A stretch of 64,000 nucleotides of DNA, from positions 64,001 to 128,000 of the forward strand of contig JAXSPP010000002.1 of assembly GCA_037927135.1 (NCBI GenBank), written 5' to 3'. This document shows, piece after piece, positions 1 to 64,000 of the stretch (its first letter is position 1; every line of letters begins with the position of its first letter). The translations under genes were made by a program, and so were the position numbers. Source of the DNA: Candidatus Pampinifervens sinense. GTDB lineage: Bacteria > Aquificota > Aquificia > Aquificales > Aquificaceae. The notes beneath the pieces were generated by a model. The model searched no databases. It had not been told where the DNA came from and worked only from the letters and a program-made list of their open reading frames with translations.

Positions 1-619
1 TTAGCCCCAACTCCTCATACCTTCTGTTTAGCACCTCTTTGGCCTTCATCAAAACCTCAGCCCTCTTTTCCCTCTCTTCCTTTGCAGACTCCAAGGGTGA
101 GTCCAAGAAGAAATCTACCTTCTTTAGAACCTTTTCAAAGGCGTAGCCCGGAAACTTCTTATCCCCTATCTTATCCACTATAAAGCCTATGGTTATAAAG
201 TAGGCCTCTTCTATGAACTTCTCAAGCCTGTATTCTTCCAAAGAAGGTTCCTTCTGAAGATAAGACATAAATATCTCATAGGCTTGATGGGCCTTATCCT
301 TTAACGATGGCACCTTTTCCACGTTGAGGGCTATGATATAGTCTTTGGCAGAGGCGGGCAGGATGATAACTGGAAACTCTGACATGCCAAGCCTTCTTCC
401 TGCTTCAAACCTGTGCTGTCCATTTATAACCTCGTAGTATCCGTCTTCCGTTGGTACCACCGTTAAAGGCTCAACAAACCCTACCTTTTCCATAGACTCC
501 ATAAGCCTCTTTATGTGTGCATCCGACAGCTCTCTTTGTATGGAGGGTATAACTATCTTACTTTCAGGCACTATAGCAAACTCTAACTCCAAACCTTTTA
601 TAGGCTCCCTGAACTTCAT
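1..619 (-). CDS. ParB/Srx N-terminal domain protein (runs off the left edge)
   Basis: Hand translation from ATG at 619: MKFREPIKGLELEFAIVPESKIVIPSIQRELSDAHIKRLMESMEKVGFVEPLTVVPTEDGYYEVINGQHRFEAGRRLG, a ParB-N GxxR motif; frame open to base 1; missing from the ORF track because it is truncated. Confidence 0.8.
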   Translation of the reverse strand, partial: MKFREPIKGLELEFAIVPESKIVIPSIQRELSDAHIKRLMESMEKVGFVEPLTVVPTEDGYYEVINGQHRFEAGRRLGMSEFPVIILPASAKDYIIALNVEKVPSLKDKAHQAYEIFMSYLQKEPSLEEYRLEKFIEEAYFITIGFIVDKIGDKKFPGYAFEKVLKKVDFFLDSPLESAKEEREKRAEVLMKAKEVLNRRYEELGL

Positions 620-723
620 GGCTTGTTTCCAAGCTCCTAAAATATATCTTTTTAAATATTTTACACCATACAAGAGAAAAACTCTATGGATCATAGGAGT
701 TTAAGATGCTATAATATATTATT

Positions 724-1158
724 ATGATCTACTCAGAAACTGTAAAGTATGCACTGTTGGCTTTGGCCTACTTGGCGCTAAACAGGGACAGGCTGGTTAA
801 AGTGGAGGAGATTGCGGAAGCCCAAAGGATACCAAAACCCTTTCTTTCTAAAATATTCCATAAGCTTGCAAGGGAAAGGGTATTAAAGTCCTACAAGGGA
901 CCTACCGGTGGCTTTACCCTTGCTATCCCTCCAGAGAAGATAACCATATTGGACGTCATAAGATATCTTGATGAGGATTACAAGCTGGACTACTGCGCCC
1001 TCAGGCCAGGAAGATGCGAAGAGTGGAACACTTCCCCCTGTGCGGTCCATGACAAGTGGACAAAGCTAAGAGAAGCTATTTTAGAATACCTTAGCACCAC
1101 CACCATAGCGGAGCTGGCAGAAGTAGAAGAAAAGCACAGAAAGCCCGTTAACTTATAA
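724..1158 (+). CDS. Rrf2-family transcriptional regulator (IscR/NsrR-like, three Cys)
   Basis: EIAEAQRIPKPFLSKI wHTH, KGPTGGFTLA, three Cys in CALRPGRCEEWNTSPC. Confidence 0.9.
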   Translation: MIYSETVKYALLALAYLALNRDRLVKVEEIAEAQRIPKPFLSKIFHKLARERVLKSYKGPTGGFTLAIPPEKITILDVIRYLDEDYKLDYCALRPGRCEEWNTSPCAVHDKWTKLREAILEYLSTTTIAELAEVEEKHRKPVNL

Positions 1159-3256
1159 CGTATTCTAGCCTGTCTTTGAACTCTTCCTGCTTTCCTTTGT
1201 TCCACCTTTGCACTGGTCTGTAGTAGCCCACTATCCTTGAGTAGGTTTCTACCTCTTTTCCACATATGGGGCAGGAAAAATGCTCTCCCTTTATATAGCC
1301 ATGGTCCTCACACACAGAGAAGGTGGGGGTTATGGTGATATAGGGCACTGGGTAGTTTTCAAAGACAAACTTTACAAACTTGGCTACTGTGTGCTCCTCT
1401 GGAGACTCTTGCAGGAAAAAGTGGATAACCGTTCCACCAGTGTAAAGCACTTGAAGGTCCTTTTGGTGCTCCAAGACCTCTATAGGATCATCGGTGTAGT
1501 TCACGGGCAGATGAGTGGAGTTGGTGTAGTATGGCTCCTTTTCTCCGGCGGTGATTATGTCTGGAAACTTACTTTTATCTATCTTTGCCAGTCTGTAGGA
1601 TGCTCCTTCTGCGGGCGTGGCCTCAAGGTTGTAAAGGTGTCCAGTCTGCTTTTGGAATTCTGAGATCTTTTCCCTCATAAACTTGAGGACCTTTATGGCA
1701 AAAGCTTTACCTTCAGGTTCTGCTATGGATACACCTAGGAAGTTTAAACACGCCTCATTCATGCCCACAAGACCTATGGTTGAGAAGAAGGTATCAAAGG
1801 ATTCAAGATATTCCCTTGAGTAGGGCATTAGACCCCTTTTGAGGTTCCTCTCTATAACCTTCCTTTTTATCTCCAAGCTGTCTTTGGCCACGTTCATCAG
1901 GTGCTCAAGCCTTTCAAAGAATTCTTCTTCGCTCTTTGATAGATAGCCTATCCTTGGCATGTTTATGGTTACAACACCTATGGAGCCAGTCTTGTCTGCG
2001 CTTCCAAAAAGGCCTCCCATCCTACTTCTTAACTCCCTCAGATCCAACTGCAACCTACAGCACATGCTCCTTATGTCCTCTGGCCTGAGTGAGCTGGATA
2101 TGAAGTTTTGGAAGTAAGGAATGCCGTATTTGGCAGTAATCTTCCATAAAAGCTCTGCATTGGGTGAGAAAAAGTCAAAGTCCTTGGTTATGTTGTAGGT
2201 GGGTATGGGAAAGGAAAAGATACGTCCATTGTAGTCCCCTTCCATCATGACTTCCATAAAGGCCCTGTTTATCATATCCATTTCCTTTTGAAAGTCTCCA
2301 TAATAGCCTATATCCTCCCTTTCCACACCACCTATTATTACAGGCTTGTTCTTCATATCCTCCGGCACAGTCCAGTCAAAGGTGAAGTTTATAAAGGGTG
2401 CCTGAGAGCCCCACCTTGAGGGCACATTCAGAGAGAATATAAACTGTTGCATGAGCTGTTTTAGCTCATCATAGGAAAGCCTGTCTACTCTTACAAAGGG
2501 TGCAAGGTAGGTATCAAGGGAATTAAGAGCTTGTGCGCCTGCAAACTCCATCTGAGCAACGCCTAAGAAGTTTACAATCTGGCCAAGCAGGGAGGAGAGA
2601 TGTTTGGCAGGCCCAGCGGTAACCTTACCCTTTCCACCCCTAAAACCCTTTCTGAGGAGGTCCTCCATGGACCATCCCGCACAGTATCCCACTATACCGT
2701 GGGACAGGTCATGTATATGGATATCACCCTCCCTGTGGGCCTTTGATATGTACTCCGGATATACATGGGTAAGGGTGTAATGGGCTATAACAGTTCCAGC
2801 AGTATGGAGCATAAGGCCAGAGAAGGAATAGCTGGCGTTGGCGTTCTCTTGCACCCTCCAGTCTTGCTGGTATATATAGTCGTTTACCACCTTTTCCGCA
2901 TCCACTATGGCCTTTGATATGTCTCTTAGCTCCTCCCTCTTTTTCCTGTATAGTATGTAAGCCTTTGCAGTCTTTGCAAAACCATGAAGTATAAGCCTTT
3001 CTTCAACGATGTCCTGTATCTCCTCCACATGGACCTTGTCCTTTTTAAGCTCCAAAACTTTTTCTATTACCTCATCGCACAGGTCCTTCAAAACACCTTC
3101 TTCTAAAGGCTCGCCAACGGCCTTAAAGGCTTTGGATATGGCCCTTTCAATCCTGCTTCTGTCAAACTCCTGCAATGTACCATCCCTCTTTATCACTTTT
3201 GGAAGAAAAGTATGATACCTCTTCTTGAGCTCTGCAGGCCCTTCTATCCTTAGCAT
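1148..3256 (-). CDS. nrdD: Class III anaerobic ribonucleoside-triphosphate reductase with ATP-cone
   Basis: N-terminal ATP-cone VIKRDG, finger loop SMCCRL, CEDH/CPIC metal site, glycyl-radical RIVGYY. Confidence 0.95.
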   Translation of the reverse strand: MLRIEGPAELKKRYHTFLPKVIKRDGTLQEFDRSRIERAISKAFKAVGEPLEEGVLKDLCDEVIEKVLELKKDKVHVEEIQDIVEERLILHGFAKTAKAYILYRKKREELRDISKAIVDAEKVVNDYIYQQDWRVQENANASYSFSGLMLHTAGTVIAHYTLTHVYPEYISKAHREGDIHIHDLSHGIVGYCAGWSMEDLLRKGFRGGKGKVTAGPAKHLSSLLGQIVNFLGVAQMEFAGAQALNSLDTYLAPFVRVDRLSYDELKQLMQQFIFSLNVPSRWGSQAPFINFTFDWTVPEDMKNKPVIIGGVEREDIGYYGDFQKEMDMINRAFMEVMMEGDYNGRIFSFPIPTYNITKDFDFFSPNAELLWKITAKYGIPYFQNFISSSLRPEDIRSMCCRLQLDLRELRSRMGGLFGSADKTGSIGVVTINMPRIGYLSKSEEEFFERLEHLMNVAKDSLEIKRKVIERNLKRGLMPYSREYLESFDTFFSTIGLVGMNEACLNFLGVSIAEPEGKAFAIKVLKFMREKISEFQKQTGHLYNLEATPAEGASYRLAKIDKSKFPDIITAGEKEPYYTNSTHLPVNYTDDPIEVLEHQKDLQVLYTGGTVIHFFLQESPEEHTVAKFVKFVFENYPVPYITITPTFSVCEDHGYIKGEHFSCPICGKEVETYSRIVGYYRPVQRWNKGKQEEFKDRLEYVIS

Positions 3257-3380
3257 GATCTGCCTCCTTTAAGATTTCATGATTTTCATATCATATAAAC
3301 TTTTAAACAGCTTTACAACCCCTCAAAAGATCTTCAAAAAAGCCTTTCAAGTTATTGAACTTAACCTTGGAGAAGGACGA

Positions 3381-3945
3381 TCATTTTCTAGGGTTAAGAA
3401 GTCTTAAGGCCATAAGTGAGAGGATCCTCTGTCTTTTCTTCCCTTTTGGCATGCTTTTCCTTAAACCCTCCAAAATCTCCTTTATACTTTCCAGATTTTC
3501 GGGTAAAGACCTTTCTATGTATTCCCTTATGGCTCTGGAAAGGGCCGGAACTTTACCAGAAGTAGAGATACCTATAACTATATCACCTTTCAGTATAAGG
3601 CTTGGAAAGATAAAGGAGCAGTAGTCTATACTGTCCACAGAGTTGCAAAGTATACCCTTTTTCTTGCAGTATTGATAGATCCTTTTCTGAAGCTTGATGT
3701 TATCCACAGCCACTATTACCATGAAGGATCCCTTTATGTCGCTTAGCCTAACCTTCCTAAGGGTAAGCTCTAACTTCCCTTGTTGATGCAAGCCCTTTAT
3801 ACCTTTTGTTGCTCTAGGCGCTATGACCTTTATTTTAGGCCCAAAGGGTAGAAGCTTTTTTATCTTTCTTTCGGCCACACTCCCCCCCTCCCACTACCAC
3901 CACCTTCTTACCCTTTAGATCAATAAAGGCTGGAAAGTATGGCAT
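3381..3945 (-). pseudogene. Precorrin-2 dehydrogenase/sirohydrochlorin ferrochelatase (SirC/Met8/CysG N-terminal type), frameshifted in a G7 run
   Basis: ATG at 3945 gives MPYFPAFIDLKGKKVVVVGGG then hits TAA at 3837-3835; the continuation VAERKIKKLL...CSFIFPS...IGISTSGKVPALS is in another frame; may be a sequencing error. Confidence 0.75.
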
Positions 3946-4067
3946 AGTATGTTATAATCTAAGCCATGAAAGGACTTTTGGATATACTGCCCTTCTTACT
4001 CTTTCTTGCCATAGTTTTAATCAGTATAATGGGTGTGGATATCATAAAATTGGTGGGAGGTGTGATC

Positions 4068-4823
4068 ATGGATGTGTCACCTTTGATAGTTGTGGCCATT
4101 GCGGTGATTATATTTTTAGCGGCGTCTTTAAAGGTTGTTCCTGAATATCAAAGGGCTGTGGTCTTTAGGCTCGGAAGGGTCATAGGTGCCAAAGGTCCAG
4201 GTCTTTTTATCCTTATACCGGTGATAGACAAGATGGTAAAGGTGGATTTAAGAACGGTTACTTTAGATGTACCAACTCAGGACATAATAACGCGCGATAA
4301 TGTCTCTGTAAGTGTGGACGCTGTTGTCTACTTTAGGGTGATAGACCCTGTAAGGGCCATAGTGGCTGTTGAGAACTACCTTTATGCCACTTCCCAGATA
4401 GCTCAAACAACCTTGAGGAGTGTTTGCGGTGCTGTGGAGCTTGACGAGCTTCTTTCTGAAAGGGAGAAGTTAAACTTAAAGCTTCAGGAGATAATAGATA
4501 GGCAAACGGACCCATGGGGTATTAAGGTGGTAGCCGTTGAACTAAAAAGGATTGATTTGCCAGAAGAGCTAAGGAGGGCCATGGCAAGGCAAGCAGAGGC
4601 TGAAAGGGAAAGGAGGGCAAAGATAATAACGGCGGAGGCAGAATATCAAGCAGCTCAAAAGCTTGCAGAAGCAGCTCAAATACTTGCCACCCAGCCCATA
4701 GCCATACAGCTAAGATATCTTGAAACCATACAGAATGTGGCAAACAAGCCTGGCAATACGGTGCTCATACCCATTCCTACAGAGCTCTTTAGAGTATTCC
4801 TAAGTGAAGGTAAAGGTCAATAG
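4068..4823 (+). CDS. SPFH/stomatin (slipin) family membrane protein
   Basis: [48 protein letters not shown]; start chosen at ATG 4068 after GGAGGTG (ORF track starts at 3966). Confidence 0.92.
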
Positions 4824-5655
4824 AGCTGGACTGATATTCATAGGTATTACCGTCTTTTTAGGTGTGGCCGCTGTAAACACCATGAATAACTTACTCTACC
4901 TTGTGGTCTCCTTTATGCTTTCCTTTATGCTTCTCTCAGGCATGCTTTCCCTTTATAACCTTAAAGGCCTTGAGGTAATACTTTTACCGCCAGAGGAGGT
5001 TTATGCAGGCCTTGAAACACCCTTTAGGGTGATCATAAAAAACAGAAAAAGATTACCGTCCTTCCTTATAGAGGTAAAAAGTGGAGAGGGCTATTGTTTA
5101 TTCCCCTTTATAAAGGAGGTGGCTGAAGGTATCATCCATTTACACTTTGAAAGGAGGGGCCTTCATGAAAGCCTAAAGTTGGAAGTTTCCTCCTCCTTTC
5201 CTGTAGGCCTCTTTGAAAGATACTATAGCCTAAGCCTTCCGCTGAACTTGATAGTCTTTCCAAAGCCTCTAAGCGTTGATGAAAAGGCTTTAGATTTCTT
5301 TGGAAAGGGAAACAATCCTGCCTTAGGCCAAGTTAAGGTAAGGGGCTATGAAGAGCTTGAAGGGATAAAGGCTTACACCAATGAACCTGTAAAGCTCATA
5401 CATTGGAAGCTTTCCGCAAAGACGGGAGATCTGTATGTTAAAGAGATGGTAGAGAACGTATCCCCGCCCATAATCCTATCTCTGAACAGCGTAGATGGAA
5501 GCTTGGAAGATCGCATATCAAAGCTGGCCTATCTGGTTATAAGGTTTATATCTCAAGGAAGGACCGTAGGTCTAGAGCTTCCCAATAAAACCATAGAGGC
5601 CTCCACTGGCATAGCCCACAAAAGAAGGCTTCTTACAGAGCTAGCCCTCCTGTAG
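4804..5655 (+). CDS. DUF58 domain membrane protein
   Basis: [13 protein letters not shown]-terminal TM pair and IHWKLSAK motif. Confidence 0.8.
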
Positions 5656-6732
5656 ATAGGCCTTGGGGTAAGAACCTAAAACCTTTACCATCTGGGCCCT
5701 CTCCTGAAGCAACTCAAGGGCCTTTTTTACCCTCTCCTCCTCCACATGACCCTCCAGGTCCACAAAGAACACATAGTCCCATAGCCTCTTCCTTGAAGGC
5801 CTTGATACTATCTTGGTTAGGTTAACACCATATCTATAGAAGCTCTCTAAGGCCTTAAAGAGTGCTCCAGCCTCATCCTTTACAGCAAATATAAGGCTTG
5901 TCTTATCATTTCCCGTTGGCTTCATAACCCTTTTCCCTATAACTATAAACCTTGTGTAGTTGTTCGGATTGTCTTGAATATTTTCCGCCAAGATGTTAAG
6001 ATGGTAGGTGTAGGCTGCAACTTCGCTGGCTATAGCTCCAGCATCCTCCATCTCCATCACCAGCTCACACGCCTTTGCTGTGCTTTCCGTTTCCACAAGG
6101 TTTGCAGAAGGTAAGTTCTTCCTTATCCATTCTTTACATTGAGCTAAGGCATGCCTATGAGAGTATATGGTCCTTATACTACTTATTGAGTTGCTGGTAG
6201 AAAGAAGGTTTAGCTTTACAGGTATGACTATTTCACCTACAATCTTAAGATCTGACTCTAAGAACATATCCAAAGTGTAGTTAACAACACCCTCTGTGGT
6301 GTTTTCAACGGGTACAACACCGTAGTCTGCCCTTCCAAGCTCCACCTCCCTGAACACATCTCCTATAGTGCTCACCGGAATGTAATGGGCTGAAAAGCCA
6401 AAGTACTCAAGGGCAGCCTGATGGGTAAAGGTAGCCTTTGGTCCAAGGTAGGCTATCTTCAACTCCTTCTCTAGGGAAAGGCATGCGGATATGATCTCTC
6501 TGTATATATGCAGTATGGCCTCTGTGGGAAACTCTTCCCCATAAACCTCTTTGTTGAGCTTTATCATCCTGTTTATAATCTCCTTCTCCCTTTCTGGTGC
6601 ATGAACTTCAAGGCCTAAGCTCTTCTTTACCTCCCCTATCCTTTTTGCCAGCTTTGCCCTTTCATTCAAAAGCCTAAGTATCTCTTGATCAATCTCGTCT
6701 ATTTTTAGCCTCAGTTCCTTTAGTTCATCCAT
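5641..6732 (-). CDS. pheA: Chorismate mutase/prephenate dehydratase (P-protein)
   Basis: LRLKIDEID CM domain, YLGPKATFT, VPVENTTEG, NYTRF, C-terminal ACT domain. Confidence 0.96.
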   Translation of the reverse strand: MDELKELRLKIDEIDQEILRLLNERAKLAKRIGEVKKSLGLEVHAPEREKEIINRMIKLNKEVYGEEFPTEAILHIYREIISACLSLEKELKIAYLGPKATFTHQAALEYFGFSAHYIPVSTIGDVFREVELGRADYGVVPVENTTEGVVNYTLDMFLESDLKIVGEIVIPVKLNLLSTSNSISSIRTIYSHRHALAQCKEWIRKNLPSANLVETESTAKACELVMEMEDAGAIASEVAAYTYHLNILAENIQDNPNNYTRFIVIGKRVMKPTGNDKTSLIFAVKDEAGALFKALESFYRYGVNLTKIVSRPSRKRLWDYVFFVDLEGHVEEERVKKALELLQERAQMVKVLGSYPKAYLQEG

Positions 6733-7166
6733 CAGCCTTTTGTTGAAAGGTAAGGATAAAGAAAGTCTGTGGACATATCCACAGAAGGTGTAGGCCTATC
6801 TTTGGATCTCCTCCAATACTTTCTACGCCTTCTGTATATGTCCCTAAGGTAGTCTTTGAGGACAAGGCTTGGATATTTACCTTTTGCCACCTTATGAAGA
6901 TGCCACCACCACTTTTCTATAGGCTGGCTATCATCATCTTCCATAGGCTCATCGGAACTTTCCAAAAGTTCAAGGAACCTGTGCACATTTTGAAAGAGCT
7001 TCTTATCCGCCTTTTTAACGTAGACGCTGTCCTCAAGCCCCTCCTGATGCACCTTTTCCCTAAGTTTGATTATAAGGTCGGGGTAGCCTACACCATAGTT
7101 GAACAACAATTCCACTTCCGCAAAGTAAATATAATCTGTATCAAGTTCCCTTTTAAATTCGCCCAT
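6732..7166 (-). CDS. Hypothetical protein, translationally coupled to pheA
   Basis: Open frame, stop overlaps pheA ATG; PIEKWWWHLH motif; start taken at internal ATG 7166. Confidence 0.6.
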   Translation of the reverse strand: MGEFKRELDTDYIYFAEVELLFNYGVGYPDLIIKLREKVHQEGLEDSVYVKKADKKLFQNVHRFLELLESSDEPMEDDDSQPIEKWWWHLHKVAKGKYPSLVLKDYLRDIYRRRRKYWRRSKDRPTPSVDMSTDFLYPYLSTKG

Positions 7167-7185
7167 AATAGGTAAATTATATATC

Positions 7186-8223
7186 ATGAGGAAAATCATT
7201 GTAGTGGGTAGTGGTGTTATTGGACTAAGCTGCGCCCTATACCTTGCCCTTGAAGGCTACAAAGTACAGGTCATTACAAGGAACCCGGAGGAGGCTTCAT
7301 CTTGGGTAGCTGGTGGCATGCTAGCACCCTTTTCGGAAGGTTTAGATGGAAGCCTTTTTGATTTTTCATATAAAAGCCTTAAAGCCTACCCAGAGTTTGT
7401 AAAGCTTGTAGAAGAAGCTTCGTACCGGAAAGTGGACTTTTGGGAAGGTGGCATATACAGGGTGGTGTTAAAAGGTGAAGAGGAGCTGTTGGAGAAGGCA
7501 AAGGAGTACGAAAGGAAGGGCTATGGTGTGGAGCTGGTAGAAAGGGGTGATGGGCTTTCTGAAGAGGTGCTCTGTCTGATCAACTACAGGGAGGAGGCTT
7601 GGGTGGATACGGAAAGTCTTATGGATGCTTTACTTTATGCCTTAGATAGGCTTGGTGTGGAGCTAAAGATGGATGAGATAATGAGGGTGGAGAAAGAGGA
7701 AGGGGAGGTTAGGCTTTTGAAAGGACTAAAGGAAAGCTACAGGGCGGATTTTTATCTTTTTGCCTTGGGGGCTTGGACGGGAGAGCTCTTTGACCTTCCC
7801 GTATATCCGGTAAAAGGGCAGGCACTAAAGCTAAAATCTTTAAAGCTTTCAAGGGTCTATTATTCATCGGTATCTTACCTTATACCTAGGGATGGCTACC
7901 TTTATGTGGGTGCCACATCGGAAAATGTAGGTTTCCTTTCCGGCAATACCCTTGAGGGGATAAAAAGGCTTTCGGAAGGAGCTTTAAGGGTCTGCCCTTC
8001 CCTTTCGGGGGCAAAGGTGCTTAGTATGCTGTATGGCTATAGACCTGCCACACCGGATGAAAAGCCTATCTTTGAAGTGGGTGAAAACTATATCGTAGCC
8101 TCAGGCCATTACAGAAACGGCATACTGCATGCCCCTATGACTGCAAGGATAGTTTTGGATTACATAAAGGGTAAAGGATCTAGCTTTATAGAGGAGTTTT
8201 CATCTAAGCGCTTTGGCCCTTAA
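7186..8223 (+). CDS. thiO: Glycine oxidase ThiO (FAD-dependent)
   Basis: GSGVIG, ASSWVAGGML, PVKGQ, GYRPATPD, GHYRNGILHAP. Confidence 0.88.
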   Translation: MRKIIVVGSGVIGLSCALYLALEGYKVQVITRNPEEASSWVAGGMLAPFSEGLDGSLFDFSYKSLKAYPEFVKLVEEASYRKVDFWEGGIYRVVLKGEEELLEKAKEYERKGYGVELVERGDGLSEEVLCLINYREEAWVDTESLMDALLYALDRLGVELKMDEIMRVEKEEGEVRLLKGLKESYRADFYLFALGAWTGELFDLPVYPVKGQALKLKSLKLSRVYYSSVSYLIPRDGYLYVGATSENVGFLSGNTLEGIKRLSEGALRVCPSLSGAKVLSMLYGYRPATPDEKPIFEVGENYIVASGHYRNGILHAPMTARIVLDYIKGKGSSFIEEFSSKRFGP

Positions 8224-8747
8224 GGAGAAATACCCCACAGACCCTTTCTGTTCTCCCTTGCATACCTTTGGGCTTGCAAAAGCCTTTCCTGATACTTCAC
8301 ATTGGGTGGAACTGTGTATACTTGGGCAAAGCCCTCTTTTACAAGCACCTCATTTAGCATCCTACCATCAGGAAGCCACACATAGGCCAAAAGCCTTCCA
8401 TATCTGTCTGTCTTTTGAACATCAAACTCCAAGTAAACCTTTTCCCCTTTTGGCAAAAGCTTCTTTGTATACTCCTTTGCCATTTTACCCATCTTTATTA
8501 TCTCCTCCAAGGACCTTCCAGTCCTTTCTACATCCCTTCTTGCCTTTGGATTGTCCGAACTTTCGGGTGTATCCACACCTATAAGCCTTACTTTTACCTC
8601 CTCACCACTGGGAAGAAGGCAGTGGAAGGTATCGCCGTCTACCACATGAAGGACGGTGCAGGGTGTAGTATGCGGTGGCACATTAGCCTTTGAACATGAA
8701 ATAAGGAAAAGGAAGAGAAAAAGGAAGAAGGCTTTAAGCTTGTTCAT
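8220..8747 (-). CDS. Thermonuclease (SNase) family lipoprotein
   Basis: Lipobox LISC, VVDGDT, VRLIGVDTPE, DRYGRLLAYV, ARENRKGLW. Confidence 0.93.
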   Translation of the reverse strand: MNKLKAFFLFLFLFLISCSKANVPPHTTPCTVLHVVDGDTFHCLLPSGEEVKVRLIGVDTPESSDNPKARRDVERTGRSLEEIIKMGKMAKEYTKKLLPKGEKVYLEFDVQKTDRYGRLLAYVWLPDGRMLNEVLVKEGFAQVYTVPPNVKYQERLLQAQRYARENRKGLWGISP

Positions 8748-9442
8748 GTTCCTACATGATGTCTTCTTAGGACCTCAAGGAAGAGTGGGTTGTCGTGCTT
8801 TAGTATGTGTTCGTCTATATGTATTTTTGTTTCTGTCCTTGGCAGGTAGTGGTTTGCTGGGTTTGTACCCATATCGGGGAAGAGTACAAAGCCGTTCCTT
8901 TCCTTTATGACCCTATAGGCTTCGCTGTTTGGATCTTCTATGTCTCCAAAGAACCTTGCCTTGGCCGGACAGGTTAGCACGCAGGCGGGCTTTCTGTGCT
9001 CAGGTGGCAAAGACTCATCGTATATCCTGTCTATACAGAGGGTGCATTTCTTCATCACCTTATCAGCCTCATCAAACTCCCTACAGCCATAGGGACATGC
9101 CCAGGAGCATAGCTTACAACCTATGCAATCATCGTAGTTTACTAGGACAATACCATCCTGTTCTCTCTTGTAGCTGGCTCCTGTGGGGCACACAGGCACG
9201 CAGGGAGCATCTTGACAATGAAGGCAAGATTTGGGAAGGTGGAAAACCTGCGTGTTTGGAAACTCACCCATCTCATAGGTCATTATCCTGTTGTACCAAA
9301 CACCGTAGGGTTCCCTTCCATAGGGATCAAAGTCGGAAAGAGGGCCAAAGGCAGCTTGGGTGTTCCACTCTTTACAGTTGGTGGCGCAGGCATGACAGCC
9401 CACGCATGTATTAAGGTCTATCACAAGGGCAAACTGTGCCAT
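8744..9442 (-). CDS. soeB: 4Fe-4S dicluster electron-transfer subunit, SoeB-like
   Basis: LVIDLNTCVGCHACATNCKEWN, SCLHC..PCVPVCPTGAS, CIGCKLCSWACPYG, KCTLC..PAC..TCP. Confidence 0.8.
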   Translation of the reverse strand: MAQFALVIDLNTCVGCHACATNCKEWNTQAAFGPLSDFDPYGREPYGVWYNRIMTYEMGEFPNTQVFHLPKSCLHCQDAPCVPVCPTGASYKREQDGIVLVNYDDCIGCKLCSWACPYGCREFDEADKVMKKCTLCIDRIYDESLPPEHRKPACVLTCPAKARFFGDIEDPNSEAYRVIKERNGFVLFPDMGTNPANHYLPRTETKIHIDEHILKHDNPLFLEVLRRHHVGT

Positions 9443-9456
9443 CTTTCTTCACCTCC

Positions 9457-12306
9457 TTATGGCTTATATCTCAACACTGGAACCCACCTTTCCTTTATGT
9501 AATCCAATGGCTTTACTTCAAACTGTGGATAGGTTTGTGGTGTTTGATCTTCTGCTTTGTACACCTTCACCTTTGTATCAAACCATGCCAAGTGTCCTGT
9601 AATAGGGTCGCCGTAGTATATCTCCCTTCCACCTATCTTTATACTATGGGGTATCACATGGTTCAAAAGGAAGCCTTCATTACCCTCTTCCGCCTCTGGC
9701 TTTAGACCCCATGCACCCTTCATCTTCCCTATAGCGTTCCATGTCCATACAGAGTTAGGCTCTGTGGTCTCTGTCAAAAATACCTGACATTTCACCTTTC
9801 CAACCCTTGACTCTACCCAAACCCAATCCAGGTGCTTTATGCCAAGTTTTTCTGCCGTCTTTGGATTCATGTAAAGGTAATTCCTTGTGGATATCTGCCT
9901 TAGCCATGCGTTCTGGGAGTCCCAGGAGTGATACATCCATTGAGGCCTTTGGGTAAAGGCGTAAAGGGGATATTCGTCGCCAGACACCTCTTCCTCAAAG
10001 GGTGGATACCAGAAGGGCAGAGGGTCAAAGTACTTTATGAGCCTTTCCCTCAGTATGGGGTCGTTGGGTGGCTGGTTCTTGCCTTCCCATAGGCCTTGGC
10101 CTGCAAGCCTAAAGGTCTGCAACGTCTCAAGGTAGAAGTTAAAGATTATGGGGGCCACCTTCTTCAAAAAGCCTGCGCTTACTGCCCACTCTTGGTAGTC
10201 TTTATTGACATGCCTGTAGTATCTCATGTTTTCAGGAAGCTTGTAGTAGAAAAAGCCCTTGTTCTTTATGTACATCTCCAGCTGGTTAGGATTGGGTTCT
10301 CCTACAAAGTGTTTGTCTCCGTTTTTACCACGCCATCCTGCCAGAGCTCCCACACCAGGCCTTATCTGCCAGTTTATAAGAAAGTCCTTAAAGTCCTTGT
10401 ACTTTCTTGAACCATCTGGATTTACAAAGCCTGGAAGCTTAAGCCTTGATCCGAGCTCTACCATTATATCTCCCCAACCTTTTACATCGTAGCCATTTTC
10501 TTGTGGGTTTACAATGGGATGCCTCAGAGCGTCCACAGGGCCATCCACAGAGGATGGTGGCCTGTCAAGCAAGGAGAGGGCAAACCACTGCTCAAGGTAT
10601 GTGGCATCGGGCAAAACAAGGTCGGAATAAGCTACTTGCTCACTGTAAAAGGCATCTATAGTTATGACCTTTGGGATTATGTAGTTGCCCGCTGGGTCTG
10701 TAGCAGTAAGGGCCTCTATTATGTATGGTATGTTCTGGGAGGAGTTCCAGGCCATATTGGCCATATAGATCATTAACACCTCTATACCGTAGGGGTTCTT
10801 CCGGTAGGCGGAAGGTATAACGTTTTGAATACAGCCGTGGGCTGCCAATGGGAACCACCAGCTGTAAGCATGATCTATCCTTATTGGATTGCCCTTTTCA
10901 TCCACCAAAAGGTCGTCAGGGTTTTGAGGATAGCCAAGGTGTGGCCCAGGATAAACCTCTCCATACTTTATCTCATCAGGCCTTGATATCTTATAGGGCT
11001 TTGGAAGATCCTCAATATGCTTTGGATAGGGTGGCTTGTTTAAAAAGCCTCCTGGCACATCTACCACTCCCAGCATCATCATAAGGAGGAAGATGGCCCT
11101 AGCTGTCTGAAAGCCGTTGCTATGGGAGGCCACACCTCTCATCACATGGAAGGACACAGGCCTTCCTATAACCTTTTTATGCTTTCTTCCCCAAACATCT
11201 ACCCACTCTATGGGAAGCTCTATAGGATGATAAAGAGCTATAGTTCCTATCTCCTTGGCTATTCTCTCTATGTCCTTGGCAGGTATACCGGTGATCTTTT
11301 CCACCTTTTCTGGGCTGTAATCCTTTACAAGCCTTTCTGCAAAGATGTCAAAGGCAGGCCTCACCTTATAACCCTCTGGCGTGGTAAACTCACCTATAAA
11401 GGCAGGGTCTAAGTCCTCCGGCACTATCCTGTCCGCAGGCTTGAAAGACTGAGACTTTTTGTCAAAGACCATAGGCTTTCCTTCTTCATTTCTGTAGAAG
11501 AGCCCATCCTTCGGTGTGCCAGGGGCTTGTATGACAAGCCAAGGTGCATTGGTAAACTCCTTGAGAAACTCCCAGTTTACCAGGTTGTACTTAAAGAGCA
11601 CGTGCATAATGCCCATGAAGAAGGCACCATCTGTGCCAGGCTTTATAGGCACCCACTCGTCCGCTATAGCCCCATAGCCCCACCTTACAGGGTTTACCAC
11701 CACAAACTTTCCACCCTTCCTTTTCATCTCCTGAATGCCAAGCTTGAAGGGATTGGAAGAGTGGTCTTCGGCTACGCCTATTAGCATAAAATACTTGGTG
11801 TTTTCAAAGTCCGCCTCTCCAAACTCCCAGAAGGAGCCACCAATAGAGTATAGACCAGCTGCCGCAATGTTAACAGAACAAAAACCACCATGAGCTGCCC
11901 AGTTTACCGTGCCAAGTTGGGAAGCAAACCAGCTGTTTATCTGTTGCATCTGATCTCTTCCTGTGAAAAAGGCTATCTTGTAAGGTCCCTTCTTTCTGGC
12001 TTCTTCTAGCCACTGGGTGGCTATCTCAAGCGCCTCCTCCCACTCTATCTCCTTGAACTGTCCAGAGCCTCTTGGCCCAACTCTCAAGAGTGGCTTTCTT
12101 AGCCTTGCAGGGCTGTACTCCTTCATTATGCCAGAGGATCCCTTAGCGCAGAGAACACCCCTGTTGGTAGGATGGTCATCGTTTCCCTTAATGTATACAA
12201 CCTTGTTATTCCTCACATAGACCTCTATTCCACACCTGCAGGCACACATATAACATGTGCTATAGGCCTTCCTATCGTAAAAGCTTCCACCTATCTCCAT
12301 AGCCAA
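9457..12306 (-). CDS. soeA: Molybdopterin oxidoreductase catalytic subunit, SoeA-like cytoplasmic sulfite dehydrogenase
   Basis: TCYMCACRCG Fe-S motif, FFTGRDQ, AAHGGFCSVN (Cys Mo ligand), MYHSWDSQNAWLRQI; no twin-arginine leader. Confidence 0.82.
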   Translation of the reverse strand: MAMEIGGSFYDRKAYSTCYMCACRCGIEVYVRNNKVVYIKGNDDHPTNRGVLCAKGSSGIMKEYSPARLRKPLLRVGPRGSGQFKEIEWEEALEIATQWLEEARKKGPYKIAFFTGRDQMQQINSWFASQLGTVNWAAHGGFCSVNIAAAGLYSIGGSFWEFGEADFENTKYFMLIGVAEDHSSNPFKLGIQEMKRKGGKFVVVNPVRWGYGAIADEWVPIKPGTDGAFFMGIMHVLFKYNLVNWEFLKEFTNAPWLVIQAPGTPKDGLFYRNEEGKPMVFDKKSQSFKPADRIVPEDLDPAFIGEFTTPEGYKVRPAFDIFAERLVKDYSPEKVEKITGIPAKDIERIAKEIGTIALYHPIELPIEWVDVWGRKHKKVIGRPVSFHVMRGVASHSNGFQTARAIFLLMMMLGVVDVPGGFLNKPPYPKHIEDLPKPYKISRPDEIKYGEVYPGPHLGYPQNPDDLLVDEKGNPIRIDHAYSWWFPLAAHGCIQNVIPSAYRKNPYGIEVLMIYMANMAWNSSQNIPYIIEALTATDPAGNYIIPKVITIDAFYSEQVAYSDLVLPDATYLEQWFALSLLDRPPSSVDGPVDALRHPIVNPQENGYDVKGWGDIMVELGSRLKLPGFVNPDGSRKYKDFKDFLINWQIRPGVGALAGWRGKNGDKHFVGEPNPNQLEMYIKNKGFFYYKLPENMRYYRHVNKDYQEWAVSAGFLKKVAPIIFNFYLETLQTFRLAGQGLWEGKNQPPNDPILRERLIKYFDPLPFWYPPFEEEVSGDEYPLYAFTQRPQWMYHSWDSQNAWLRQISTRNYLYMNPKTAEKLGIKHLDWVWVESRVGKVKCQVFLTETTEPNSVWTWNAIGKMKGAWGLKPEAEEGNEGFLLNHVIPHSIKIGGREIYYGDPITGHLAWFDTKVKVYKAEDQTPQTYPQFEVKPLDYIKERWVPVLRYKP

Positions 12307-12391
12307 CCTCCTGTGATTATTAAATTATGCCCTCACCTCTCTCCTCTTACTTTCAACTTTTTTATGTCATTATAAACAAAACTTATAGATT

Positions 12392-12994
12392 TTATAAAGC
12401 CCTCTTATGACTATAGCTCACACCCTTGGCTATCCTAAGGAAGTTTTCCAAAAGCCTTAGCCCCTCTTCAGAAAGTATGGACTCTGGATGAAACTGCACT
12501 CCAAAGACAGGATACTCCACATGCTCCACACCCATAATTTCCCCATCTTCAGACCATGCTGTTATCTTCAAAACCTCTGGCAAGCTTTCCCTATCTATCA
12601 CCAAGGAATGATACCTTACGGCCATAAAGGGATTTTTAAGCCCTTCAAAGATACCCTCGCCAGTGTGGGATATCTGAGAAGTCTTCCCATGCATAAGCCT
12701 TTTTGCTCTCACTATCTTGGCTCCAAAGGCATAGCCTATAGACTGGTGGCCAAGGCACACACCCAGTATGGGTATCTCTCTGTAAAACCTCTTTATAACA
12801 TCTACCGATATGCCAGCCTCCTTTGGTGTGCAAGGCCCGGGAGATATGACTATGGCATCTGGTTTTGCTCTTTCTATGTCCTCAAGGCTTATCTCATCAT
12901 TCCTGCGAACGGCCACCTCTGCGGAAAGCATCTGAAGATAATGCACAAGGTTGTAAGTGAAAGAATCGTAGTTATCTATCATCAAAACTCTCAT
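12392..12994 (-). CDS. trpG: Anthranilate/aminodeoxychorismate synthase glutamine amidotransferase subunit (TrpG/PabA)
   Basis: [31 protein letters not shown]. Confidence 0.9.
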
Positions 12995-13016
12995 AGGGAT
13001 TAAAATATAACTTTCA

Positions 13017-13985
13017 ATGGTGTATAGGTCAATCTTCTATGGCTTGATATTGACCGTTTTACTGGTGCTAGGTTCCATACTCTACATTGTGAAAAAAACC
13101 TTCAATAAAGACCTTCTGGGAATACTTTTTCATGCGGACAAGAGATATCTACTGATGTCATTTTTCTGTATGCTTTTATACCATACCTTTGATAATCTCA
13201 GGCTTTTTGTGCTTTCTAGAGCCATGAATTTAAGATACTCCTTCCTTTACGGCTATGTAATTTCTTTCATAAACACCTTTGGCGCTACCATAACTCCAGC
13301 CCATATGGGTGGAGAATTCATGTCCATATACACCCTTTCCAGAAAAGGTGGAAAGCTTCATAAAGTGATGAGCATAGTTACCATGAAGACATTGACAGGT
13401 TTGATTTTCTTCATCATAGCCCTTCCATACGTTATGATGTACTTCTACAAACATCCCAAGCAATCTTTAAAGATTCTAGGCTTATTGCTGTTCTTTCTTA
13501 TACTCTTTTCCTTCATATACTCCATCCTAAAGATACTTTCAAAAAGAAGTCTTGAGGGAAATCAAAAGATTATCCAAAAAATAAAATACACCTTCAAAAG
13601 GTACATTGTGGTATCAAGGATATTCTTAAGGGATAAAAAACTAAGCATACTTTTAGCATCCATAAGTAGTATCCTTCTCTACCTTTCCTTTTTATCCTCC
13701 GGTGCCTTCTTGGTCAAAAGCTTCAGTCCAGAACACAATTTTTTCACCTTAATAGAACACCAAATTATGCTACTTTATGCCATATTCATAAGTCCTACAC
13801 CGGGTGGTAGCGGGGTAGGAGAAGTGGGTGCCTTGTATGTCTTTGATGCCTTTCTTGAGATGAGCTTGCTTGGTGGCTTTTCCATACTTTGGAGGTTTAT
13901 AACCCAGTATATGAGTGCCCTTTTAGGGGGTATGTTCCTGCTTTTCCTTATTATAAAAGACTCAAGAAGATTGATCCATGTTTGA
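13017..13985 (+). CDS. Lysylphosphatidylglycerol-synthase TM / flippase-like (UPF0104) membrane protein
   Basis: Multi-[27 protein letters not shown] motifs. Confidence 0.85.
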
Positions 13986-14913
13986 CCTAATAAACCCTTA
14001 TGCCTATGGGGTAAGAATAAGAAACTGGCTTTATGACAAAAACTTCATAAAACCGTGTAAGCTTCCTGTGCCTGTTTTGTCTGTTGGCAATCTTTCCCTT
14101 GGTGGTTCTGGCAAAAGTTCATTGGTAAGATACATGGGAGAGCTTTTAAAAGACCTTCATGTATGCATACTCTCAAGGGGCTATGGAAGAAGGACAAGGG
14201 GGACCCTTTTGGTATCCGAAAGGGGAAGGCTTTTAGTAAGCTGGGAAGAGGCTGGGGATGAGCCTTATATGTTGGCAAAGTTTTTGCCTTGGGCGAGCGT
14301 GGTGGTGGACGAGAGCCGATGCAGGGGAGCCTTCTTTGCCCTTGAAAGGCTAAAGCCAGACCTGTTTATACTTGACGACGGCTTTCAACACAGGAGAATA
14401 CATAGAGACTTAAATATATTGCTTCTCAAAAAAAAGGACCTCTCAGACAGGCTTTTTCCCTTTGGAAGGCTAAGGGAGCCTTTAAGTGGTATGGAAAGGG
14501 CTGACGTAATAGTGTTGTCTTATGCAGATATTGAAGATTTTGACTGGAGGCATCCTACAAAGCCTACCTTTAAGATGGTAAGGGAAAACTGGAGAGTGGT
14601 AAGGAGTTTGGACGGAAAAGTCTTTGAAAATTTTGAGGGAATAAACTTTGTAGCCTTTGCTGGGCTTGGAGACAATAGCCAGTTTTTCAAAAGCCTTGAA
14701 AGGCTTGGAATAAAAACAAAAGAAAAGATTAGCCTTCCAGACCACTACTCTTACAAAGATTTTAAGTTAAAAGAGGATGAATTTTACATAACCACTTTAA
14801 AGGATGCCATAAAGCTAAAGCCTTCAGAAAACCTTTTTTACCTTGATTTTGATGTAAAGGTGGATGGTTTGGAAGAAATACTTCATGTAATCTTCACGAA
14901 AGGCTATTTATAG
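13978..14913 (+). CDS. lpxK: Tetraacyldisaccharide 4'-kinase
   Basis: SVGNLSLGGSGKS, LSRGYG, GDEP, LDDGFQH, PFGRLRE. Confidence 0.95.
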   Translation: MFDLINPYAYGVRIRNWLYDKNFIKPCKLPVPVLSVGNLSLGGSGKSSLVRYMGELLKDLHVCILSRGYGRRTRGTLLVSERGRLLVSWEEAGDEPYMLAKFLPWASVVVDESRCRGAFFALERLKPDLFILDDGFQHRRIHRDLNILLLKKKDLSDRLFPFGRLREPLSGMERADVIVLSYADIEDFDWRHPTKPTFKMVRENWRVVRSLDGKVFENFEGINFVAFAGLGDNSQFFKSLERLGIKTKEKISLPDHYSYKDFKLKEDEFYITTLKDAIKLKPSENLFYLDFDVKVDGLEEILHVIFTKGYL

Positions 14914-14919
14914 CTAAGT

Positions 14920-14952
14920 TATAATACACTCTTATGAGTACTTCTATGGAGG
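14920..14952 (+). promoter_or_regulatory. Putative -10 box and RBS of the pel operon
   Basis: TATAAT at 14920-14925 and GGAGG at 14948-14952 before the pelC ATG; no clear -35. Confidence 0.45.
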
Positions 14953-14959
14953 TTTACCA

Positions 14960-15451
14960 ATGAATAAGGTTAAAATTCTTACATACCTACTTTTTATCTT
15001 TTTGGTATCTTGTTCTAGCGTGGTAAGTACCAAAAGGGTTGATATGCCTAAGGATGCCTCTTACGTAGTTTTGCCCTTTGAGAACAACACAGAAACTCCT
15101 TTAGCAGGTCTTAGGGTGGCATCAATAGCCGAAGGTGTAGCCCTCTCTAAAGGCTACAAGGTGCTATCAAGAGTATACAGAGAAACAAAGGAGTATACTC
15201 ACACAGACATAGAAAATATGATAAGGGAACTTAAGGAAAGGGGTGATGTGGATTATGTAATAACGGGTAGCGTTAATGAGTTTAGGTATAAGACGGGGAT
15301 AGATGGGGAACCTGCAGTAAGCATAACGTTAAAGATATACAGCCTAAGGGAAGATAGGGTTGTTTTGATAAACACCGGTTCAAGGACAGGCTGGGCTCAT
15401 GAATCGGTCTCCACAGTAGCACAAAAATTGCTTATGGTCCTCTTTCCATAG
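14960..15451 (+). CDS. pelC: Pel outer-membrane lipoprotein PelC
   Basis: Lipobox LVSC; FENNTETPLAG, GSVNEFRYKTGIDGEPAV, TGWAHES. Confidence 0.88.
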   Translation: MNKVKILTYLLFIFLVSCSSVVSTKRVDMPKDASYVVLPFENNTETPLAGLRVASIAEGVALSKGYKVLSRVYRETKEYTHTDIENMIRELKERGDVDYVITGSVNEFRYKTGIDGEPAVSITLKIYSLREDRVVLINTGSRTGWAHESVSTVAQKLLMVLFP

Positions 15452-15455
15452 GGCT

Positions 15456-16775
15456 ATGCGAAAAAAGAAAAGCGTATTTAGAGGAGTATTCTTTGGCCAT
15501 TGGTATTTTCTTCCGGAAGGTATATCTACAAAGATCATTTTGGCCGAGATAATATTTGTAGTTTTTGGTATGTATTTCTTAGGTTTTTATCTAAACAAGG
15601 AGGACCCTCTTTTCCTTAACTCAAAGCTTAACTTTTTATACAACCTTTTACCCATAGCACTCATAACCTTGTTTTATGGTATATTTGCAGGGCTTGTTTA
15701 TTTTGCCTTGTTTACCAGCCTTGCATATTTTACATACAAAACCATAGACCATATATATTTTTTATCACTTTTCCTCTTCCTACTTGTCTTTTCCGAGTTC
15801 TGGTTTTACTGGAAAGGAAAACTAAAAGAGGCGGAGATAGAATACAACTACATAGCACAAAGATTAAAGGATTTGACCGCAAGCTTTGCTTTGCTTAAGC
15901 TTTCTCATGAGCAGTTGGAAAGGTCTTATATTACAAAGCCGATAAGCCTTAAGCAGATAATATTAAATATAAGGCACATTATAGCCAGAGAGGGAGATAT
16001 ATACATGGCCTTAAGGAAAGTCTTTGATTTAATTCTTGTAAATTATGACGTGGAAGAAGCTATCCTAATTGAAAAATATTCCAACGGCAGATATAAAGTT
16101 ATAGCTAATACAAGCAACATTAATGATGTGGACTTAGAAGACCCACTTATAAGGACGGCCATAGAGAACCAAAGAATAGCATACGTTTCGGACCTAAAAG
16201 AATCCGAGATAACAAAATACTTAGCTGTAATTCCTATAAACATAAACGATGAATTCTTCTATATTTTTGTCCTAAAAAGAATGCCTTTTATGAAGCTAAA
16301 CGTTGAAAATCTCATTACTATAAATCTACTACTTTATTACGTTGCCTTAGAGAGGCTTGAAGAGGCAATAGCCTTTCAGAGTAGCCTATTAAATAAGTTT
16401 GACATCAGCTTCTTGAAAGAGGTTTATAGGCTTATAAAGCTTAATAAAGAATTTGGAATAGAATCACATATAGTTTTATTCTGCCCAAAGGTTTACGAGT
16501 ATGAAAAGTTTGAAATTTTGGAGGATGTATTACAAGAAAACATAAGAGGTATAGACATGATGGAGGTGATTTATTTGGATGGAATGAAGGTCATTGCTGT
16601 GCTTTTGCCTTTCACAGATAGGTTCGGTGCGGAAATGTTTGTTAAAAGGATAGGTAGCTTAATAGTGGAAGAGTTGTCCTATGAGTTTTTAAAGGAAGAG
16701 CTATCAATTAGCATATACCATGTTAAACAGGTTGAAGATATAACCTTTTGCCATGGAACCAAGCAGGCTGTATAA
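15456..16775 (+). CDS. pelD: c-di-GMP receptor PelD (TMs, GAF, degenerate GGDEF)
   Basis: N-terminal TMs, LKLSHEQLE coiled stalk, RxxD I-site RGID, LLPFTD; operon position. Confidence 0.85.
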   Translation: MRKKKSVFRGVFFGHWYFLPEGISTKIILAEIIFVVFGMYFLGFYLNKEDPLFLNSKLNFLYNLLPIALITLFYGIFAGLVYFALFTSLAYFTYKTIDHIYFLSLFLFLLVFSEFWFYWKGKLKEAEIEYNYIAQRLKDLTASFALLKLSHEQLERSYITKPISLKQIILNIRHIIAREGDIYMALRKVFDLILVNYDVEEAILIEKYSNGRYKVIANTSNINDVDLEDPLIRTAIENQRIAYVSDLKESEITKYLAVIPININDEFFYIFVLKRMPFMKLNVENLITINLLLYYVALERLEEAIAFQSSLLNKFDISFLKEVYRLIKLNKEFGIESHIVLFCPKVYEYEKFEILEDVLQENIRGIDMMEVIYLDGMKVIAVLLPFTDRFGAEMFVKRIGSLIVEELSYEFLKEELSISIYHVKQVEDITFCHGTKQAV

Positions 16776-17766
16776 ATCCATTCTATTGGAACTTCTAAGC
16801 TTTGCACTTTTTATAAATTTAAACATATACACTTTAGTTCCATTCTTGACCTTACATGGCTTGGCCCTGTTTATTATTACAAGTTTCCTGACTTCCCTTA
16901 TACCGAAAAGGTTTAAAGACCGCAGAAAGGCTACTTTTGTATTCTTTATAATATTTTATCCCACTCTTTACTTAGGATACATCTTTCTGTTAGTAGCAGT
17001 ATTTTATCTACTTAGGAAGCAAAAAATAGATGTCTATCAGCCACCAAGAATACCCACCTTGGAAGAAATCATAACGGAAGATATAAAGTTTTCTGGAAGA
17101 AAGATAGGTGAAGCGGCCTTAGCTGTTATTCAAAGTCTTGAAAGTAAGATAAGTCCTTCAAGGCTTGAGACTATACTTTCCTACCTTCTCAACCTTGAGT
17201 CTTCTCAAATCATACCAGCTTTAAAGAAGGCCTTGGCCTATTCCGAAGACACCATCAGACTCTATGCCTTTGGTGCCATAAGCAGGATAGAAAAAAACCT
17301 TAACCAAACCTTACATGCTTTAAGAGAAAGGCTAAGTCAAGAAAGGCTACCGCCAGAGGAAAGGGCCTATCTCTACTATCAAATAGCCCTAATATACTAT
17401 ACCTTTGTACATTATAAGTTGGCAGATGCCGAGTTTAGAGAATACATGCTAAAAGAAGCCCTGGAGAACGTTAAAAAATCCTTAGAAATGAAAAACACGC
17501 CAGAGGCAAAACTTCTATTGGCCAAGATACACATAGAGATGAAGCAGTTTGATGAAGCCCTAATCCATCTGGAAAGTTTGATGGAGAGTAAGGAGTTAAA
17601 TCCTGTGAGCTACCTTATGCAACTTGCAGAAGTGTATTATGAAAGGGGGGATTATAAAATGGTAAAAAGGTTAATAAGGGAACACCCAGAAATAGAGCTT
17701 TTGCTTGATGTAGATACTAACTTTGTAATAAGGTTTTGGAGAGGGGAAAATGGTAATCTTGGATAA
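16753..17766 (+). CDS. pelE: PelE-like membrane protein with TPR/HEAT repeats
   Basis: N-terminal TMs, EDTIRLYAFG motif, C-terminal TPR; lies between pelD and pelF. Confidence 0.78.
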   Translation: MEPSRLYKSILLELLSFALFINLNIYTLVPFLTLHGLALFIITSFLTSLIPKRFKDRRKATFVFFIIFYPTLYLGYIFLLVAVFYLLRKQKIDVYQPPRIPTLEEIITEDIKFSGRKIGEAALAVIQSLESKISPSRLETILSYLLNLESSQIIPALKKALAYSEDTIRLYAFGAISRIEKNLNQTLHALRERLSQERLPPEERAYLYYQIALIYYTFVHYKLADAEFREYMLKEALENVKKSLEMKNTPEAKLLLAKIHIEMKQFDEALIHLESLMESKELNPVSYLMQLAEVYYERGDYKMVKRLIREHPEIELLLDVDTNFVIRFWRGENGNLG

Positions 17767-19267
17767 GAACGAACATGTGGATGTGCTTATCATAGCGGAA
17801 GGCACCTATCCATACATAAGGGGTGGTGTATCCTCTTGGATACATGACCTTATAAGCAATCTTCCCGAACTAAACTTTGGCGTTGTGTTTTTGGGTAGTA
17901 GAAGGGAAGATTATGGCGAGATAAAGTATAAGCTTCCGGAGAACCTTGTATATCTTATAACGGCCTATCTTTTTCAGGATGTAGAAAAGCCAAAAGCAAA
18001 AGAGATAGAGGGCAACAAGGAAGCCTTTGAAATTATAAGGAAGTTAATATACTGGTTTAAGCATAAAGGCACAGGAGATATTCCAGTGGATGTTTTAAAC
18101 GCAGATTTTTATGAAAAGGAAATAACCTATGAGGATTTTTTATATAGCAAAAGGTCGTGGGAGATAATAACGGAGTTCTACGCAGAGTATGCTATGGGAA
18201 GTCCTTTCATTGACTACTTTTGGACCATAAGGAACATGCACTATCCTCTGTGGGTGGTGGCAAGAGTGGTAAAAAAGATAGGGGATAGGTTTGATATAGT
18301 CCATAGCCCTTCCACAGGTTATGCAGGTTTTTTAGCTTCACTCCTAAAGGCCTATTACAAAAAACCCTTTATCCTAACAGAGCATGGCATATATGTAAAG
18401 GAAAGAAAGATAGACATACTTAATGCAGATTGGTTAAAGATTAAAGGCTTCCAGCTTACTAAAGGTGCTGAAGAAATAGAACATCTTCACAAGCTTTGGA
18501 TCAACTTTTTCTTTGGTCTAGGAAGACTAATATACCACAGTGCAGACAAGATCATATCCCTTTTTAACGAGGCAAGGAATATACAGATATCTTTGGGTGC
18601 AGACCCTCAAAGGTGTATTGTAATCCCCAACGGTGTGGATGTGAAGGCCCTATCCCCTATAATAGAAATGAGGGGTGATAAACCACCTAAGGTGATAGGC
18701 CTTATAGGCAGAGTTGTACCCATAAAGGATATAAAGACCTTTATAAAGGCTATGAAGATTACCGTTGAAAAGATGCCCGAAGTTCAGGGATGGATAGTGG
18801 GGCCTACGGACGAAGACCCAGAGTATTTTGAGGAGTGTAAAAACTTGGTGGAAGCCTTGGGCTTAGAAGATAAGGTCCTATTCTTAGGTTTTCAAAACGT
18901 AAAAGATATATTGCCAAAGATAGGGCTTTTAACTCTTACATCAATAAGCGAAGGTATGCCCTTGGTGGTCCTTGAAGGCTTTGCCGCAGGACTTCCCTGC
19001 GTGGCTACCGATGTGGGTTCCTGTAGGCAACTCATATATGGAGGCCTAAACGAGGAGGATATAGCCATAGGCAAGGCTGGAGAGGTGGTCCCTATTGCCA
19101 ACCCTGCCGAACTGGCAAGGGCTTATGTAAGGATCCTTGGCGATGAAGACCTATGGAGAGAATACCAAAAGAACGCCATAAGAAGGGTAAATACTTTTTA
19201 TACAAAGGAGCTTTTTCTGGAAAACTACAGAAGGATATACAGTGAGGCAAAGGGATGGCGGGTATAA
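17750..19267 (+). CDS. pelF: GT4 glycosyltransferase PelF
   Basis: EGTYPYIRGGVSSW, STGYAG, LTEHGIY, GRVVPIKD, SEGMPLVVLE. Confidence 0.95.
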   Translation: MVILDKNEHVDVLIIAEGTYPYIRGGVSSWIHDLISNLPELNFGVVFLGSRREDYGEIKYKLPENLVYLITAYLFQDVEKPKAKEIEGNKEAFEIIRKLIYWFKHKGTGDIPVDVLNADFYEKEITYEDFLYSKRSWEIITEFYAEYAMGSPFIDYFWTIRNMHYPLWVVARVVKKIGDRFDIVHSPSTGYAGFLASLLKAYYKKPFILTEHGIYVKERKIDILNADWLKIKGFQLTKGAEEIEHLHKLWINFFFGLGRLIYHSADKIISLFNEARNIQISLGADPQRCIVIPNGVDVKALSPIIEMRGDKPPKVIGLIGRVVPIKDIKTFIKAMKITVEKMPEVQGWIVGPTDEDPEYFEECKNLVEALGLEDKVLFLGFQNVKDILPKIGLLTLTSISEGMPLVVLEGFAAGLPCVATDVGSCRQLIYGGLNEEDIAIGKAGEVVPIANPAELARAYVRILGDEDLWREYQKNAIRRVNTFYTKELFLENYRRIYSEAKGWRV

Positions 19268-20628
19268 GCTTTGAGCTAAGAAGGGTTTTGAGAAAAGGCA
19301 CCATAACCGCCATAGTGGAAGCTTTTGGCTATTCTTTGGCCCTAAGCTCGGGCCCATATATAATAACCATACTGTCCCTTATAGTGTCCTCTCTGCTATA
19401 TTATAGATATTCTGGCGATGCCTTATCCATAACAAGGTTTCAAGTTTCCGTAACTTACCTAATAGCTCTAAGCCTTATATATTCTGGTTTTGGTCAGCTT
19501 GTATTTACAAGGTATGTGGCAGACCGAATATTTGAAAGGGAATACTACAGGCTTATGCCGAACCTTCTGGGCTTATTGACTATTTTTATGGCTTCAGCCT
19601 TTCTTATAAGCCTTCCTTTAAGCATTTACTTCTTTGCCAGAGAGGCTGGTTATTCTTATGCCTTGATATTTTCTTTAACCTTTACCGTCTTGGTAGGCCT
19701 ATGGCTTGTGAATATAGTGCTTGTAGGTCTAAAGAGGTATAAGTTTATCCTCCTTTCCTTTGCACTTGCCTACTTGACCTTCTTCCTTATAGGCTATGTC
19801 CTCTCCAGCTTTGGTTTAAATGGCCTCATGGTGGCCTTTTTCCTCTCTCAATCCTTGTTATTTTTAATGCTTTTGGCCTATTTTATCTACAACAATCTTT
19901 CAGACAGAATAATAGAGTTTGATTTTTTGAATAAAGAAAGGGTCTTTGTATCCCTCATATTTGTAGGCTTCTTTTATAACTTAGCCATTTGGATAGATAA
20001 GTTCGTCTTTTGGTTCAACACAGCCACCTCCACACCGGTTTTAGGACCGCTCAGATATTCAATAGTCTATGACATACCCATGTTTTTGGCTTATTTGGCC
20101 ATTGCTCCCGGCATGTCTGCCCTGTTTATAAAAATAGAAGTGGAATTCTCCTATTGGTATCAAAGATACTACGATGCTATAATAAACGGTCTATCTTTAA
20201 GGAAGATATATAACTACGGCGATGAGCTTATAGAGTCTGGGAGGTCTGCCCTTTTTGAAATAGCAAGGGTGCAAGGCATATTTAACATAGTTCTCATACT
20301 TTTTGAAAAGCCTATTTTTACTCTTTTCAACATACCCTTCATCTACATACCCCTTTTCCATGTGCTTTTGTTTGGAACCTTCTTCCAGCTCCTGCTCATA
20401 TCGGTAATATCCATGCTTTTTTACTTTGACAGAAGGAAAGAAACCCTAATAACCGTCTTTGTATTCTTTGTGCTAAACTTTTTGCTTAGTTATGCCTCTA
20501 TAAAACTTGGTCCATACTTTTATGGTTATGGCTTTGTTATATCAGCTTTTATAAGTTTCCTTGTGGCCTTAATCCTTCTTAGGAGGTTCTTACATGGTAT
20601 TCATTATTACACTTTTATGTTTGTTTAG
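19255..20628 (+). CDS. pelG: Pel transporter PelG
   Basis: MAGISFELR, FTRYVADRIF, WIDKF, YDIPMFLAYL; about 12 TMs. Confidence 0.95.
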   Translation: MAGISFELRRVLRKGTITAIVEAFGYSLALSSGPYIITILSLIVSSLLYYRYSGDALSITRFQVSVTYLIALSLIYSGFGQLVFTRYVADRIFEREYYRLMPNLLGLLTIFMASAFLISLPLSIYFFAREAGYSYALIFSLTFTVLVGLWLVNIVLVGLKRYKFILLSFALAYLTFFLIGYVLSSFGLNGLMVAFFLSQSLLFLMLLAYFIYNNLSDRIIEFDFLNKERVFVSLIFVGFFYNLAIWIDKFVFWFNTATSTPVLGPLRYSIVYDIPMFLAYLAIAPGMSALFIKIEVEFSYWYQRYYDAIINGLSLRKIYNYGDELIESGRSALFEIARVQGIFNIVLILFEKPIFTLFNIPFIYIPLFHVLLFGTFFQLLLISVISMLFYFDRRKETLITVFVFFVLNFLLSYASIKLGPYFYGYGFVISAFISFLVALILLRRFLHGIHYYTFMFV

Positions 20629-23335
20629 TCTTTTGTATGCAAAAGACCTCTCTGTAGGCTTTATATACAGAGATGATGTGCCGGAAGAGGCCCTCTACCT
20701 CTTTGATTGGCTTGTGGTAGACCCAGACAGCAAGCTTCCTCAAAAGCTAAGGGAAGAAAAGTTTTACATAAGAAACAAAAAGGCAAAGCTTATAGCCTAT
20801 GTAAGCGTAGGCGAGCTTGAGCCTACGAAGGAATATTACAAGGAGGCAAAGAGGGAGTGGATGCTCGGTGATAATCCAGCTTGGAAGAGTAAGATAGCAG
20901 ATGTCCGAAGAGAGGATTACGTAAATTTCCTCTTTGAAAAAGCTTTTAACCGGCTAAAAGAATATGATGGCTTTTTCTTAGACACATTGGACAGTTATCA
21001 AAAGGTCCTAAAAAGTGAAAAGGATAGAAGGGATTATGAGATGGCTTTGGTTGACCTTATAAAAAGGCTAAGGAAGACTTATCCCAATAAGCTTATTCTT
21101 ATAAACAGAGGCTTTGAGATTGTAGAGTATGTAAAAGATGACATAGATGCCCTTGTTGCAGAATCTCTCTTTTATGGCCTTGACTTGGAAAGGGGTCTAA
21201 GGTATAGAAAGATGAAAGAAGAAGAAACAAGGTGGCTTTTGGATAGGCTAAACTATGTGAAATCCCTTGGATTAAAGGTAATAGTAATAGATTATGTGGA
21301 CCCAAAAAACAGAAAGCTTCAAAAAGAGGTGGCAAAAAGGATATATGAGCTTGGCTTCATACCCTATGTATCCGACAGATTTTTGTACACCATTGGCACA
21401 AGCATATACCAGCTTAAGCCCAGAAAGGTGCTCCTCATACACGATGGCAAGCTTGACCCAGCATACAGCGATGTGCATAGGCTGGTACAACCATGGATAG
21501 AATACTATGGCTATGTGCCAGTCTTGAGAGGCATAGATCAAGCAATGTCCGACCAGTCCTTTCAAGGTCCTATGGCGGACCAATACGTAGCTATCATATT
21601 GAGTGTAGGTGAATATAAGGATGCTAACAAGCTATACAGGTGGCTTTTGGAGAAAAAGGATGAAGGCCTTAAAGTTTTTTTCATAGGTAGTATACCTTTT
21701 GCGGACAGGGATGATTACCTTTCCTCTTTTGGCATAAAAAAAGTGGGAAACCTTGGGCCTCTTGACGACTACAAAATAGAAGAAAGCTCCTTTCCCTTTT
21801 TTGAAGCAGAACCCACATTGGGAGAGATGCCAATGCTTTGGGTTGAAAGGCCACTGTATTACATAAAGGCACGGGCAAAGGGAAAGGTCTTTTACCCCCT
21901 TGCCATAACAGACTGGGGAGGCTACGCCTTAGAAGGAAGCTTTTATAAGTATATGAGGGAGGACCTCTTTGTAGTAAACCCCCTTGACCTTATAAAGGCC
22001 CTTTTGAGGCCCAATTTTCCCATTCCAGATATAACCACAGAGAACGGAAGGAGGATCCTCACAGCCCATATAGATGGAGATGCAGGCTTTGGAGTGGCAG
22101 ACTTTGACCCAAACAGGAATGTTATAGAAGTTATAAGGGATGAAATTATAAAAAGGTATCCCATACCCCACACTGTATCCATAATAGAGGGAGAGATAGC
22201 TCCCTACGGCCTTTATCCAGAAAAATCTCCAAAGTTGGAAGAGATTGCAAGGTCTATTTTTTCCCTTGACAATGTGGAGATGGCAAGCCACACCTTCTCC
22301 CATCCTTTTAGATGGCAAAAGCTTGAAAATAATGAAGGCTTACCAGAATACGCAGAGGCCCATTACAACTTAAACATACCCGGCTACACTTTTAGCTTAG
22401 AAAGGGAAATCTTTGGCTCCATAGAGTATATAAACAAGAGGCTTTCTCCAAGCCCCCAAAAGAGGGTAAAGGTCTTTCTTTGGAGCGGGGATTGTATGCC
22501 TTCTTCTAACGCCCTTAGGCTTGCCTACCGTGCAGGTGTTTACAACATGAACGGAGGATACACCTGGATAAACAAAAGAGAACCCTTCTACAGCTACATA
22601 AGCCCTATGGGCTTGGACAGGGATGGATATTTTCAAGTCTATGCTCCTGTGCAAAATGAAAACCTTTATACAAACCTTTGGAGTGATTACTACGGCTATG
22701 TTAGAGTAATAGAAACATTCCAACTCACAGAAAAACCGAGAAGGCTAAAGCCCATAGCCATATACTATCACATGTACTCTGGACAAAAGATAGCATCTTT
22801 AAAGGCATTAAGAGAGGTTTATGAATACGCTCTTTCTCAACCAGTCAATCCCATGTTTGCATCAGAATACGCGCAGAGGGTTTTGGAGTTTAGAAATATG
22901 GCCATTGCGGAGGATGTAAGGGATGGTAGCATAGTAGTTAGGTCCGAGGGCAACCTTAAGACCCTTAGAGTAGATGAAAATAGGATATATCCCCATGTTT
23001 TTGAAAGCAAAGGTGTAGTAGGTTTTAATTACATAAACCAAAGCCTTTATATTAGTTTAGACAATTCGGGAGATTATAAGATTTTGCTTGGAGATAAGGA
23101 ACCAAGCTTTTACCTTGTAAGCTCCAACGGTCAGATAGTAGAAAGTTCAAAGAAAATGAATGGTATGAGTATAAAGATAAAGGCACATGTGCCACTTGAA
23201 TACGAAATATATGCGTCGGAAGGTTGTAGCATTCATATGAGTCCAAAACCAGACTTTATGGAAAGAAGGGGGTCCATATTGAGGGTAAGGTATAAGGAGG
23301 AAAGGCTTGGTGAAGTGGAGGCCAGTTGTAAGTAG
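20594..23335 (+). CDS. pelA: PelA: glycoside hydrolase plus carbohydrate deacetylase
   Basis: Signal peptide; AYVSVGE, FFLDTLDSY, NRGFE hydrolase motifs; TTENGRRI..HIDGD and SHTFSHP deacetylase motifs. Confidence 0.93.
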   Translation: MVFIITLLCLFSLLYAKDLSVGFIYRDDVPEEALYLFDWLVVDPDSKLPQKLREEKFYIRNKKAKLIAYVSVGELEPTKEYYKEAKREWMLGDNPAWKSKIADVRREDYVNFLFEKAFNRLKEYDGFFLDTLDSYQKVLKSEKDRRDYEMALVDLIKRLRKTYPNKLILINRGFEIVEYVKDDIDALVAESLFYGLDLERGLRYRKMKEEETRWLLDRLNYVKSLGLKVIVIDYVDPKNRKLQKEVAKRIYELGFIPYVSDRFLYTIGTSIYQLKPRKVLLIHDGKLDPAYSDVHRLVQPWIEYYGYVPVLRGIDQAMSDQSFQGPMADQYVAIILSVGEYKDANKLYRWLLEKKDEGLKVFFIGSIPFADRDDYLSSFGIKKVGNLGPLDDYKIEESSFPFFEAEPTLGEMPMLWVERPLYYIKARAKGKVFYPLAITDWGGYALEGSFYKYMREDLFVVNPLDLIKALLRPNFPIPDITTENGRRILTAHIDGDAGFGVADFDPNRNVIEVIRDEIIKRYPIPHTVSIIEGEIAPYGLYPEKSPKLEEIARSIFSLDNVEMASHTFSHPFRWQKLENNEGLPEYAEAHYNLNIPGYTFSLEREIFGSIEYINKRLSPSPQKRVKVFLWSGDCMPSSNALRLAYRAGVYNMNGGYTWINKREPFYSYISPMGLDRDGYFQVYAPVQNENLYTNLWSDYYGYVRVIETFQLTEKPRRLKPIAIYYHMYSGQKIASLKALREVYEYALSQPVNPMFASEYAQRVLEFRNMAIAEDVRDGSIVVRSEGNLKTLRVDENRIYPHVFESKGVVGFNYINQSLYISLDNSGDYKILLGDKEPSFYLVSSNGQIVESSKKMNGMSIKIKAHVPLEYEIYASEGCSIHMSPKPDFMERRGSILRVRYKEERLGEVEASCK

Positions 23336-24446
23336 CCAATTTTTAAAACTTTGGGAGCTTTTAGCACTATCTGTTTTCTTTTTGGTTATGCTTTTTGTTA
23401 TCTTTCCAAAGGGAAGGCTGGAAAGATATGTGGCCGATGAAAAAGATAAAAACCCACAGCTTGCCCTAATTTATTTAAGGGAGCTTGATAGGATAAGGCC
23501 CTTACCAGAGGTCAAGCTTATGATAGCAAAAACAAGCTTGCAGTTGGGCTACTATGAAGATGCAGAAAGGTATATAAAAGACATAGACTACACAGCTTTA
23601 AAGGAAGAAGACCTTATAGACCTTTATTTCATTCTAAAGCGCTTGTACTTTGATACAAAGAGAGGAGATTATTACGCATACGCACAAAAGGTTCTCAAAG
23701 CCCTACAAACCTCTTCCAGCCTTAAAACCTTAGAATTGGTCTACAGAGAAGCTATAGATATGGCAATGCCCTCCCTTGCTCTTTCCTCATCCCTTAGGAT
23801 AAGCAGCCTCAAGAAGAATAAAGATATACTTTGGTTGGAAAGAACATACAAGCACGCCCTTGAGTTAAAAAACTACACGCTTGCCAAGAGATATTTGGAA
23901 TATCTCATAGAAGAAGACAAGGCAAGAAGAGCCTACTGGCTAAGGGAGTATTATAACTTGGCTATGGCTATGGAGGACACTAAATTGGCTCTTGAAGTTC
24001 TTATAAACCTATATACTATAGAACCCGCAGAAAGGGAGAGGATAAAACAAAGCATAGCTTGGCTACTTTTGAAAAGCTCACAAAACCCAGAGCTTTTGTT
24101 AAAAGAGTATATGATGAAGCATCCATACCAAGAGATGTATTACATGGACATATTGGCTACACTATATAGGGCAAAGAAGGCATATAAAAAGGCCTTTGAA
24201 GTGTATAGCGTACTGTATGAGAAGGTAAAGGACCCAAGAGAAAAGGCTCTTATTTACAAGAACATAATAGGCCTTCTTTTGGAAGCAAAAGATTACAACA
24301 CTCTTAAGGATTTTATAGAAAGGAACTATGTTAACCACCTTGACAACTTGGAGCTTTTAAAGCTTACATTGAGGGCCTCTTTGGCCACAGGAGACCCAAG
24401 CTTTGCATACAAAATAGCAAAGGACATAGCGGGGAGGATAAAATGA
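23307..24446 (+). CDS. TM-anchored TPR-like protein resembling the N-terminal part of PelB
   Basis: LWELLALSVFFLVMLFVIFP TM then helical repeats; lies between pelA and the barrel gene. Confidence 0.65.
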   Translation: MVKWRPVVSSQFLKLWELLALSVFFLVMLFVIFPKGRLERYVADEKDKNPQLALIYLRELDRIRPLPEVKLMIAKTSLQLGYYEDAERYIKDIDYTALKEEDLIDLYFILKRLYFDTKRGDYYAYAQKVLKALQTSSSLKTLELVYREAIDMAMPSLALSSSLRISSLKKNKDILWLERTYKHALELKNYTLAKRYLEYLIEEDKARRAYWLREYYNLAMAMEDTKLALEVLINLYTIEPAERERIKQSIAWLLLKSSQNPELLLKEYMMKHPYQEMYYMDILATLYRAKKAYKKAFEVYSVLYEKVKDPREKALIYKNIIGLLLEAKDYNTLKDFIERNYVNHLDNLELLKLTLRASLATGDPSFAYKIAKDIAGRIK

Positions 24447-27202
24447 GTAAGAGGTTCTTAAGCCTTTCCTTAGCCTTGTGCCTATTTAGTATAAGCCAGC
24501 CCATCCTTGCTACCCAAAGGACACAAGAGGTGGTAAAGAGCATAGGCACTATAAAAGTGGATGAGGAGTTGTTAAAGCTTTTGATCACAAGCCTTCTGGG
24601 AAAGGGAGGGCTGGAAGAGGCCTATAGCATATCCAAAAAGGCCATAGAACTATTTCCAAAAAGCGCCTATTGGCTTGACCTTCACGCAAAGATATGCCTT
24701 TGGACAGGAAGGAATCAGGAGGCCTTTGAGACCTATAGCAAGCTTGCCAACCTAAGGCCTTCAAAGGATAGTATAAAAAACCTCTTTCTCATGGCCTTGG
24801 CTACAAACAGGTTTGACGTGGCAAGCCAGCTTATAAAGAAGTATGAATACTTGAGAGAAGATAGGTCTATAAAGGACCTTGTTTATATATTTGAACAGGC
24901 TGGAGAGCTAAAGGAACTCATAAGGCTTCTGGAAGAGCTTTATGAGAAAAAAAGAGACACAAGCATACTCTATAGCTTGGCTCAAATTAGTTATAACTAT
25001 GGGGATGTAGAAAAGGCCTTTGAATACATGAAAAGGCTGGAAAAAGAACATGGTATTACAAGTTCGGAACAAGCAAGCCTCTATTCTAACATACTCTTTA
25101 CCATGAGAAGGTATGAAAAGGCCCTTTTTGTGCTTAAAAAGTATGTCAAACTTGCAAAGGATGAAGATATAGAATACTTTGAAAACCTTTCCGACCTTGC
25201 TTGGCCTCTCAAGGATATAGAAACAGCCTTTTATGCAAGCCAAAGGCTTGAAAGCTTAGGAAAGGCAAGGCTGGTAGATTACATAAGGCTTTATATGGTC
25301 TTATACAGTAGAAAAAAATATCAAGAGGCTTCAATATATGCCAAAAGGGGTTATGAAAAATACAAAGACCTTTACCTGTTGAGTGCTTATGTACAATCCC
25401 TTGCCAATATTGAAAGGTGGGAAGAAATAGTTAGCTTTTTATCAAAAAAAGAAGAAGAGGTATTAAAGAGTTCATACCTTTCTGGACTTTATTTCAGAGC
25501 CTTATATAAGGTTGGCAAGAGGGATTATGCTACAAGCTTTCTAAAGACGGCTTTGAAAAATAGGTTTTCGGAGGACCTTTTGGCACAGGCCATATATAGC
25601 GCCATTGAAGGGTCGGACAGGAACTTGGCCATATACATAGAAAACAACTTCAAGCAGTTTAAAGATAGGATGCCTAAGGAGTTTGCATCCTTATATACCT
25701 TTTTACAAAATGCTAAATCAGCTTTGGACCTATTGAGGGATATGAAAAGGGAAAGCTTGGAGGACCTTTTAACCTATTCGGATGTGCTTGCATTGTATGG
25801 AAGAGAAGAGGAGGCTTCTCAGATAAGGTTTTCTCTCTTTAAAAAGCTAAGCCAAGATATGAAAGATACATACAAGGACCCTAATAAGCTTTATGCCTAC
25901 CTAAGGGTGGGAATATACTATATGTCCGCAAGCCAGATAGACCAAGTTCTAAGGATAGCCAAAGATTCCTTATCTAAGGTGGCCTACGAGGATATATACC
26001 AGACTTATCTTATATCACAGGACCAGCAGGACAAGCTAAGTTATATGGCAAACATAGAAAAGAAGGAGCTAAAACCTTGGATGCAGTTAAACATAGCCTT
26101 AAACTACGACGACAGAGACAAGCAAAAGGAGCTGTTGGAAAAGTATGTGGATATACTACCCATAAGGGATAGGGTGGAGGCTTTAAGGCGCACTGGACAG
26201 TTAAAAGAGGCTGGAGCCTACGCCTTTAAGGGTCTGGAAGAAAATAGAGAAGACTATCTCCTTTATAAACAGTTCAGAGATCTGGCAAGGGAGCATTATT
26301 CCTTGTTTGAAGATGAGCTTTCCTATGTAAACTTTGGTGATGTATTCTTTTTGAGGAACTATATAAACCTAAGACACTATATGGCTAAAGGTATATACTT
26401 GCTCTATGACTCAGACAGCTGGCTAAGGCTTTCTAACAAAAATGCATCTATTAAGAGAACAGAAAATACACTTTTTAATCGGATAAAACTGAGGAAGGTG
26501 TTTGATAAAAGCTATGTGGAGGCTGGCTTTTCTTACCTTTCTTCCCTTAGAGGTGTGGGGGGCTTTTCTCTTGGATATGGCACCTACCTTTCCAATAGGA
26601 CAAGCCTTCAAGCAAGTCTTGACGTAAACCAGCCTTCTTATGAAAGCATATACATGTTGCAAGGTGGAATGAAGGATAGCTTTTCTCTGTCAATACAACA
26701 TGGCCTTAGCAGTAGGCTATTTCTGAGTATGAAGAGTTCTTATGAAAGCTATAAATCTCAAGACTACAAGCATGTTGGCACAGGTTCTATAAACTATGGT
26801 GAAGTGTATTATAAGCTTAGAGTAGGCTATCCAGATTATACCCTTAGGGCCTTTGTTCAAGGCAACATGTATAGAGAAAAGGAGAGAACAAAGGGTGTTA
26901 TAGATGAGATGGTTTTTGTTCCAAGCCCTGATGTTTTACCAGAAAGTTATGGCCTTCTGGGTGTTGGTTTTTCCTTTGGCTTTGACAACAGGGACAACTA
27001 TGTGAGGGTAGTAAGACCCTTCCTTGATGTTAGCTTAAGCCTTGATACGCGTAAAAGGCTTGGTTTTAACCTTCTTGGTGGCATAGGTGGTGCCATCCTT
27101 AGACAAGATAACCTTTCCTTGGGTCTTTCTTATACTACCAACTTTATGGGAAGTAGGAATAGCCTTTGGGGAAGCTTTATCAAATACCTCAGGCTATATT
27201 GA
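24443..27202 (+). CDS. pelB: PelB TPR plus outer-membrane beta-barrel export porin
   Basis: Signal peptide, LWTGR TPR, RVEAL motif, amphipathic beta-strand C-terminus ending in aromatic Tyr. Confidence 0.85.
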   Translation: MSKRFLSLSLALCLFSISQPILATQRTQEVVKSIGTIKVDEELLKLLITSLLGKGGLEEAYSISKKAIELFPKSAYWLDLHAKICLWTGRNQEAFETYSKLANLRPSKDSIKNLFLMALATNRFDVASQLIKKYEYLREDRSIKDLVYIFEQAGELKELIRLLEELYEKKRDTSILYSLAQISYNYGDVEKAFEYMKRLEKEHGITSSEQASLYSNILFTMRRYEKALFVLKKYVKLAKDEDIEYFENLSDLAWPLKDIETAFYASQRLESLGKARLVDYIRLYMVLYSRKKYQEASIYAKRGYEKYKDLYLLSAYVQSLANIERWEEIVSFLSKKEEEVLKSSYLSGLYFRALYKVGKRDYATSFLKTALKNRFSEDLLAQAIYSAIEGSDRNLAIYIENNFKQFKDRMPKEFASLYTFLQNAKSALDLLRDMKRESLEDLLTYSDVLALYGREEEASQIRFSLFKKLSQDMKDTYKDPNKLYAYLRVGIYYMSASQIDQVLRIAKDSLSKVAYEDIYQTYLISQDQQDKLSYMANIEKKELKPWMQLNIALNYDDRDKQKELLEKYVDILPIRDRVEALRRTGQLKEAGAYAFKGLEENREDYLLYKQFRDLAREHYSLFEDELSYVNFGDVFFLRNYINLRHYMAKGIYLLYDSDSWLRLSNKNASIKRTENTLFNRIKLRKVFDKSYVEAGFSYLSSLRGVGGFSLGYGTYLSNRTSLQASLDVNQPSYESIYMLQGGMKDSFSLSIQHGLSSRLFLSMKSSYESYKSQDYKHVGTGSINYGEVYYKLRVGYPDYTLRAFVQGNMYREKERTKGVIDEMVFVPSPDVLPESYGLLGVGFSFGFDNRDNYVRVVRPFLDVSLSLDTRKRLGFNLLGGIGGAILRQDNLSLGLSYTTNFMGSRNSLWGSFIKYLRLY

Positions 27203-27227
27203 AAAGGCAAAGCTAGGATGTTATAAT
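27199..27227 (+). promoter_or_regulatory. Sigma70-type promoter of tRNA-Lys
   Basis: TTGAAA (27199-27204), 17-bp spacer, TATAAT (27222-27227); -35 overlaps the pelB stop. Confidence 0.75.
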
Positions 27228-27239
27228 ATATAATACAAA

Positions 27240-27312
27240 GGGTCGGTAGCTCAGCTGGTAGAGCAACGGACTCTTAATCCGTGGGTCGAGGGTTCGAATC
27301 CCTCCCGACCCA
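27240..27312 (+). tRNA. tRNA-Lys(CTT), CCA not encoded
   Basis: Acceptor GGGTCGG/CCGACCC, D arm GCTC/GAGC, anticodon arm ACGGA-CTCTTAA-TCCGT, T arm GAGGG-TTCGAAT-CCCTC. Confidence 0.97.
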
Positions 27313-29190
27313 TTTAAAGATGACCACAGCAAGGGGAGGAAGGGTAAGCCTTAAAGAATAAGGCCTATTGTGAAAGGGTATATTTTCTGCGTAAAGGCCT
27401 CCAAAGTTTCCAAGGTTGCTACCACCGTAGAAGTGGGAGTCTGTGTTCAAAATCTCTTTCCAAAAGCCTTCCCTTGGCACTCCAACCCTGTAATCAAAGC
27501 GTGGCACAGGTGTAAAGTTGCATACCACAAGGACAAGGTCTCCATCAGAAGACTTTCTAAGGTAGCTTATTATACTCTTCTCCCAGTCGTGAAAATCAAT
27601 CCATTCAAAGCCCTCTGGCTCACAGTCAAGCTCATGCAAGGCTTTCTCTTCCCTGTAGAGTCTGTTTAAATCCTTTACAAGCCTTTGGATGCCTTTGTGG
27701 CTGTCATAATCTAACAGATGCCAGTCAAGGCTTTCTTCGTGGTTCCACTCCCTCCACTGGGCAAACTCTCCACCCATAAAGAGGAGCTTTTTACCTGGAT
27801 GGGTCCACATGTAGCCAAAGAGGAGTCTAAGGTTTGCAAACTTCTGCCAGTAGTCTCCGGGCATCTTGTTAATGAGGGATCCTTTTCCGTGCACTACCTC
27901 ATCGTGGGACAAGGGAAGTATGAAGTTCTCTGAAAAGGCATACCATATGCTAAAGGTGAGCTGGTTGTGATGGTACTTTCTGTATATTGGGTCCTTGGAC
28001 ATGTAAAATAGAGTGTCGTTCATCCATCCCATATTCCATTTGAAGCCAAAGCCCAAACCTCCTATGTATACTGGTCTGCTTACCATGGGAAAGGCGGTAG
28101 ACTCTTCCGCTATGGTCTGAATGCCTTCAAAATCCCTATACAGACAAACGTTGAGCTTTTTTAAAAAGTCTATGGCTTCCAAGTTCTCCCTACCCCCATA
28201 CTGGTTTGGCACCCACTCCTTCCTTGAGTAGTCCAAATAGAGCATGCTGGCCACTGCATCCACCCTTAGTCCATCCGCATGGTATTTTTCAAGCCAAAAG
28301 TGGGCGGAGCTGAGAAGGAAGGACCTTACCTCACCCTTTCCGTAATCAAAGATGTAGCTGTTCCAGTCTGGATGCCATCCCTTTCTCCAGTCCTCATACT
28401 CATAGAGATGTGTGCCATCAAAGTAGGCAAGGCCGTGGCCATCGGTGGGAAAGTGGGAAGGGACCCAATCAAGGATAACGCCTATGCCTTGTTGGTGAAG
28501 GTAGTCTATAAGATACATAAAATCCTGTGGGGTGCCATACCTTGAGGTGGGTGCAAAGTAGCCCGTTATCTGATAGCCCCATGAGCCATAAAAGGGATGC
28601 TCCATAATTGGCAAAAACTCCACATGGGTAAAGCCCATCTCCTTTACATACTGGGCAAGCATGGGAGCCAGTTCTCTATAGCTTAGCCATCTGTTTCCCT
28701 CTTCTGGTACCCTTCTCCAAGAGCCAAGATGGACCTCATATATGCTTATGGGAGCCTTGTGATGGTTGATATCCTTTCTCTTTTTTAGCCATTCTTCATC
28801 CTGCCATTGATAGCCTATGTCCCACACTATGGAGGCTGTGCCTGGGGGCGTCTCATGGAAAAAGCCAAAGGGGTCTGCCCTGTCTGTCCAATAGCCCCAA
28901 GAGGTGTATAGATGATACTTATACCTTTGGCCCTTTTTTACACCCTCCACAAAGCCCTCCCATATGCCCGAGCCATCCTCCCTTCTCTTCAAAGGCAAGG
29001 AGTGCTTGTCCCATCCGTTGAAGTCTCCAAAGACAAAGACCTGCTTAGCATGGGGAGCCCAAAGGGCAAAGTAGGCACCATCTTCAAAAAAATGACAGCC
29101 AAGCTTCTCATAAAGCCTGCAATGGGAACCCTCTCTAAAAAGGTAGACATCATAATCCGTTATAAGGGAAAAATCGTATAGGACCTTCAT
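27274..29190 (-). CDS. glgB: 1,4-alpha-glucan branching enzyme
   Basis: [39 protein letters not shown]; start at ATG 29190 (track uses 29217). Confidence 0.96.
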
Positions 29191-29200
29191 ATAAAGGATT

Positions 29201-29689
29201 TTACCTTTTAATCTCAAAAACCTGAGGGATCATCAAAGCATAACCTTGAAGTTGCCAGTGTATTATTTCTGTGATGGCGGAAGGCACAAGCTCCACAAAA
29301 GGATAAAAATCCTTTTCAGAGAGGCCGTATATCTGTTCAGCGGCCATCTTACAAACCTTAAACTTAACTCCATACATGCTAAGGTTTTCCATCCTTTCCA
29401 CCATGTCCGCATACTGGTCCCTGTTTTTTATAGCAAATACAGGAAGCTCCCTTCCATGGGAAACAACCACAATGTCTATGTCCTCTGGGCTAAAGTTATA
29501 GGGTGGTTTGGTAAGCACAAATATAACATTAGATATCCAGCCAAGGGCTGGCCTTAGCTTTTCTGGATGGTCAAAGAAAAGCTCATAAACCACCTTAAAG
29601 GGCTTTTGATAAGGCGTTTGGACAAACTTACCATGCGGCTGGGCAAATGATAAAGAAAAAAGCAAAAGTATAAATAATATCTTTCTCAT
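29201..29689 (-). CDS. Secreted DsrE-family protein
   Basis: Signal peptide; [25 protein letters not shown]. Confidence 0.78.
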
Positions 29690-29724
29690 TGCTGCACCTC
29701 CCTACTATAATATTTAGCCTACGC

Positions 29725-30339
29725 ATGGTTAAAATCAAGCTTTGTGGCTTTACGAGAGAGGAGGACATAGAAAAAGCTGTAGAGTTTGGAGTGGACTATG
29801 TGGGAATAATCCTTTATGAGAAAAGCCCAAGGTATGTAAGCTGGGAAAGGCTAAAAGACCTTTTGTCTGTAGCCACTGGGGTCAAAAGGGTGGCCGTTAT
29901 GGTAAATCCTACATCAGAGGAAGTCTTAAGGGCCTTTGAGGTAGGCTTTGACCTCCTTCAGCTTCATGGAGAGGAAAGCTTAGAGTTTGCCAAGGCTATT
30001 GGACTAGATAGAGTTATAAAAGCCTTCAGAACTTGCCCAGGCCTTGAGGTCTCAAAAGAGTGGAAAAGTGCTTATGGTGTGCTTCTGGATGCCTGTTCTA
30101 AGCTTTACGGTGGAAGCGGGCAAGAGTCTGATTGGGAATTTGCCAAAGGCCTTGTGGAGGAGGGCTTTAAAGTGTTTTTGGCAGGAGGTCTTAGGCCAGA
30201 GAACGTAAAAGAGGCCATAAGAAGGGTCAGGCCTTATGCGGTGGATGTGTCTTCTGGCATAGAGTTAAGCCCTGGCATAAAGGACCATAAAAAGATGGAG
30301 GAGTTTGTGAATGCAGTTAAGAACGCATTTGAGGATTGA
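29725..30339 (+). CDS. trpF: Phosphoribosylanthranilate isomerase
   Basis: KIKLCG, SPRYV, QLHGEES, GGSG, LAGGLRPEN, VDVSSGIE; start at ATG 29725. Confidence 0.95.
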   Translation: MVKIKLCGFTREEDIEKAVEFGVDYVGIILYEKSPRYVSWERLKDLLSVATGVKRVAVMVNPTSEEVLRAFEVGFDLLQLHGEESLEFAKAIGLDRVIKAFRTCPGLEVSKEWKSAYGVLLDACSKLYGGSGQESDWEFAKGLVEEGFKVFLAGGLRPENVKEAIRRVRPYAVDVSSGIELSPGIKDHKKMEEFVNAVKNAFED

Positions 30340-30694
30340 TAGAAGTCTTAGCGGAGAGGTGGTAGAACTTTTAGAGGGCTATGCCAAGCTTAGACTAAGG
30401 ACGGATGAGAGAATGGTGGCGGATGATATGGGGCTTGTGCATGGAGGCTTTATCTTCTCCTTGGCTGACTTTTGCGCCATGGCATGCGTCAATGAACCCA
30501 ACGTGGTTTTGGCCCAAGCAAGCATAAGGTTTCTAAAGCCTGTAAAAGTTGGGGATGAGATCTTTGCGGAGGGGAGGATAATAAGGGAAGAGGGGAAGAA
30601 AAGGTGGGTGCAGGTGGAGGTAAAAAGGGGAGAGGAGAAGGTGGCAGAGGGGGAGTTCCTCTGCGTGGTGCCAGAGAGGCACGTGCTATCTTAG
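30311..30694 (+). CDS. PaaI-family hotdog thioesterase
   Basis: GLVHGGFIFSLAD, FLKPVKVGD. Confidence 0.88.
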   Translation: MQLRTHLRIDRSLSGEVVELLEGYAKLRLRTDERMVADDMGLVHGGFIFSLADFCAMACVNEPNVVLAQASIRFLKPVKVGDEIFAEGRIIREEGKKRWVQVEVKRGEEKVAEGEFLCVVPERHVLS

Positions 30695-31569
30695 TAAGAG
30701 TAAGAATAGACTCCCATTTTCCTGGCAAGCTCTTTTAGCCTTTCTATCCTCTTTTCTGTGGAGGGGTGTGTGGAGAAGAGTTCCCATATGCCTTGGCCGG
30801 AGAGTGGGTTTTCAATAAAGAGGTGGGCTGTGCCTTGATTTACCTCTGCGGGTATTTGATAGACATAGTTGTGTATCTTTTCTAAGGCGCTTGCCAAGGC
30901 AAGGGGGTCTCCGCTTATCCTTGCTCCAGTCTCGTCTGCCATATACTCCCTTGAACGGGATATGGCCAACTGTATTATGGTGGCTATGATGGGAGTTATG
31001 ATTATCATGGCTATGCTGGCTATGAGAGAAAGTGGATTGTTGTTATTTTCTCCTTCCCTTGAGTGGCCCAAAAGCAAGGCCCATTGGAACATGTTCACAA
31101 GGTAAGATATGGCTCCAGCTATGGTGGCTGCCATGGTGGCCACAAGCACGTCCCTGTTCTTTATGTGTCCTATCTCGTGTGCCAAAACTCCCCTTAGCTC
31201 ACGCTCGTCAAGGAGTCTCAGTATGCCAGAGGTAACTGCTACCGCACCGTTGGAAGGCCCTCTTCCTGTGGCAAAGGCGTTGGGCTGTTCCATAGGCACC
31301 AAGTATATCTTGGGCTTTGGTATGTTTGCCCTTTGGGCAAGTTCTTCTACCATCCTGTGGAGCCAAGGGGCCTCTTCATAGGGTATCTCCCTTGCACCAT
31401 ACATAGCAAGCACAATCTTATCGGAGAACCAGTAGGCTATAAAGTTCATAATGCCCGCCAGCACAAGGGCTATGGTCATACCCACCTTTCCACCTATAAG
31501 ATGACCTACAAAAAGGAAAAGGCCTGTGAGTGCTCCAAGCAGTATAACGCTCCTTATGGCATAACCCAT
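30691..31569 (-). CDS. htpX: Zinc metalloprotease HtpX
   Basis: QPNAFATG, HEIGH, SRSREYMAD, FSTHP. Confidence 0.95.
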   Translation of the reverse strand: MGYAIRSVILLGALTGLFLFVGHLIGGKVGMTIALVLAGIMNFIAYWFSDKIVLAMYGAREIPYEEAPWLHRMVEELAQRANIPKPKIYLVPMEQPNAFATGRGPSNGAVAVTSGILRLLDERELRGVLAHEIGHIKNRDVLVATMAATIAGAISYLVNMFQWALLLGHSREGENNNNPLSLIASIAMIIITPIIATIIQLAISRSREYMADETGARISGDPLALASALEKIHNYVYQIPAEVNQGTAHLFIENPLSGQGIWELFSTHPSTEKRIERLKELARKMGVYSYSY

Positions 31570-31678
31570 GGCTCACTCATCAGTATCCAAGCCTGTTTAA
31601 ACAGGCTTGGGCTGGGGTATTTATATCCCGCCTTTTAAAAGGTACGGACTGCCCCAGCAGGCGGTATTAGCCCGTACC
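31570..31678 (-). ncRNA. Candidate structured cis-regulatory leader of htpX (unknown class)
   Basis: 10-bp stem 31669-31678/31641-31650, loop complementary to two downstream segments, perfect 24-bp palindrome 31587-31610. Confidence 0.45.
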
Positions 31679-31714
31679 AATTTTATTATATTAATAGCTC
31701 CTTGCCTTTGGATG

Positions 31715-32440
31715 TCAATGCCACAGCCCCAAATAGACCTTCCTGACTACATCCTTTGATAACAGATCCTCCACGTCCCCCTCTGCTATCAGCCTTTCCA
31801 AATCCAACACATATCCTCTTCTGCATAACACCCTTGCTAAATAAACTTCCTGCTCTACAAGAAGCAAAGATATACCTTCTTTAAGGTTTATTTCCCTTAA
31901 AATCTCCCCAAGCCTGTCTGCCACCTTAGGTGAAAGACCCAAAGAAAGCTCATCTATCATAAGAAGTTTGGGTTCGGACATGTAGGCCCTTCCTATAGAA
32001 AGCATCCTTTGAAACCCTCCGGAAAGCTCACCAGCCAGCTTTTTTCTGACTTCGGCCAGCTCAGGGAAGAAGCTATAAACCTTTTCTAGCCTATCTTTAA
32101 GGCCCTTTCGTTTTACGTAAGCTCCCATAACGAGGTTTTCTTCCACCGTCATATCCAAAAAGAGGTTCTTTGTATCGCTTGCAAGGGCTATTCCAAGCCT
32201 TAGTCTTTCATAGGGACTAAGGCTAGAAACTTCTATACCTTTAAATTCTATGCTACCCTTCCATGGTTTTAAGAGCCCAGCTATGGTTTTTAAGAGGGTG
32301 CTTTTCCCAGATCCGTTTGAACCGAAAACTACAATTGCCTCCCCATCATAAAGCGTGAGGTTTATCTCACTCAAGACCAACATATCACCATAACCCACAC
32401 TCAAATCTTCAACCTTCAAAAGCAAGGTACCTTTCACCAA
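31715..32440 (-). CDS. Branched-chain amino acid-type ABC transporter ATPase (LivF-like)
   Basis: GSNGSGKST, LSGGFQRM, DELSLGLSP, LLVEQ. Confidence 0.88.
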   Translation of the reverse strand: MVKGTLLLKVEDLSVGYGDMLVLSEINLTLYDGEAIVVFGSNGSGKSTLLKTIAGLLKPWKGSIEFKGIEVSSLSPYERLRLGIALASDTKNLFLDMTVEENLVMGAYVKRKGLKDRLEKVYSFFPELAEVRKKLAGELSGGFQRMLSIGRAYMSEPKLLMIDELSLGLSPKVADRLGEILREINLKEGISLLLVEQEVYLARVLCRRGYVLDLERLIAEGDVEDLLSKDVVRKVYLGLWH

Positions 32441-33128
32441 GATAGGCCCTCCTGACCTCTTTGTCCTCCATCATTCCCTCTAAGCTACCATGATAGATTA
32501 TCTTTCCCTCATGGAGTACAAGCACCCTATCTACGAGCCCAACAAGGGCTTTTATCACATGCTCCACCATGAGTATACTAATACCTTCCTCCTTCAACCC
32601 CTTTAAAACACCTTGTATCTCTCTTATAGATGCTGGATTTAGACCTGCAAAGATTTCATCTAGAAGGAGTAGAGAAGGTGAAAGGGCTAACGATCTTGCA
32701 AGCTCAAGCCTTTTCCTCTGTGCCAATGAAAGTTCAGAACCTTTCCTATGTCTCAATTCATACAACCCTACCTTTTTTAAAATCTCCTCCACTTTTACAT
32801 TACCTTGAATATGGTGGCATACTATCTCCACATTTTCTAAGACCTTTAAATTCCAAAAGGGCTTCGGGATTTGAAAGGTCCTTCCTATTCCAAGCCTTGC
32901 CCTCTTGTATGGTGGCAATCTGCTTATATCAATACCTTTAAAGCGTATTTCACCAGAATCTTGCCTCACCAAACCTGATAGAATGTTCAAAAGCGTTGTC
33001 TTTCCAGAACCATTGGGGCCCAAAAGGCCAACAATCTCACCCTTTTTCATACTAAAGCTCACACCTTCTAAAACTCGGTTCCCACCGAAGGACTTCTTTA
33101 CATCTATCACTTCTAAAACCTTTTCCAT
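32409..33128 (-). CDS. Branched-chain amino acid-type ABC transporter ATPase (LivG-like)
   Basis: GPNGSGKTT, RTFQIPKPF, LLDEIFAGL, MVEH; start taken at ATG 33128. Confidence 0.88.
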   Translation of the reverse strand: MEKVLEVIDVKKSFGGNRVLEGVSFSMKKGEIVGLLGPNGSGKTTLLNILSGLVRQDSGEIRFKGIDISRLPPYKRARLGIGRTFQIPKPFWNLKVLENVEIVCHHIQGNVKVEEILKKVGLYELRHRKGSELSLAQRKRLELARSLALSPSLLLLDEIFAGLNPASIREIQGVLKGLKEEGISILMVEHVIKALVGLVDRVLVLHEGKIIYHGSLEGMMEDKEVRRAYLGERYLAFEG

Positions 33129-33997
33129 GATATTCCCTTTGGGAAGGTTAGTATAAGTAAAACTATAGCTAAACCAAGGAAAAGTCCGTGAAGCACAAGG
33201 AACCTGCTCCAAAGCATTTCAAAAATAGCTTCAAAGATGAAGGACCAAAGAAGGGGACCATGGACTGGTGAAGATAGGGAGAGGGTGAGTATAAAGAAGG
33301 TTTTTACAGAAAGCATTGGATTGAAGAGGGTAGGAGCATCCACATAGGCGTTCCAGAAGGAAAATACTCCACCAGCTATGCCAAGGAAGAGGGCCATGAT
33401 TACAAAGGCAAGAGATCTGTAAAGCGTAGTGTTTATACCTATACTCATGGCCGTTATCTCATCTTCCCTTATGGCTTTTATTGTCAATCCAAGCCTTGAT
33501 CTTTCAAGGAAAAGGGTAAGCAGAAGTAGGACGGAGAGTAGTATTAGGGATGAATAGTAGGAGATTAGGTTTGAGTCTTTGGGAACGTTGAAGGCTATCC
33601 CCATTGTTCCTCCTGTTATCTCAAGGTTTTGGGCAAGTTCCATAAGACAAAGCTGGAGTGCTAGAGTGGCTATAGCAAAATAGTGGCTTTTTAGCCTCAT
33701 GATTATGGGTGCTACAAGGATGGCCAAAAGGGATGAGGATAGGCCACCAAGTATTAAAGAAAGGGGAAAAGGAAGGTTGTAGCTGTTGTAAAGGATGGAA
33801 AAGGCATAGGCACCAAAGCCAAAGAAGGCTATGCCACCAAAGGCTGGGTAGCCAAGGAAGTAAAAGAGTAAATTATGTGAGTAAGAAAGACAAGCCAAGA
33901 GCATAAAAGAGGTCAAAAGGCGTAGCCAGTAGGGATTTAGTTCAAAGGGCAAAAGTAGGAGAATAAAGATAGGTATGAAGGGGCTAAGCCTTTTCAT
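33113..33997 (-). CDS. ABC permease (LivM-like)
   Basis: RLKSHYFAIATLA, ITGG, AIREDE; start taken at ATG 33997. Confidence 0.88.
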   Translation of the reverse strand: MKRLSPFIPIFILLLLPFELNPYWLRLLTSFMLLACLSYSHNLLFYFLGYPAFGGIAFFGFGAYAFSILYNSYNLPFPLSLILGGLSSSLLAILVAPIIMRLKSHYFAIATLALQLCLMELAQNLEITGGTMGIAFNVPKDSNLISYYSSLILLSVLLLLTLFLERSRLGLTIKAIREDEITAMSIGINTTLYRSLAFVIMALFLGIAGGVFSFWNAYVDAPTLFNPMLSVKTFFILTLSLSSPVHGPLLWSFIFEAIFEMLWSRFLVLHGLFLGLAIVLLILTFPKGISWKRF

Positions 33998-34856
33998 GGT
34001 ATTTGATCCCAAAAAGGCCTCTAGGTTTAAAAAGTAAAAAGGCTATTAAAAGCAGTAGTGTGGTCATATCCTTCCACTGTTCTCCCAGATAAAACCCAGA
34101 GAAGACTTCAGACAAAGAAAGGATTAGGCTACCGAAGAAGAGACCACTTGTGCTTCCAAGACCTGCTATTATGCATATCAAAAAGGCCCTTATGGTGAGC
34201 CATCCAGATTCAAAAGGTGTAAAGCCTTGAAGCATGGCGTAAAAACTTCCAGAAAAAAGCGCCAAAGCTGTGGCAATACCCGTGCTTATCATAAAGGCCC
34301 TTTTGGGGTCCACACCACAAAGTTGAGCTCCCACAGCATCTAAAGAAATGGCCCTTATGGCCTTCCCTGTCCATGAGTACTTTAGAAAGATATAGAGTGC
34401 AAGGACAGATAAGAGGGAGAGTAGAAAGACCAAGAGCCTGTTTAACGGTATGATAAGGCTTGCTATGAATAAGGAGGAGCCTTCAAAGGGAAGGCTTATG
34501 GACCTTATGTCCGCTTTGAATATAAGGTTTAAAAGGTTGGTTATTATCACATCAAGGCCAAAAGTAAGCACAAGCACGGTAAAAGGTTCGTAGGACATGA
34601 GCCTGTTTATAAAAAGGGTTTGTAGGAGGACTCCAAAGACAAAGCCAAGGGGGAGCAATAGTGGAGAAAGGAGTAAGGGATCAAGACCCAGTACATACAT
34701 GGTATAAGATATGTATGCACCTAAGATTATGAAGGATCCATAGGCCAGGTTTATTATGCCCGTCACACCCCACATTAGGGAGAAGCCAGAGGATATGAGG
34801 GTATAAAAACCGGAAAGAAGCAAGGCGTCTATAAAAAGTTGAAATACTATCTCCAT
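33984..34856 (-). CDS. ABC permease (LivH-like)
   Basis: GFSLMWGVTGIINLAYG, GKAIRA, KPRGLFG. Confidence 0.88.
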   Translation of the reverse strand: MEIVFQLFIDALLLSGFYTLISSGFSLMWGVTGIINLAYGSFIILGAYISYTMYVLGLDPLLLSPLLLPLGFVFGVLLQTLFINRLMSYEPFTVLVLTFGLDVIITNLLNLIFKADIRSISLPFEGSSLFIASLIIPLNRLLVFLLSLLSVLALYIFLKYSWTGKAIRAISLDAVGAQLCGVDPKRAFMISTGIATALALFSGSFYAMLQGFTPFESGWLTIRAFLICIIAGLGSTSGLFFGSLILSLSEVFSGFYLGEQWKDMTTLLLLIAFLLFKPRGLFGIKYHEKA

Positions 34857-36022
34857 ACAGGCTTAGGGTATACAGGTTCAGCTTCCTTTATAGGGTAAAC
34901 GGTTATTTGGCGACCCTTTTGTATTTGAATTATGGCCATAGGCTTTGTATTTACCTTGCCAGTCTCATCAAAGCCTATAACTCCAAACAAGGTTTCCACC
35001 CTGTTTTTAGCAAGGGCTTCCCTTACCTTGGAAACATCCAAGCTTTTTGCCTTCTCTATAGCCTTTTGGAAGACTATGCCGGCGGCTACTGCACCAGCTA
35101 CATGATACTCTGGATCCTCCTTAAACCTTTCTCTGTATATCTTCACAAACTCCTCAGTGTTTCCAAAGAGTGGATCCTTATACTTTAGAGCTGGGCTCCA
35201 TTGTACAGGTCCAAATATTCCTTCCGCATCCTCTCCCAAGGATTGCACAAAGGCTGGTAGGGCAGGGCCAACAGTTAGGCCTAGAAACTTTGGATTGACT
35301 CTGAACTGCTTTAGTTGCTTAACTAAGAGCACAGAGTCAGCAAAATGGCCTGAACCTATTATTATGTCTGGCTTATGAAGTCTGATCTTTTGAATAAGGC
35401 TTGAGAGGTCTTGAGCTTCTTTTGGATAGCCTTCAAAAAGAACCACCTTTAAACCCTTTCTCTTCGCATGTTCATAAGCACCTTTTGCGGCATCTTCGGC
35501 AAAGATGTCCTTTTCATAAACTATGGCTATGGTCCTTAGATTTTTATCCAAACGTGTGGCAAGCTCCACAAGGTCTTTCCCATAATCTGGTGCAGTAGTA
35601 TACAGACCAAAGACGTTCTTGTAGCCTTTTTTGTATATCTCACTGGAGGCACCACCAGCCTGAACCATAAGGGCACCATACTTTTCCACTATGGGTGCTG
35701 CCGCAAAGACCTGAGCACTTCCATAGGGACCCAGTATAAACTTAACACCATCCTGTATTATAAGCCTCTCTACAAGCCTTGCAGTGGTTGTAGGATCACT
35801 CTGATCATCATAGTAGATGATCTCCACCTTATACCTCTTGTCCCCAACCTTTATGCCACCACCCTCATTCACCTTTTCCTTCCAAAGGTCATAGCCTCTT
35901 TTCAGTAGCTGACCCTCTTTTGCAAGTTTGCCAGTGAGTGATACGGCAGCACCAAACTTTATAACATCCTGAGTCCATGCAAGACTGAAAAGTATTAGGA
36001 GAAAAGCAATCAACCCCCTCAT
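34847..36022 (-). CDS. ABC substrate-binding protein (LivK/LivJ superfamily)
   Basis: Signal peptide, SLTGKLA, YDDQSDP, LGPYGS; start taken at ATG 36022. Confidence 0.88.
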   Translation of the reverse strand: MRGLIAFLLILFSLAWTQDVIKFGAAVSLTGKLAKEGQLLKRGYDLWKEKVNEGGGIKVGDKRYKVEIIYYDDQSDPTTTARLVERLIIQDGVKFILGPYGSAQVFAAAPIVEKYGALMVQAGGASSEIYKKGYKNVFGLYTTAPDYGKDLVELATRLDKNLRTIAIVYEKDIFAEDAAKGAYEHAKRKGLKVVLFEGYPKEAQDLSSLIQKIRLHKPDIIIGSGHFADSVLLVKQLKQFRVNPKFLGLTVGPALPAFVQSLGEDAEGIFGPVQWSPALKYKDPLFGNTEEFVKIYRERFKEDPEYHVAGAVAAGIVFQKAIEKAKSLDVSKVREALAKNRVETLFGVIGFDETGKVNTKPMAIIQIQKGRQITVYPIKEAEPVYPKPVWR

Positions 36023-36056
36023 AACTTTCAATTTTATCATAATATTGAATATTGTC

Positions 36057-37169
36057 ATGAGGAGGTTTTTTGAAAAGGTTCCAGAACACCTCTGGCGTAG
36101 CTACCAGTGGCAGATTCAAAACAGGATAAAGACAAAGGAAGAGCTAAAAAGATATATAAAGCTTACAAGGGAAGAGGAGGAAGGCATAGATAAGACAAAG
36201 GGACTTTATCCAATGGCCATTACTCCCTACTACCTTTCCCTCATGGACCCAGAGGACCCTCAAGACCCCATAAGGCTACAGGCAGTACCAAGAGCTGTAG
36301 AGGTGGATGAAAGGGTCCAATCTTACGGTGAGCCAGACCCCTTCAGAGAAGAGGGAGACATTCCAGGTCTTACACACCGATACCCCGACAGAGTTCTTTT
36401 TACCCTTACCACCTTTTGTGCAGTGTACTGTAGACACTGTATGAGGAAAAGGATCTTTCAGGAAGGAGAGAGGGCAAGGACAAAGGAAGAGATTGATAGG
36501 TTCATAGAATATCTAAAAAAACACGAGGAAGTAAGAGAAGTGCTTTTATCTGGTGGTGAGCCACTTTCTGTAAGCAACGAGAAGCTAAACTATGTGCTTT
36601 CAAGGATAAGGGAGGTGCCCCATGTGGAGATAATAAGGATAGGAACAAGGCTTCCGGTGTTGGCACCTCAAAGGTTCTTTGATGAGGAGCTTCTAAATAT
36701 CTTAGAAAAGCATTCACCCATATGGATAAACACCCACTTTAACCACCCCAAGGAGATAACGGAGGAGTCTGCAGAGGCCATAGAGAGGCTATTAAGGCAT
36801 GGCATTCCTGTGAACAACCAAACGGTGCTTTTAAAGGGTGTAAACGATGACCCAGAGACAATGCTGAGGCTTTTTAGAGAACTGCTTAGGATAAAGGTGA
36901 GGCCTGTTTATCTCTTTCACTGCGACCCTGTAAAGGGTGCGGTGCATTTTAGAACGAGCTTGGAAAAGGGCCTTGAGATAATGGAGTATTTGAGAGGGAA
37001 GATTTCTGGCATGGGCATACCTACCTATGCGGTAGACCTGCCCGGCGGAAAGGGCAAGGTGCCAATAAGCCCCAATTATATAATCCAAAAGGATGGAGAC
37101 ACATACACCTTTAGAAGCCCCCTTGGTGGTATTGTAGAATACACTATTTCCGATGTGGAAGTATTTTAA
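36057..37169 (+). CDS. KamA-family radical SAM/PLP aminomutase (lysine 2,3-aminomutase-like)
   Basis: THRYPDR, CAVYCRHC, LSGGEP, NQTVLLKGVND, PGGKGK. Confidence 0.92.
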   Translation: MRRFFEKVPEHLWRSYQWQIQNRIKTKEELKRYIKLTREEEEGIDKTKGLYPMAITPYYLSLMDPEDPQDPIRLQAVPRAVEVDERVQSYGEPDPFREEGDIPGLTHRYPDRVLFTLTTFCAVYCRHCMRKRIFQEGERARTKEEIDRFIEYLKKHEEVREVLLSGGEPLSVSNEKLNYVLSRIREVPHVEIIRIGTRLPVLAPQRFFDEELLNILEKHSPIWINTHFNHPKEITEESAEAIERLLRHGIPVNNQTVLLKGVNDDPETMLRLFRELLRIKVRPVYLFHCDPVKGAVHFRTSLEKGLEIMEYLRGKISGMGIPTYAVDLPGGKGKVPISPNYIIQKDGDTYTFRSPLGGIVEYTISDVEVF

Positions 37170-37917
37170 GGCTTTGTTTTTATCTTTAATTGATGCACTT
37201 AAAGGAGAGGTGGGCTATCACAGCGCCTCTTTAACCTATCAATTCCTCACGGTAATCGGCTCTCTTGTTATATTACTTGCCTTTTTATCCATGTATTTGC
37301 CCTTCCTTGACCCTATGAAAGTCTATCAATACCTTCAAGGCCTTATCCCTTCTTATGCGGAAGATATACTGAATAAAATACTCCCTGCTTATGAAAAAAA
37401 GGCAACTGGTTCCATCCTTTCTTTGGTACTTGCTTACTACTTTTCTCTATCCTTTGCCAAGTCTTTGAACACAGCCTTTGGGTTTGTTTATGGGAAAAAA
37501 CCTGTAGAAAGGGAAGTTTTCTTTTGGACGGTAATGCCCCTTATGATGGTCTTTTATACCCTTCTTCTTTCTGTGGCCATAGTCCTGCTTACCGTAAGCA
37601 AAGCCCTCCTTGGTGGCATATACTACAGGATTGCGGAGCTATTTAACCTATTTATCATATTCCTTGTGCTTACCATGCTCTATTCCTTGTATTTCAAGCT
37701 TAAGAGAGCTACCCTTATTGCCTCAGGCCTTGTGGCCCTTATGCTCTTTTTCTTGAATAAGGCCTTTTCTCTCATAGTGGTCAAGATGGTTAGCCTTAGC
37801 CCCCTCTATAGCATAATAGGGTCTCCCCTTCTTTTGCTTATGTGGCTCTATTACTCTTTCTTTTGCCTTTTGGTGGGTGTGAGGATCATAGCCAGATTAG
37901 ACCAACTTTTCCAGTAG
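37153..37917 (+). CDS. YihY/BrkB family membrane protein
   Basis: SASLTYQ, six TMs, LYSIIGS..LLLMWLY. Confidence 0.8.
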   Translation: MWKYFKALFLSLIDALKGEVGYHSASLTYQFLTVIGSLVILLAFLSMYLPFLDPMKVYQYLQGLIPSYAEDILNKILPAYEKKATGSILSLVLAYYFSLSFAKSLNTAFGFVYGKKPVEREVFFWTVMPLMMVFYTLLLSVAIVLLTVSKALLGGIYYRIAELFNLFIIFLVLTMLYSLYFKLKRATLIASGLVALMLFFLNKAFSLIVVKMVSLSPLYSIIGSPLLLLMWLYYSFFCLLVGVRIIARLDQLFQ

Positions 37918-38265
37918 ATTGTTGGCTCCGTTTAGCTTCTGGTATGCGCTGGAGATTACATAGTATATCTGCTCGCCTTCCGCTATGGAGAGGTCATAAA
38001 GGGTGATACTGAGGTCCTTTAGCACTTGGTAAAGGGTTGTATATAAGCTTTCATCCAGCTTTTTCTCTGGGTTGGGTATTTCCTTGTAGGTCTTCATTAT
38101 ATAATCGCACATGCCCTTTATACTCTTGGCTATGTTGATTATCTCCGGGTCGTGCGCATACATTTGTATAACTTCCGCATACCTTTCCTCTATCTCCTGG
38201 TAGGTGCTTCTAAAAAGCATATCCTCTAAAAAGAACAGCTCTTTACCCATGGCTAATCCTCTCAT
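37897..38265 (-). CDS. Hypothetical helical protein
   Basis: 122-aa ORF filling the gap; plausible composition. Confidence 0.6.
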   Translation of the reverse strand: MRGLAMGKELFFLEDMLFRSTYQEIEERYAEVIQMYAHDPEIINIAKSIKGMCDYIMKTYKEIPNPEKKLDESLYTTLYQVLKDLSITLYDLSIAEGEQIYYVISSAYQKLNGANNLLEKLV

Positions 38266-38292
38266 ATAAATATGGTCTTTTGAGATACATTT

Positions 38293-38745
38293 TCAACTGG
38301 CATGACTGTCCAAAAAGGATAGTATTTCTGACAAGTTATTGGCTTGACGCAGTCCTTCTATGTTATGGGTTTTATAACCGATTATGGGCTTTCCCAAAAT
38401 AAGGGCATAGGCTATTTCTGACAGAGTTCCCCAGTTGCCACCTATGGCTACCACCACATCACCACTGGCTACCACTAATGGATTCCTGTTCCAGCTCATA
38501 CCAGTCCTAATCTTTATATCCACATACGGATTTGCCTCCTCACCTTCGTAGGAAGGAAGGATGCCCACCGTTAGCCCTCCCATCTCCTTTGCACCCTTGC
38601 ACACCGCCTCCATCACACCACCCCTCCCACCGCATACCACCACCCATCCCCTCTTGGCTATCTCTTTGCCAAGCTCATAGGCTATCTTGTATTCCTCTTC
38701 CTCAGGCTTTGCCTTTGAAGAGCCTATAACCGCCACCTGCCTCAT
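38293..38745 (-). CDS. TIGR00725/LOG-like Rossmann-fold nucleotide-binding protein
   Basis: CGGRGGVMEA, VGILP, RN, GGNWGTLSE. Confidence 0.88.
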   Translation of the reverse strand: MRQVAVIGSSKAKPEEEEYKIAYELGKEIAKRGWVVVCGGRGGVMEAVCKGAKEMGGLTVGILPSYEGEEANPYVDIKIRTGMSWNRNPLVVASGDVVVAIGGNWGTLSEIAYALILGKPIIGYKTHNIEGLRQANNLSEILSFLDSHAS

Positions 38746-38826
38746 GGTTTTTAAGTATATTATGCTAAAACTTTTTGAGACAAATAACCCTTGCCCTTAA
38801 TATGGGCTTGTTCTAAAATTTTAACT

Positions 38827-39231
38827 ATGCCACACTTGACCATTGAGGTATTACAGCTACTGGAAGAGAAGCTTGGAAAGGAGGAAGCTAAAAAGGTAGC
38901 AGAGGCTATTGAACTCGCCTTAGAAAGCATAGAAGAGAAAGCCAAGGATGCGGCACTACAGAAAAAGCTGGAATTAAAGGAAGAGCTTACAAAAGAACTG
39001 GCAACAAAGGTGGACTTGCAAGTATTAAAGGCTGAGCTTGAGGCAAGGATAGAAAAAGAAGTATTAAGGCTAAGGGAAGAGATACTCAAGCTTGACAGGA
39101 AGTTCACCATAATGTTTTTAATACTGCTTTTTGCCATAATCCTTTTAAACAAGAATGCCTTAGAGTTTATAGCAAGGCTTTTGGCCTTATTAAGTGATGC
39201 TTTAGGCCCTAATTTTCTCCTTTTCTGTTAA
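38827..39231 (+). CDS. DUF1640/CCDC90-like coiled-coil protein with C-terminal TM
   Basis: [10 protein letters not shown] head, ELATKVDL neck, coiled coil, [17 protein letters not shown]. Confidence 0.7.
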
Positions 39232-41997
39232 TACCTTCCTCAAATACTGGCCTGTGTAAGAGTCTTCCCTTTGGGCTATCTCCTCCGGTGGTCCCACGGC
39301 CACCACATAGCCACCCCTTTCCCCACCCTCCGGCCCAAGGTCTATGATCCAATCTGCACACTTTATCACATCAAGGTTGTGTTCTATGACCACTACCGTA
39401 TTGCCTCTGTCTACTAGCCTTTGCAGTATGTCTATGAGCTTTTTCACATCGTCCATATGGAGGCCTGTGGTAGGCTCGTCTAAAAGGTAAAGGGTCCTCC
39501 CTGTTTCCTTCTTGGAAAGCTCCCTTGCAAGCTTTATCCTTTGAGCCTCTCCACCAGACAAGGTGGTGGCGGGCTGTCCCAGTTTTATGTATCCAAGGCC
39601 TATGTCCTTTAAAAGTTGTAGCTTCCTCCTTATGGTGGGTATATTTTCAAAGAACTCATAAGCTTCGTCCACGGTCATATCAAGCACATCGGCTATGTTT
39701 TTGCCCTTATAAAGAATGTCAAGGGTTTCTCTGTTGTACCTTTTGCCCTTACACACATCGCAAGGCACATAAACAGGTGGCAAAAAGTGCATCTCTACCC
39801 TTATCACACCCTCACCCTGACAGGCTTCGCACCTTCCACCCTTTACGTTAAAAGAAAACCTTCCTGCGTTGTAGCCTCTTGCCCTTGCCTCTGGAGTTTG
39901 GGCAAAGAGGTCCCTTATGTGGTCAAAGACCTTTGTGTAGGTGGCTGGGTTTGACCTTGGAGTCCTTCCTATGGGAGACTGGTCTATGTTTATGACCCTG
40001 TCAAAATGCTCAAGCCCTTCTATCCTATCAAAGCCTTCCACCTCCGCACTGCCTCCATAGAAAAGGGCCCTGCTATACTCCCAAAGGATATCATATATTA
40101 GCGTGGACTTGCCACTGCCGGAAACTCCTGTGATACACACAAAAAGACCAACTGGAATTTCTACCGTAATATTCTTCAGATTATGCTTCCTTGCTCCAAC
40201 TATCCTTAGCCATCTATCCTTTGGCTTTCTTCTTTTTTCTGGCACAGGTATGGAGAGCCTTCCTGAAAGGTAGGCACCAGTAAGGGACCTTTCATCCCTT
40301 AACATATCCTCCACCCTCCCTTGGAAGACCACCTCACCACCCTTTTTACCCGCCCCCGGACCCATATCTATGACCCAGTCTGCGCTCAGAATAGTCTCTG
40401 GGTCATGCTCCACCACTATGACCGTGTTGCCAAGGTCCCTGAGATCCTTCAAGGTCTTTATAAGCTTTTCTGTGTCCCTTGGATGCAAGCCTATAGACGG
40501 CTCATCAAGAACATACAAAACTCCGGTAAGCTTAGAGCCTATCTGTGTTGCAAGCCTTATGCGTTGCATCTCACCACCGGAAAGGGTGGTGGCACTACGT
40601 GCAAGGTTTAGGTAGTCAAGCCCCACGTTTATAAGAAAGCCAAGCCTATCGGATATCTCCTTTATTAGCCTTTCTGCCACTATAAGGCTTTTGCCCTCAA
40701 GCTTGGAAGGAAGACTATCAAAGAACTCCTTTGCCATCCTTATGGGCATGCGTGCCACATCCCATATGCTCTTTCCATCTATAAGAACCGAAAGGGCCTC
40801 AGGCCTTAGCCTTGCACCACCACACTCAGGGCAGGGCTTTTCCCTTATAAACTCCGATATCTCCTCCCTTAACCTCTCCGACTCCTCTTCCAAAAACCTC
40901 CTCTCCAAGTGTTTTACTATTCCTTCAAAATTCCCACCGTCAAGAGAACCACCATAAAGCAAAAAGCTTTTTATTCCGCTTGGTAGGTCCTGCCATGGCG
41001 TCCTTGGGTCATAACCAAGTTTTCTTAGGATGTTCATTATGGGATACCTAAGGTATTCAAAGAAGGGAGAGTCGGTAATCTTTATAGCATCTACTGCCGG
41101 CTCCTTCTCATCTATCAAAAGCTTTACATCCACTTCCCACTTTACACCTAAGCCCTTGCAGGCTGGGCAAGCACCATAAGGAGAATTAAAAGAAAAGAGC
41201 CTTGGGGAAAGCTCTGGAATGGAAAAGCCATGGTCTGGGCATGTAAGCCTCTCGCTAAAGATCTCCTCCTTTTGAGTTTCCACATCCTCTATCTTTAAAA
41301 GACCCTTTGAAAGCTCAAGGGCCTTCTCTATGGCCGTAAGCAGTCTTGCCCTCTCTTCCTCCTCAAGGGTGAGCCTGTCTACGACCAAGTCTATATTATG
41401 CTTTTTGTTTTTGTCCAAGGGTGGCACTTCCAAAATCCTCATATACTCTCCATCCACCTTTACCCTTGAAAAGCCCATTCTATCAAGCTCTTTAAAAAGT
41501 TCTTTAAACTCACCCTTTTTGCCCCTTACCAAGGGAGAAAGCACGCTTATGCGCTTGCCTTTGTATTTCTCCCACACCTTTTCCAGCATCTCATGGGCCG
41601 AAAGGCCCTCAAGCAACCTTCCACACTCAGGACAATGGGGCTTCCCTATGTTTGCCCAAAGGACCCTCATATAGTCATATATCTCCGTTACAGTGCCAAC
41701 GGTGGAACGTGGGTTTTTTGAAGTGGTCTTTTGGTCTATGGCTATGGCTGGGGAGAGGCCTTCTATTATATCCACATCGGGCTTTTCCATAATGCCCAAA
41801 AATTGCCTTGCGTAGGAGGAGAGGGATTCCACATACCTTCTTTGTCCTTCCGCATAGATGGTATCAAAGGCGAGGGAGGATTTGCCAGAGCCAGAAGGTC
41901 CAGTTATGACCACAAGCTTATTCTTTGGTATATCAAGGTTTATGTTTTTGAGGTTGTGCTGACGGGCACCCCTTATGATGATCTTGTCGTACATCAA
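39202..41997 (-). CDS. uvrA: Excinuclease ABC subunit A
   Basis: GARQHNLKN, two Walker A motifs, LSGGE twice, zinc fingers. Confidence 0.98.
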
Positions 41998-42020
41998 GTA
42001 TGTTATAATCTAAGGCAAAG

Positions 42021-42641
42021 ATGGAAAAAATTCAAGAGATAATAAGCAGGCTTGAGAAGGTCTTTCCAGACAAGCTTGAGCTAAACTTTTCAAACCCCCT
42101 TGAACTCCTCGTGGCGGTCATCTTGGCAGCTCAAGAGGCGGACAAAAAGGTAAATGAAGTCACAGAAAGCCTTTTCAAAAAGTATAAAAGCTGTGAGGAC
42201 TACCTTAGGGTTCCTCTGGAAGAACTAGAAAAGGATATAAGCTCCATAAACTACTATAGAAACAAGGCAAAGTATATAAAGTCTGCCTGTCAAAAGATCA
42301 TGGAAGAGTTTGGAGGGAAGGTTCCAGACACCATGGAGGACCTTGTAAAGCTTCCAGGTATAGGAAGAAAAAGCGCCAACATGATTCTTTATAATGCTTT
42401 TAGAAAGAACGAAGGCATAGCAGTAGATAGGCATGTGGCAAGGGTGAGCCAAAGGCTTGGCCTCACTAAAGAAAGCAAGCCAGAGAAGATAGAAAAAGAT
42501 CTCATGGAACAGGTTCCAAGGGAGCTTTGGGGCAAGTTTTCAAACCTTCTCATACTGCTTGGAAGGTATATATGCACGGCTCAAAAGCCAAAGCACTTTG
42601 AATGTCCCTTGTATGACCTCTGTCCCTCCAGGGAGCTATGA
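42021..42641 (+). CDS. nth: Endonuclease III (HhH-GPD glycosylase)
   Basis: [27 protein letters not shown]-terminal Fe-S motif. Confidence 0.9.
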
Positions 42642-43471
42642 TAGGTGTAATTGGTGGAAGTGGCCTATACAAGCTTGAGGGCTTTGAGGTAATAGATAAA
42701 ATCACGGTAAGAACACCCTTTGGAGAGCCTTCCTCTCCTGTGGTGGTGGTAAATGTGGCAAGCAAAAGGGTCCTTTTCCTCTCAAGACATGGAGAAGGCC
42801 ACATATACCCTCCCCATCTTGTCCCGTACAGGGCAAACCTCTGGGCCTTTAGGGAATTGGGTGTAAAGAGGGTAATAGCCATATCAGCGGTAGGTGGCAT
42901 AAACAGAAGACTATCACCGGGAGACTTTGTAGTTATAGATGACCTTTTGGACTTTACAAAGAATAGGAAGGACACCTTTTATGAGGGCAAGTTTTCCATG
43001 CCTGTGGCCGGTGAGGACAAGGTAGCAAGGCTTTTAAAAGAGGGTAAGGTGGTCCATATAGACGCCACCCAGCTCTATTGCCCTCAGATGAGAAGGATTA
43101 TGATTGAAGTGCTTGAGGAGCTAAAGCTTCCCTATCATGCCTCCGGCACCTATGCCTGCACGGAAGGCCCAAGGTTTGAAACGCCTGCGGAGATAAGGAT
43201 GATAGAAAGGCTGGGTGGGGATGTGGTGGGTATGACGGGCTATCCTGAGGTGGTCTTGGCCCGTGAGCTTACCATGTGTTATATGAGCCTTTGTGTGGTG
43301 GCAAACCCGGCGGCTGGCATCGCCGGCTACCGCCTAACGAGCGATGAGGTTATAAACCTGATGAAACAAAAGGAAGAGGAGATAGGAAGGGTTCTTATTG
43401 AGTTTTTAATGAAGCTTCCAGAGGAAAGAGACTGTGGATGCGACAAAATTCTAGAGGGTGCAGAGGTTTAA
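42638..43471 (+). CDS. mtnP: S-methyl-5'-thioadenosine phosphorylase family
   Basis: [29 protein letters not shown]. Confidence 0.88.
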
Positions 43472-44376
43472 ACAAGAGCTTCTTGCAAGATTCTGTTTAA
43501 CTCTCCTAAAAAGTTCCTAACGGCAGGGCTTTGTGGCCTATCTTTGCTGTAGATAAGATAGAACTTCCTCACAAGAGGGTCCATTCCATCAACCTTTAAA
43601 ACCTTTACCTCTGGAGGCTTAAACCTTTTTAACACATGAGAGGACAAAAAGGAAACAGCCCTAATATTCCTTAAAGCTTCTATAATAACCTCGTTTTTGT
43701 TTGCCACCAAAACTATATTAAGATTACTTACATCTACACCCATGGACCTTAAAAAGTTCTCCACAAACCTCCTTGTTCCAGAGGTTTCTTCTCTGAGAAG
43801 GAAGGGCAATTTTACAAGCTCCTCCAAGCTTATCCTCTTCTTCACACCCGGACCACCAAGAAAGACTATGTTATCCTCCCATACTTCCTTTACCTCAATC
43901 CTTGGGTCCTCATACTTTACACCCACAAAGCCAAAATCCACCTCCCCAGCCTCAACCTTTCTGATGACTATGTAAGAGTCTTCCACCATAAGGTCTATTT
44001 TTGTATTTGGGTTTTTGTTAATATACCTGCTTATAATGTCTGGCAGAAGGTAGCTTCCCGGTATGGAGCTGGCGCCTATCTTTATATGGCCTTTGTAATA
44101 GCCTGAGACAAGCCTTATCTCTTCTATGATGGATTGCTTTAATTCTACCAACCTTTTTGCATAGGGGTATAGCATATGGGCGTTGCTCGTAGGAAGGTAT
44201 CTTTTTCCTTTTTTATAAAAGAGTTTAAGACCTATTGATTTTTCCAAATTATGCATATGAAAGCTTATGGTGGACTGGGAAAGGTGCAAACAATCTGAAC
44301 TTTTGGATATGCTACCTTTTTCATACACGCAACAGAAGATCTCCAAAAGCCTTAGGTCTATGTCTATTGGTTTCAT
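43468..44376 (-). CDS. LysR-family transcriptional regulator
   Basis: N-terminal [25 protein letters not shown]. Confidence 0.9.
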
Positions 44377-44438
44377 CTTTTGCTAAAAGGTTAGTTGAAA
44401 ACTTATACATTTCAATGAGTCTTCTCATAGCTTTTTGT

Positions 44439-45395
44439 TTATAGATTCACCTTTTCCTCTATCAAAAAGGGCTTTTCCTCTTTTGTTCGGTAGTATATCC
44501 TTACTAAAAGCTCCGCTATTATGCCTGTAGATATTAGCTGTATGCCAGCCAAAGTAAAAAGCACGCTGAGGATAAGCAAGGGCCTTCGGCCTATATCCTC
44601 ATCCATAAAGAGCTTTATAAAGATAAGGTAAAAGAGCATTAAAAGGCCAAGACTCAAAAGCAAAAAGCCAAAGGTTCCAAAGACATACATGGGCTTGTTT
44701 AGGTATTCGTTTAAAAACTTCACCAAGAATATGTCCAGTATGACCCTTATGGTCCTTCCTATACCATACTTGGACCTGCCATAGATCCTCGGATGATGTC
44801 TTACCGGAATTTCCGTTATCTTTGCTCCAAGCCTTTTAGTGAGGGCTGGCAAAAATCTGTGCATATCTCCATAAAGCTCAAGGCTTTTTACTATGTGGGA
44901 CCTATAGGCCTTTAGGGTGCATCCATAATCGTGGAGTTCCACACCTGTAACCTTTGATATGATCCAGTTGGCTATCATGGAAGGAAGCTTCCTTGAGAAG
45001 AAAGGGTCCTTTCTGTCCTTCCTCCAACCGCTTACAATATCGTAGCCTTCTTCCAGCTTTTCTAAAAGCCTTGGTATGTCCTCCGGGTCGTTCTGTAAGT
45101 CCGCATCCATGGTTATGATGACCTCTCCGCTGGCATGCTGAAAGCCAGCATACATGGCAGCAGTCTGCCCATAGTTTTTCCTAAACCTTATGAGTTTTAC
45201 CCTATTGTCCTCCTTGGCTATAGCCACCAACCTTTCCCATGTGCCATCTGTAGAACCATCATCCACAAAGATTATCTCATACTCCCTATCAAAGCCCTTT
45301 AACACTTCCTTTAGCTTTTGATATAAAAGTGGCACATTCTCCTCTTCGTTATAGGCTGGTATGACTATGGAAAGATATACGCCTTCAGACTTCAT
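44439..45395 (-). CDS. GT2 polyprenol-phosphate glycosyltransferase (ArnC/DPM-like)
   Basis: IPAYNE, VDDGSTD, MDADLQNDP, two C-terminal TMs. Confidence 0.9.
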   Translation of the reverse strand: MKSEGVYLSIVIPAYNEEENVPLLYQKLKEVLKGFDREYEIIFVDDGSTDGTWERLVAIAKEDNRVKLIRFRKNYGQTAAMYAGFQHASGEVIITMDADLQNDPEDIPRLLEKLEEGYDIVSGWRKDRKDPFFSRKLPSMIANWIISKVTGVELHDYGCTLKAYRSHIVKSLELYGDMHRFLPALTKRLGAKITEIPVRHHPRIYGRSKYGIGRTIRVILDIFLVKFLNEYLNKPMYVFGTFGFLLLSLGLLMLFYLIFIKLFMDEDIGRRPLLILSVLFTLAGIQLISTGIIAELLVRIYYRTKEEKPFLIEEKVNL

Positions 45396-46044
45396 ACCTT
45401 CCCTCGGACCTAAGGATTACATAAATGTGCCTTCCCTTTTCCCTTATGTCTTCCACCCTATAGTCGTAGAAGTTTATCCTATGAAGGTCAGAAAGTTGAA
45501 GATCTTTCTCCGCTATATACCTTAGGGTGTAGGCATAATGCTTGGCTGGGTTCATAACCTTTTTGTCCTTCCTGTAATACTCAAAGCTTACCACCTTTTC
45601 CACATTTGAGAAGTCAAAAAGGGAGAGGTATTCCTTTGAAATGAAAGGAAAGACCACCTTACCCTTTAAAAGCCTTGGGGAAACATTTTTTATATGAGGC
45701 TTCCAAAAGTGAAAGAGACTTTTGCCCTCATAAACATCCTTCCAGCCTATGGGTGCATAGGGCACACAGGCCTTTGGCTTTACAAGCCCATAGATAGGAG
45801 ATAGAACATAGGAGTTCTCATTTATATATTCCATGACCTTTGGAGGCATTACCCACATCTCCAAGCTCTCCCAAAAGGGCCCACCAAACCTTCTATAAAG
45901 TGGCGCAATAAAACCATCTTGAGAAAAGGCCTTTTCCAAAAGCCTTGAGAAAGGCTCAAACTCCAAAAGGCTGTAGCCACTATCACAGTCTCTAAGGTTT
46001 ATCCTGTGCTGTCTTTTGCTGTAAGGCAGTAAGAAAAGGAACAT
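45385..46044 (-). CDS. YaaA-like (DUF328) peroxide stress protein
   Basis: LLPYSK, LSPIYGLVKP, FWK, SKEY. Confidence 0.65.
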   Translation of the reverse strand: MFLFLLPYSKRQHRINLRDCDSGYSLLEFEPFSRLLEKAFSQDGFIAPLYRRFGGPFWESLEMWVMPPKVMEYINENSYVLSPIYGLVKPKACVPYAPIGWKDVYEGKSLFHFWKPHIKNVSPRLLKGKVVFPFISKEYLSLFDFSNVEKVVSFEYYRKDKKVMNPAKHYAYTLRYIAEKDLQLSDLHRINFYDYRVEDIREKGRHIYVILRSEGRYEV

Positions 46045-46061
46045 GTCTAAAATTATAAAGC

Positions 46062-46811
46062 ATGAAGCTAAAAAAACATTTAGGACAGCATCTGCTTGTG
46101 GCTCCTGGTGTTTTGGACCGAATAGCTCAGCTTATTGACCCAAGGGAGGGAGAGGTTTTGGTGGAGATAGGTCCAGGAACGGGAAACCTTACAAAAAGGG
46201 TTCTTGCATATCCTTTTAAGGAACTCCACCTTTTGGAGATAGACCAAGATATGGTAAGAAGCTTAAGGGAAAGCATAAAGGACCCAAGGGTAGTTATCCA
46301 TGAGGCGGACGCAGTAAGCTTTGATTTTTGCAGTCTTGGAGAAAATCTCAAGGTTTTTGGAAATTTGCCCTACAATGTGGCAAGCCTCATAGTTGAAAAC
46401 ACCGTCTTTCATCACCGATGCATACCTCAAGCGATCTATATGCTTCAAAAGGAGGTGGCCGAAAAGATACAAAAGGGACCCTCTTGGCTTTCTACCTTTG
46501 TGAGAACCTTTTACAAAGTGGAATACCTTATGAGCATACCAAGTAGGTTTTTCTATCCAAAGCCCAAGGTGCAATCCGGCCTTATAAGGCTTACAAGAAA
46601 GGAAGAGTTGCCAGAGATTGACCTAAAGGACTATAAGAACTTCTTGACAAGGCTATACTCCATGAGAAGGAAGGCTATAAAGCATAAGCTTCCTGAAGAG
46701 GTTTTGCGTGAGCTCTCCATAGATCCACTGTGCAGGGTAGATGCCCTTGATCCAGAGAAGCTCCTTTTGATTTATAATATCCAGCAAAAGGTGAGAGGTG
46801 ATAAGAGATGA
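46062..46811 (+). CDS. rsmA: 16S rRNA m6,2A dimethyltransferase
   Basis: LGQHLL, EIGPGTG, GNLPYNV, MLQKEVA, PKPKVQS. Confidence 0.95.
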   Translation: MKLKKHLGQHLLVAPGVLDRIAQLIDPREGEVLVEIGPGTGNLTKRVLAYPFKELHLLEIDQDMVRSLRESIKDPRVVIHEADAVSFDFCSLGENLKVFGNLPYNVASLIVENTVFHHRCIPQAIYMLQKEVAEKIQKGPSWLSTFVRTFYKVEYLMSIPSRFFYPKPKVQSGLIRLTRKEELPEIDLKDYKNFLTRLYSMRRKAIKHKLPEEVLRELSIDPLCRVDALDPEKLLLIYNIQQKVRGDKR

Positions 46812-47650
46812 TGGACACCTTTTTTATTGAAAGGGATCCTTACGCTCCTATCAGGCATTGCTACCCTATAAGCAACATACTTTACTATGGAAAGAGTGAA
46901 TACCAGGAGATCATGGTTCTGGAATCTCCTCACTTTGGAAGGATCCTTGTCCTTGATGGTGTGGCCCAGTGCGACGAAAGATACGAGTTTATATACCACG
47001 AGTATATGGCCCATGTGCCCCTTTATGCCCATCCAAACCCTGAAAATGTCCTTATAATAGGCGGTGGTGATGGTGGAGTTTTAAGAGAGGTTCTAAAGCA
47101 TCCAGAGGTAAAAAGGGCTGTCCTTGTAGATATAGATAAGGAAGTTATTGAAGTTTCAAAGAGGTTTTTGCCCACTATGGCCTCTGCCTTTGAGGATCCA
47201 AGGGCCATTGTGCTTAACGAGGACGGCTATAAATACATACAAGATTATGAAAACGAGTTTGATGTGATTATAGTGGATTCTACAGACCCTGTGGGTTTTG
47301 CCCATGTGCTAACAACAGAGGAGTTCTTCAGGTATGTCTATAGAGCCCTCAAGGAGGATGGTATCTATGTAGGGCAAACGGAATCTATCCATTACCACCT
47401 TGAAATAGTAAGGAGGATACAAAGGGCTCTTAAAAAGATATTCCCCATAGTGGACCTATACACCGCCGTAATACCCGGCTATGCTGGATACTGGTGGACC
47501 ATGTCCATAGCTTCAAAGAAGTATCCTGTGAGGGAGCCATCAAGGCCTGTAAAGGTTCAGACAAAGCTCTATTCAGAGGATATGCACAGATACGCCTTTT
47601 TGCCCCAAAGCTTCTATGAAAAGCTCATATCGGGAGAATACGTCTTTTAG
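46808..47650 (+). CDS. speE: Polyamine aminopropyltransferase (spermidine synthase)
   Basis: YHEY, IGGGDGG, DVIIVDSTDP. Confidence 0.93.
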   Translation: MMDTFFIERDPYAPIRHCYPISNILYYGKSEYQEIMVLESPHFGRILVLDGVAQCDERYEFIYHEYMAHVPLYAHPNPENVLIIGGGDGGVLREVLKHPEVKRAVLVDIDKEVIEVSKRFLPTMASAFEDPRAIVLNEDGYKYIQDYENEFDVIIVDSTDPVGFAHVLTTEEFFRYVYRALKEDGIYVGQTESIHYHLEIVRRIQRALKKIFPIVDLYTAVIPGYAGYWWTMSIASKKYPVREPSRPVKVQTKLYSEDMHRYAFLPQSFYEKLISGEYVF

Positions 47651-48087
47651 TATTTTGCTGTAATATAATCCGCTACAGTGGTAGCCGCAACAGACCTTGG
47701 CTTTACCACAGGTTTTAGTCCTTGGGCTAATACATAGCCTATGGCCTCTTTGAGTATTACGCTGGAGTTGTGTTCTGGGTTTGGGTTTATATCAAGGTGG
47801 ACCTCAAAGGGCCTTTGGCCTACCACCTCCGATATCTCAAGGGCAAGATATACCGCCCTGCTTACCTCCTCTAAAAGCCTCTGTCTGAGGGACCTTATGC
47901 GGGGCACCCTATCCACCTTCCAAAAGATCTTGGCACCCCTGCAGGAGTCTATATGGACCACCACTACGGAGACAAATACAGTGTGGTCTTTTACCTGCCT
48001 TGAATCACAGCCCACATAAACAGCAGTCTTTGGAGATGTATTTTTTATATACTCCTTTACCTCCTCTATATCCTTTATTAGGGGCAT
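47647..48087 (-). CDS. RNase H-like YkuK (DUF458) family protein
   Basis: YVGCDS, LRQRLLEE, EVHLDIN, VKP.S.AA..VAD. Confidence 0.82.
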   Translation of the reverse strand: MPLIKDIEEVKEYIKNTSPKTAVYVGCDSRQVKDHTVFVSVVVVHIDSCRGAKIFWKVDRVPRIRSLRQRLLEEVSRAVYLALEISEVVGQRPFEVHLDINPNPEHNSSVILKEAIGYVLAQGLKPVVKPRSVAATTVADYITAKY

Positions 48088-48135
48088 GGGAATATTTTAA
48101 AGCTACTAAGGACCACAAGGATTAAATTAGTTTTT

Positions 48136-48327
48136 GTGGAGGATGTTTTTACGACTTTTCTGTCCTATGTGATTGTAGGCCTTGTCCTTTCTGTTGTATT
48201 TGCCTTACTCCTTATAATATTCTCTCCAGCAATACAAGCCTTTATCGTTCTCCTTACCACCATATACATCTTAATAGTTAAACCTCTTATAAGGCTTATT
48301 GTAAAACCTTTCAGAAAAGTGGTTTAA
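48136..48327 (+). CDS. Small hydrophobic hypothetical protein
   Basis: 63 aa, GTG start, one or two TM stretches, basic tail. Confidence 0.45.
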   Translation: MEDVFTTFLSYVIVGLVLSVVFALLLIIFSPAIQAFIVLLTTIYILIVKPLIRLIVKPFRKVV

Positions 48328-48330
48328 AGC

Positions 48331-48428
48331 AGGCTTGGCATAAGAACAACTCCCCTTTTATAAGCATGAATGGAGAGGTCTTAGAAGGAGGGCCATCGGA
48401 AGAGGACTTAAACAAACTCATAGATTAG
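48331..48428 (+). pseudogene. C-terminal remnant of a DsbA/DsbC-like thioredoxin-fold gene
   Basis: RLGIRTTP then a frameshift to FISMNGEVLEGGPSEEDLNKLID-stop; resembles the cis-Pro GTP..NG tail. Confidence 0.4.
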
Positions 48429-48443
48429 CCTATATTTATCCCT

Positions 48444-48953
48444 ATGAGGACCATAAGCAAAGAACAGCTAAAAGAACTCTACGATAAGGATTTTCCACTG
48501 TGGGTAGAGATTAACTTAGAACTCCTTAGAGAAAAGGCTTATGATTTGGTAGATTGGGAGAATCTCTTAGAGGAGATAGAGGATATGGCAAGGTCAGAAC
48601 TAAGGGCATGCAGGAGCCACCTTGCAAGGATTTTAGAACACCTATACAAGTGGGACCACTTCAGAAGGCTAACAAAAGCTGGAGAAGAAAAAGGAGGACT
48701 TAGCTGGATAATAACTGTAGAGCTTGCAAGGAAAGAAATAGAATACCTTTTTGAGGAGTATCCAAGCCTACGGGCTAAACTACCCAAAGAACTAGAGCTT
48801 GCATGGAAAGAAGCTTCTCTTAGGCTAATGAAGTGGCTTGCAAAGATTGGAGAAGACCCAAAGGACTACCACATTCCAGAAAAATGTCCCTACACCTACG
48901 AAGAGGCTATGACAAGAGATTTAAGAAAGGAGATGGAAAGGCTTAGAGAGTAG
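48444..48953 (+). CDS. DUF29 family protein
   Basis: LYDKDFPLW, DWENLLEEIEDM, HLYKW, PSL, PEKCPYT. Confidence 0.9.
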   Translation: MRTISKEQLKELYDKDFPLWVEINLELLREKAYDLVDWENLLEEIEDMARSELRACRSHLARILEHLYKWDHFRRLTKAGEEKGGLSWIITVELARKEIEYLFEEYPSLRAKLPKELELAWKEASLRLMKWLAKIGEDPKDYHIPEKCPYTYEEAMTRDLRKEMERLRE

Positions 48954-48975
48954 TTTCTTCCTCTTTTATATTCCA

Positions 48976-49071
48976 CTTTACATCCCACATAGTTCAGATA
49001 AAACGAGTTCTTTGCGAATGCTCCTTATAAATTGTTCTTATCCTTTACATCCCACACAGTTCAGATAAAAC
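48976..49071 (-). CRISPR. Orphan CRISPR mini-array: two 29-bp repeats and one 38-bp spacer
   Basis: Repeats 48976-49004 and 49043-49071 (minus strand GTTTTATCTGAACTRTGTGGGATGTAAAG, one mismatch); spacer 49005-49042. Confidence 0.85.
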
Positions 49072-49300
49072 CCAACACCTACCACCTAAAGCTAATATAG
49101 ATAATACACCAATTTTAGGCATCTGTCAAGTAGTTCAAGTGGGGTTATTTTTCCGCGAACCTCCAGTTGGGAATTGAGAATTTTTCGCAAATAGGCTTCT
49201 AAGTCTTGATATATCTTATCCAGAAGGCTATGAACCCAAAAGGTAGGTTCGCGGATGATTAAGAGATGATAAAGTAAGTTTTTGTGTTTTTGTCTCAAAG
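49072..49300 (-). promoter_or_regulatory. CRISPR leader with sigma70 promoter
   Basis: Minus strand TTGACA (49129-49124), 17 bp, TATTAT (49106-49101); 11-bp inverted repeat TCCGCGAACCT at 49152-49162 / 49245-49255. Confidence 0.7.
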
Positions 49301-49339
49301 AGTTTTGGCACGCATTGTAGTTATGAGATAATTTTATGC

Positions 49340-50110
49340 ATGCACCCTATCCTTGAAAAGGTAAGGCTATCGGAAGAGGCATGTCTTTTGAAGATAAAGG
49401 CACCACACATAGCCAGTGCAAAGCCAGGGCAGTTTGTTATGGTACAGTACACAGAGCTGTCCGAGCTTATACCCCTTGCCATACTCTCCACCTATGAGGA
49501 GGGCTTTACATGCCTTGTAAAGGCTGTGGGAAGAAGTACCCTTGAACTCATAGAAGAGGCACAGGAGCTAAGATATGTGGCTGGACCTCTCGGAAGGCCC
49601 TTTCCAATAAAGCCCTATGGCAAAGTTGCCTTTTATACACACTCTTGGGGCATCGCACCAGCCCTGATGGTAGCAAGGGCACTAAAGAAGGAGGGAAATC
49701 ATCTTATTCTATTCCACACCTCGGAAGACTTCTACCTTAAGGAGGAAGCCAAAGAGGTCTTTGACGAAGTTTTTCAAGGGAACCCAAAGGCTTTGGATGT
49801 GAACCTGGTGGTCTCTGTGGGTAGCAACAGGCTTTCAAAGGACCTCCTCTCTTTATACCCCCAGACTTCCATAATAAGCATGGTGAACGTGCATATGTTA
49901 GATGCGGTGGGTCTGTGTCTTATTTGCAGGGTTATGGTGGATGGAGAGCAAAGGTTGGCATGTGTGGATGGTCCTTGGTTTGATGCCCATAAGGTAGACT
50001 GGGACAATCTTATAGAGAGAGAAAGGGCTTATGAGGAACAGGAAAGGATAGCCTATGAGGAGTATAGGAAATGGCTTAAAAGGAAGAATTTACAAAACTT
50101 AAGTTTATAA
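49340..50110 (+). CDS. FAD/NAD-binding [2Fe-2S] electron-transfer protein (NfnA/SudB/PyrK family)
   Basis: AKPGQFVM, GPLGRPF, MLDAVGLCLICRV, ACVDGPWFD. Confidence 0.82.
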   Translation: MHPILEKVRLSEEACLLKIKAPHIASAKPGQFVMVQYTELSELIPLAILSTYEEGFTCLVKAVGRSTLELIEEAQELRYVAGPLGRPFPIKPYGKVAFYTHSWGIAPALMVARALKKEGNHLILFHTSEDFYLKEEAKEVFDEVFQGNPKALDVNLVVSVGSNRLSKDLLSLYPQTSIISMVNVHMLDAVGLCLICRVMVDGEQRLACVDGPWFDAHKVDWDNLIERERAYEEQERIAYEEYRKWLKRKNLQNLSL

Positions 50111-50113
50111 TTT

Positions 50114-51926
<1,813 letters not shown>

Positions 51927-51937
51927 GGCTATCTAAA

Positions 51938-52648
51938 TTATATGCAAACTTTATGCCACTCTTTTAAAAGCTCTACCACCTTTTCCACAGTAGGTTTTTC
52001 TGGCATCTGGCTATCCAGGCCAAGCTCCCTATGGATGAATTCCTTTGTAGTTTTGCCAATGGCTATGATCTTTTTATCCCTCAAAAGCCTTGTGGCTTCT
52101 TCCTTTTGCAAGTTTGCAAGAAGGCCCCTCACAGCCGAAGGGCTGGCAAAAAGTATAACATCTGCCCTTTTTAGCCTATCAATAAGCTCTTCCTTTTCAT
52201 ACAACTTCTCTTTGACCCTATAGACATTTATGGGATATACCTCAAGGCCAAGGGCCTTTAAGCCTTCTATTACCTCATCCCTTCCCACCGCAGACCTTGG
52301 AATAAGCACCCTTCCAGAAAGACCTTCAAAGAGCCTTACAATCTCTTCAGCATAGTAATTTTGGGGCATGGCCCAAACCTTATAGCCCAGCTCTTCCACC
52401 GCCTTCTTTGTTTTTTCACCTACCACCACCACCTTTTCACTACCAAGCTTGTACCTTGAAAGGAACACTCTTGCCGCCCTTGGGCTTTGAAAGACTATAA
52501 AATCAAAGTTTAAAGAAGGGACTTCAAAGTTTAGAACCTCCTCCTCTATCAGAGGGAGTTCAATAACCTCAAAGCCACCCTCTTCAAAAAGGCTTCTATC
52601 CCTTTCTATGTCCTCTAAACTCCTTGTAAGGGCCACCTTAATGGCCAT
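51938..52648 (-). CDS. hemD: Uroporphyrinogen-III synthase
   Basis: LTR, FQSPRA, VGEKT, FASPSAV, AIGKTT. Confidence 0.9.
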   Translation of the reverse strand: MAIKVALTRSLEDIERDRSLFEEGGFEVIELPLIEEEVLNFEVPSLNFDFIVFQSPRAARVFLSRYKLGSEKVVVVGEKTKKAVEELGYKVWAMPQNYYAEEIVRLFEGLSGRVLIPRSAVGRDEVIEGLKALGLEVYPINVYRVKEKLYEKEELIDRLKRADVILFASPSAVRGLLANLQKEEATRLLRDKKIIAIGKTTKEFIHRELGLDSQMPEKPTVEKVVELLKEWHKVCI

Positions 52649-52665
52649 ACATTTAATTTAAACCA

Positions 52666-52926
52666 TCAATCATCGTACCAATGGGCATACTTCTTCCAAT
52701 GTTTATGCCCCTTCTTTTCTATTATCACCACCCTCCCGTAGGGAATGTAATAATAAACAGGATAAGGCCTTATCACAATCACATCTGGACCTCTGTCCAC
52801 ATAAACTACCCTCTCCTCAGGGCAGAAGTTATAGCCAAGGCTTATACCAAAGTAGATCTTATCACTGGCTAAGCTTACACCACAAAGTCCAAACAATGTA
52901 GTACAAAGGGCTAGAAATCTCCTCAT
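52666..52926 (-). CDS. Small secreted hypothetical protein (Tyr/Pro/His-rich)
   Basis: Signal peptide and strong RBS GGAGGTGG upstream. Confidence 0.7.
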   Translation of the reverse strand: MRRFLALCTTLFGLCGVSLASDKIYFGISLGYNFCPEERVVYVDRGPDVIVIRPYPVYYYIPYGRVVIIEKKGHKHWKKYAHWYDD

Positions 52927-53004
52927 AGCTTACCACCTCCTTTTTTTAAAAGTTTTTTGCCAAAAACATGAATGGATTATGAAAATTTGCCTTAAAATAT
53001 ACCC

Positions 53005-53523
53005 ATGGCCCTTGTGTTGCCATACAAGGATAAAGAACCTCACATTCACCCTTCTGTCTTCCTTGCTGAAAATGCTGTTATCATAGGTGATGTGGAGATA
53101 GGCGAGGACTCATCCGTTTGGTATGGGGCGGTCATAAGGGGCGATGTGAACTATATACGTATAGGAAAGGGGACAAACATCCAAGACAACTCTGTAGTAC
53201 ATGTCACCCATGATACTCACCCTACCATAATAGGTGATTATGTGACCGTTGGTCATAGGGTCATTTTGCACGGTTGCAAGATAGGCAACTATGTGTTGGT
53301 GGGTATGGGTGCGGTGGTGATGGATGGTGTGGAGATAGAGGACTATGTGCTTGTGGGTGCTGGTGCCCTTCTTACACCGGGCAAGAGGTTTCCCTCTGGT
53401 GTTTTAGTGGCAGGCTTTCCTGCCAAGGTGGTTAGGGATCTAAGGGAGGAGGAGATAAGGCTTATAAAAGAATCTGCGGAGAACTACATAAATTACAAGA
53501 ATACCTATCTTAAAACAAAATGA
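53005..53523 (+). CDS. Gamma carbonic anhydrase-like hexapeptide-repeat protein
   Basis: IRGDVN, NIQDNSVVH, VGHRVILHGC. Confidence 0.92.
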   Translation: MALVLPYKDKEPHIHPSVFLAENAVIIGDVEIGEDSSVWYGAVIRGDVNYIRIGKGTNIQDNSVVHVTHDTHPTIIGDYVTVGHRVILHGCKIGNYVLVGMGAVVMDGVEIEDYVLVGAGALLTPGKRFPSGVLVAGFPAKVVRDLREEEIRLIKESAENYINYKNTYLKTK

Positions 53524-54371
53524 AGGTTATACCGCCGCAGGAGAGGTTTTTCAACTTTGAAGATTCGGAGAAGCTAAAGGAGTTTTTCTTAAAAGCCTGT
53601 GAAGTCTTCAAAGGCTACAGGTTTATCATGCTTCCCTCCCTTGAGATATATAGCGATGAGATCTATGGAGAAAGTCCCTTTATAGTGGGTAGCCTTCAAG
53701 ATGGAAGCATTTTGTGTCTTAGGAGGGATTGGACTGTAAGCCTTGCCCGCTTTTTAAGCCTACAGAGGGACCTTTCCCTTCCCCTTAAGGTCTTCTATTG
53801 GGGAAACGTTTTCTCGCCTGGAGGAAGTTTGGAGAGCTATCAGGTGGGAGTGGAGCTTTTAGGAGATCCTACTGTGGAGGCTGAGGTGGAAGTTCTTCAG
53901 GTCATTGGCGACTACCTCAAGGCCTGTGGTATGGAGGATCTCACCCTTAGCCTGGGACATGTGGCCATAGTGGAGGAGCTACTAAAAAGGTATGGAGAGT
54001 CTTATAGGCAAGCCATACTGGAGAAGAACTTTTCCCTTCTTTCTTCTGTAGAGCCACTGAGGGACCTTTTGCTTGCCAACGGTGGCCCTGAGGTGCTTGA
54101 CTCCTTTGAAAAGAAGTATCCGGAGTTCTCTTCCCATTGTGATAGGCTAAGAGAAGTGGCCAAAAGGCTAAAAGGCTTTAACATCCTCTTTGACCTTTCC
54201 GAAATTAGACCAAAAAGCTACTATACAGGCCTAGTCTTTGAATTTTTCCATCCAAAGGTAGGACAGCCCTTGGCGGGGGGAGGAAGGTACGATGGCCTCT
54301 ATAAGAACCTTGGCAAGGACATATGCGCCTTTGGCGGTGCCATTTACCTTGATCTTCTGTTAGAGGTTTAG
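53520..54371 (+). CDS. hisZ: ATP phosphoribosyltransferase regulatory subunit
   Basis: HisRS-like LRRDWT, YQVGVEL, YYTGLVF, GGGRYD; no anticodon domain. Confidence 0.85.
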
Positions 54372-54387
54372 CTTAAAATATTCCTAC

Positions 54388-55965
54388 ATGCCCTACTATA
54401 TATTTGTCACCGGTGGTGTGCTATCCTCTTTGGGAAAAGGTGTGGCCTCAGCCTCCATAGCCTCCCTCCTTGAAGAACAAGGTCTGAAAGTAAACATACA
54501 AAAGCTGGACCCATATCTTAATGTGGACCCTGGCACCATGAGCCCCTACCAGCATGGAGAGGTCTATGTAACAGAGGATGGAGCGGAAACGGACCTTGAC
54601 CTTGGACACTACGAGAGGTTTACAAACAGGTCTATGACAAAGAAGAACAACGTAACGGCTGGTAGGGTCTACTATAACGTGATACAAAGGGAAAGGGAAG
54701 GTGGCTATCTTGGTGCCACAGTGCAGGTCATTCCCCACATAACCGATGAGATAAAAAGGCTCATAAGGGAGGTGGAAGAGGACTGCCATGTGGTCATAGT
54801 GGAGGTGGGAGGAACAGTAGGAGACATAGAAGGCTTGCCCTTTTTGGAGGCTGTGCGCCAGCTTTCCATGGAGGTGGGAAGGGAAAAGGTGCTTTTTGTC
54901 CATATTACCTACGTGCCTTACATAAAGACTGCGGGAGAGCTAAAGACCAAGCCAACCCAACACTCGGTCAAGGAGCTAAGGGCCATAGGCATACAGCCTG
55001 ACATAATCCTCTGCAGGTCTGAGATGGAAATGCCAGAGAGTATAAAGGAAAAGATTGCCCTATTTACCAACGTCAAAAAGTCCGCCGTCATATCAGCACC
55101 AGATGTGGAGTTCATATACGAGGTTCCTTTGGTCTTCAAAAGGCAAGGACTTGACAGGCTCATAGCCCAACACTTTGGCTTTGAATACAAGGAGGTAAAA
55201 AGCAAGTGGGAGGACATAGTTCAAACCTTGAGGTCTGCAGAAAGGGAGGTAAAGATAGCCCTTGTGGGCAAGTATGTGTCTTTGAAGGATTCTTATAAGA
55301 GCGTGGTTGAGGCGCTTATACATGGTGGCATAGCCAACAGGGCAAGGGTGAGGATAATTTGGGTCAATTCAGAGGATTACGATGAGAAGGTTTTGGAAGA
55401 AGCCCATGGCATACTGGTACCCGGTGGCTTTGGAGAGAGAGGTATAAGTGGAAAGATAAAGGCCTTGAGCTATGGAAGAAAGTCAAAAAAGCCTACCTTT
55501 GGCATATGCTTGGGTATGCAACTTATGTGTGTAGAGTTTGCCAGAAATGTACTTGGGCTAAAAGAGGCCAACTCTACCGAGTTTGACCCCTTTACACCCC
55601 ACCCTGTTATAGACCTAATGGAGGAGCAAAAGAACATAAAAAAGCTTGGTGGCACCATGAGGCTTGGGTCTTACCCATGCAAGCTTATAGAGGGCACAAA
55701 GGCAAGAGAAATCTACAAGCAAGAGCTGATATATGAGAGACACAGGCACAGGTATGAATTTAACAACAAATACAGGGAAATCTTTCAAGAGGCTGGCATG
55801 GTCTTTTCTGGCCTTTCACCCGATGGAAGGCTTGTAGAGATAGTGGAACTAAAAGATCATCCTTGGTATATAGGCTGTCAGTTTCATCCAGAGTTCAAAA
55901 GCAAACCCTTTCAACCCCATCCCCTTTTTGTTTCTTTCATCTCCGCCTGCTTACAAGCTCAATGA
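54388..55965 (+). CDS. pyrG: CTP synthase
   Basis: [31 protein letters not shown]. Confidence 0.98.
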
Positions 55966-57082
55966 TCGCTACATCGGGTGGTGAAAAAAGCCTCATGGGA
56001 GGACCTCCTGTGCCTACACCTTTGCTTATATAGATGTAAGATCTTCCAAGCCTATGAAAGCCCCTATCGCTTATAAAAAGCCTTGTTAGAATGAATCTAC
56101 CCACAGGGTAATAGACTCCACCGTGGGTGTGTCCAGAGAGCATAAGGTCAAAGAGCTTTTCGGCTCCTGCTTCTAGCTTTGGCTTGTGCTTCAAGTAGAT
56201 AACAAAGCTTTCCCCTTTTGCCTTTTGAAGAAGTTCCTTGTCCGAAAGCGGGCCTTTACAAGCCCTAAAGAACCTACAGTCATCATCATCTATCCCCACT
56301 AAGCTTATGTTGTAATCCTTAAGATAATACACCTCACCCCTCAAAAGTCTAAAGCCAGCCCTTTTGGTGAAGGCTATGGCTTGGTCTATACCCCTGTAAT
56401 ACTCATGGTTTCCTAAAACGGCATACTTTCCAAGGGGTGGGTCCATCTTAGAGAGGGCATCAGCAAGATAAGCCTTGTTTTGCATGTTTCCATCCACAAG
56501 GTCTCCTGTGGACACAACCATATGGGGCCTCTCCCTTTTATAAACCTCCAGCACAAGCCCTACCTTGTCCATACCCATAAGAGGGCCAAGGTGAAGGTCC
56601 GATATGTGAAGTATTTTTATATGGCCCACATCCTTTGGAAGTTTGACCGTTTCTATAACAAACCTTTCCACCTTTAAGTTAAGGGTTTCATAATAGCTGT
56701 AGGCAGAGAGGCTAAGGGAAAGGAATAAGATAAGGGCTAAGGAAGTCCTTGCAGAGGGTATAGGAAGGGGGTTTATATTGAAAAATCTTTTTGAGATAAA
56801 AACAAAGGCCCTATAAAGGTCAAGGAAAAGGCCAAAAAGGAAAAAGTAAAGAAGAAAGCCCATCCAAAGGAGGCCTATTAAGGCAGTAAGGTGTGCTATG
56901 CTTTGGTCAAGTTTTGCATCCGCATACCTCCAGATAAAGGGGGAGAAAAAGCCCAGTATAAATAAAAAGGCTACGGAAAGCTTTAGGCTTGCACTTTTGA
57001 TAGCAGGCTTTATGATCCTTATGTAAGTATAAAGGTGCATAAGGGCAAAGAAGGATAGAAAGAGTAGAATGAACCATCTCAT
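55937..57082 (-). CDS. Membrane-anchored metallophosphoesterase (YkuE/YaeI-like)
   Basis: N-terminal TMs; [20 protein letters not shown]. Confidence 0.9.
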
Positions 57083-57750
57083 AGGCTTATCTTGTAGCCA
57101 AAGCCCCTCACCGTCTGAATAGCTTTACCTTCCTCACCTAACTTTTCCCTAAGCTTTTTTATATGCACATCCACCGTCCTATCAAAGACATCCCTCTTTA
57201 AGACCTTTTCTATGATGTAATCCCTGCTTACTGGCTTGCCGTAATTCTCAAGAAGGGCTTGAAGGATGAGGAACTCCGTCGGTGTAAGGTCAAGCACCTT
57301 ACTCCCCCTTCTTACCTCCTTCCTTTCAAGGTCTATCTCAAGGCCACCAAGCCTGAATATAGCCTGTCTTTTCTCCTTTCCTGCCCTTCTTAAGACCGCT
57401 TTTACCCTTGCTATAAGCTCCTTAATAGAAAAGGGTTTGGTTATATAATCGTCCGCACCAAGAGAAAAGCCTTTGAGCTTGTCTTGCTCCATATCCCTTG
57501 CTGTTATAAATATAATGGGCACGTATTCTAGCTCAGGGTTGTTTTTTATATGCTGGGCTATCTTAAAACCGTCATAGTCTGGAAGCATCACATCAAGAAG
57601 GATGATGTCTGGGACTTCCAGCTTTAACCTCTCTATGGCACACGTTCCGCGATGACAAACATGAACTTCATACCCCTCCTTTTTAAGATTGTATGCTACA
57701 AGCTCAGCCAAATCCTTATCATCCTCCACCAAAAGCACTTTCAGGCTCAT
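57079..57750 (-). CDS. OmpR/PhoB-family response regulator
   Basis: VEDD, LLDVMLP, DDYITKPF, wHTH RTVDVHI, TVRGFGY. Confidence 0.93.
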   Translation of the reverse strand: MSLKVLLVEDDKDLAELVAYNLKKEGYEVHVCHRGTCAIERLKLEVPDIILLDVMLPDYDGFKIAQHIKNNPELEYVPIIFITARDMEQDKLKGFSLGADDYITKPFSIKELIARVKAVLRRAGKEKRQAIFRLGGLEIDLERKEVRRGSKVLDLTPTEFLILQALLENYGKPVSRDYIIEKVLKRDVFDRTVDVHIKKLREKLGEEGKAIQTVRGFGYKISL

Positions 57751-59582
57751 ATCCTTTTAGGCTTTATCCTTAGTGCTACCTCGTCAGGGTTTATCACATC
57801 ACCCACAGATATGAAAATCTCTTCCACCACACCATCAATGGGACTGTGCACTTCATTCTCCATCTTCATGGCTTCTACTACAAAGAGCACATCGCCTTCT
57901 TTTACTTCTTGTCCTACGTTCACCTTTATATTCACCACCTTTCCAGATATGGGAGATGTTATGTCTCCCATGCCCACAGGCCTTGGTCTCTTCGGCTTTA
58001 CCTCTGTGCCCAAAGCCATCTCTCCATAGGCCGTAGGCACCTGCTCCACCTCCCTGAGGGGCTTTAGCATAACCTCCTCCAGCTTCCCATCCAACCTTAT
58101 GAAGAAAGTTCTTCCTTCTGGAGTGGGTTCACCCCTTCCCGCTATCTGCACATGGTACTGCTCACCATGAACAGTGATTATAAACTCCACAGGTATGTTT
58201 TCCTTCTTCTCTTCAATCAGCTCTTCAGGAGGTAGCTTTTCTCCCTTCTCCCTGAATTCAAAGAACTCCTTGGCCACCAAAGGAAAGAGTGCATAAGAAA
58301 GGATATCCTCTTCGCTTTTTGCTCCAGCCCTTATGGCCTCCTCCCTTATGCTTGGTAGTTCTGGCTTTAAAAGGTCCGCTGGCCTTATATGATATATAGG
58401 CTCTTCATCCCCTAATATCTTCCTTATTATCTCCTCCGATATGGGTGCTGGAGGTCTTCCGTATAAGCCCTTTACATAGTCCTTTGTTTCCTTTGTTACC
58501 ACCTTATACCTTTCCCCATGGACCACATTAAGAAAGGCCTGAGAGCCCACTATCTGGCTTGTGGGTGTTACCAAGGGTGGGTAGCCAAGGTCCTCCCTTA
58601 CCCTTACTACTTCTTCTAGCACTTCCGGAAGCTTGTCTTCCATACCCTGTTCCTTTAACTGACTTATAAAGTTGGTTATCATACCACCGGGCACTTGGTG
58701 CAAGAGGACACCTACATCTGGATAGGGTGGTAGTACATCGTACTTTTTGTACTTTTTCCTTATGTTTACAAAAAGGTCTCCAGCCTTTTGGTAGAGCTTT
58801 TCATCTACCTTTATCTCATAGCCGAACTCCCTAAGGGTGTAGATCATGGTCTCACCTGGCGGATGGGAAGTCTGACATGACAGGCTATAAAAGACCGTAT
58901 CTATCATATCTGCACCAGCCTCTATACCCTTTAGCTGGGCCATCTGGGCAAGGCCTGCTGTGGTCTGGGTATGAAGATGAACGGGGTAGTTGGGAAATTC
59001 AGATTTGAGGGCCTTTACCAAGTCATAACATACTTTTGGAGACAAAAGACCTGCTTGGTCCTTTATGGATATTATATCTATGCCCATATCTACAAGCTCT
59101 CTCGCTATGTTCACATAATACTCTATAGTGTGAACGGGGCTTATGGTGTAGGAAAGAACACCCTTGACTATGGCACCTAGCTTTTTCGCCGTTTCTATAG
59201 ACTTTCTCATATTCCTTGTGTCGTTGAGGGCATCAAAGATTCTAAAAACTTCTATGCCGTTGTCATAGGCCCTCTTTATAAACTCCTCCACCACGTCATC
59301 TGGATAGTGTCTGTAGCCTACCACATTCTGGCCCCTTAAGAGCATCTCAAGTCTAGTATTTGGTGCATGCTTTTTAAAGAGTCTGAGCCTCTCCCAAGGG
59401 TCTTCTTTTAAATACCTCAGGCACACATCAAAGGTGGCACCACCCCAAACCTCCAAGGACCAAAAGCCACATTTATCAAGGATCTCTATTATGGGGAGCA
59501 TATCCTCTGTGCGCACCCTTGTGGCAAGCAAAGATTGTATGCCGTCCCTCAAGGACACATCGGTTATAAGAATTTCCCTCAT
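57747..59582 (-). CDS. pycB: Pyruvate carboxylase carboxyltransferase/biotin-carrier subunit (PycB/OadA-like)
   Basis: LRDGIQSL, EVWGGATFD, FRIFDALND, VTPTSQIVG, biotin site EAMKM. Confidence 0.85.
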   Translation of the reverse strand: MREILITDVSLRDGIQSLLATRVRTEDMLPIIEILDKCGFWSLEVWGGATFDVCLRYLKEDPWERLRLFKKHAPNTRLEMLLRGQNVVGYRHYPDDVVEEFIKRAYDNGIEVFRIFDALNDTRNMRKSIETAKKLGAIVKGVLSYTISPVHTIEYYVNIARELVDMGIDIISIKDQAGLLSPKVCYDLVKALKSEFPNYPVHLHTQTTAGLAQMAQLKGIEAGADMIDTVFYSLSCQTSHPPGETMIYTLREFGYEIKVDEKLYQKAGDLFVNIRKKYKKYDVLPPYPDVGVLLHQVPGGMITNFISQLKEQGMEDKLPEVLEEVVRVREDLGYPPLVTPTSQIVGSQAFLNVVHGERYKVVTKETKDYVKGLYGRPPAPISEEIIRKILGDEEPIYHIRPADLLKPELPSIREEAIRAGAKSEEDILSYALFPLVAKEFFEFREKGEKLPPEELIEEKKENIPVEFIITVHGEQYHVQIAGRGEPTPEGRTFFIRLDGKLEEVMLKPLREVEQVPTAYGEMALGTEVKPKRPRPVGMGDITSPISGKVVNIKVNVGQEVKEGDVLFVVEAMKMENEVHSPIDGVVEEIFISVGDVINPDEVALRIKPKRI

Positions 59583-59591
59583 GAGTGAAAA

Positions 59592-60518
59592 TTATAACAT
59601 TCCAAAGTGGTCAAAGCCTGTAGGTTCAAGGGGCCTATCATCCAGATACACACCCTCACCCTCTTCCACAAAGCCTATATGGGTCATGCTTAAAAAGGGG
59701 TTTATTCTCTCTAAAGGATGGGTAAAAAGAAGCTCATAGTCCTCTCCACCGGAAAGGGCATACTCAAGGGGGTCCTTGCCATGCTTTTTACAAAAGGTTA
59801 AAAGCTCTTTAGATAGGGGTATCTTTTCGGAAAGTAGCCTTAGCCTTACAGAACTAGCTCTAGCAAGTTTTAGAGCATCGGAAGAGAGACCATCGCTTAT
59901 GTCCATGCTGGCCGTAGCATACTTGGATATATGCTTTACAAAATCAATCCTTGCAGTAGGCCTTAGATGTTTTTCTATAAGCCTTAGCTCAAAGTCTTCA
60001 TAGCTTTTCTTATCCATAAGCAGTAGTTCAAGCCCAGCCTTTGAATCTCCAAGGGTTCCAGAAACGAACACTCCATCACCTACCTTTGCTCCCCTCCTCC
60101 CTACAAACCTATCCGCCTTTCCTACCATAAAAACATCAATGCATAGCTTTTCACCCTTGCTCACATTTCCACCTACCACCTCACAGCCGTAAAACTCACA
60201 AGCCCTTTTTATACCAACATAGACCTCCTCTATATACCTTACTTCCATATCAGGTAGCACTAAAGAAACAAGGGCATAAAGGGGTGTTCCACCGTTTGCC
60301 ACCACATCGCTCACATTGACCGATATGGCCTTCCAGCCTATGGTAGATGGTGGATAATTTAGCTTGAAATGCCTGTCTTGTAAAAGCACATCACATGTAA
60401 GTAGCAGTATAGAATCCTTCAATCTTATAGGTGCAGTATCATCTCCTATAACCTGGCTCTGAAGTATATCCTTTAGCCTTTCTATAAGCCCAAACTCACC
60501 TATATGGGATATCTTCAT
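59592..60518 (-). CDS. thiL: Thiamine-monophosphate kinase
   Basis: GEFGLI, GDD, NVSDV.A.GG, DISDGL, GGEDYEL. Confidence 0.95.
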   Translation of the reverse strand: MKISHIGEFGLIERLKDILQSQVIGDDTAPIRLKDSILLLTCDVLLQDRHFKLNYPPSTIGWKAISVNVSDVVANGGTPLYALVSLVLPDMEVRYIEEVYVGIKRACEFYGCEVVGGNVSKGEKLCIDVFMVGKADRFVGRRGAKVGDGVFVSGTLGDSKAGLELLLMDKKSYEDFELRLIEKHLRPTARIDFVKHISKYATASMDISDGLSSDALKLARASSVRLRLLSEKIPLSKELLTFCKKHGKDPLEYALSGGEDYELLFTHPLERINPFLSMTHIGFVEEGEGVYLDDRPLEPTGFDHFGML

Positions 60519-60757
60519 TCTGTAAATATCTGACCTTCAATAGGCTGTACCATAACACCCTTCTCTTCAATAAACTTCACAGCCCTTTCAATCTCTTCCG
60601 CATCACCATCTATCTCAACAGTCAGTATTCCCGTATCCTTTGTAACCTTTGCCGTTCTTATATTTACTATCACATCAAAGTTTTTACATACCATGCAAAG
60701 GATGGGCTCCTTTACCTTATCCTCTGGGTATATAAGTTGAAGCCTTATTACATTCAT
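60515..60757 (-). CDS. NIL-domain small protein
   Basis: YP...VKEPI, VNIRTAKV, GILTVEIDG; start at ATG 60757. Confidence 0.8.
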   Translation of the reverse strand: MNVIRLQLIYPEDKVKEPILCMVCKNFDVIVNIRTAKVTKDTGILTVEIDGDAEEIERAVKFIEEKGVMVQPIEGQIFTE

Positions 60758-60770
60758 GGCAATGATTATA

Positions 60771-62018
60771 TCAAACTTTAAGGATGTACTCGGCCTTTTC
60801 AATAGCTTCCTTAGCTATCTGCACCAGTATTTCCCTGTCTATTCCAGTTAATTTTTCCAGGTTTATAACTATATCATTCTTTGTAGGATCTTGTGCTTGC
60901 AAAACCTCAGGAAATTTCTCTTCAATATAAATAGCATGATTTAATATGCTTCTTAACTCAGGATTTTTGCCGGTAAATCCATCTATTATCTCCTGCTTTA
61001 TCCTTATCTCCTTCAAGAAGCTGATCTTATCCACCTTAAGTATCTCGTCTATCAGTGAGAAAAGACCTAGAAGATATGCATCCGATTCATATGGGGGCTT
61101 TATCATCTGTGCTATCCTTTGGGCCACCATAGCCCTTATTAATGATTTTCTCCAAAGCTCTGGATCTTCCACAGACATATAATCGTTCATAGCCAAAACT
61201 AAAAGGAAGTTCTTTAGATTCTTTAGACCTAGCATGGCGCACGCTTGTTCCACACTCCTTATCTCCTTTATAGGAGAATAGTATGCGGAGTTTACAAGCC
61301 TGAGAATCTTGGCCGTCATACCCATGTCGGTGGCTATGACCTCAGCAACCTCCCTTGGGCTTTCGGCTGTGTAAAGCAAAGCTATAAGCTTAAGTAAGGT
61401 GTTTTTAAGATAAGGGGCCGTATGAAACTCTTTCAAAATAAGCGGTTCTTCTAGGTATTTGCCTTGAAATAGATCTCCCACAGATAAAGCCTTTTTATAT
61501 TCCTTTTCGTTCTCTATCTTTGAAACCAAAAGGAGCTTTCCCTTCCCTTTTGCCAAATCAACTACCTTTTGGCTGAGCCTATCTTTGTCCACAGAAACTA
61601 TGTCTACCTTATCAATGAGCTTTGCCATCTTCTCATTTTCTAAAGACCTCTCGTTTATGCTAAACATTACCCCCTGCTCCTTATACCTGTCTATAGCACT
61701 CAACGTTTGCTTGTATACTACCTCTCCAACAGGTATTTGAGGTTCTATTATCTCTATAATGAGCCTTTTAGGATCAAGGGATTCTATAGCCCTGTTGATA
61801 AGGGAGTCAAGGGATACGTTGATCATAATCTTTTTACCCTCGCCTACCCTGTCTATACCCTGTTCAAGGATGATCTCTATGACGATGTAAGTGGCCCTAC
61901 TGTATGGCACCTCTTTGGGGTATTCATAAAAGTTGTCCCTTTTTCTCAAAAAAACCTCAAAGGCAACCTTCCTCCCTTCCTTATTGAATATGGGTTGCTT
62001 TGCTATAAGGAAGCTCAT
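60771..62018 (-). CDS. Degenerate EAL plus HDOD domain protein (YuxH/PdeH-like)
   Basis: [44 protein letters not shown]. Confidence 0.82.
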
Positions 62019-63270
62019 CCAAAACCTCTCTAAGCTCAGGATATAGTGGAAACTGTTCGCACAGATCTATAACCTCTCTCTTTACCTCCTCTATAACCTT
62101 CTCATCCTTTATGTTATCAAGAACCTTTGCTATAAGCCTTGCTACAAGCCTCATCTCATCCTCTTTCATACCCCTTGTGGTCATAGCGGGTGTGCCTATC
62201 CTTATACCGCTTGCCTTTGTGGGTGGTAGAGGATCAAAAGGAACTGCATTCTTGTTTACCGTAATGTTTGCCTTCCCTAGGGCCTCTTCCGCCTCCTTGC
62301 CAGTAATACCCTTGTTTCTCAGATCAAGCAGTATAATATGGCTGTCCGTTCCACCGGTTACCACCTTAAAACCAAGTCTTAGAAACTCCTCTGCCATGGC
62401 CTTTGCATTTAGAACCACCTGCCTTGCATAGCTTTTAAACTCATCCGTCATAGCCTCTTTAAAGGCCACAGCCTTTGCCGCTATAACGTGCATAAGAGGG
62501 CCACCTTGAATCCCAGGAAACACACTCTTATCTATATCCTTAGCAAACTCCGCCTTACACAGGATAAAGCCACCTCTAGGTCCTCTTAAGGTCTTATGTG
62601 TAGTTGATGTTACAAAGTGGGCATAAGGAACTGGATTGGGGTAAACTCCACCAGCCACAAGGCCCGCATAATGGGCCATATCCACCATAAGGTAAGCTCC
62701 AACGTCCTCTGCTATCTGGGCAAACTTCTCCCAGTCTATAACCCTTGGATAAGCCGAAGCCCCGGCCACTATCATCTTAGGTTTATACTCCTTTGCAAGC
62801 CTCCAAACCTGGTCGTAATCTATGAGCTCTGTCTCCGGATTTAGGCCGTAGTAAAAGGCTTGGTATATTTTGCCGGAGAAGTTGACCTTCGAGCCGTGCG
62901 TAAGATGTCCACCATGGGCAAGGTCCATACCAAGTATCACATCTCCAGGTTTTAAAACCGCCATGTAGACTGCCATGTTGGCTTGAGAGCCCGAATGGGG
63001 CTGAACGTTGGCATGCTCCGCACCATAAATCCTTTTAACCCTTTCTATAGCAAGGCTTTCTGCTATGTCTACAAACTCGCACCCTCCATAGTACCTTTTG
63101 CCCGGAAGACCTTCCGCATACTTATTTGTGAGCACCGAACCTTGAGCCTCCATGACGGCAAGGGAGGTGAAGTTTTCTGAGGCTATAAGCTCAAGATGGT
63201 AGAACTGTCTGCTGTACTCTTGCACTATAGCCTGATAGATTTCTGGATCGGTTTCTTTTAAGTGCCTCAT
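61981..63270 (-). CDS. glyA: Serine hydroxymethyltransferase
   Basis: [31 protein letters not shown]. Confidence 0.98.
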
Positions 63271-63280
63271 GGCTAATATT

Positions 63281-64000
63281 TTACTCCCATTCTATGGTAG
63301 CTGGTGGCTTTGATGATATATCATAAACCACCCTATTTACACCCTTCACCTCGTTTATTATCCTTCTCATCACATGATCAAGGAATTCGTAAGGAAGCCT
63401 TGACCAATCTGCAGTCATTCCATCTGTACTGTCCACCGCCCTCAGCCCTATGACCCTCTCATAGGTCCTCACATCCCCCATAACACCTACGCTCTTTACC
63501 GGCAATAGCACGGCAAAGGCTTGCCATACTTTATCATAAAGCCCCCACCTTTTTAGCTCTTCTATAAATATGCTGTCCGCCTCTCTGAGTATTTCAAGGT
63601 CCTCCTTTTTCACCTCCCCAAGTATCCTTATGGCAAGGCCTGGCCCAGGGAAGGGATGTCTTTTTAGGATACCCTCTGGCACTCCTAGCAACCTCCCCAC
63701 TTGCCTCACCTCATCCTTAAAAAGCTCCCTTAAAGGCTCAAGAAGTTTAAGGTTCATCCTCTCTGGCAGCCCTCCCACGTTATGATGGGTCTTTATCACC
63801 TTTGCACCAGGAATGCCCGCACTTTCTACCACATCGGGATAAAGGGTACCTTGGAGTAAATAATGGGCTCCAACCTTTCTTGCTTCTCTTTCAAAGACTT
63901 CAACAAAGGTATGACCTATTATCCTTCTCTTTTCTTCCGGGTCTTCCACCCCCTTTAACCTTTCTAAAAACAACTCCTCCGCATCTATCCTCTTGAAGGG
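63281..64000 (-). CDS. guaA: GMP synthase (C-terminal part; start lies beyond the window)
   Basis: [39 protein letters not shown]. Confidence 0.97.

Follow-up and report, generated by a model that had tools for sequence, protein, structure and literature searches.

H-type pseudoknots are familiar from Rfam aptamers and ribozymes (SAM-II/V, preQ1, fluoride, guanidine-III, pistol, twister and HDV-like RNAs), and the ompA and aprE leaders are known for stem-loops at the 5' terminus that stabilise bacterial mRNAs; these are simple hairpins that arose locally. The element described here lies in the leader of an htpX gene. With the H-type pseudoknot aptamers it shares a 1-nt first loop, an A-rich strand over stem 1, a conserved junction and a position in the 5' UTR; unlike them, it is matched by no model, has no expression platform and precedes genes with no common theme. 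Its likeness to the ompA and aprE leaders concerns only how it would work, with stable structure within a few nucleotides of the predicted 5' end and an unpaired ribosome-binding region after it. It differs from these hairpins as a sequence-constrained double pseudoknot of probable transposon origin, and its stabilising effect is putative.

The complete form of the element resembles the omega-RNA of ISDra2 TnpB (PMC10097598): it is located at the 3' end of a TnpB-related ORF, which it overlaps, and stops exactly at the right end of the transposon; the loop of a stem-1-like hairpin (P0) is paired with the last 5 nt ahead of the boundary; and the guide-adjacent hairpin P3 is the counterpart of stem 4. 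Unlike the ISDra2 RNA, it carries an extra unit of 70 nt, consisting of P1 and a double pseudoknot, between P0 and the last hairpin; this unit is also absent from the omega-RNA of a sister clade in the same genome. Furthermore, the target motif is here a Shine-Dalgarno (SD) sequence, and the copy at htpX is a sub-module without ORF, P0 or tail. The sotRNAs, PATEs and HgcC family (PMC4615843) are likewise right-end RNA copies that stand alone in intergenic regions of thermophile and halophile genomes, but they stem from archaea or represent LE+RE fusions defined by a tetraloop hairpin at the right end. The present family is bacterial, is defined by the double pseudoknot and is almost always found in sense just ahead of start codons; its htpX copy is conserved within a genus.

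Architecture and conservation of the htpX leader

The window, i.e. the whole 64,000-nt stretch of DNA that was analysed and to which all coordinates refer, carries the element on its minus strand. The htpX gene (30691..31569; Peptidase_M48, PF01435, E 8.5e-43) starts with an ATG at 31569, and the upstream gene (31715..32440), an ABC ATPase called livF-like from its translation, ends 36 nt before the element. From its 5' side the element begins with helix P1, in which the strand GGUACGGGCU (31669..31678) pairs with AGUCCGUACC (31641..31650) to give 10 bp (31678-31669 with 31650-31641) including one G-U. The linker J1 (AAUA, 31665..31668; consensus AAAUR) is unpaired and conserved in alignments of relatives. 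It is followed by b (CCGCC, 31660..31664), the single nucleotide U31659 and c (GCUGGGG, 31652..31658), the 5' strands of pseudoknot stems 1 and 2, whose partners are b' (GGCGG, 31628..31632) and c' (CCCCAGC, 31611..31617). Downstream of P1 lies an A/U-rich linker, UUUUAAAA (31633..31640), which is variable (identity 0.69 among htpX orthologues), and b' and c' are separated by the A-rich 10-nt strand L3, GAUAUAAAUA (31618..31627; consensus RAUAYAAAUA, identity 0.92 among orthologues). The pairings are non-nested, c/c' crossing b/b'. P3, a perfect 24-nt palindrome (31587..31610) that forms a 10-bp hairpin with a UUAA loop, starts directly 3' of c', and the tail AUACUGAUGAGUGAGCC (31570..31586) includes a weak purine-rich ribosome-binding region of htpX.

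An earlier note, made from the letters of this DNA, had placed the stems, both non-nested loop pairings, the palindrome, a TATAAT and the htpX start codon where we find them. It counted b/b' as 6 bp (31659-31664 with 31628-31633). We take the stem to be 5 bp rather than 6 because the pair U31659-A31633 does not covary, position 31659 being T, C, A or G in relatives. Five base pairs with a 1-nt junction between b and c give the geometry of a classical H-type pseudoknot, in which L3 would have to cross stem b/b' and may engage it in a minor-groove triplex. The nested fold of the 161-nt sequence has a minimum free energy of -53.6 kcal/mol, compared to -41.3 +/- 3.9 for shuffled sequences (z = -3.1).

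Among 97 distinct homologues every helix, including both crossing pairings, is retained through compensatory changes, and the double-pseudoknotted leader that the earlier note had thought possible is thus genuine and conserved. Overall, 95.8% of the cells pair, versus 73.3% in shuffles and 37-54% when the partners are slid. All ten P1 pairs covary in this set. For b/b', pair 19-66 is CG in 87 and GC in 10 sequences with 0 mispairs, and compensatory changes occur in three of the seven c/c' pairs: 26-82 (CG 92, UA 4), 27-81 (UA 76, CG 18, GC 2) and 32-77 (GC 75, UG 14). At htpX itself, sequence identity in P1 is 0.56, with its eight inner pairs kept in 19-21 of 21 orthologues, while b plus c reach 0.96 among 21 distinct htpX-linked copies and b' and c' each 1.00 among 21 orthologues. 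The P3 hairpin is found in all copies, with variable sequence. Third codon positions of htpX show an identity of 0.595 (13 sequences). By these comparisons the module is under strong purifying selection within the genus, even in genomes that lack the TnpB clade discussed below.

Manual reading points to a promoter just upstream, with a -35-like TTGACA (31713..31718) overlapping the stop codon of the livF-like gene (31717-31715) and a -10-like TATTAA (31691..31696) 16 nt past it; for the TATAAT (31690-31685), found by sequence reading, the spacer to TTGACA would be 22 nt. TTGACA is aligned at the matching place in most of 13 htpX-linked orthologous leaders. Transcription would start at about 31684, some 6 nt ahead of P1. 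A pattern scan of 31450-31850 returned no promoter under its stricter rule and no intrinsic terminator. In three hot-spring metatranscriptomes and one contig set the stretch was covered by 2 partial reads, both from one run, and by none on the element. An internal sigma-70 promoter in L3 (TAYAAA) was rejected, as there is no conserved -35 at 17 bp.

The earlier note had proposed an attenuator, a thermosensor or a small RNA. A structured leader on the htpX strand, before the ribosome-binding region, is indeed what we find; features of an attenuator are missing, with no terminator and an SD region outside the fold. In the window P1 is followed by UUUU and P3 by purines, but this U run is not conserved, orthologues reading CUCAGGAAA, UAAAAAA and the like; with the negative scan, this speaks against an intrinsic terminator or attenuator. 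Nor does the leader fit an RNA thermometer that sequesters the SD: in the model supported by covariation, the purine-rich ribosome-binding region is left unpaired, downstream of P3.

Distribution of the module and its link to a TnpB transposon

A covariance model of the module gives about 385 matches (150 of them listed, 235 further ones unlisted), which are spread over 111 of 148 genomes in the order, with 1-35 copies per genome; the genome of the window has 2. The window copy contains P1, b/b', c/c', L3 and P3 in the order that defines the family and scores 85.9 bits (E 3.4e-21) against the module model R1, of whose seed it is a part. The exact core also occurs in 60 stretches of genomic contigs, including records of Thermosediminibacter litoriperuensis, Thermodesulfobacteriota and Desulfurobacterium, and one Thermosediminibacteraceae genome has 9 copies; viral contigs gave 0 matches to the exact-core pattern. 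In 123 of 126 distinct elements an ORF on the same strand starts within 55 nt downstream, whatever precedes the element. The 124 downstream proteins match 140 Pfam families, of which M48 is represented 20 times and every other family at most 4 times; this absence of a gene theme led us to reject a metabolite riboswitch. Genes following copies in distant lineages include htpX, ftsH, hslU, hpf, infC, trpS and hfq.

The Rfam 15 scan of the element yielded only three chance-level matches (E 0.9-8.8), far under the gathering scores, and no family, HgcC included, was matched. On the right strand no pseudoknot aptamer or ribozyme model reached even E = 10, and the long forms described below gave 0 matches at E <= 0.1. 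The earlier statement that the leader could not be matched to a known riboswitch or ribozyme holds. HDV-like, pistol and twister topologies were also rejected by hand, as the order of helices differs. A literature search retrieved no description of the motif or of an SD-targeting TnpB element; a term search of PMC11109978 gave 0 matches, and loci of this kind may figure in the candidate tables of PMC4227106 and PMC8632094.

In 26-28 of 131 copies the module forms the 3' part of the omega-RNA, or right end, of a TnpB-only IS200/IS605 transposon. Four such copies in one genome have at least 700 nt upstream in common, and this stretch is coding. The upstream ORF matches TIGR01766 (TnpB-related) with 58.8 bits at a cut-off of 32 and aligns with Cas12f/TnpB structures across RuvC-II to the NPxYTS motif; it remains under the NF040570 cut-off, and the zinc-ribbon cysteines are absent in the stretch read. 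These elements (26-28/131) have the P0 hairpin and an ACCAGG tail, a count by regular expression that misses the GACCAGG variants visible among the sequences. CCAGG of the tail is complementary to the loop of P0, which reads CUUGG or CCUGG; among 103 short copies only 7 have CCAGG. Short copies end in what look like degenerate forms of UAACCAGG, the tail of the long form, which suggests homology. The genome of the window itself harbors two intact TnpB elements whose omega-RNA ends lack the module, CAGGG being complementary to CCCUG in this form, and because of this we regard the module as an accessory part. P3 resembles the right-end hairpin of these elements (GUCUGUG-UUAAAG-CACAGGC) as well as hairpins at the left end of the IS; its counterpart in the transposon form is the guide-adjacent hairpin of the right end.

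The hslU locus documents an insertion. Two species have an empty site that reads GAAGATTAGGAGG followed directly by YYAGATTGG, and in a third species the entire IS with its module lies between those bases and ends in GACCAGG at the junction. The element sits between the GGAGG Shine-Dalgarno sequence and the start codon, where its terminal CCAGG takes the place of the SD. The left junction reads (A/G)GGAGG or AAGAGG in ten further IS copies. That the IS merely inserted beside a pre-existing module is ruled out for hslU by the empty sites. Leaders of ppa, tsf, htpX and hslU in sister species have a plain GGAGG and no module; for ppa and tsf this is a comparison of leaders only, the flanking genes mapping elsewhere.

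This TnpB clade is found in 9 of 24 genomes of the genus and the module in 23 of 24; across the order, 62 module-bearing genomes have no TnpB match, and in one other genus TnpB is present and the module absent in 10 of 11 genomes. A Y1 transposase was found neither in the genome of the window nor in two genomes with many near-identical IS copies. TnpB of this clade is missing from the two genomes with most short copies (35 and 18), and remnants of the long form's CUAUGG junction are not significantly enriched ahead of short copies (8/103 versus 4.6 +/- 2.0 in shuffles); both findings count against a derivation from the transposon. Subfamilies of identical copies occur inside one genome, and copies there may be identical from P1 to c' and yet have different P3 hairpins, which simple decay of IS copies does not explain.

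At htpX the window copy is a short, solitary one, with no TnpB ORF, P0 hairpin or CCAGG tail and with the livF-like gene upstream. The module is absent from 14 htpX leaders of five other genera and from one species of the same genus; such module-free leaders are short and have GGAGG 6-8 nt ahead of the ATG. The earlier note had proposed a device controlling a membrane-stress protease. Dedication to htpX does not hold because the element is a dispersed repeat, with several copies per genome, absence from orthologous leaders and physical presence inside an IS: the number of copies and of Pfam families, the occurrence in the right end of a TnpB transposon and the lack of the module in the other genera all stand against it. 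The search for other genomic copies that the note had proposed thus had the outcome, a dispersed repeat, that it had itself set beforehand as speaking against its reading.

Origin and present role of the leader

The htpX leader very probably belongs to this transposon-linked family, and as an explanation of the whole we consider it likely that the leader is an exapted transposon RNA module. The unit is an RNA of ~100 nt in which P1 and P3 accompany an H-type double pseudoknot (b/b', c/c') crossed by an A-rich strand. Its complete form is the 3' part of the omega-RNA and right end of a TnpB-only (IS1341-group) clade of IS200/IS605 elements in thermophilic bacteria. These transposons appear to insert without target duplication right after GGAGG, a few bases ahead of a start codon, so that their last bases, CCAGG, would become the SD of the host gene. 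An element or a miniature derivative would have entered the htpX leader in an ancestor of the genus; as none of the genomes examined has an IS copy at htpX, we infer this insertion from analogy and from the module-free outgroup leaders. Everything 5' of P1 is missing from the htpX copy, i.e. the TnpB ORF and P0, together with the CCAGG half of the canonical guide-adjacent pseudoknot. Purifying selection has retained the module as the 5' leader of htpX, which would be transcribed from the manually read promoter. That the full course of events was of this kind, entry of a transposon piece followed by exaptation, is on balance the better bet. A deep origin as a host RNA captured by the IS is possible.

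Position and conservation make a constitutive fold the most likely present role: a very stable 5'-terminal structure that would shield the mRNA 5' end and present an unpaired ribosome-binding tail. The more specific proposal that the leader acts as an mRNA stabiliser or translation context for htpX is tentative. A switch operated by ligand or temperature it probably is not.

The strongest alternative, although an unlikely one, takes the module for a cis-regulatory sensor in its own right, a riboswitch responding to a global signal or an RNA thermosensor, that controls htpX and many further genes and was merely picked up or used by the transposon. The pattern of conservation is aptamer-like, with invariant pseudoknot stems, conserved unpaired J1 and L3 and a freely covarying P1; protease, stress and translation genes, those listed above, follow copies repeatedly in distant lineages, the module is retained where TnpB is missing, and copies are confined to thermophiles. 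A sensor would, however, have to act without an expression platform, given that no terminator was found and that the fold leaves the SD unpaired on its 3' side, and its targets show no metabolic theme (140 Pfam families from 124 downstream genes). The plain GGAGG leaders of sister species at ppa, tsf, htpX and hslU, the arrival of the module at hslU as part of an IS and the identical-copy subfamilies in one genome, which look like amplification, also argue against it.

It is rather improbable that the element is selfish or inert DNA. In this view the short copies would be non-autonomous miniature transposons, or right ends in decay, that need their folds in single-stranded DNA for transposition, and the htpX copy would have no RNA function. 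Numbers varying from 0 to 35 copies between close relatives and subfamilies within one genome would fit, as would the likeness of P3 to the right- and left-end hairpins of the IS and the fact that G-T pairs are tolerable in the top DNA strand too. SD-like motifs (GGAG, GAGG or AAGG) are enriched just before P1 (48/103 versus 28.4 +/- 4.0), as insertion after such a target predicts, and archaea are known to carry PATEs and intergenic copies of IS1341 3' ends (PMC4615843). An inert relic should decay, however, and a still-mobile copy should vary in its presence at htpX, whereas the htpX pseudoknot keeps an identity of 0.96-1.00 while silent sites are at ~0.6, and does so though 15 of 24 genomes of the genus lack this TnpB. 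No Y1 transposase match in the genome of the window argues in the same direction.

A guide RNA acting in trans or in cis is very unlikely; TnpB or a nuclease-dead TnpB-like protein would then bind the module and regulate htpX with the ribosome-binding region as guide. Two intact TnpB-like ORFs are present in the genome, the guide of the complete IS form would follow its tail, and TnpB-derived RNA-guided repressors are known (PMC13622181). The guide-adjacent pseudoknot is the conserved core recognised by TnpB (PMC10097598), and the short copy lacks both halves of it, the P0 loop and the CCAGG tail; with the TnpB ORF missing as well, the htpX copy cannot be a TnpB guide RNA. Moreover, the leader is kept in the 15 genomes of the genus without this TnpB, and the omega-RNAs of the TnpB elements in the genome of the window lack the module. 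Finally, a terminator of the upstream liv-type transporter operon, suggested by UUUU after P1 and considered in the earlier note as what the element might only be, can be dismissed, since the loop of P1 measures 18 nt, no terminator emerges from the pattern scan, the U run is missing in orthologues and the element precedes genes irrespective of the upstream neighbour.

Implications for thermophile genomes

Under the favoured reading, exaptation of a transposon RNA, what looked like an orphan riboswitch becomes a documented transposon RNA taken over as a host gene leader, with selection visible helix by helix. A wider proposal is doubtful but would be of consequence: a sub-domain of a transposon guide RNA may have become a free-standing, TnpB-independent device, kept, and in some lineages multiplied, before housekeeping and stress genes of thermophilic bacteria, that sets mRNA lifetime or translation at high temperature and possibly responds to a signal; its parent would be an undescribed TnpB IS that targets the SD and carries a replacement SD. 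If true, the replacement SD lets the IS sit before essential genes, and a TnpB family that inserts between SD and start codon with the SD replaced would explain the tolerance of insertions before ftsH, hslU, lexA and trpS. The compact and evidently very stable double pseudoknot with its TnpB partner may interest engineers of thermostable guide RNAs. The several hundred members constitute an unannotated RNA family for Rfam-type curation, which would stop GC-rich leaders of Aquificota, Thermodesulfobacteriota and Thermosediminibacteraceae from being misread as new riboswitches.

Fold and covariation of the htpX leader

On the minus strand, a livF-like ABC ATPase gene ends with its stop codon at 31717-31715 and the start codon of htpX lies at 31569; the leader between them has exactly the sequence and stem coordinates that an earlier note had described. 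By complementarity, 31678-31669 pairs with 31650-31641 to form stem P1, and two blocks in the P1 loop, CCGCC (31664-31660) and GCUGGGG (31658-31652), are complementary to the downstream blocks GGCGG (31632-31628) and CCCCAGC (31617-31611), both pairings running in crossing order. The two 3' blocks are set apart by a 10-nt A-rich strand (L3), and a perfect 24-nt palindrome (P3, 31610-31587) lies directly 3' of the CCCCAGC block. The architecture is an H-type pseudoknot with stems of 5 bp (b/b') and 7 bp (c/c'), a first loop of 1 nt and an A-rich third loop of 10 nt; P1 closes the long middle loop, and c' is directly followed by P3. The U after CCGCC, which may be any base in homologues, is unpaired, and the strand of this ~100-nt module is that of htpX because the G-U pairs set it. 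Even on its own, the nested part gives a more stable fold than shuffled sequences do (z = -3.1). An Rfam scan of the leader returned three matches only, all at chance level, in agreement with the earlier note, which could match it to no known riboswitch or ribozyme.

Homologues were gathered by BLAST and then with a covariance model of the module, R1; 107 of these, fitted to R1, make up alignment A2 (97 distinct rows), in which pairs were counted over P1 and both pseudoknot stems. Paired cells amounted to 95.8%, compared to 73.3% in shuffles and 37-54% with slid partners; kinship among the sequences inflates such shuffle tests and the fit used P1, not the pseudoknots, and the evidence relied on is the count for each pair. 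Two-sided changes were found at all ten pairs of P1. At pair 19-66 of b/b', 87 sequences have C-G, 10 have G-C and none is mispaired, and three pairs covary in c/c' (C-G/U-A, U-A/C-G/G-C and G-C/U-G). The same swaps are visible as variant classes inside a single genome. The double pseudoknot proposed from the htpX leader is thus real, with compensatory changes in P1, b/b' and c/c'.

Elsewhere in the window, a 647-codon ORF resembling glycogen-branching enzyme (27274-29217, minus strand) has a C-terminal end of 12 residues that resembles a frame running into a tRNA gene; the true stop or a neighbouring tRNA may have been misread.

Family size and gene context

Matches to R1 occur in 111 of the 148 Aquificales genomes scanned (64/89, 44/50 and 2/8 by family), about 385 in total, with 1 to 33-35 copies per matched genome. 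The source genome has two, the htpX leader and a copy before a gene for a DeoC/LacD-type aldolase (G000:C6:57191-57266, plus strand). The latter is orthologously retained in at least two other species, and a stretch just upstream of it is complementary to the 5' strand of P1 (GGGAAAG...CUUUCCC) and could compete with P1. An exact-core pattern retrieved 60 stretches from the species collection, mostly from Aquificota but also from a Thermosediminibacter isolate, Thermodesulfobacteriota and Desulfurobacterium; one Thermosediminibacteraceae genome holds nine module copies. No copy of the pattern was found in viral contigs.

A same-strand ORF starts within 55 nt in 123 of 126 distinct elements. 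The 124 proteins encoded downstream matched 140 Pfam families, the most frequent being M48/HtpX (20, mostly from one genus), then MreB, HPF and pyridine-nucleotide oxidoreductase (4 each), followed by aldolase, Hfq, FtsH, IF3, TrpRS and others. In the genome with 35 copies, the downstream genes look like those for ribosomal proteins, EF-Ts, RpoA, Rho, Hfq, FtsH and proteins of central metabolism, names that come from reading the translations and are confirmed in part by Pfam searches. The gene set is not of the kind controlled by a metabolite riboswitch. The earlier proposal of an attenuator, thermosensor or small RNA for htpX holds insofar as the leader is structured; with ~385 copies, and 140 Pfam families among the 124 downstream proteins, it is not an htpX-specific attenuator, and dedicated control of htpX gives way to a dispersed family that, in its long form, is carried by an insertion sequence.

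Carriage by a TnpB insertion sequence

In many Hydrogenothermaceae copies conservation extends upstream past P1, and in four copies from a single genome the alignment continues for 700 nt or more upstream of the module, a stretch that is coding. This ORF matches TIGR01766 (TnpB-related, IS200/IS605) with 58.8 bits (cut-off 32), reaches 48 with the guided_TnpB subfamily, under its cut-off of 100, and gives weak Pfam and PDB matches to Cas12f/TnpB from RuvC-II to NPxYTS. No tnpA was found next to the module-bearing TnpB ORF, which therefore places the element in the IS1341 group. After the RuvC motifs follows a conserved non-coding RNA of ~250 nt whose 3' part comprises, in order, hairpin P0, CUAUG, the module from P1 to P3, and UUGACCAGG, immediately after which similarity between long-form copies breaks off. 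The CCAGG tail is complementary to the P0 loop (CUUGG, CCUGG); two module-less TnpB elements of the source genome have loop CAGGG and tail CCCUG, which amounts to two compensatory changes. In ISDra2 omega-RNA, the loop of stem 1 is reported to pair with the bases just before the guide, and stem 4 to be guide-adjacent (PMC10097598). The long form shares this layout, with its P0 loop/tail pairing and guide-adjacent hairpin, and the module is therefore part of a bona fide omega-RNA, in which P0 precedes it and the last hairpin follows. Rfam models gave no match to the long form. The P0 marker is present in 28 of 131 elements, two of which look like false positives, and the ACCAGG tail in 26; CCAGG occurs in 7 of 103 short forms.

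The TnpB-like ORFs of the source genome (G000:C9:3143-4246, minus strand, and G000:C5:75368-76429, plus strand) are intact, with 489 and 514 codons open, and share 47% identity with the module-bearing clade. The omega-RNAs of these elements end in P0, a right-end hairpin and the CCCUG tail and lack the P1-pseudoknot module, so the module is an accessory unit, whose ultimate origin may be either host or transposon. The left flanks of these sister elements, ...TTAC|C and ...AGAC|C, make it seem that they use a different target. In genome G038, three of four copies have a 30-nt in-frame insertion of a CACGTCTCAC-like short repeat in the C-terminal region that follows RuvC in the TnpB ORF. An additional long hairpin (AAATCGTGTTTCAAAAC...GTTTGAAACACGATTT) is present on either side of P0 in some long forms; modular insertions are therefore tolerated by the omega-RNA of the module-bearing clade.

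The target can be read from an empty site. Two congeneric species have ...GAAGATTAGGAGG in front of hslU, followed by CCAGA or TTAGA and then the start codon TTG. A third species has the same GAAGATTAGGAGG, followed by the left end TTCACAACAGTTGC..., the TnpB ORF, the omega-RNA, the module and P3, and the insertion closes with ...GGTTGACCAGG, TCAGA and the same start codon. The comparison shows that the module travels inside the IS, that the IS inserts without target duplication directly 3' of the SD, and that its terminal CCAGG falls at SD distance from the start, where, judged from sequence, it is a putative substitute SD. The left junctions of ten more copies from two genomes read (A/G)GGAGG or AAGAGG, and ACCAGG lies ~2-9 nt from the start codon in long forms. 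Members of this TnpB-only family (~2.1 kb) sit between GGAGG and the start codon of ftsH, hslU, lexA, trpS and other genes. The in-sense position of modules just before start codons thus follows from the insertion specificity of the parent IS, not from a shared regulon. The htpX element is best read as an intergenic RNA derived from a transposon omega-RNA. In the literature searched (main texts), we found no description of an IS targeting the SD-start spacer, nor of a guide-RNA sub-domain retained as a host leader.

At the left ends of short copies, remnants of the long-form junction were not significant and SD-like motifs are enriched; such ends would result if sequence beside the target motif had been deleted, or if a miniature element had inserted. 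Two genomes, one holding 35 short copies and the other 18, lack TnpB of the module-bearing clade, and one genome has copies with identical P1-to-c' sequences but unlike P3. No Y1 transposase was found in genomes with many near-identical IS copies. The 35-copy genome has a single Y1 transposase gene (140 codons, G088:C1:726113-726469), not adjoining the listed modules, for which a REP/RAYT-like relation to them was considered.

Retention and possible role of the htpX copy

The copy in the window is of the short type, without ORF, P0 or CCAGG, and its tail AUACUGAUGAGUGAGCC is similar to the degenerate tails of other short copies. The module was absent from the htpX leaders of 14 genomes that represent five further genera in the family, and from that of one species of the same genus, a comparison that leaves out one mislocated locus. 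These leaders have a TTGACA promoter, ~35 nt of leader and GGAGG 6-8 nt before the ATG; the htpX module is therefore probably a derived insertion in the genus. In the window, a TTGACA box (31718-31713, minus strand) aligns across orthologues in a manual reading, with TATTAA 16 nt downstream, and transcription would start a few bases before P1. A pattern scan around the leader called neither promoter nor terminator.

Among 21 distinct htpX-linked copies, identity is 0.96 in b and c, 1.00 in b' and c', 0.92 in L3 and 0.69 in the linker. P1 reaches 0.56, yet its eight inner pairs are intact in 19-21 of the 21; over 13 sequences, htpX has 0.595 at third codon positions. By these figures the module has been under strong constraint since insertion. 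Of the 24 genomes in the genus, 23 have the module and 9 the TnpB clade; for the whole order, a cross-tabulation compiled by hand from two match tables gives 62 genomes with the module and no TnpB match and 11 with TnpB and no module. A Y1 transposase search of the source genome gave no match. On these distributions, the constraint is independent of the transposon protein.

The reading of the module as a sensor is disfavoured, as no expression platform was found and the same genes run from plain leaders in sister species. The invariance of the pseudoknot stems, while P1 covaries freely, suggests either tertiary contacts that are sequence-specific or binding by a protein. The data show a conserved double pseudoknot that lies 5' to the ribosome-binding region of htpX and is selected, without the transposon proteins, at the level of the RNA or of the top strand. 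The module would fold at the 5' terminus of the htpX mRNA and may act constitutively, as a thermostable block shielding the 5' end, with the purine-rich tail left free for the ribosome.
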